The notes under the pieces were generated by a model that was not told where the DNA came from, searched no databases, and saw nothing but the letters and a program-made list of their open reading frames with translations. This document shows, piece by piece, positions 1-30,752 of a DNA stretch of 30,752 nucleotides; position 1 is the first letter of the stretch, and each line of letters opens with the position of its first letter. Made by a program: the position numbers and the translations under genes. Source of the DNA: Terrimicrobiaceae bacterium (GTDB lineage Bacteria > Verrucomicrobiota > Verrucomicrobiia > Chthoniobacterales > Terrimicrobiaceae); assembly GCA_035719865.1 (NCBI GenBank), contig DASTFP010000043.1:1-30752 (forward strand). Direction: 5' to 3'.

Positions 1-1
1 C

Positions 2-181
2 AAAACCGCCAACAAGCCATTGGAGATTAAGCCACAGGAGAAATCTGTTTGGATCTGCATGTGCGGGCTTTCAAAAAACCAGCCATACTGTGACGGTTCA
101 CACAAGAAGGTCGCCGATGAAGAAGATGGCAAAACCTACGAATACGACTCTGATGGGCATCGCCGAGAAGTAACGACCTGA
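2..181 (+). CDS. CDGSH iron-sulfur domain protein, 3' part (runs off the left edge)
   Basis: Not in the ORF track. Manual translation from position 2: KTANKPLEIKPQEKSVWICMCGLSKNQPYCDGSHKKVADEEDGKTYEYDSDGHRREVTT*. It contains the C-x-C-x2-S-x3-P-x-CDGSH motif. Confidence 0.9.
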   Translation, partial: KTANKPLEIKPQEKSVWICMCGLSKNQPYCDGSHKKVADEEDGKTYEYDSDGHRREVTT

Positions 182-538
182 AGGTTCCGAGCGGTGCAGT
201 TCAGACTTCCGTTCCTCTCTTATGAGTTTTGCGAGCTAGAACGATGCTGAAGCGCGGAGATGTCTTCGCCGCAAAATTCGAGCCTCCAAATCTGCCCGTC
301 GTAGATTGGGGGAGAGCGGCCCCCGGGCGAAACCATGCCCCCTCTCGCTTGGCGCTGACGCGAAAGCATGCTTTTCGCTATTAGGCGGCAATAACGCCTG
401 GAGGCGTTCGGCAATCTCTCATTCGCTTACTGTCTCCGTGCGCCAGCAATCGGCATGTCCTTTCCCCGAACAGAATGGCCCTCAAATGGCCCACGGCTTA
501 TTACGTTGGGTGGCGCGCTCGTCATTGATTATCAGGAA

Positions 539-586
539 AGCCAGCACCCGGATTCGAACCGGGGATCTAACTGATTACAAATCAGC
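539..586 (-). tRNA. Truncated tRNA-Thr(TGT): anticodon arm to 3' end only; probable att-site duplicate rather than a functional tRNA
   Basis: The minus strand reads GCTGA-TTTGTAA-TCAGT (anticodon arm, TGT), TAGATC, CCCGG-TTCGAAT-CCGGG (T arm), TGCTGGC-T (3' acceptor strand). Sequence 5' of it (587 onward) has no D arm and no GCCAGCA acceptor strand. Confidence 0.75.
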
Positions 587-619
587 GGAATTCTGATGTC
601 CCCACGCTCCCTGAAACAA

Positions 620-790
620 GAAAAGACCAAGCACAGATGCCTGAACGCGCAGATATTCCTCACGCCGGGCCAAGCTGCTCGCTTGGCGTCGATGAACTCG
701 GCAATAACCTCCGCAAGTGCCTTGTGTCCTCCGACGCATTGCTTCAAAAGGCGGCTCGAAAACATGGAACGGAACCTGACGAGGGGAGCG
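620..790 (-). pseudogene. Possible degenerate tyrosine-integrase fragment (core-binding/SAM-like region)
   Basis: Peptide KALAEVIAEFIDAKRAAWPGVRNICAFRHL resembles the start of integrase core-binding domains and lies directly beside the tRNA fragment. No catalytic residues are visible; resemblance by eye only. Confidence 0.3.
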
Positions 791-1137
791 TGGCAAGCGT
801 GGTCCTGATTGGAAGCCGCCAGGGACGAAGAGGCCGGCTGAAGCACTACGACGAGGAATAAGAAGCTTTAGTCACGACCCAAGAGGTGGAGCCAACCAAA
901 TAGTTTCTCGCCAAGATGCGGGGTGAGAAGCGCATCTATGAAAGATGATCGAATGCCTGTCGTAGGAACACCGAAGGACTGGGTGGCACTATGGCCGACT
1001 CGCCGCTGAGGCTTTTTTAACGGCAGCGCCGAATTTTATTAACTCGCGCACACGATCGAGATTTGAGAGAACATATGGTCATGAACGATGACTATGCATT
1101 CATTGATGGCTGTGGCAACCGTCGATGGAATACCCTC

Positions 1138-1611
1138 ATGGGGAAGTCCGCTAGGCTCGTCTGGAAAAGCCATTCTACTGCCAACAAATCATTTTGTGCA
1201 GTTCTTTGTTTTGTCCTCCTACTAAGCCTCAGCGGATGTTTAGTTAATCGCACACGATCAACTATTGACGACCATAAGACCGCATACGCTATGACGCGCG
1301 AACAAGCACGCGACATCGTGAAATCGTCAATCGCGGCATTTATTTCGCCCGACTATGTCAATCAGACTGCAACGGATAGCCTTACCGCCTCAGGATACAT
1401 TCGGGCGGGAATAGACACCCAAACAATTAATGTTACCGCCATTCCCGCGACTGGGCGCGACGCAGCCAGCCGCACAAAAAGCGGATATGGCTTTCTACTC
1501 AATGACCGAGGCACGATCGGGTACGATCCTACGCCGGACGAGATTTGGAAATATGTGCTGAAACGGGCGAATCAGGTCGGGACTCCTTTTCGCGTAACAA
1601 TCGCAGAGTAA
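1138..1611 (+). CDS. Hypothetical lipoprotein
   Basis: Within ORF 1063..1611. From ATG 1138 there is a basic N-region, a hydrophobic stretch (FCAVLCFVLLLSLSG) and a lipobox LSGC. The mature part has no family I recognise. Confidence 0.65.
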   Translation: MGKSARLVWKSHSTANKSFCAVLCFVLLLSLSGCLVNRTRSTIDDHKTAYAMTREQARDIVKSSIAAFISPDYVNQTATDSLTASGYIRAGIDTQTINVTAIPATGRDAASRTKSGYGFLLNDRGTIGYDPTPDEIWKYVLKRANQVGTPFRVTIAE

Positions 1612-1895
1612 GGTCGTCCCACCGAATTTCATCAGCAACCCGTAGGCCACCCCTGGCAAAACCGGCCCCCCTCTCGAAGGCGGCCAATAAAAAAAGTTCT
1701 GCCAATAGGGACGAGGCGAAGAACGGTGAGGAAGGCGAGGCTTGGCATGATTTGCAACCCTACGCGCGCAAGGCAATGACGAGTATGTGATCGTTCATAC
1801 TGGTGGGAAGTATTGCTCGCCGACGAGCAGAGAAGAGCGACCGACGAGGCCGATGCCGACGTGCAATTCAAGCGCCACCGGGAGGGCGCGGAAAG

Positions 1896-1915
1896 TTTCG
1901 GACACTTTCGGACAC
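1896..1915 (+). repeat. Perfect 10-bp tandem direct repeat TTTCGGACAC x2
   Basis: Seen directly at 1896-1905 and 1906-1915, in non-coding sequence. Confidence 0.85.
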
Positions 1916-2036
1916 GAGGTATGCAAATATCTGCGCGATTCCTGCATTGGGGGCAGACACCACAAAGCCGTACGAATGCTGATTCTATGCGGAATTGCCG
2001 CAGTTTAGCGCATGTTTCGCACATGGCACTAAACGG

Positions 2037-2522
2037 TACTGCAAGCCGTCGCCGGCGCTCCGAACGCATCACTTGCACCTCGTGCCATTTAGTAGCCCGC
2101 TCTGGCTGGAGCGTCTGGCGTTCCGGGATCGGCTTCGAAGCGACCGTGATCTGGCGTCCGAGTACTCGGAGCTGAAGAGGGCTTTAGCCGCCAAATTCAA
2201 GCTCGACCGTGAGGCGTACACAGACGCGAAAACACCGTTTGTGCAGCGTGTGCTGGCTCAATCCCCGCACGAAGGGCTTAAGGATGCGAAACTGCTCGAC
2301 ACCCTGGTTTCATCAGAGCTCACCCGGGGCATGCCGCATGGCGACCGACCGCCTGTGGAAATCCCGATCGGATCCTTCGATGCGACCGAATTTCCTTACG
2401 GCAAAGGCGGTCGTGCGGCATATGGCGAAGCAGGCTCGGGCATGGTTCTTATGCTGCCGACACTCGCTGAAAAATCGCCAGCTTCGTGGCCTTCCCGGCC
2501 TCGGATTGCCCAAGCGCAATGA
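2037..2522 (+). pseudogene. GrpB (UPF0157) family protein, 5'-truncated; the frame continues into unrelated sequence after about 2261
   Basis: YCKPSPALRTHHLHLV...LAFRDRLR...YSELKRALAAKF..DREAYTDAKTPFVQRVL is the GrpB C-terminal half. The N-terminal HIGST...AKP.ID part is absent upstream. Confidence 0.7.
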
Positions 2523-2630
2523 CCGGCGCCATCGCCAAACATCACCTACGCCTCGCTTGTGGACCTAGGGAGGAACAACTGGAAGCCCTTGATTTCATAT
2601 TGGGCTTCCGACATTTCGAATCTGCATTCA

Positions 2631-3029
2631 ATGATTTCTCGTATCGACCACATTGTTCTCACTGTTGAAGATGTCTCCCGTTCGGTCACGTTCTATACAA
2701 GAGTGCTCGGCATGCTTGAGGTCTCATTCGGAGCTGGACGCACTGCGCTCGGCTTCGGACAGCAAAAGATCAATTTGCATCAGAAAGGACATGAGTTTGA
2801 GCCGAAAGCCTCCTCTCCAACGCCGGGGTCGGCCGATCTCTGTTTTGTTGCAGACGTGCACCTCGACGCGGTAATTTCCAGACTTCAGGAGAACGGCATC
2901 AAAATTATCGAAGGTCCCGTCGAACGGACGGGTGCCTGCGGCCAGATTCTCTCGGTCTACTTTCGAGATCCAGACTCGAATCTAATCGAAGTATCCACCT
3001 ATCTTGAAGAAAGCAACGAAAGGGCCTGA
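2631..3029 (+). CDS. VOC family (glyoxalase/bleomycin resistance, GLOD5-like) protein
   Basis: IDHIVLTV...FYTRVLGM, KINLH, PTPGSADLCF, GPVERTGA, SVYFRDPDSNLIEV motifs; ATG at 2631. Confidence 0.92.
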   Translation: MISRIDHIVLTVEDVSRSVTFYTRVLGMLEVSFGAGRTALGFGQQKINLHQKGHEFEPKASSPTPGSADLCFVADVHLDAVISRLQENGIKIIEGPVERTGACGQILSVYFRDPDSNLIEVSTYLEESNERA

Positions 3030-3180
3030 GCCTTTGAGCGACTATGGAAGGGTCGCCGGTTGGGTAAAAGACAGGCCCTTCGTCGGTGCGAACTGAATCG
3101 TGTGCGCCGGACTCCGACATCAGCAACCAGCCAGGAAATAAATTTCGTCCAATACCTTGCTTCGGGCGTTTATGTTATCG

Positions 3181-3600
3181 ATGAACGATCCGTTGTTTGC
3201 GGCCGGGTGGTTCCTTCGCTTATCCCTGGCGGCGGGCTTCCTTTCCGCCGTCGCCGATCGCTTCGGACTGTGGGGACCGCCAGGCACGCCGAATGTTGCA
3301 TGGGGAGACTGGCAACCGTTCGTCGAATACGTGGGAAAGCTGAATTGGTTTGTACCAAGAAGCGTCATCCCCGTTTGGCTTGGGCGGCAACGTTAGCCGA
3401 AGTCCTAATCGGGCCTCATCATCGGGTGGCAATTGCGATGGGTCGCTCTTGCGGGAGGCTTGCTGCTGCTGTCGTTTGCCGTCACAATGACGATTGCACT
3501 CGGGATCAAGGCTCCTCTGGACTTCTCAGTGTTCGCGTCCGCCGCGGGAGCTTTTCTCCTGGCGGCAGTCAGTGGCGAGCGGCTGCAGAAAGACAGGTGA
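3181..3600 (+). pseudogene. DoxX-family membrane protein with two frameshifts (near 3375 and 3411), or sequencing errors
   Basis: Three consecutive frames give FLRLSLAAGFLSAVADRFGLWG...LNWFVPRSVIP / LAWAATLAEVLIG / GLIIGWQLRWVALAGGLLLLSFAVTMTIALGIKAPLDFSVFASAAGAFLLAA...*, which join into one DoxX-like protein. Confidence 0.8.
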
Positions 3601-3670
3601 AGCACATGGTCTCATGGAGGGAGCAACGGCACCGCACGCCCGCACGCCTCAGCCGCGAAAATGTATGCTT

Positions 3671-4081
3671 ATGCTACGGTTCACGACCACTGAAATAGTT
3701 TCATCGGCTGCTTTTGCAGATATCCTTCGTCGCTCAACTCTTAGCGAAAGACGCCCGGTTGATGACGCCCGTTGCCTCCAGGGGATGATCGAGCATTCGA
3801 ATCTCGTCGCCACAGCCTGGCACGATCAATTGCTCGTCGGTATTGCCCGCTCGGTTACGGACCTTCATTATTGCTGTTATCTTTCCGACCTCGCTGTGGA
3901 TGTTGCCTATCAGCGCCAAGGAATCGGAAGGCGATTGATCCAAATCACCCAGAATGCATTAGGTCCGCGTTGCACGATTATCCTGCTGTCGGCGCCGGCA
4001 GCCGTGGACTATTATTCGCACCTTGGTTTCGATCGCCATGACCAAGCTTGGGTGCTGGCTCGGACGAAGAGAGTGCTCTAG
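3671..4081 (+). CDS. GNAT family N-acetyltransferase
   Basis: LVGIARSVTD..YCCYLSDLAVDVAYQRQGIGRRLI (acetyl-CoA motif A) and LLSAPAAVDYYSHLGF. Confidence 0.92.
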   Translation: MLRFTTTEIVSSAAFADILRRSTLSERRPVDDARCLQGMIEHSNLVATAWHDQLLVGIARSVTDLHYCCYLSDLAVDVAYQRQGIGRRLIQITQNALGPRCTIILLSAPAAVDYYSHLGFDRHDQAWVLARTKRVL

Positions 4082-4127
4082 CCGGGATCATAAAGATCCT
4101 GTTCACGAAAGGAAGCTTCGGGCCTCC

Positions 4128-4859
4128 TCATTTCGAGTCGTGGAAAATGATTCCCAGCGTATTCCGATGGCCGGATCGTATGCGGCTTACACCATGGCGC
4201 AGGTTGACACGGTATGGCCCGCGGGTTCCCTGAACCGGTCGGTGACGGACCGCGAAAATCACTCCGTCACCTTGCTTCAATCCGACGACCTCGGCGCGGG
4301 ATTGCATCCGCGGCCGCTGTTCCGTCAGCACAAACTCTCCGCCGGTGAAGTCCTCGCCTGGAACTGACAGCAAGAACGCGACTTGCAAGGGAAAGACATG
4401 CTCTCCGTAAACATCCTGGTGCAGGCAATTGAAATCGCCCTCACCATACCGGAGAAGGAGAGGCGTTGGCTTGGTTTGGCCGGCATCGTGGCAGCGCGTC
4501 AGGTAGTCCTCGTGTCCGGCCGGATAAGTCGCATCGATGCCCATGATCTCATTCCAGCGGTTGGCTAATGCAAAAAGCCGCGCATAGAGGGCCGCCCGCA
4601 AGGCGACAACAATCTCAGGAAGGGGATAGGCAAAGTATTTGTATTCACCCCGACCGAAGCCATGCCGAGCCATCAGGATTCGGGTACGAAAGCGATTTTC
4701 ATCGCCGTACATCTCCGCCAAAAACTGGCAATCATCCGCCGCGAGCACGGACCTCGCGGGAGCACAACCGTGCTGATTCAGGTCGTCGATGATCTCCGGC
4801 CATTCAAGTGCAGCCACGCGATCCGCGATCGCCAGTGAGTAATCTGCTCCAACGCTCAC
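4128..4859 (-). CDS. 2OG-Fe(II) oxygenase (DUF2086 / prolyl 4-hydroxylase-like)
   Basis: LHQD (HxD), FTGGEFVL, LRHGVSRIRSGHRNTLGIIFHD (distal His and Arg). GTG start at 4859 overlaps the ada stop (GTGA). Confidence 0.9.
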   Translation of the reverse strand: MSVGADYSLAIADRVAALEWPEIIDDLNQHGCAPARSVLAADDCQFLAEMYGDENRFRTRILMARHGFGRGEYKYFAYPLPEIVVALRAALYARLFALANRWNEIMGIDATYPAGHEDYLTRCHDAGQTKPTPLLLRYGEGDFNCLHQDVYGEHVFPLQVAFLLSVPGEDFTGGEFVLTEQRPRMQSRAEVVGLKQGDGVIFAVRHRPVQGTRGPYRVNLRHGVSRIRSGHRNTLGIIFHDSK

Positions 4860-5935
4860 AGGTTGACCCCTTCGCTTTTGAGCAACGCGCGTTTTCGTTC
4901 CACGCCCCAACGGTAGCCTGAGAGACTTCTGTCGGTGCGTAAAACACGGTGACAAGGAATTGCCACGGCAATCGCGTTAGAGGCACAGGCTTGGGCAACA
5001 GCGCGAACTGCTCGGGGCAAGCCGATGCGCCCGGCGATTTCCGAATAACTCGCCGTGGATCCTGCCGGAATCTCACGAAGCGCCTGCCAGACTCTTTGTT
5101 GGAAAGCGGTGCCTCGAACATCAAGCGGCAAGTTCAAACCGATCTTTGGCGCCTCGACGAAGCCGACAACCTCGGCGACCGTCGCCTCGAAATCGCGATC
5201 ACCGCCGATCAAATTTGCCTTGGGAAAGCGGTTTTGGAGGTCTTTCGTGAGGACATCCGGGTCGTCGCCCATCATTATGGCGCAGACGCCTTTATCTGAA
5301 GCGGCGACGAGAATTGAGCCAAGCGAGCACTCGCCCACCGCGAAACGGATCGTCATTCCGGCACCGCCGCTGCGATAATTCCTCGGCTTCATTCCGAGCA
5401 TTTCCGAGGAGTTCGCATAAAAGCGGCCATTGGAATTGAATCCCGCTTCGTAGATCGCCTCGGTAACTGTGCTGCGCTTGGGCAAAACTTCCCGCATCCG
5501 GGTAGATCGGCGGGCGGCAGCGTAGGCTCTCGGTGTGAGGCCGGTTGCCGCCTTGAAAATCCGGTGGAAATGAAAGCGGCTCATCCTGGCCGAGCTGGCC
5601 AGCGCATCGAGATCGGGCAATTCTTCCGCCGCTTCAATGGCGCGGCAGGCGGCCGCCACGGTCGCCGCATGTTGCTCGGCGAGACCCGGCCCGTTCGGCT
5701 TACATCGCTTGCAGGGTCGGAAGCCAGCTCGCTCAGCATCCTCGCGGCACTCGTAAAAAGAGACGTTCTCACGACGCGGCGAGCGCGCAGGGCACGAAGG
5801 ACGACAATAAACTCCCGTGGTTCTGACCGAATAGAAAAATTTGCCGTCGGCGTGTCGGTCCTTTTGAACCACGGCGCGCCACCGTTCTTCATCGCTCGCA
5901 GCGCCGGCTTGTCCGTTAGTAGGTGATGTCTTCAT
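4856..5935 (-). CDS. ada: Bifunctional DNA-binding transcriptional regulator / O6-methylguanine-DNA methyltransferase Ada
   Basis: N-terminal Zn site (GVYCRPSC...GFRPCKRC), AraC-type HTH (MSRFHFHRIFK), C-terminal IPCHRV active site. Confidence 0.96.
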   Translation of the reverse strand: MKTSPTNGQAGAASDEERWRAVVQKDRHADGKFFYSVRTTGVYCRPSCPARSPRRENVSFYECREDAERAGFRPCKRCKPNGPGLAEQHAATVAAACRAIEAAEELPDLDALASSARMSRFHFHRIFKAATGLTPRAYAAARRSTRMREVLPKRSTVTEAIYEAGFNSNGRFYANSSEMLGMKPRNYRSGGAGMTIRFAVGECSLGSILVAASDKGVCAIMMGDDPDVLTKDLQNRFPKANLIGGDRDFEATVAEVVGFVEAPKIGLNLPLDVRGTAFQQRVWQALREIPAGSTASYSEIAGRIGLPRAVRAVAQACASNAIAVAIPCHRVLRTDRSLSGYRWGVERKRALLKSEGVNL

Positions 5936-5995
5936 ATTGTTCGTATTGTTTCTGCGAGCAAGATAACAACCTCCATAAGTTAAGAACTCCGGTTC

Positions 5996-6008
5996 TTGCT
6001 TTCAAATT
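5996..6008 (-). promoter_or_regulatory. Ada box (AAT-N6-GCAA) upstream of ada
   Basis: The minus strand reads AAT-TTGAAA-GCAA-GA, matching the A-box/B-box spacing of the E. coli ada operator. A TATCTT -10-like hexamer (5965-5960) lies about 30 nt downstream. Confidence 0.7.
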
Positions 6009-6200
6009 CGAGAATCCTCTTCTTTCCGAAAAATTAGGCTGGGAAATCTTCGCCAGGGGGAGCGATCGGGAGTTTCTTGCGACGTGCAAACGCGCGGAGG
6101 CGCGTTCGTGGATCGCCGCAGCGCGTTGACAAATCGCGGTTCGGGAGAAAAGTTTCCCAACTCTGTGAATACCGTTCTTCGGAATGCGACTGAGGGCGGG

Positions 6201-7229
6201 ATGGGAAGCAGTCGCAACTTAACGCGTCGCTTCGCCGCATGGACTTTGGTTCTGGCGATTGGCGCGGCTCTCACGGCGTGCGCCTCGCGTGAGCCGCCCG
6301 TTGCGCGCCGGCTGGGCCCTGCCATGTGCAAGGAAGGACCCCCGGCATGGCGCGCCTCCGATGGTCGCCGAATTATGTATCGAACATGGGGTCCGGCTCA
6401 AAACGGCGCCCGGGCCGTCGTCGTGGGGGTCCCGGGTTGGAATGGTACGGCTGGCGACATCGAGCCGCTGGCCCTCTACCTGGCGAAAAGCGGCATCCGG
6501 GTTTACTCGACCGGCGTCCGCGGACAGCATGGAGATCTCACTGCGGCGTCCCAGCGAATGAAGGGACACGCCGACGACGGGCGATTTTGGGAGCGAGACT
6601 TCACGGAATTTGTCGCATGGGTGCAGCAGCGCCATCCGAATATTCCTCTCTTTCTCTACGGCCAGAGCATGGGCTCCCTCACCGCAATTTTGGTCACGAG
6701 CAACGGAGACCTCCCGGACGGTGCCAGGCCATCCGGAATCATCTTGCACTCCCCGGCTGTCGCGATGATGTACGCTTCGCCCCTGCTACGCCTCTGCATC
6801 GCAGAACTGCGCCGCGTTAAGCCGAGGGGACTCCTTTTAAGCGTGGGTCTGATCCCTGGAGATAAGCCGGCACTCACCAATAGCGCACAGTTCGACCGAT
6901 TCTGGGGACGGTCAGTGGACCGCGTGCGGCCAGGCTTCACATGGTCGTTTTTTGATGAGACGCTGAAATTGGGCGGCCGGGCGCGCAAGGCAGTGTCGCA
7001 ACTGGATGTGCCCGTCATCATCCTAACGGGAGAAAAGGATCCCATCGGAACGGCCGGGGTGGGACAGAGGGCTTTTGCGCGTCTCATGCGGTGGATTCCT
7101 GCTCAAGCCAAGGAACGACACCGCTTCGCAGACGGCTACCACGACCTTATCCACGACAGCAACAGGCAGCAGGCGCTCCAGTGCGTGGGGGATTGGCTGG
7201 ATCGGCAACTTCGAAAACCTGAAGCCTGA
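6201..7229 (+). CDS. Alpha/beta hydrolase (lysophospholipase / Hydrolase_4-like), probable lipoprotein
   Basis: Signal peptide with lipobox LTAC; nucleophile elbow GQSMG; GEKDPI (Asp); GYHDL (His). Confidence 0.88.
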
Positions 7230-7284
7230 TCGAGGGGGCCACTTGCACCGAAAGGGAAATTCGATCACAAAGAAGACCAGCAAG

Positions 7285-8253
7285 ATGAACTACAGAGAAC
7301 TCGGCAAGACAGGATTGAAAGTATCGGAAATCGGTTATGGGGCGTGGGGAATCGGCAAGAGCATGTGGATTGGCGCCTCGGACGACGAATCCCTCAAAGC
7401 CCTCCACAGGTCGATCGATTTGGGACTCAACTTCATCGACACGGCCTTGGGTTACGGGGACGGTCATAGCGAGAAGCTCGTCGGCCAGGTCGTGCGAGAA
7501 CGCTCTGAAACGATCTACGTGGCAACGAAGATCCCCCCGAAAAACGAGGTATGGCCTGCGCAGCCCGGGACGCCGGCAGGAAAAACCTTCCCTTCTGAGC
7601 ATGTGATGTCCTGCACGGAGAAAAGCCTGAAGAATCTCGGCTTGGAAGCGATCGACGTTCAGCAGTTTCACGTGTGGTCCGACGAATGGGTCGATCAGGG
7701 AGACTGGTTGGAAGCCATTCTCAAGCTAAAACACCAGGGCAAAATAAGGCACTTCGGCGTTTCAATAAATGACTACCAGCCGGAAAACGCGATCAAACTG
7801 ATTGAGACCGGCGCAGTAGATACCGTCCAGGTCATCCACAATATTTTCGAGCAGAGCCCGGAAGATAAGTTGTTTCCCGCCTGTGAGACCCACAACGTCG
7901 GCGTCATCGTGCGGGTCGCCCTGGACGAAGGCGGATTGACCGGGAAAATCACGCCGTATACCAAATTTGAGGAAGGTGATTTTCGGGACAGGTATTTTCG
8001 CGGCGAGCGAAAACAAGAGGTGTATGAGCGGGTGCAAAAGATCGCTTTCGACCTGAATATCACTCTGGAGCAGACCGCCGAAACCGCGCTGCGCTATGTG
8101 TTAAGCCATCCGGCTGTCTCCACGGTCATTCCGGGCATGCGTTCAATTCAAAACGTTGAAAGAAACTGCCAAATTGGAGATGGACGCGGGCTGGCCGCCG
8201 AAATGGTTGACAAATTAAAGGCCCATCGTTGGGCTCGTAATTTCTACGAATAA
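7285..8253 (+). CDS. Aldo/keto reductase
   Basis: [61 protein letters not shown]. Confidence 0.95.
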
Positions 8254-8359
8254 GCCGAGCGCAGAATCTCGCCCCTTTAGCCGGCTGGCTAGTCGAAGAG
8301 GAAAACACTCTAAAACCAAAGTGTGAGACGACGAGAAACACGAAAACAGCTCGGAGGAA

Positions 8360-9127
8360 ATGAAAAGCCTTGAGGTCTTGTTTTCGCCTGCCGAGTTTTC
8401 GGCTCTCGAGCGCCTCGACTTGAGCGCGACGGTATGCGTTGTGTTCGATGTCCTGCGCGCGACCAGCAGCATGGTGGCGGCTCTAAGCAATGGGGCGAAG
8501 GCAATCATCCCCGTGACCGGCATTCCGGAAGCGCTTACTCTTCGCTTGCGGCAGGCCGAGGTGTTGCTCGCCGGTGAGCGCGAGGGAGTGCGAATCCCCG
8601 CGCAACTGACCGGCAGCATCTCGTTCGATTTGGGCAACTCCCCGCGCGAGTTCACCAACGAGATCGTTGCGGGAAGAACGATCGTCATGACGACCACGAA
8701 TGGAACCCGAGCTCTGCGCGCGTGCGCCCACGCCAGGAGGATCCTCGTTTCGTCCTTCCTGAATCTTGGCGCGACTCGGGATACCCTCGAGCAACACGCT
8801 CCGGTCCACCTTGTCCTGGTATGCAGTGGCACGCATGAGGAAGCGGCCTATGAGGATGCTCTCTGCGCCGGCGCGCTTTGCGATCTGCTCTGGTCCAAGG
8901 CGAGCGCGGGCCATGTTTCTGATTCGGCGCTGATCGCGCGCAAACTATTCCGGCAAGAACAACATGATCTCCTGGCCGCCGTCTCTGAATCGCGCAATGG
9001 CAGGCGCTTGCTGTCGCTTCCTGAACTTCGGGATGACGTTCGCTATTGCGTCCAGCGAGACGTTCTGAGCACGGTTCCGGAGATGAACAAGCATGGTCAA
9101 GTCCTCCCTGGAGAAGCCTCCCCGTGA
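8360..9127 (+). CDS. comB: 2-phosphosulfolactate phosphatase (ComB) family protein
   Basis: VFDVLRATS, LLAGER, LGNSP, MTTTNGT, EDALCAG motifs. Confidence 0.88.
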   Translation: MKSLEVLFSPAEFSALERLDLSATVCVVFDVLRATSSMVAALSNGAKAIIPVTGIPEALTLRLRQAEVLLAGEREGVRIPAQLTGSISFDLGNSPREFTNEIVAGRTIVMTTTNGTRALRACAHARRILVSSFLNLGATRDTLEQHAPVHLVLVCSGTHEEAAYEDALCAGALCDLLWSKASAGHVSDSALIARKLFRQEQHDLLAAVSESRNGRRLLSLPELRDDVRYCVQRDVLSTVPEMNKHGQVLPGEASP

Positions 9128-9151
9128 TCACCGCCCGAGGGTTGCCGCAAA

Positions 9152-9607
9152 CTATGCGATCAGAAGTTGCGTAAGTGATGCGCGAGCAGGTTTGCCAATA
9201 TCGGGCTTAATGACTAATTCGAGCGCGCCGACACTCTCCAGCGAAAGGTCGTAGGTTTCACGCTCCTGTGTGGTGCCCGGTGGGCTGAAATTGTATTGCT
9301 GCCTAACGAACTCAACCGGAGCTTCATTTGCTCGTTGCCACGACAGAGTAAACTGCTGGGTTCGGGGCACGATTTTTTCCTCAAACAAGAGCTTTATTTT
9401 GGCAATCTTTTGGGGGGTGTCGAAGACGATGCGGATTTTCTGTTCGCCATCAGCGGCAGCCCGCCAGTAGCTATCGTCGGCACTCAGGGCGAAATCTATG
9501 GGATGGTCCGGGTCTTCGGACGTCATTTCGAATCGAGCGATCGCCGCCAAGTCCATCCCCTGAGGCGAGGTCTCCGACGTGTCTTTGATAACAGCTTTGC
9601 GGATCAT
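9152..9607 (-). CDS. Small conserved protein with probable galactose-binding-like/APC10-like beta-sandwich (often annotated carbohydrate-binding protein)
   Basis: Within ORF 9152..10057, from ATG 9607: TSEDPDHPI, WRAAADGEQKIRIVFDTPQ, RTQQFTL, VRQQYNFSP.GTT.E.E.Y, LELVIKPD...RASL. Confidence 0.75.
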   Translation of the reverse strand: MIRKAVIKDTSETSPQGMDLAAIARFEMTSEDPDHPIDFALSADDSYWRAAADGEQKIRIVFDTPQKIAKIKLLFEEKIVPRTQQFTLSWQRANEAPVEFVRQQYNFSPPGTTQERETYDLSLESVGALELVIKPDIGKPARASLTQLLIA

Positions 9608-9754
9608 AGGCGGATTACAGCAAATCGAACCATCCAAATCAACCACGACCGCTCGAGGGCGTCGATCAGAAAAGGATCCTCCGCCGACCGCCGGACGAAC
9701 CTGCTTCCCGAGCTGATGTCCCATTGATACGTTCAAAAAGAGGAACCGTTTTCC

Positions 9755-12700
9755 ATGAAGAAACTGCTTGCGCTCAACCGTGGTGAGATCGCCATCCGAA
9801 TCCTCCGGGCTGCCTCGGAACTGGGGCTGCGAACGGTCGCGGTTCATTCGCAGGAGGACCGCCTGAGCCTGCACCGCTTCAAGGCTGACGAAGCCTACCT
9901 GATCGGGGAGGGAAAAGGTCCGGTCCAGGCCTATCTGGACGCGGAGGGCATTGTGGCGATGGCCGCCGAAAAGGGCGTCGACGCCATCCACCCGGGATAC
10001 GGCTTTCTTTCTGAAAATCCTGTTCTGCCGCGAGCATGCGAGGCGGCGGGGATTCAATTCGTGGGACCTTCAGCGGAGCTCCTTGAACTCCTGGGCGACA
10101 AGACTGCCGCGCGGCGATTGGCGCAGAAGGCGGGGGTGCCTGTGATCCCGGGAACGGAACGACCGGTGAGCAGCCCTGATCTCGCGCGCGGGATTGCGAA
10201 AGAGATCGGCTTTCCAATGATCGTCAAGGCAGCATTCGGCGGGGGCGGGCGCGGTATGCGCATCGTTGCCGGTAAAAGAGAATTCGAGGCCAAGATCGCA
10301 GAAGCCCAGCAAGAGGCTGCGGCCGCTTTCGGCAACGACGCGGTTTTTCTCGAGCGCTTCATCAGACGCGCAAAACACATCGAGGTGCAGATCCTTGGCG
10401 ATCGGCACGGCAAGATCATTCACCTGTTCGAGCGCGATTGCTCCGTCCAGCGTCGCCACCAGAAAGTGGTGGAAGTCGCTCCCGCCGTAAACCTCGACTC
10501 CAGAATCCGCGAGCAAGTGTGTGAGGCTGCAGTCCAAATCGCCCGCGCGGCCAACTATTTCAGTGCGGGCACTGTCGAGTTCCTCGTCGATGTCGAAACT
10601 GGAAACTTCTACTTCATCGAAGTGAATCCCCGCGTGCAAGTCGAGCACACCGTTACCGAAGTCGTGACCGGCATTGACATTGTCCGCTCGCAGATCCTTG
10701 TCGCTCAGGGGCACGAGTTGCACGGCCCTCGGATGCACCTCCCCAGGCAGGAGGAGATTCCGCTCTACGGCTTTGCGCTCCAGTGCCGCGTGACAACGGA
10801 AGACCCCGCGAACAACTTTGTCCCGGATTACGGCAAGATCCACACCTACCGTTCGCCCGCCGGCTTCGGAATTCGCTTGGACGGGGCTTCGGCGTATGGC
10901 GGGGCCGTGATTACGCCGTACTACGATTCGCTGCTCGTCAAGGTCACGAGCTGGGGCGGAGACTTCAAGGAAGCGTGCCAACGAATGGACCGCGCTCTCC
11001 GCGAGTTCCGCATCCGCGGCGTGAGGACGAACATTCCTTTTCTCGAGAACGTGGTCAACAACCCGACGTTTCAGTTGGGCGAAGCGACGACGGGCTTCCT
11101 CGACGACACGCCGCAATTGTTTCATTTCAAGCCTCCGCTGGACCGGGCGACGAAGCTCCTCAACTACCTCGCTGAGACGATCGTAAATGGAAACAAGGAA
11201 GTCGCCGGCAAATCAAAGCCGGCGAACCTTCGGCCGGCGCCTCTCCCCCGGCATGACACTTCCGCCCCGCCGCCCGGAACTCGCCAACTTCTTCAGCAAA
11301 TGGGTGCGGACGGCTTCGCCAAATGGACTCGAGAGCGAAACCAGCTCCTCCTCACCGACACGACGTTTCGGGATGCGCACCAATCGCTGTTTGCGACGCG
11401 CATGCGCAGCTACGACATGCTCGCAATCGCCAACTACGTTTCCCGCAAACTCCATAATCTTTACAGCCTGGAAATGTGGGGCGGGGCGACCTTCGACGTC
11501 GCGCTGCGATTCCTGCGCGAAGATCCCTGGGAGAGACTGCAGCGCTTGCGCGAAGCAATTCCGAACATCTGCTTCCAGATGCTCCTCCGCGCCTCAAACG
11601 CCGTCGGCTACACCGCCTATCCGGACAACGTCGTGGAGGAGTTCATCTTCGAAGCCGCCGCCCGGGGAATCGACATCTTCCGGATTTTCGACTCGTTGAA
11701 CTGGCTTCCCAATATGAAGGTGTCCATCGAGGCGGCGCGAAAAAGCGGAAAAGTCTGCGAAGCCGCCATCTGCTACACGGGAAATTTGCTGGATCCCAAG
11801 CGCGACAAATACCCGCTGAACTATTACGTCACGAAAGCCCGGGAACTGGAACGCATGGGCGCTCAGATTCTCGCGATCAAAGATATGGCGGGCGTTTGCA
11901 GACCTTATGCCGCCGAGAAGCTGGTCAGAACGCTCCGGGAGGAAACCGGTCTGCCCATCCATTTCCATACCCATGACACCAGCGGGATCAACGCCTCTTC
12001 CCTGCTGAAGGCCAGCGAAGCCGGTGTGGACGTGGTCGACGGAGCCACCGCCTCGCTGAGCGGCACGACAAGCCAACCCAATCTCAACTCGCTGGTGGCT
12101 GCCTTGGCCAATACGGAACGCGATTCGGGTCTCGATCTCAAGAGCATGAATCGATGCGCCGACTACTGGGAGGTCGTTCGCCAATATTATTCTCCATTCG
12201 ACAGCAGCCCCAAGTCCGGAACCGCCGAAGTCTATCTCCATGAGATGCCGGGTGGTCAGTATACTAATCTCAAAGAGCAGGCCGAAGCGATGGGCCTCGG
12301 GCACAAATGGACGGAGATCGCCCGCGCCTACGCCGAAGTAAACATGGCGTTCGGCGACATCGTGAAAGTGACACCTTCAAGCAAAGTCGTCGGCGACATG
12401 GCTATCTTCCTGGTGAGCCATGGAACGTCCATTCATGAGCTGGAGCGTTTGGGCGCGAACCACACCTTCACGTTGCCGAACTCTGTCGTGGAGATGTTCT
12501 CCGGAGCTCTCGGGGAGCCGGATGGAGGTTGGCCACCGAAGATGGTGGAAGCGGTTTTGCGCGGGCAAAAACCGAAAACCGGACGCCCCGGGGAACATCT
12601 CGCTCCCGTGAACATGGAGGAGACGGCTGCGCTCCTCAAAGAGAAGATTGGCAACGCGGCAAGCCGCACGGACCTGATGAGCTACCTCATGTATCCGCAA

Positions 12701-13201
12701 GTGTTTCTCGCCTTCGCGCAGGAACGGCAGCTCTACGGCGATGTAAGCGTGCTGCCGACACCCCAGTTCTACTACGGAATGGAGCCCGGCGAAGAGATCA
12801 CCGCCGAGCTGGAGCCCGGGAAAACGCTGATCATCAAATTCCTCGCCGTGGGAGAACCGCACCCGGAAGGAAAGCGCACGGTGTTCTTTGAACTCAACGG
12901 CCAGCCTCGCGAAGTCACGGTCCAGGACAAGAGCCTCAAGGCGCAGAAGGTCGAGCGCGCCAAAGCCGACCCGTCAAACGCCGGTCACGTTGGCGCGCCG
13001 ATACCGGGAGCCATCACAACCATCATGGTCGAAACGGGGGAAACGGTCTCAAAGGGAGATCGCCTGCTCGTAATCGAAGCGATGAAGATGCAGACAACAA
13101 TTTACTCGCCTGTGTCGGGCAAGGTGATGGAAAAACGCGCCAAAGTCGGCGAGACTGTGGACGCGAAAGATCTGCTGATGGTCATTAGCACGGCAACTTA
13201 G
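9755..13201 (+). CDS. pyc: Pyruvate carboxylase
   Basis: Biotin carboxylase domain (NRGEIAIR, GGGGRGMR, EVNPRVQVEH), carboxyltransferase domain (DTTFRDAHQS, WGGATFD, IKDMAG, HFHTHDT), biotinylation site EAMKM; 1148 aa. Confidence 0.98.
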   Translation: MKKLLALNRGEIAIRILRAASELGLRTVAVHSQEDRLSLHRFKADEAYLIGEGKGPVQAYLDAEGIVAMAAEKGVDAIHPGYGFLSENPVLPRACEAAGIQFVGPSAELLELLGDKTAARRLAQKAGVPVIPGTERPVSSPDLARGIAKEIGFPMIVKAAFGGGGRGMRIVAGKREFEAKIAEAQQEAAAAFGNDAVFLERFIRRAKHIEVQILGDRHGKIIHLFERDCSVQRRHQKVVEVAPAVNLDSRIREQVCEAAVQIARAANYFSAGTVEFLVDVETGNFYFIEVNPRVQVEHTVTEVVTGIDIVRSQILVAQGHELHGPRMHLPRQEEIPLYGFALQCRVTTEDPANNFVPDYGKIHTYRSPAGFGIRLDGASAYGGAVITPYYDSLLVKVTSWGGDFKEACQRMDRALREFRIRGVRTNIPFLENVVNNPTFQLGEATTGFLDDTPQLFHFKPPLDRATKLLNYLAETIVNGNKEVAGKSKPANLRPAPLPRHDTSAPPPGTRQLLQQMGADGFAKWTRERNQLLLTDTTFRDAHQSLFATRMRSYDMLAIANYVSRKLHNLYSLEMWGGATFDVALRFLREDPWERLQRLREAIPNICFQMLLRASNAVGYTAYPDNVVEEFIFEAAARGIDIFRIFDSLNWLPNMKVSIEAARKSGKVCEAAICYTGNLLDPKRDKYPLNYYVTKARELERMGAQILAIKDMAGVCRPYAAEKLVRTLREETGLPIHFHTHDTSGINASSLLKASEAGVDVVDGATASLSGTTSQPNLNSLVAALANTERDSGLDLKSMNRCADYWEVVRQYYSPFDSSPKSGTAEVYLHEMPGGQYTNLKEQAEAMGLGHKWTEIARAYAEVNMAFGDIVKVTPSSKVVGDMAIFLVSHGTSIHELERLGANHTFTLPNSVVEMFSGALGEPDGGWPPKMVEAVLRGQKPKTGRPGEHLAPVNMEETAALLKEKIGNAASRTDLMSYLMYPQVFLAFAQERQLYGDVSVLPTPQFYYGMEPGEEITAELEPGKTLIIKFLAVGEPHPEGKRTVFFELNGQPREVTVQDKSLKAQKVERAKADPSNAGHVGAPIPGAITTIMVETGETVSKGDRLLVIEAMKMQTTIYSPVSGKVMEKRAKVGETVDAKDLLMVISTAT

Positions 13202-13302
13202 CAAAGACTGTCCCCTCGGGGCCTTTCCATAGTGGGCACGACCTCGGCGATGCTTGCAGAATTTCGAACAGCTTACTCTCCTCAAGCGGCCGCCGGAGTT
13301 CT

Positions 13303-15258
13303 TCAGCCCGTTGCGCGGGGTTCGAGAATCATGAACTGATAAGGCGCCAGGGTCAGCGATTCGTGGTCCGGGCCCAGGGTCAATTGATCGCCGGTCCAGT
13401 AGTCGAGAAGCCGGCCGGAAACCGGGCCGTGTTCCCTGAAGATGTGCCAGGTGAGAGCCTGATGTCGATCGCTGAAGTTAAAGAGACAATACACACGCCG
13501 GTCCTCCCGTGTCCGGAGATAACCCGCCACATGCACGTTATGAAGCGTAAGCCACGTGAGGTTCTTGGTATCGGCAATCATCGGAAGCTGCTTGCGAATC
13601 GCGATCAGCTTTTGCGTGGCGGAATAGACCCGGTGCTCGATGCTGTCCTCTTTCTCCGCGCGCTCATTCTTTTTCCAATCGATGACGGGCCGGTGCATCC
13701 AGCGGTTATCATAGGCCTTCCCGGGATCCTCGAGGTAGGAATAGTCGTTGGTGTATCCGGCCTCATCGCCGTAAAAGATCATCGGAATGCCGCCGAGCAA
13801 AAAGCTGTGCGCCTGCATCATGAGAATTCTGCCGATGGCCATATCGATGGCCGCTCCATCCTTGCTTAGCAACGCCTTTTCCAAGCCGCACAGAGAAGCC
13901 AGTGACCCGCTAATGCGAGCGTCGTTTGTCTTGGGATTCACCGAAAAGAGCGCGCCCGTCGCCGGGGATGCCGGATAGGCGCCGGAATAGTATTCCATTA
14001 TAAATTTGCGATGCTCGAAGGGGCTGAAACCGGCGTGCTGAATCATGTAGTCTTCATAGCCCAGTCCTATGTCATCGTGGCAGCGAGTGTAAGTGATCCA
14101 GGTCGCGCCATAGGGTTTTTGCAATATCTCATGCTGGGCGGCCAGCATCACGCGCGTGTCGCCAGTTGCCAGGGCATCCCATTGCAGTGCCATGTGCGTC
14201 GCGCCATAAGCCAGGTCGCACTCGCGCGCGGTAAAAAAACCGGTGCCAAAGTATTTCATGATCTCCTTCGGAGCTACGATCGCTTCGCCCAGAATAGCCA
14301 TTCCCGGCATGGCCACCTGGACGCACTGCTTGAAGAGCCTCAGGAGAGTGTGGGCCTGGGGCAGGTTCTGGCAGGTCGTGCCCAGTTGTTTCCAAATAAA
14401 CGCCGGCGCATCAATGCGGAGAACGTCGACACCCAGGTTGCCGTAGAAAAAAATGGTGTCGAGCATTTCAAGGAGCACCGCCGGGTTCGTATAGTTGAGA
14501 TCCCACTGGTAACTGTGAAAGACGGACATCACCCACTTGCCGATCTCCTGGCAATAAGTAAAGTTGCCCGGCGATGATTCCGGGAATACTTCCGGCATGC
14601 CGCGCTCAAAGCGGTCCGGGAGGTCCCGGTCGGCATACATATAATAATAGTCTTGAAAGCTGGGTTCTCCCTGCTTGGCCCTCCTCGCCCATTCGTGATG
14701 ATGCGAGGTGTGGTTAACCACAATGTCGAGCATGAGAAACATTTTTCGCTCGCTCATTCGCTGACGCAGTTCTCTAAGGTCTGCGAGTGTGCCGAAGCGA
14801 GGGTCCACCGTCCGGTAGTCGGATACCGCGTAGCCGCCATCGCTTTCGCCATAGGGACTCTCGAAGATCGGCATAAGGTGGAGCAGGTTAATGCCGAGCC
14901 GATTCAGGTAGTCCAGTTTCGATTCCATGTCGCCGAGTGTGCCGCTGAAGCGGTCCACATACAGGCTCATGGCTGCAATGCCATTGCTTAGAAACCAATG
15001 CCCCTGGTCCAGCTTTTCATCATCCTCATCTTTCAACGCGTCTGGCCGGTCGACAAATGCCCGCGTGATGACCTTCAACATTCTATCAAAGCATTCCTGC
15101 GCCTTGGGATGATGCGAATAGATCTCGTCATAAAGCGCCTTGATCGCGGCGGCATTAGCGATAAATCGGGTAAGAAATAGAATTCCGGCGTCGCCCTCGG
15201 GAAGATTCTCTTCTTTAACGCATTGGTTGATTTGCTGGTGTAACTGGTGCTGGTACAT
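13303..15258 (-). CDS. GH13 amylosucrase / sucrose hydrolase-like protein
   Basis: SLYVDRF, HLMP, SDGGYAVSDY, DIVVNHTS..HEWA, QWDLNY, RIDAPAF (nucleophile), GEAIV (acid/base), RCHDDIG. Start placed at ATG 15258 because the longer frame overlaps the neighbouring gene and the repeat. Confidence 0.9.
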   Translation of the reverse strand: MYQHQLHQQINQCVKEENLPEGDAGILFLTRFIANAAAIKALYDEIYSHHPKAQECFDRMLKVITRAFVDRPDALKDEDDEKLDQGHWFLSNGIAAMSLYVDRFSGTLGDMESKLDYLNRLGINLLHLMPIFESPYGESDGGYAVSDYRTVDPRFGTLADLRELRQRMSERKMFLMLDIVVNHTSHHHEWARRAKQGEPSFQDYYYMYADRDLPDRFERGMPEVFPESSPGNFTYCQEIGKWVMSVFHSYQWDLNYTNPAVLLEMLDTIFFYGNLGVDVLRIDAPAFIWKQLGTTCQNLPQAHTLLRLFKQCVQVAMPGMAILGEAIVAPKEIMKYFGTGFFTARECDLAYGATHMALQWDALATGDTRVMLAAQHEILQKPYGATWITYTRCHDDIGLGYEDYMIQHAGFSPFEHRKFIMEYYSGAYPASPATGALFSVNPKTNDARISGSLASLCGLEKALLSKDGAAIDMAIGRILMMQAHSFLLGGIPMIFYGDEAGYTNDYSYLEDPGKAYDNRWMHRPVIDWKKNERAEKEDSIEHRVYSATQKLIAIRKQLPMIADTKNLTWLTLHNVHVAGYLRTREDRRVYCLFNFSDRHQALTWHIFREHGPVSGRLLDYWTGDQLTLGPDHESLTLAPYQFMILEPRATG

Positions 15259-15269
15259 GACAGGGAGAA

Positions 15270-15325
15270 GTTGAGCGTTGAGCGTTGAGCGTTGAGCGTT
15301 GAGCGTTGAGCGTTGAAAGTTGAGC
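15270..15325. repeat. Heptamer tandem repeat (GTTGAGC)6-GTTGAAA-GTTGAGC
   Basis: Eight 7-bp units read directly; intergenic, ending 11 nt before the GH13 start codon on the minus strand. Confidence 0.95.
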
Positions 15326-15340
15326 GTTGCTGCGATGCAG

Positions 15341-15751
15341 TCAGTCCCCGATACGCCGGAGCGTGACGGCGGCTTGATCGCCTTGGCTGAAGGGAACCGA
15401 AGGCGAGTAAAACCCGCTGAGCATTTCAGCGCTCTTCGCAAGAACGACCGTGTAGTGAACATAACCTCCGGAACTCAGAGCCAGGAAGACCCGCGAACCG
15501 CGAACAACACCCCGGGCGGAATAGTTGCCCATGGCGCCATTGACCGTGGAACCCGCTTGCTCGAAGCGGATGTCTCCCCAACCGGACTCCCAAGCCTCCC
15601 AGGCTCCGGACACGCTGACATTCGCCGTGCCGCGGTTCGCCTGGAGCCACTGATCTGCGGCGAGATTGTTCCGGGCGTACTTTTCCTTCGTGCTACAACT
15701 CGCCAGCCCAGCGATAACCACTATCAAAGAAAGCATCCAACCGATTCTCAT
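15341..15751 (-). CDS. Hypothetical lipoprotein (beta-rich)
   Basis: MRIGWMLSLIVVIAGLASC lipobox; the mature part VSGAWE..WG.I.FEQ.G..V.G suggests a small beta-barrel. Confidence 0.75.
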   Translation of the reverse strand: MRIGWMLSLIVVIAGLASCSTKEKYARNNLAADQWLQANRGTANVSVSGAWEAWESGWGDIRFEQAGSTVNGAMGNYSARGVVRGSRVFLALSSGGYVHYTVVLAKSAEMLSGFYSPSVPFSQGDQAAVTLRRIGD

Positions 15752-15972
15752 GTCGACGATTGTTGATCGACCGAGGGCGTTTGTCACTTCCGGCGCTTTC
15801 TGAGTTTTCGCTGATCTGTCTTCCGCCAGGGCACATATTCGTAACATCCTGCAAGCGAGTCTCGTGGGCCTCGCGAAGGGGGGGAATGGGAGGAAGCCGA
15901 TTGCATTTGCCAGATGCGTGAAGGATTCTGTGGGGGAGATTCGGGCAACCGAACACAAGTTATGAACAAGGC

Positions 15973-17631
15973 ATGAAGAAACCAGTGATTCTCACCGTTG
16001 ACGACGACGTGGACGTCCTTCGGGCGGTGGAGCGGGATTTGCGGCGGCAGTACGGAGAGCGTTTTCGCGTGATGCGAGCCGACTCGGGCGCGGCGGCGTT
16101 GGAATTGGTCCAGCAGCTCAAGCTGCGAAATGAGCCGCCTGCGCTGTTTCTGGTCGATCAGCGGATGCCCCGGATGTCGGGCGTCGAGTTCTTGGAGCAG
16201 GCGCTGAAAGATTTCCCGAAGGTTAAACGCGCGCTGCTCACAGCATATGCGGACACTGATGCGGCGATCAGCGCGATCAATTCGGTCCAGATCGACCACT
16301 ATTTGATGAAGCCGTGGGACCCGCCCGAGGAGCGTCTATATCCGGTGCTCGACGACTTGCTCGACGACTGGCTGGCGGGCTTCCATCCGCCGTTTGAGGG
16401 CATCCGCGTCGTCGGTCTCAAGTGGTCGCCGCAGACGCACGCGGTCAAAAATTTCCTGGCGCGAAACCAGATTCCGTATCAGTGGCTCGACGTCGAGATC
16501 GACGCCGAAGCGCGCAAACTCGACGAGCAGGCCGGCAACGGAACAAATCTTCCGCTGGTGCTCTTTCCCGACGGTTCGCGCCTCAGAGATCCTGCCCCAG
16601 AGGTGGTCGCAGAACGGGCGGGCTTGAGAACGAGGGCGCAGATGCCGGCCTACGATCTGGCCATCATCGGCGCCGGACCCGCAGGGCTCGCGGCGGCGGT
16701 CTACGGCGCGTCGGAAGGACTGACAACCGTGATGATCGAACGCGAAGCGCCGGGTGGGCAAGCAGGTTCCAGTTCCCGCATCGAAAACTACCTTGGGTTT
16801 CCCTCGGGGCTCAGCGGAAGCGATCTCACCCGGCGCGCGGTGGCGCAGGCCCGGCGTTTCGGCGCCGAAATCCTGACCCCCAAAACCGTGGCGAGGATTC
16901 GGTGCAACGGACCGTATCGCGTGCTCACCCTGAATGACGGTAGCGAAATTAGCTGCCAGGCGCTGCTCATCGCGACCGGCGTCTCCTATCGGCGCCTCGA
17001 TACACCGGGCATCGAGAGACTTACGGGCGCTGGCGTTTACTACGGTGCGGCTGCGACCGAGGCAATCTCGTGCCAGAATGAAGACGCCTATATTGTCGGA
17101 GCAGGGAACTCCGCGGGCCAGGCGGCCATGTACCTCTCGGGATTCGCCAGGACCGTTACGCTGATCGTCCGGGGAGACTCCCTGGCAAAGACGATGTCCC
17201 AATACCTGATCGATCAGCTTGCCAAAACCCCGAATATCGCCGTGCAGTTTCGCTCGCGCGTGAGCGAGGCACAAGGCAACGGAAAGCTCGATACGGTTAC
17301 TATCGCCAACGATCAGACCGGCGAGGCGAAAACCGTTCCCGCCATCGCGCTTTTCATTTTCATCGGAGCCATGCCACATACCAGCCCAATCGCAGATCTC
17401 ATCGAATGCGATGAACGAGGCTTCATCTTGTCCGGCCCGGATCTGATCGTGAACGGACGCCGCCCGCGCAACTGGCCGCTGCAGCGCGACCCCTATTTGC
17501 TCGAGACAAACGTCCCCGGCATTTTCGTTGCCGGCGACGTGCGCCACGGTTCAATAAAGCGAGTTGCCTCCGCCGTCGGTGAGGGTTCTATTGCTATCGA
17601 ACTTGTGCATCAATACCTGGACCGATTTTGA
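15973..17631 (+). CDS. Receiver (REC) domain - glutaredoxin-like domain - thioredoxin reductase-like FAD oxidoreductase fusion
   Basis: REC residues intact (VDDD, LVDQRMP, LLTAY, MKPW). FAD motif IIGAGPAG, NAD(P)H motif IVGAGNSAGQAA, C-terminal AGDVRHGS.KRVASAVGEG. The CxxC position reads GVYYGAAATE. Confidence 0.93.
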   Translation: MKKPVILTVDDDVDVLRAVERDLRRQYGERFRVMRADSGAAALELVQQLKLRNEPPALFLVDQRMPRMSGVEFLEQALKDFPKVKRALLTAYADTDAAISAINSVQIDHYLMKPWDPPEERLYPVLDDLLDDWLAGFHPPFEGIRVVGLKWSPQTHAVKNFLARNQIPYQWLDVEIDAEARKLDEQAGNGTNLPLVLFPDGSRLRDPAPEVVAERAGLRTRAQMPAYDLAIIGAGPAGLAAAVYGASEGLTTVMIEREAPGGQAGSSSRIENYLGFPSGLSGSDLTRRAVAQARRFGAEILTPKTVARIRCNGPYRVLTLNDGSEISCQALLIATGVSYRRLDTPGIERLTGAGVYYGAAATEAISCQNEDAYIVGAGNSAGQAAMYLSGFARTVTLIVRGDSLAKTMSQYLIDQLAKTPNIAVQFRSRVSEAQGNGKLDTVTIANDQTGEAKTVPAIALFIFIGAMPHTSPIADLIECDERGFILSGPDLIVNGRRPRNWPLQRDPYLLETNVPGIFVAGDVRHGSIKRVASAVGEGSIAIELVHQYLDRF

Positions 17632-20531
17632 GCACGACCGCACAAATGACGGACAGCGGAGCAGTGATGGACCTGCTGCGCCGGGTCCCCCTCTTCGCCA
17701 ACCTCCAGGAGGAAGATAAGGTTTGCATCGAGGAGACGGAAGAACGGCAGCTTGCCCCTGGCGAAATGCTCTTTCGGGAAGGGGAGCAGGCGAAGCAGTT
17801 TTTTGTTCTCCTTGAAGGTGAAATCAGCGTCTCGAAGAAGGACGACGTTGTCGCTCGCAACCGACCCGGTGCGTTTTTCGGCGAGATCCCGCTGTTGCTT
17901 GGCACGCCTTACATGTTGTCCGCGCGCGCCGAGTGCGACTGCCGGCTGATCGTCTTTCCGGAGGAGGCGTTCTGGAAACTGTTGCGGCTCTGTCCGGCGA
18001 TTTCGGCTGAGATTTTCCGCGCGATGGTGACACGTCTTCGCAACATCGAGGGCTCAGCGCGACAGCAGGAAAAGCTGGAGGCTCTCGGCACAATGTCCGC
18101 CGGCCTCGCCCACGAGTTGAACAATCCTTCGGCCGCCGCCCAGCGCATCGCCGTGCATCTTGGAGAAGTGATTCAGACGATCCAGTCGGTCGCCCATCGG
18201 TTGCATCACATGCTTGAGCACGACCACTGGGATCGGCTGATCGCGCTCATGGACGGAGTTTTGGAGGATTTTTCGGCTGGAAAGCACCATCACTCCATTG
18301 AGCAGAGCGATTCGGAGGATGCGCTCTCGGCCTGGCTGCGAGAAGCGGGACTGACCGATGCCTGGAAAATTGCCCCCGTGCTCGTCGGCGCAGGATTGAG
18401 CATGAATGAGCTCATTTCGCTGCGTGGAGATTTGCCAAAGAATGCTTTCGGCGACGCGGTGCGGTGGATCGCTTTGCGAATAACGATCCAAACACTGCTC
18501 GATGACGCTGAGCAATGCACCGGGCGGATTGCCGGTCTGGTGGATGCGGTGCGTTCCAGCGCGAGACAAGAGCGCGCGGAGACCGCGGATATCGACGTGC
18601 ATCAGCAAATCAGGAGCGCCCTGGGCGTTCTCGAGCGCAAGCTCAGGAACCTTCACGTCACGCAGAATTTTTCGAGGGAATGCGGTCAAGTACGAGGCTA
18701 TCCGAGCGAACTCGCGCAAGTGTGGGTCAACCTGCTCGATAACGCCGCGGATGCGGTAAATGGCGGCGGAGAAATCTCTATTCGAACCCGGCGCGACGAC
18801 AATCAGACCGTCGTGGAGATCATCGACAATGGCCCCGGCGTCCCACCGCAAAATCTGACGCACATCTTTGAGCCGTTCTTCACTACGAAGGGTGTCGGTT
18901 CGGGAAAAGGTCTCGGTCTGACGATAAGCCAGGGCATCGTGGGAGACCGCCACGGCGGGGAGATCGAGGTCGAATCGAAAGCAGGTGAAACCCGATTCAT
19001 CGTGCGATTGCCCGTGCGGCCGATTGAAAGAAACGACGGCCCCGAGGCAATCGCCGCAAGTCGGGCGTATATGGCCGAACTGGCGGAGCAACTCGAAGAA
19101 AGAGAATCTCGTCCCCCGCCGGCAACGCCCCCCGTTTCCGATGGAGCCTTCGCGACGGTTTTCGATGTCCCGCTCTTCGCCCAACTCGACGACTCGCAGC
19201 GTGCCTGCTTTTCGACGGGAACGGAGATACGTCTCAAAGCTGGGGAGACTCTCCTGCACGACGGCGATCCGGCGGACGCTTTCTACGTGATGCTGGAAGG
19301 CGAGCTGCGGGCGACAAAAGATTTTGGTGGCCAGGAAATTTTCCTTGGGGAGGTGGTTCCCGGGGAGTTCTTCGGCGAGATCGAGATCTTGCTCGAGATC
19401 CCGAATTGGGTGCTGATTCGGGTGGTCGCCGACAGCCGGCTCTTTCGGCAGCCACGCGCGGGGTTATGGGACCTGCTGCGCAACTCGCCCCAGGTGGCCA
19501 GGGAAATCATGCGAACGCTGGCAACGCGGATGCGGAATTTGGAGGGCTACAGGCAGGAGCGCGAGAAGCTCATCCAACTTGGCGCGATGGCCGCCGGACT
19601 GGCGCACGAACTCAACAATCCCGCGACGGCCGCGCGCCGCGCCGCCGCCGACCTGCGCCAGAGCGTGGAGAAGGTTCAGGACTTCGCCTGCGAGCTTAAT
19701 GAATCCCTCAGCGTCGAGCAATGGCAGCAACTGGTTGCGACCTTCCAGCAGGCTGCCCATTGCGCCGCATCCCAGCCGAAACTGAATCCCCTCGAGCAAA
19801 GTGACCGCGAAGAAGCGACCGAATGCTGGCTCGACTCGCAGAATATCGCGGACGCTTGGGAGCTCGCGCCCGCACTAGTCAACGCCCGCGTGGATCAGGA
19901 AGAGTTGGAAACTTTGCAGCGGACCGTGCCGCCACAAGACCTTGAAAACGCGATCCACTGGCTCGCGGCGAACGTCACCACGCGCGACTTGCTCAAGTCG
20001 ATCACCCACAGCACCGAGCGCATCTCGGAGTTGGTGCGTGCGGTGAAGTCGTATTCGTTCATGGACCAGGCGCCGTGGCAGGAGATCGACGTGCACGAGG
20101 GTATTGAGAACACGCTGATCATCCTCAGCCACAAGCTCAGGAACGTCACGGTCACCCGCGACTTTGATCGCACGCTTCCGCGCCTCTGCGCTTACGGCGG
20201 CGAGCTCAACCAGGTGTGGACGAACCTCATCGACAACGCCATTTACGCCGTCGGTGGAACGGGTCGCATCGATATCCGCACGCGCCGCGACGGCGAGTTC
20301 TTCCTCGTGGAGATCGCCGATAATGGGGGCGGCATCCCGCCTGAGGCACAGCCGCATATCTTCTTTGTGCCGTTCTTCACCACCAAGGGCGGCTCAGGGA
20401 CCGGGCTTGGCTTGGTAATCAGCCACCGGATCATTACCGAACGGCATCACGGAAAGATCGACTACGGCACAGGTCCCAATGGCACACAATTCAACGTGCG
20501 TTTGCCATTCGAGTCGTCCGAGAACCTCTAG
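17628..20531 (+). CDS. Soluble double histidine kinase 1: (cNMP-HisKA-HATPase) x2
   Basis: Two H-boxes ([18 protein letters not shown]), two N/G1/F/G2 box sets, two cNMP-like domains, no TM segment. TTG start overlaps the upstream TGA; alternative ATG starts at 17646 and 17667. Confidence 0.93.
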   Translation: MSTTAQMTDSGAVMDLLRRVPLFANLQEEDKVCIEETEERQLAPGEMLFREGEQAKQFFVLLEGEISVSKKDDVVARNRPGAFFGEIPLLLGTPYMLSARAECDCRLIVFPEEAFWKLLRLCPAISAEIFRAMVTRLRNIEGSARQQEKLEALGTMSAGLAHELNNPSAAAQRIAVHLGEVIQTIQSVAHRLHHMLEHDHWDRLIALMDGVLEDFSAGKHHHSIEQSDSEDALSAWLREAGLTDAWKIAPVLVGAGLSMNELISLRGDLPKNAFGDAVRWIALRITIQTLLDDAEQCTGRIAGLVDAVRSSARQERAETADIDVHQQIRSALGVLERKLRNLHVTQNFSRECGQVRGYPSELAQVWVNLLDNAADAVNGGGEISIRTRRDDNQTVVEIIDNGPGVPPQNLTHIFEPFFTTKGVGSGKGLGLTISQGIVGDRHGGEIEVESKAGETRFIVRLPVRPIERNDGPEAIAASRAYMAELAEQLEERESRPPPATPPVSDGAFATVFDVPLFAQLDDSQRACFSTGTEIRLKAGETLLHDGDPADAFYVMLEGELRATKDFGGQEIFLGEVVPGEFFGEIEILLEIPNWVLIRVVADSRLFRQPRAGLWDLLRNSPQVAREIMRTLATRMRNLEGYRQEREKLIQLGAMAAGLAHELNNPATAARRAAADLRQSVEKVQDFACELNESLSVEQWQQLVATFQQAAHCAASQPKLNPLEQSDREEATECWLDSQNIADAWELAPALVNARVDQEELETLQRTVPPQDLENAIHWLAANVTTRDLLKSITHSTERISELVRAVKSYSFMDQAPWQEIDVHEGIENTLIILSHKLRNVTVTRDFDRTLPRLCAYGGELNQVWTNLIDNAIYAVGGTGRIDIRTRRDGEFFLVEIADNGGGIPPEAQPHIFFVPFFTTKGGSGTGLGLVISHRIITERHHGKIDYGTGPNGTQFNVRLPFESSENL

Positions 20532-20537
20532 GCATTT

Positions 20538-20684
20538 GTGAAGGTGAACGCTTGGAGGACCCGCGGGCCACATCGGCTATGGACCGCCCCGGAGGACCTT
20601 GGCAAGGAAGACAGCCCGTGCGACGGGCTCGATAGTTCGGGGGTGGCCATCAAAATTGTGCGGCAATATTTGGATCCGTTTTGA
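20538..20684 (+). other. Intergenic open frame ending in a relic copy of the reductase 3' end ([12 protein letters not shown])
   Basis: 20649-20684 aligns without gaps to 17596-17631 (IELVHQYLDRF*). The frame is open from the kinase 1 TAG to the TGA that overlaps the kinase 2 TTG; GTG codons at 20538 and 20544. Confidence 0.7.
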
Positions 20685-23650
20685 GCACGATAACACAGAT
20701 CAGGGACTGCGAGGAGCTGATGATCCAGCTCCGCGGGGTTCCCCTCTTTGCAAACGTCGAAGACGAAGAGAGCGTTTGCATCGAGCAGGCGGAAGAATGG
20801 CGACTGCCCGCGGGCGAGGTGTTCGTCGGGGAAAGAGACCCCTTGGAGAAGTTTTTTTTACTCCTCGAAGGCGAAGTCAGCCTCACGAAGAAATATGGCG
20901 ATCAGCAGATCGTCGTCTCGCGCTACAGACCCGGCACATTCTTCGGCGAAGTGCCGCTGCTCCTTGGCGTGCCTTCCATTCTGACCGCGCGCGCGGAGTC
21001 CGACTGCCGGCTGATCGTGTTTCCGGAGGCCGGGTTCTGGCGACTGCTGCGGCTCTGCCCGGCGATTGCGGGTGAAATCTTTCGCACGATGGCGGCGCGG
21101 CTTCGCAATCTCGAAGGCTCCAAACGACAGCAGGAAAAGCTCGCGGCGCTCGGAACGATGTCCGCCGGTCTCGCCCATGAATTGAACAATCCCTCCTCCG
21201 CCGCCCGGCGCATTGCGGTGCTTCTCGGAGAGGTGATTCAGAAAATTCAATCCGTCGCCCATCAGTTGCATCAAACGCTTGGGCCAGACCACTGGGATCG
21301 GTTGATTGCGTTTGCGGATGATGCTTTGGAAGTCTTGTCCGCGAGCCGGCGCGACCACTCGATCGAGCAAAGCGACTCGGAAGACGTGCTCAGCATCTGG
21401 TTGCGAGAAAGTGGCGTGGCTGAAACATGGAAAATCGCTCCGGTGCTCGTGAGCGCGGGATTGGAGAAGAGGACGCTGGCCTCATTGCATGCCGACCTCC
21501 CGCCGAGCGCCTTCGCCGATGCGATCCGATGGATCGCCCTGCGGCTGACGATCCGCACATTGCTCGATGACGCAGAACAATGCACCGGGCGCATCGCGAG
21601 TTTGGTTGATGCCGTGCGTTCCAGCGCGCGGCAGGAGCGCGCAGAAGCCGCGGATATCGACGTTCATGAGCAAGTCAAGAGCGCCCTCTCGGCTCTTGAT
21701 CATAAGCTCCAGAACGTTCATGTGACCCAGCACTTTGCCGCCGACAGCGGTCGCGTGCGCGGGTATCCGAGCGAACTCGCGCAAGTCTGGGTGAATCTGC
21801 TCGACAACGCCGCGGATGCGGTCAACGGCGGTGGCGAGCTTTCCATCCAAACGCGGCGCGAGGACAATCAAACGGTCGTGGAAATCACGGACAACGGCCC
21901 CGGTATTCCACCCGAGAATCTCTCCCACATCTTCGAACCGTTCTTCACGACCAAGGGAGTCGGTTCGGGAAAAGGTCTCGGCCTGACCATCAGCCAGGGG
22001 ATTGTGGGAGACCGGCACGGTGGTGAGATCGAGGTCGAGTCGAAAGTGGGCGAAACGCGATTCATCGTGCGACTGCCAGAGCGGCGCGTCGAGAGAAACG
22101 AATCATCCGAAGCAATCGTCGCGAGTCGCGCCGTCATGGCGGAACTGACAGAAGGTTTCGAAGAAAGCCAGCCTCCGTCGTCTCAGGAGTCCTCGATCCG
22201 ATTGAGGCGTTCGGACATGGGCGGGATGGCTGCTATTGCAGATGGATCCGCAGTTTCGGACAGAGCGTTCGCCACGATTTTTGACATCCCGCTTTTCGCG
22301 CAACTCGACGACTCCCAGCGTGCGTGCTTTTCGACCGGAACGGAGATCCGTCTCACGCCCGGGGAGACGCTCATTCGCGGCGGCGATCCGGCCGACGCTT
22401 TCTACATCATGCTGGAAGGCGAGTTGCGGGTGACAAAATTCTACGGCAACCAGGAGATCTTCCTGGCGGAAGCGATGCCTGGGGACTTTTTTGGCGAGAT
22501 TGATATCCTGCTCGAAGTCCCGCATTCCGCGCTTATTCGGGCCGTCGCCGACAGCCGACTTTTTCGTTTGCCGCACACGGAGTTTTGGGATCTGCTCCGC
22601 TGCTCGTCTTCCGTGGCAATAAAAGTTATGCGCACACTCGCGACGCGAGTTCGCAACGTGGAAAGTTACTCGCAGGAACGCGAAAAGCTCGCGCAACTTG
22701 GTGCGATGGCGGCCGGACTGGCCCATGAACTCAACAATCCGGCGACGGCTGCGCGCCACGCCGCCGCCGACCTGCGCCAGAGCGTGGAGAAGGTTCAGGA
22801 CCACGCCTGCGAGCTTAGTGAAACGCTTAGCGCCGAGCAGTGGCAGCAACTGGTGGCGGCCTTCCAGCAGGCCGCACATTGCGCCGCATCCCAGCCGAAA
22901 CTGAATCCCCTCGAACAAAACGACCGCGAGGAGACGATCGAATGCTGGCTCGATTCGCAGAATATCTCGGACGCCTGGGAACTCGCGCCCGCACTAGTGA
23001 ATGCCCGCATTGATCAGGAAGAGCTGGAAGCCTTGAAGCGGAGCGTGCCGGCGCAAAGTCTTGAGAGCGCGATACATTGGCTCGCCGCAAACGTCACCAC
23101 GCGGGACTTGCTCAAATCGATCACCCATAGCACCGAGCGCATCTCGGAGTTGGTGCGTGCGGTGAAGTCGTATTCGTTCATGGACCAGGCGCCGTGGCAG
23201 GAAATCGACGTGCATGAGGGCATCGAAGACACGCTGATCATCCTTGGCCACAAGCTCAGGAACGTCACCGTAATGCGGGACTTTGATCGCACGCTGCCGC
23301 GCCTCTGCGCCTACGGCGGCGAGCTCAACCAGGTCTGGACGAACCTCATCGACAATGCCATTTACGCCGTCGGCGGAACGGGTCGCATCGATATCCGCAC
23401 ACGCCGTGACGGCGAGTTTTTTCTCGTGGAGATCGCCGACAATGGCGGCGGCATCCCGCCTGAGGCCCAGCCGCATATCTTTGCGGTGCCGTTCTTCACC
23501 ACCAAGGGCCGCTCCGGCACGGGACTCGGCCTGGTGATCAGCCACCGGATCGTTGTCGAACGGCATCACGGAAAAATCAACTTCAGCACGGGTCCGAACG
23601 GCACACAATTTAACGTGCGCCTGCCGTTTGAATCGCCCACCCACGCTTAG
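20681..23650 (+). CDS. Soluble double histidine kinase 2: (cNMP-HisKA-HATPase) x2
   Basis: Same architecture and motifs as kinase 1, with a longer inter-module linker. TTG start; alternative ATG at 20720. Confidence 0.93.
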
Positions 23651-23676
23651 CCCTCTGTCCGGGGGAGGAAGAAAAT

Positions 23677-23751
23677 TTGAAGAATCCGCGAGCCACACCA
23701 GGAAGGGACCTCTCCATCGAACTTGTGCACGAAGGTTTGAATCGACCTTGA
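23677..23751 (+). other. Mini-ORF (MKNPRATPGRDLSIELVHEGLNRP*) ending in a relic copy of the reductase 3' end
   Basis: GGAGG at 23664-23668, 8 nt before TTG 23677. ATCGAACTTGTGCA at 23716 is identical to 17596-17609. TGA 23749-23751 overlaps the kinase 3 TTG. Confidence 0.7.
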
Positions 23752-26663
23752 CTACCATCGCACAAATGACGGACTGCGAGGCGCTGATGGCGCAGCTCCG
23801 CAGGGTCCCCCTGTTCGCCAAACTCAGGGACGAAGATACGGTTTGTTTTGAAGAGGCGGAAGAATGGCGGCTGCCCAAAGGCGAGTCGCTCGTTAACGCA
23901 GGCGAACCGGCGAAGCATTTCTTTGTGCTCCTTGAAGGTGAAGTCAGTGTCTTCAAAAAGCACGGCGATCAGGAGATTGTTGTCGCGCGCTACAGGCCCG
24001 GTGCATTTTTCGGCGAGGTTCCGCTGCTGCTCGGTGTCCCCTACATTTTGACCGGGCGCGCGGAATCCGACTCGCGGCTCATCGTTTTCGGGCAGGAGGG
24101 GTTTTGGCGCCTGCTGCGGCTTTGTCCGGCGATTTCCAGTGAGATTTTTCGCGCAATGGCGGCACGTCTCCGCAACCTTGAAGGCACCAGGCAACAGAAG
24201 GAGAAGCTGGCTGCCCTCGGAACAATGTCCGCGGGTCTTGCGCATGAGTTAAACAATCCTTCCGCCGCGGCCCAACGCATCGCGGTGCTTCTCGGAGAGG
24301 TGATTCAAACGATCCAATCGATCGCCCACCGGCTGCATCACGCGCTTGAGCCGGATCACTGGGATCGCTTGATCACGGTGGCGGACGATGCTTTGGAGAA
24401 GGTTTCCCCCGGCCAACAGAACCACGCGATCGAGCAAAGCGACTCGGAGGACACACTGGGTGCCTGGCTGCGAGAAAGTGGAGTGACCGACGCCTGGAGA
24501 ATCGCTCCCGCGCTGGTCAGCGCGGGACTGGAGGTGCGCACGCTGGTTTCCCTGCGCGAAAACCTCCCATCGAATGCTTTTGGCGACGCTGTGCGATGGA
24601 TCGCTTTGCGCCTGACAATCCGCACATTGCTGGACGACGCGGAGCAGTGCACCGGCCGAATTGCGAGCCTGGTCGACGCCGTGCGTTCCAGCGCGCGACA
24701 GGAGCGCGCGGAGGCGGCAGATATCGACGTGCACGAGCAAATCCGAGGCGCCCTTGGCGTGCTCAACCACAAGCTCAAGAACGCTCGCGTTTCGCAGAAT
24801 TTTTCGGCCGACTGCGGCTACGTGCGCGGCTATCCGAGCGAGCTCGCGCAGGTCTGGGTCAACCTGCTCGATAACGCGGCGGATGCGATAAATGGCAGCG
24901 GTGAAATTTCCGTCCGGACCCGACGCGACGACAACCAGACGGTCGTGGAGATCGTCGATAACGGACCGGGCATCCCAGAAGAGAATTTCTCGCACATTTT
25001 CGAGCCTTTCTTCACTACCAAGAGCGTCGGTTCGGGAAGGGGCCTCGGCCTGACGATCAGCCAGGGCATCGTGGGAGACCGGCACGGCGGAGAAATCGAA
25101 TTCGAATCGAAAGCGGGCAAGACGCGCTTCATCGTGCGACTGCCGGTGCGACGGGTCGAGAGAAACGAGGCGGCCGAGGCAATCGTCGCAGGTCGCACGG
25201 TCATGGCCGAGCTCAGTGAGCGGATCGAGGAGATGGAGGCTCCTCCACCGCCTCAGAGGCCCGCCGTTTCTGACGGAGCGTTGCCAACAGTTCTTGACGT
25301 CCCGCTTTTCGCTCAACTCGACGACGCCCAGCGCCAGTGCCTCTCCACGGGAGTTGAGGTTCGCGTTATGACCGGCGAAACGGTCATTGCCGAGGGTGTT
25401 CGATCGGACTTTTTCCACGTGATGCTGGAAGGCGAGTTGCGCGTGACGAAGTTCTTCGGCGAACAGGAAATTTTCCTGGGAACGCTGGTTCCCGAGGAAT
25501 TCTTCGGCGAGGTTCAGATCCTCCTGGACATCCCGCCTTATGTGCTCATTCGGGCGGTCGCCGACAGCCGGCTTTTTCGCCTGCCGCGCACCGGATTTTG
25601 GGAGCTCCTGCGTTGCTCGCCATCCGTGGCGAGGGAAATCATGCGGACGCTCGCAACCCGATTGAGCAATATGGAGGGCTACACACAGGAGCGTGAAAAG
25701 CTTGTCCAACTCGGCGCGATGGCCGCGGGGCTTGCGCATGAGCTCAACAATCCCGCGACAGCCGCGCATCGGGCCGCCGGCGATCTGCGCCAGAGTGTCG
25801 AGAGGGTTCAGGACTACGCATGCGAGCTCAACCAAACTCTCGGCGCGGAGCAGTGGCAACAGTTGGTTGCAACGTTCAAGGAGGCCGTGCGTCGTGCCGA
25901 GACTCAGCCGAAGCTCAATCCACTGGAGCAAAGCGACCGCGAGGAAGCGATCGAATGCTGGCTCGACTCGCACAGCTTTGCGGACCCGTGGGACCTGGCG
26001 CCCGCGTTGGTCAGCGCCCGCATCGATCAGGACGTTCTCGAAGCGCTCAAGCGGATTGTGCCCGCGCAAGATCTGGAGAACGCAATACATTGGCTCGCGG
26101 CGAACCTCACCACCCTCGATTCGCTCAAATCGATTTCGCACAGCACCGATCGGATCTCGGAATTGGTGCGCGCGGTGAAGTCCTATTCGTTCATGGACCA
26201 GGCGCCATGGCAGGAAATCGACGTGCACGAGGGCCTCGAGAACACGCTGATCATCCTCGGCCACAAACTGAGGAACGTCACCGTAACCCGCAACTTTGAT
26301 CGCACGCTGCCGCGCCTCTGCGCCTACGGCGGCGAGCTCAATCAGGTGTGGACGAATCTCATCGACAACGCCATTTACGCCGTCGGCGGGACGGGTCGCA
26401 TCGACATCCACACCCGCCGCGACAGCGAATTTTTTCGGGTTACGATCGCCGATAATGGCGGAGGCATCCCGCCTGAAGCCCAGCCACATATCTTTGCGGT
26501 GCCCTTCTTCACGACCAAGGGCCGCTCCGGCACAGGACTTGGGCTGGTGATCAGCCACCGGATCGTAGTCGAACGGCATCACGGAAAAATCGACTTCAGC
26601 ACCGGTCCCGCTGGGACACAATTTACCGTGCGCCTGCCTTTTGACGCCCCTGGAGAGCGATAG
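23748..26663 (+). CDS. Soluble double histidine kinase 3: (cNMP-HisKA-HATPase) x2
   Basis: Same architecture. Start set at TTG 23748 by alignment with kinases 1 and 2; the ORF-track start at 23553 overlaps kinase 2. Confidence 0.93.
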   Translation: MTTIAQMTDCEALMAQLRRVPLFAKLRDEDTVCFEEAEEWRLPKGESLVNAGEPAKHFFVLLEGEVSVFKKHGDQEIVVARYRPGAFFGEVPLLLGVPYILTGRAESDSRLIVFGQEGFWRLLRLCPAISSEIFRAMAARLRNLEGTRQQKEKLAALGTMSAGLAHELNNPSAAAQRIAVLLGEVIQTIQSIAHRLHHALEPDHWDRLITVADDALEKVSPGQQNHAIEQSDSEDTLGAWLRESGVTDAWRIAPALVSAGLEVRTLVSLRENLPSNAFGDAVRWIALRLTIRTLLDDAEQCTGRIASLVDAVRSSARQERAEAADIDVHEQIRGALGVLNHKLKNARVSQNFSADCGYVRGYPSELAQVWVNLLDNAADAINGSGEISVRTRRDDNQTVVEIVDNGPGIPEENFSHIFEPFFTTKSVGSGRGLGLTISQGIVGDRHGGEIEFESKAGKTRFIVRLPVRRVERNEAAEAIVAGRTVMAELSERIEEMEAPPPPQRPAVSDGALPTVLDVPLFAQLDDAQRQCLSTGVEVRVMTGETVIAEGVRSDFFHVMLEGELRVTKFFGEQEIFLGTLVPEEFFGEVQILLDIPPYVLIRAVADSRLFRLPRTGFWELLRCSPSVAREIMRTLATRLSNMEGYTQEREKLVQLGAMAAGLAHELNNPATAAHRAAGDLRQSVERVQDYACELNQTLGAEQWQQLVATFKEAVRRAETQPKLNPLEQSDREEAIECWLDSHSFADPWDLAPALVSARIDQDVLEALKRIVPAQDLENAIHWLAANLTTLDSLKSISHSTDRISELVRAVKSYSFMDQAPWQEIDVHEGLENTLIILGHKLRNVTVTRNFDRTLPRLCAYGGELNQVWTNLIDNAIYAVGGTGRIDIHTRRDSEFFRVTIADNGGGIPPEAQPHIFAVPFFTTKGRSGTGLGLVISHRIVVERHHGKIDFSTGPAGTQFTVRLPFDAPGER

Positions 26664-26665
26664 CC

Positions 26666-28019
26666 CTACCGTTTCTTCAGGTCTGCGCCGCCGCTCGTGG
26701 AGAGGTCCGCGGCAATTGCGCCCAAATACGGAGAGGAGGCCCGAACCCGGGCGCGCAACCGGCTCAGCAGGCTGTAAAGACCGAAGAAAACCCTGTTGAT
26801 GTAAATACTGTGGGCCGATCCGCGTCTCCCGCGCAGGGTGCGCAGCATTTGGTTTTTCCGGTTCTCCTCTCCCATCTCATAGATCGCGGCCAGAAGCTCC
26901 GGATCGCCAAAATCAAAAATTTCTTCCCGAAAAGGCCGCGCCAGCAGTTCGAGCGAACGCTGGCAGAGCGTTATCATCTGCTTGCGCTCCGCAGGCCCAT
27001 CGCTCGGCAAGAGGATATCCAGCGCCTCCATTGCCGCTTCCAGCCTCGCGCGATTCTTCAGCAGGTCCGGATCGAGGAAGGCAAACTGTTTGCGATGAAA
27101 ATCCTCGGTAATCGTCTTGGCGCAGCCGAAATCCAGAACCCAAAGCTCGCCGTTTCGGACGAGGAAGTTTCCGGGGTGCGGGTCGGCGTGGAAGGCCCTT
27201 AAGCAGTGGATCTGATGGGCATAGAAATCCCAGAGGCGCCTGGCCAATCTGATCTCGCTCCTGTCCAGTCGCGTCGCCATCCGCGAAGCGATCCAGCGGA
27301 AGGCCTTCGACCCAATCCATCGTGAGGATCCGGTCTGACGAAAGAGCGGCGTAGTAGACCGGGAAACGGACATTCTCCAGATGCGCGGAGGAACGCGAAA
27401 GCTCGATCGAGCGTTGAAGCTCCAGGGCATAGTTGGTCTCTTCGAGAAGCCGCGCTTCGATCTCGTGGAAGTAGTCCTCAACATCCTTTTCGCGCAGGCC
27501 GAGGACCTGCAAGGCGATCGGTTTGATCACGCGGAGATCGCTACGCAGGCTGTCCGCCACGCCGGGATACTGCACCTTCACAGCGAACTCCTGGCCATTC
27601 TTCGCAGCGAGATGAACCTGGCCGATCGAGGCGCCGTGCGCCGCCTGACGGGTAAACGAATCGAACATCGCCCCGGGCTCACAACCGAATTCGCGGCGAA
27701 AAGTCCGGACGACAAGCGGATAGGAAAGCGGCGGCGCGGAATATTGGGCCTGGGCAAATCGACTGGCGTAGGCCGGCGGAAGGAGGTTTCGGTCTATGCT
27801 GAGCATCTGCGCCAGCTTAAGAGGCCCTCCCTTGAGCCGGCTGAAAGTCCGGTAAACCTCATCGGCATTCTCTTCATGAAGGGCCCGCTCGTCGGTCTTT
27901 CCGGACAATGCCCGGCGAGCGTAGAATTTAAGGTAATTCACACCCACCCTGGCGCCACTGCCCACGAGAGCAGCGCCGCGCGAAAGGCGGGTCGTTTCGA
28001 TCGAATGCTGTTCGATCAT
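26666..28019 (-). pseudogene. ABC1/UbiB (AarF) family atypical kinase with one frameshift near 27235 (pseudogene or sequencing error)
   Basis: Frame 1: LKGGPLKLAQ, AQYSAPPL, ASIGQVH, AVKVQYPGV, EETNYALE, ILTMDWVEG. Frame 2: FHADPHPGNFL, VLDFGC. Removing one C from GCG-C-CTC-TGG restores QALWDFY. Confidence 0.85.
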
Positions 28020-28657
28020 TTCTTGCAGGCGTCGCGTCGAGGAAGAAGAAACCTGGCGAGATCGACTGCAGAATCCAACGCCTGCGTGCGAATGAGATCG
28101 AACGCGACGGCTGCAGATTTTTCGACAAAGGCATCGGTGCGTTCAAACCCCTTGCTATCATCCATGAGGTAGTAATCAATCACGGCCCGCAAGTGCAGAT
28201 AGAACGCCTCCGGATACAGCGGGACCAAACGCCCCCGATCCGCGATCTCTCCGGAATCCCTCCCTTTCTCAACGACCGCGGTTATGAAGGACTTGCAGCG
28301 CGCCTCAAATCCGCGCAACCAAGCCGGACGCGAGAGGGTTCGCAGCGGCCCGAAACGCGAAAGCATGAGTGAACGCCAATTGAGCGCCTCCTCGAAGAAG
28401 GCAAAATGAAAGGTCAGTAACTGTTGTCGCGCGGAGAAGGAGCTCCATTCCGGACCCGACTCCACCGCGCGAACCACCCGGTCGACAAGGGCTTCCCAAA
28501 GCCGGCTTTCGACCGCCTGGAAAGAACCAAATTCCGCGAAAAACGCCTTCTCCTCGATCCCCAGCCCGCAGCAAAACAGATATACCGATTCCGGATACCT
28601 TCCGTGCTCGCGGAGATGATTTGTGAATTCGAAAATGATGCGCTCGTTCGTTTCCAT
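28016..28657 (-). CDS. TetR-like transcriptional regulator with Bacteroidota-type C-terminal domain
   Basis: P.SVY.FC..LGIEE.AF...FGSF; C-terminal DDSKGFERTDAFVEKS...AFDLI...ALDSAVDLARFL; ATGA overlap with the ABC1 gene. Confidence 0.78.
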   Translation of the reverse strand: METNERIIFEFTNHLREHGRYPESVYLFCCGLGIEEKAFFAEFGSFQAVESRLWEALVDRVVRAVESGPEWSSFSARQQLLTFHFAFFEEALNWRSLMLSRFGPLRTLSRPAWLRGFEARCKSFITAVVEKGRDSGEIADRGRLVPLYPEAFYLHLRAVIDYYLMDDSKGFERTDAFVEKSAAVAFDLIRTQALDSAVDLARFLLPRRDACKK

Positions 28658-28785
28658 GGCACTCGGAACTTCCTCTTTTACGCTTGCGGGCGAGAAAACG
28701 ATGCAATCGACGGCTGGCTGCCAAAAACTACACCTGAAGCCGACGAGGTTCGGTCGGACTATGGTAGACTGCCCAGGCTTGGCAG

Positions 28786-29148
28786 ATGGAGGTCCAGCCG
28801 TTGAGAATCACGATTCGCCGCCTTCTTTATCTTCTGTTTTGTCTGAGCCTATGCTCAATGACAGGGATTGGCGTGTTCATGGCCTACGGGCTGATTCCCG
28901 GCAGCCGCGGAGGCCGCGGATTGGAGGTTACCGGGTGGGACTATCACGATTGGAATGATTCACAGTCGTTGGCAATCAATCTGTTTTTCACCCTCGCCAC
29001 GGCCAATCTTCTGGTTGTCTGGGCATGGCTCATCCGGTGCGCAGCCAAAGGAGATTTTGTGCGTTTGGCGGTCGGCCTACTCGCGGGAGCCGCGATCATT
29101 GGAGCGCTGCTGTATCTGACGCCCTCCCAATGCTCCCGATCTCCGTGA
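28786..29148 (+). CDS. Hypothetical membrane protein (about 3 TM segments)
   Basis: Three hydrophobic stretches; fills the gap between neighbours; start uncertain. Confidence 0.55.
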   Translation: MEVQPLRITIRRLLYLLFCLSLCSMTGIGVFMAYGLIPGSRGGRGLEVTGWDYHDWNDSQSLAINLFFTLATANLLVVWAWLIRCAAKGDFVRLAVGLLAGAAIIGALLYLTPSQCSRSP

Positions 29149-29214
29149 GGGCGGGGTTGGCCTCGGTTTCGTTTTGCAGCATCGATCGCAAAGTTCCCTA
29201 CTCTTTCACTTCCG

Positions 29215-29685
29215 ATGTCACCCATGACGAAGTTCGTACAACGAGGCGGTTTGTGGGTATTGTCGCAGGCACTCTTGCTGCTCGCGGCCATTTTCCTAGG
29301 TTTGCGGTTCCGCGGGAACGGAGGCCACCCAGTCTCCGGAATTTCCGGTGGGATTCTGCTGGCTGCCGGCGCGAGTATCGCACTCGCGGGCGGGTTCGCA
29401 CTCGGCAGGACCATTACCCCCTTCCCCGAACCGTCGACACAAGCCCAATTGGTCCGAAGTGGCATATTCTCAGCGGTGAGACACCCGATCTATGCGGGAT
29501 TGGTGGGTGCGTCGACGGGTTGGGCCCTTTTCTGGCGAAGCTGGCCGGCTCTGCTGATGGCCTTGGGGCTCCTCCCCTTCCTCGACGCCAAAGCCCGGCG
29601 CGAAGAAGAATGGCTCCGGGAAAGATTCCCCGAATACCGCGAATACGAGGCAAGCGTCAAAAAATTTGTCCCGGGGATTTATTGA
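29215..29685 (+). CDS. Isoprenylcysteine carboxylmethyltransferase / PEMT family membrane methyltransferase
   Basis: LVRSGIFSAVRHPIYAG, KARREEEWLRERFPEYREY...VKKFVP motifs; alternative ATG at 29224. Confidence 0.9.
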   Translation: MSPMTKFVQRGGLWVLSQALLLLAAIFLGLRFRGNGGHPVSGISGGILLAAGASIALAGGFALGRTITPFPEPSTQAQLVRSGIFSAVRHPIYAGLVGASTGWALFWRSWPALLMALGLLPFLDAKARREEEWLRERFPEYREYEASVKKFVPGIY

Positions 29686-29798
29686 AGCCCAAACCGACCA
29701 CCGGGTCGAATAACCGTGGGGCCTAGACTGGCCCTCAGGAGGCGCCCGCCCGATGACCAAGGGGTGATTCGCACGACGGTCTGGATCTAAATCTATAG

Positions 29799-29814
29799 TT
29801 GACTGACTAGTCAA
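29799..29814. promoter_or_regulatory. Palindromic TetR-type operator TTGACT-N4-AGTCAA
   Basis: Perfect 6-bp arms, 18 nt upstream of the TetR start. Geometry matches the NemR-type box TAGACC-N4-GGTCTA, and the left arm doubles as a -35-like TTGACT. Confidence 0.75.
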
Positions 29815-29832
29815 ATTGGGCGAGATTTTGAC

Positions 29833-30444
29833 ATGCCAAGGACGAGTTCGGCGAAGGAGCGCCTTACCGAGGCTGCTCTGAGGATGATTTGGGGTCAGAG
29901 CTACGGCTCAACCTCGGTCGATGCGATTTGTGAAGAGGCCAAAGTAAAGAAGGGGAGCTTTTATTATTTCTTCAAGTCCAAGTCGGATCTTGCCGTTGCG
30001 GCTCTGGATGCCGATTGGAGGAGGCATCGGGCGCAGCTCGACACGATTTTCTCGCCAACCGTTCCGCCCCTGGAGCGTCTCGAGCGCTACTTCGATTTCA
30101 ATTACGAGCGTCTGGTTGAGATCAAGAAAGAATGCGGGGCCGTTCTGGGATGCCCTCTTTACGCTCTCGGGAGCGAAATCTGCACCCAAGATACGGTGCT
30201 TCGCGGCAAGATTCAGGAGATTCTTGATCGCAAGGTGACTTATCTTGAATCGGCAATCCGCGACGCGCATGCGCAGGGCCTGATTATGGCCCCAAACGAA
30301 AAAGCCAAGGCCAGGACACTCTTCATGCTCATCCAAGGAGCCCTCACCCAGGCCCGAATCCAGAATGACGTCGAGGTCCTGCACGATATCTATCCCGACG
30401 CCCTCGACCTCCTGGGAGCAGGAAAGGTTAAATCCGCAGCCTAA
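29833..30444 (+). CDS. TetR/AcrR family transcriptional regulator (NemR-like)
   Basis: HTH region SYGSTSVDAICEEAKVKKGSFYYFFKSKSDL; C-domain GCPLYALGSE; LIQGALTQARI. Confidence 0.93.
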   Translation: MPRTSSAKERLTEAALRMIWGQSYGSTSVDAICEEAKVKKGSFYYFFKSKSDLAVAALDADWRRHRAQLDTIFSPTVPPLERLERYFDFNYERLVEIKKECGAVLGCPLYALGSEICTQDTVLRGKIQEILDRKVTYLESAIRDAHAQGLIMAPNEKAKARTLFMLIQGALTQARIQNDVEVLHDIYPDALDLLGAGKVKSAA

Positions 30445-30486
30445 GCCAAACCTTTAGTCCGATAAATAGACGTCCAGTCAAATATA

Positions 30487-30752
30487 ATGCTCTGCTTAAG
30501 AAATAGTAATAACACACCATTGGTGAGGCCGAACTGCGCGGAACCCGACGCGAGCGACATGTTTTGCAAGAACCTGATAGTTGCGCTCGAGGATTTGAAG
30601 ACTCGGCTACTGGCACGTTACGCGCGCCGTTTTCCGGGTGAGGGATCTCGGATTCGGAAAGCGATTGAGGAAGCCGAGATGGAGGCATGGAGCACGCCGT
30701 ACCCGCATTTGTTTCTGCCGGATCTTGCGGAAGAGGCGATCGCGCGACTCGG
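30487..30752 (+). CDS. Small hypothetical protein, partial (runs off the right edge)
   Basis: Not in the ORF track because it has no stop in the window. Open frame from ATG 30487 (or 30559): MFCKNLIVALEDLKTRLLARYARRFPGEGSRIRKAIEEAEMEAWSTPYPHLFLPDLAEEAIARL. The AW.T.YPHLF.P.LA.E motif resembles small Verrucomicrobiota proteins as I recall them. Confidence 0.65.
   Translation, partial: MLCLRNSNNTPLVRPNCAEPDASDMFCKNLIVALEDLKTRLLARYARRFPGEGSRIRKAIEEAEMEAWSTPYPHLFLPDLAEEAIARL

What the first reader, a model, noticed from the sequence alone, without database searches (positions are those of the whole stretch)
15973..26663. Candidate new signalling system: one REC-flavoreductase served by three double histidine kinases (six cNMP-like sensor-kinase modules)
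Seen: a 10.7-kb co-oriented cluster with a REC-Grx-like-TrxR-like fusion followed by three paralogues of about 970-990 aa. Each contains two complete cNMP-HisKA-HATPase units with intact H (LAHELNNP), N, G1 and G2 boxes and no TM helix. No DNA-binding response regulator is in the cluster. Established: REC-TrxB-like fusions paired with one single-unit cNMP kinase occur in several phyla and, to my knowledge, are largely uncharacterised. Inference: internal doubling plus triplication gives a six-input cytoplasmic array whose only visible phospho-acceptor is an enzyme, so several small-molecule or redox cues could be integrated into control of a flavoenzyme rather than of transcription.
Basis: partly seen in the sequence, partly recalled or inferred. 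Interest (0 to 1): 0.85.

Follow-up and report, generated by a model that had tools for sequence, protein, structure and literature searches.

The report
Tripled double sensor kinases, one flavoprotein regulator
A soil Verrucomicrobia genome carries a widespread but unstudied signalling pair (a soluble sensor kinase plus a response regulator fused to a cysteine-less thioredoxin-reductase-like flavoprotein) in which the kinase has been fused into a two-in-one protein and then copied three times, a rare elaboration of a known kind rather than a new system.

Summary
R (15973-17631) is REC + Cys-less Grx-like + CxxC-less TrxR-like. K1-K3 are soluble proteins of 967-989 aa. Each has two cNMP-like/HisKA/HATPase modules with intact H, N, G1, F and G2 boxes. 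Contigs from two independent soil studies span every junction, and a separate 84-kb assembly shows the same array, so it is not a misassembly.

R plus one single-unit cNMP-like kinase is a widespread pair (at least 588 species genomes, several phyla), listed in censuses as the 'TrxB'-type regulator. No functional study turned up. This scan had already met it in at least 64 other genomes. What is special here is lineage-specific:
- An old fusion-doubling of the kinase (a and b halves 43% identical). Only three clusters at 50% identity among 1.84 billion representatives are doubled.
- Old tandem and dispersed duplications within one Terrimicrobiaceae genus. Every copy carries a relic of R's 3' end.

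The paralogues differ most in the sensor barrel and the DHp insert. The DHp helices and catalytic domain are conserved, and dN/dS is below 0.41 throughout. This fits several inputs converging on one regulator. Whether each protein is two kinases or one single-chain pseudo-dimer is open. R cannot be a classical thioredoxin reductase.

Verdict: new variant of a known kind, moderate interest.

The parts
15973..17631 (+). R: response regulator fused to a Cys-less Grx-like domain and a CxxC-less TrxR-like flavoprotein (552 aa). REC is about 15973-16347 (D10, D11, D62 at 16156, T90, K113). Grx-like is about 16390-16638 (WSPQ in place of CxxC). TrxR-like is about 16648-17622 (GVYYGAAATEA in place of the CATC site).
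   Evidence: (TIGR01292 233 bits, below the 343 cut-off)
17628..20531 (+). K1: double kinase (967 aa from TTG 17628, which overlaps R's TGA as TTGA; 961 aa from ATG 17646). Module a is about 17628-19020 (His162, 18111-18113). The low-confidence linker is residues 465-506. Module b is about 19134-20531 (His660, 19605-19607).
20532..20680 (+). K1-K2 spacer. It holds a relic of R's last 36 nt at 20649-20684 ([11 protein letters not shown]) and a GC hairpin at 20613-20629.
   Evidence: The junction is spanned by independent contigs.
20681..23650 (+). K2: double kinase (989 aa from TTG 20681; first ATG at 20720). His166 is at 21176-21178 and His682 at 22724-22726. Module b starts at about 22253.
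23651..23747 (+). K2-K3 spacer. It holds a second relic of R's 3' end at 23716-23751 (IELVHEGLNRP*). The spacer is polymorphic in other samples: a 4-nt deletion at 23669 and a 32-nt skip from 23651 to 23684.
23748..26663 (+). K3: double kinase (971 aa from TTG 23748; 965 aa from ATG 23766). The longer ORF from 23553 overlaps K2 and is not supported by homology. His166 is at 24243-24245 and His664 at 25737-25739. Module b starts at about 25266.

Best explanation
This is an expanded version of the conserved 'TrxB-type response regulator + soluble cNMP-like histidine kinase' two-component pair.

Shown:
- R is followed by three old paralogues of a kinase.
- That kinase is itself an ancient head-to-tail fusion of two complete sensor-kinase modules.
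- All six modules are intact and under purifying selection.
- All copies, including dispersed 'orphan' copies in sister species, descend from duplications whose 5' breakpoint lies in R's 3' end.
- Among the paralogues, the sensor barrel and the helical insert inside the DHp domain diverge fastest. The His-bearing helices and the ATP-binding domain stay conserved.

Inferred:
- Each cNMP-like barrel lacks the cyclic-phosphate Arg-Ser/Thr pair, so its ligand is probably not cAMP or cGMP. It binds some other small-molecule or redox cue.
- The signal passes through the barrel's C-helix, which the model shows as continuous with DHp helix 1.
- The kinases autophosphorylate and converge on Asp62 of the single R, a many-to-one arrangement.
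- Phosphorylation changes the activity or the partner binding of a FAD/NAD(P)H flavoprotein. That flavoprotein cannot reduce thioredoxin by dithiol exchange, because both CxxC centres are missing.
- The output is therefore metabolic or protein-level, not transcriptional.
For: Architecture and intact boxes.

Ancestral state and distribution:
- R + one single-unit kinase lies directly adjacent in 60 of 73 informative loci by the automatic filter, 63 by inspection, across Cyanobacteriota, Chloroflexota, Acidobacteriota, Actinomycetota, Verrucomicrobiota and Gemmatimonadota.
- Two or three separate kinases follow R in L016, L019, L032 and L052.

Origin of the doubling:
- Modules a and b and the single-unit kinases of other Verrucomicrobiota form one clade with 100/98-100 support.

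Copy number in the genus:
- One R per genome, with 1-3 tandem double kinases plus orphan copies. The doubled kinase was found in 11 of 11 genomes of the genus and in none of 15 other genera of the family.
- R 3'-end relics of about 20-175 nt (68-85% identity) lie upstream of all 11 non-first copies examined and of K2 and K3.
- No REC lies next to most orphan copies.

Divergence and selection:
- Identity among paralogues is 68-70% in the cNMP-like domain, 67-77% in the insert, and 85-92% in the DHp helices and CA domain.
- dN/dS is 0.04-0.41.

Other support:
- The same Grx-like/TrxR-like effector also occurs fused directly to a cNMP-like domain, a one-component version.
- The REC phospho-acceptor residues are invariant in 44 of 44 sequences, and the CxxC-less signature is family-wide.
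- RNA-library contigs at 95% identity or more cover parts of R, K1, K2 and K3.
Against: - No phosphotransfer has been measured for any member of this family.
- The genome (78% complete) has 18 REC matches that could be alternative partners.
- The a modules have lost 4 of the 9 family-conserved positions of the DHp helix-2 motif RISxLVxAxKxYS, while the b modules keep all 9. The a modules may therefore not dock R in the same way.
- R's chemistry is unknown. It may be a sensor or scaffold rather than an enzyme.
- The RNA contigs do not bridge gene junctions, and DNA carry-over in the RNA libraries is not excluded.
- No promoter or terminator signal stands out above chance.
Confidence: 0.6

Rival explanations
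1. Single-chain pseudo-dimer. Histidine kinases work as dimers through a four-helix DHp bundle. The fused a and b modules would form that bundle within one polypeptide. Each ~970-aa protein would then be one asymmetric kinase with two different sensor domains. The array would give three signalling units, not six. This refines the convergence model rather than excluding it.
For: - The a-b order is kept through an old doubling shared with P0246, which is only 48% identical. Its a module groups with Ka and its b module with Kb.
- In P0246 the b module has Glu at the His position but keeps the N-box Asn residues and the G1 and G2 glycines, while its a module keeps the His.
- In this genus the a modules degrade the conserved helix-2 motif and the b modules keep it, and the b modules alone changed the F-box (IFFVPFF / IFAVPFF).
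- A second, independent doubling (P0247) suggests that fusion is selectively favoured.
- The 40-residue low-confidence linker with a central helix could span a dimer.
Against: - All six modules here keep the His and all ATP-binding boxes.
- The AF2 model has pTM 0.54, and no coordinates were available to measure a-b contacts.
- A homodimer of two-module chains (a:a' and b:b') fits the data equally well.
Confidence: 0.3
2. Partner divergence. After duplication some paralogues (K2, K3, the orphan copies, or all the a modules) were rewired to other response regulators. R would then not be the sole acceptor, and the cluster would not be a many-to-one node.
For: - There are 18 REC matches in the 78%-complete genome and 36-45 in sister genomes.
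- Orphan copies sit far from R.
- The a modules diverge at conserved DHp helix-2 positions.
- The duplicates are old, with dS up to 1.8.
Against: - DHp helix 1 around the His is 87% conserved among paralogues. It matches the family-conserved positions as well as the single-unit verrucomicrobial kinases do (12-13 of 16 against 13-14 of 16).
- No REC gene is adjacent to most orphan copies, and no conserved neighbour was found.
- All copies derive from the R-K junction.
Confidence: 0.15
3. Artefact or decay. The three copies would be a collapsed or chimeric assembly of strain variants, or redundant duplicates drifting towards pseudogenes.
For: - The window is a contig of a fragmented MAG (272 contigs, 78% complete).
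- Broken and fragmentary copies exist in sister genomes G024 and G030.
Against: - The same array is present in an independent 84-kb assembly.
- All junctions are spanned by contigs from two different studies.
- The copies are only 77-79% identical, with distinct spacers.
- dN/dS is 0.04-0.41 in every region of every copy.
- K2 has an 84%-identical orthologue in another species.
Confidence: 0.03

Closest known systems
'TrxB'-type response regulator + classic histidine kinase pairs (P2CS/P2RP class; e.g. Streptomyces coelicolor SCO7298/SCO7297; Galperin's 'Mycobacterium-like combination of REC with thioredoxin reductase')
   Same: - REC + TrxR-like fusion with an adjacent soluble kinase.
- R here is 62-70% identical to members from other phyla, with the same CxxC-less signature.
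- The class is catalogued in PMC9739842, PMC5847659 and PMC9953108.
- The only functional datum found is that sco7298 ('trxB3') transcripts rise after polysulfide treatment (PMC9952706).
   Different: - Elsewhere the kinase is one ~470-aa single unit.
- Here it is a fused double unit present three times in tandem, with further orphan copies in sister species.
Low-Mr thioredoxin reductase (TrxB, TIGR01292; PDB 7jyp, 2q7v, 1tde) and AhpF (1hyu, 4o5q)
   Same: - Two-Rossmann FAD/NAD(P)H fold (Foldseek TM 0.75-0.83 on the target, E 1e-29; HMM E 9e-63).
- As in AhpF, a Trx-fold domain precedes the reductase.
   Different: - The redox-active CATC is replaced by AAAT within the signature GVYYGAAxTEA.
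- The Grx-like domain has WSPQ instead of CxxC.
- The score is below the TIGR01292 cut-off (233 against 343 bits).
- An N-terminal REC domain is present.
Many-to-one kinase networks (B. subtilis KinA-E to Spo0F; Vibrio LuxN/LuxQ/CqsS to LuxU). Cited from general knowledge, not tested here.
   Same: Several sensor kinases with different input domains would converge on a single receiver.
   Different: - Here the kinases are close paralogues made by tandem duplication.
- They are soluble and internally doubled.
- The receiver is fused to a flavoprotein rather than feeding a transcription factor.
CRP/FNR-type cNMP-binding domains with non-nucleotide ligands (CooA, CprK and FNR, from general knowledge)
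   Same: - PF00027 beta-barrel followed by a long C-helix used for dimerisation and signal transmission.
- The canonical Arg-Ser/Thr of the phosphate-binding cassette is absent.
   Different: The C-helix runs straight into a DHp His helix instead of a DNA-binding domain.
cNMP-like + Grx-like + TrxR-like one-component fusion (G030:C2, L009:4941-6686; also G108)
   Same: Same effector module (44-48% identical to R residues 139-550, also CxxC-less) and the same type of sensor domain.
   Different: The sensor is fused directly to the effector, with no kinase or receiver step.

Membership tests
Class I (HisKA-type) histidine kinase | Phospho-accepting His in the H-box of DHp helix 1 | tested here: met
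   [10 protein letters not shown] is present in all six modules.
Class I (HisKA-type) histidine kinase | N, G1, F and G2 boxes of the HATPase_c domain | tested here: met
   HATPase_c twice per protein, E 1e-50 to 1e-52. The boxes are aligned. The b modules have a variant F-box (IFFVPFF / IFAVPFF).
Class I (HisKA-type) histidine kinase | Contiguous DHp helical hairpin forming a dimeric four-helix bundle | tested here: inconclusive
   Pfam HisKA matches only the first ~20-40 profile positions. The AF2 model shows a ~70-90-residue four-helix insert between helix 1 and helix 2. The oligomeric state is not testable here.
TrxB-type response regulator (REC + TrxR-like) | REC domain with an intact acidic pocket, phospho-Asp, Thr and Lys | tested here: met
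   D10, D11, D62, T90 and K113 are invariant in 44 of 44 family members.
TrxB-type response regulator (REC + TrxR-like) | C-terminal pyridine-nucleotide-disulphide-oxidoreductase fold of the TrxR type | tested here: met
   Pyr_redox_2 E 2e-38. PDB TrxR hits.
TrxB-type response regulator (REC + TrxR-like) | Adjacent cNMP-like histidine kinase | tested here: met
   60 of 73 informative loci by the automatic filter, 63 by inspection. Here K1 overlaps R's stop codon.
Thioredoxin-disulfide reductase (TIGR01292) | Redox-active CxxC (CATC) in the NADPH domain | tested here: not met
   The position reads AAAT within GVYYGAAATEA. The signature is conserved family-wide. 233 bits against a 343 cut-off.
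Thioredoxin-disulfide reductase (TIGR01292) | FAD and NAD(P)H GxGxxG/A motifs | tested here: met
   GAGPAG and GAGNSAG are present and invariant or nearly so.
Glutaredoxin | Trx/Grx fold with a CxxC or CxxS active site | tested here: not met
   The fold order beta-alpha-beta-alpha-beta-beta-alpha is present in the model. The active-site position reads WSPQ (W151 invariant). The Pfam Glutaredoxin hit is E 0.0025, below the cut-off.
Cyclic-nucleotide receptor (PF00027 with a functional phosphate-binding cassette) | PF00027 beta-barrel | tested here: met
   E 1e-18 to 1e-20 per isolated domain.
Cyclic-nucleotide receptor (PF00027 with a functional phosphate-binding cassette) | Arg and Ser/Thr of the phosphate-binding cassette (CAP R82/S83 equivalents) | tested here: not met
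   The pairs read Y-M, S-I and Y-I in the a modules and N-W, H-S and P-Y in the b modules. The cassette is also non-canonical in the single-unit relatives.
Many-to-one two-component network | Several kinases phosphorylate the same receiver | not testable with these tools
   Indirect evidence only: one R per genome, no other adjacent REC, conserved DHp helices.

The most novel reading that the evidence does not exclude
The ~970-aa proteins are natural single-chain heterodimeric histidine kinases. The a and b modules would fold back on each other to form one asymmetric DHp bundle with two non-identical sensor domains, so that one polypeptide integrates two cues. Division of labour between the halves would already be visible: the b half keeps the canonical helix-2 motif, and in the relative P0246 the b half has lost its His. 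Combined with birth-and-death duplication, this would give the genus a combinatorial sensor array feeding one flavoprotein regulator.
Probability: 0.3. Interest if true: 0.7.

Novelty: new variant of a known kind. Interest (0 to 1): 0.45.

Why it matters
The REC-TrxR-like / cNMP-like-kinase pair is among the more widespread two-component classes with a non-DNA-binding output, and no functional study of it turned up. This genus offers a natural experiment. The output protein stays almost frozen (62-70% identity across phyla). The sensor kinase has been fused, multiplied and diversified.

Comparing six sensor pockets that act on the same chassis could help identify the ligands and hence the physiological role of the whole family.

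If the doubled kinase is a single-chain pseudo-dimer, it would be a ready-made system for studying asymmetry and cis/trans autophosphorylation in histidine kinases without engineering heterodimers.

The work also corrects an annotation. 'Thioredoxin reductase (NADPH)' cannot be right by the classical mechanism.

Tried and rejected
- Misassembly of strain variants: rejected.
- Recent triplication: rejected. dS is 0.3-1.8, and orthologues of the individual copies exist in other species.
- The doubling corresponding to the tandem kinase paralogues of cyanobacteria: rejected. Modules a and b both nest inside a verrucomicrobial clade.
- zf-UBP or Kef partner (a lead from earlier scan notes): a zf-UBP gene does follow the independent double kinase in L094. 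The domain was not found in this genome or in five near-complete genomes of the genus. It is not part of the system here.
- A conserved partner next to orphan copies: none. The neighbours are a methyltransferase, a protease, a DDE transposase, a dehydrogenase and an MFS transporter.
- A single conserved catalytic Cys in R: C367 is present in 39 of 44 and C328 in 36 of 44 sequences. Neither is invariant.
- Measuring a-b DHp contacts in the AF2 model: not possible, because coordinates are not exposed. Foldseek only returned single-module kinase hits.
- Literature searches for REC-TrxB function, cNMP-TrxR fusions and tandem, double or dual bacterial histidine kinases found censuses only. Galperin's 2006 census was not held in the library.
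- The promoter and terminator scan was not above chance.
- My genus tree had five rows trimmed to the b half through a regex slip. I use only its well-supported groupings.
- The first relic search used an out-of-frame query. I repeated it at the DNA level.
Full report
**1. What is there**

The window is one whole contig (C43) of a 2.0-Mb MAG with 272 contigs, 78% complete. Homologue names place it in Terrimicrobiaceae, Verrucomicrobiota.

Four co-oriented genes occupy 15973-26663.

R (552 aa):
- Pfam finds Response_reg and Pyr_redox_2.
- It scores 233 bits on TIGR01292, below the 343-bit cut-off.
- The AF2 model (pLDDT 83.6) shows REC, then a beta-alpha-beta-alpha-beta-beta-alpha Trx/Grx-fold domain, then a TrxR fold.
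- The TrxR part is closest to true low-Mr TrxRs (HMM E 9e-63; Foldseek E 1e-29). AhpF aligns along the whole length.
- The TrxR CATC site reads AAAT inside GVYYGAAATEA, and the Grx active site reads WSPQ.
- Both substitutions, and the REC residues D10, D11, D62, T90 and K113, are conserved across 44 family members from six phyla.
- No Cys is invariant.

K1, K2 and K3:
- Each has 2 x cNMP_binding, 2 x HATPase_c and two partial HisKA matches.
- H, N, G1, F and G2 boxes are intact in all six modules.
- There is no TM segment.
- K3's real start is 23748 or 23766, not 23553.

**2. It is real**

- An independent 83,951-bp assembly, whose K1 is 98% identical, has the same gene order: amylase, a small ORF, R, three double kinases (961, 977 and 965 aa), ABC1, TetR.
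- Contigs from soil metagenomes of two different studies span R-K1 (16894-17741), K1-K2 (20340-21558 and 20340-20897), K2-K3 (23567-23999) and K3-ABC1 (26573-27000).
- At least 17 soil, urban or rhizosphere DNA runs hold 34-73% of the sampled words.
- Contigs from two metatranscriptome libraries, at 95% identity or more, cover pieces of R, K1, K2 and K3. None bridges a junction, and DNA carry-over is not excluded.

**3. History**

The copies are old:
- The three kinases are 77-79% identical to each other. The a and b halves are about 43% identical.
- dS between copies is 0.3-1.8 and dN/dS is 0.04-0.41 in every region. These are old duplicates under purifying selection.
- The last ~500 nt are 85-93% identical in all pairs, which suggests gene conversion.

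The duplication scar:
- Directly upstream of K2 and K3 lie diverged copies of the last 36 nt of R ([22 protein letters not shown], against IELVHQYLDRF*).

Within the genus:
- Every one of 11 genomes searched has the double kinase. None of 15 other genera of the family does.
- Each genome examined has one R, with one to three double kinases directly downstream, plus full-length 'orphan' double kinases elsewhere. There are also fragments and pseudogenes, especially in G030.
- All 11 non-first copies examined carry about 20-175 nt of R's 3' end upstream (68-85% identity). So they all descend from duplications of the R-K junction.
- One orphan is next to a DDE transposase.
- A tree of full-length kinases separates an R-adjacent K1 group, an orphan clade that is its sister, a K2 group (K2 with G024 position 3, 100/100) and K3. 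Some rows were half-length through my trimming slip.

**4. Wider distribution**

- R-like proteins are found in at least 588 species genomes at 61-70% identity across Cyanobacteriota, Chloroflexota, Acidobacteriota, Actinomycetota, Gemmatimonadota and Verrucomicrobiota.
- Within Verrucomicrobiota R is patchy. It was not found in 299 of 300 other genomes sampled.
- In 60 of 73 informative loci by the automatic filter (63 by inspection), one single-unit cNMP-like kinase of about 470 aa lies beside R. It matches the b module best, at 36-54% identity.
- Three cyanobacterial loci have two separate kinases after R, and one (L052) has three. The third kinase in L052 has lost its His.
- An exhaustive search of 1.84 billion representatives at 50% identity found 4,322 hits at E 1e-30 or better. 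Only three are full-length doubled clusters: P0038 (this genome's own), P0246 and P0247.
- Both distant ones sit next to an R gene.

Module trees:
- The a and b modules and the single-unit kinases of other Verrucomicrobiota fall in one clade.
- P0246a groups with Ka and P0246b with Kb, so they share one old doubling.
- P0247's two halves group with each other, which indicates a second, independent doubling.

**5. Mechanistic clues**

Model of K1 (pLDDT 77.9, pTM 0.54). Each module consists of:
- a cNMP-like barrel;
- one continuous ~73-residue helix (123-195 and 621-693) carrying the His;
- a four-helix insert, with no Pfam match;
- DHp helix 2;
- the CA domain.

The modules are joined by a low-confidence 40-residue linker.

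The cNMP pocket lacks the Arg-Ser/Thr pair in every module, and the same holds in single-unit relatives.

Identity among the paralogues by region:
- cNMP-like domain: 68-70%.
- DHp insert: 67-77%.
- DHp helices: 85-92%.
- CA domain: 85-92%.

The two halves are not equivalent:
- The b modules keep the family motif RISxLVxAxKxYS in helix 2 (9 of 9 conserved positions). The a modules keep 5 of 9.
- The b modules alone have an altered F-box.
- In P0246 the b module has Glu at the His position but retains the N-box Asn residues and the G1 and G2 glycines.

The same Grx-like/TrxR-like effector also occurs fused directly to a cNMP-like domain (581 aa, G030:C2). This links that sensor type to that output without a phosphorelay.

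**6. Interpretation**

The best reading is a lineage-specific expansion of a catalogued but functionally unstudied two-component class. Several diversified sensor modules probably converge on one flavoprotein regulator (confidence 0.6).

Open points:
- Whether each protein is two kinases or a single-chain pseudo-dimer (0.3).
- Whether some copies have been rewired to other receivers (0.15).
- What R does. It is not a dithiol-type thioredoxin reductase.

**7. Literature**

- The only functional datum found is induction of sco7298 by polysulfide (PMC9952706).
- No paper describing doubled bacterial histidine kinases was found.

Earlier notes of this scan report the basic pair in at least 64 other genomes, with the same conclusion. 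None reports the doubled kinase.

**8. Verdict**

- Novelty: new variant of a known kind.
- Interest: 0.45.

Noticed in passing
window 26666-28019 (- strand): The ABC1/UbiB-type kinase gene downstream of K3 is split into two overlapping ORFs (368 aa and 272 aa) by a frameshift near 27250. The near-identical independent assembly has an intact 443-aa gene. This is either a pseudogene or a sequencing error.
   Followed up: partly
window about 19900-20531, 23000-23650, 26000-26663: The 3' ~500 nt of K1, K2 and K3 (b-module DHp helix 2 and CA) are 85-93% identical at the DNA level in all pairs, against 66-80% elsewhere. dS is also lower there. Gene conversion is the likely cause.
   Followed up: partly
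window 20613-20629 and 23651-23684: There is a GC-rich hairpin (AGCCCGTGCGACGGGCT) in the K1-K2 spacer. The K2-K3 spacer is polymorphic between soil samples: a 4-nt deletion at 23669 and a 32-nt skip.
   Followed up: no
L094:5789-12069: The independently doubled kinase P0247 lies in an operon-like row: R, a thioredoxin (CSVC, 109 aa), the double kinase, a zf-UBP protein and a DsbA-like protein. Thiol-redox partners therefore sit beside a CxxC-less R.
   Followed up: partly
L009:4941-6686 (G030:C2) and G108:C24:2519-3742: A one-component paralogue: cNMP_binding + Grx-like + CxxC-less TrxR-like (581 aa), 44-48% identical to R residues 139-550.
   Followed up: partly
L052:4569-9068: Filamentous cyanobacterium CCP2 has three separate single-unit kinases after R. 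One of them (6030-7514) has Gln instead of the phospho-accepting His (SGLAQELRQ).
   Followed up: no
G030 (C37:2656-5050, C11, C16, C20, C24): A sister genome holds many fragments and pseudogenes of the double kinase, one with nine in-frame TGA stops. G024 has a broken middle copy in its three-gene array. The family evolves by birth and death.
   Followed up: no
L093:11580-18919: Directly downstream of the P0246 double kinase lies a contractile-injection-system gene set (Pvc16_N, sheath, gp19-like tube, CIS_tube). It is probably unrelated.
   Followed up: no
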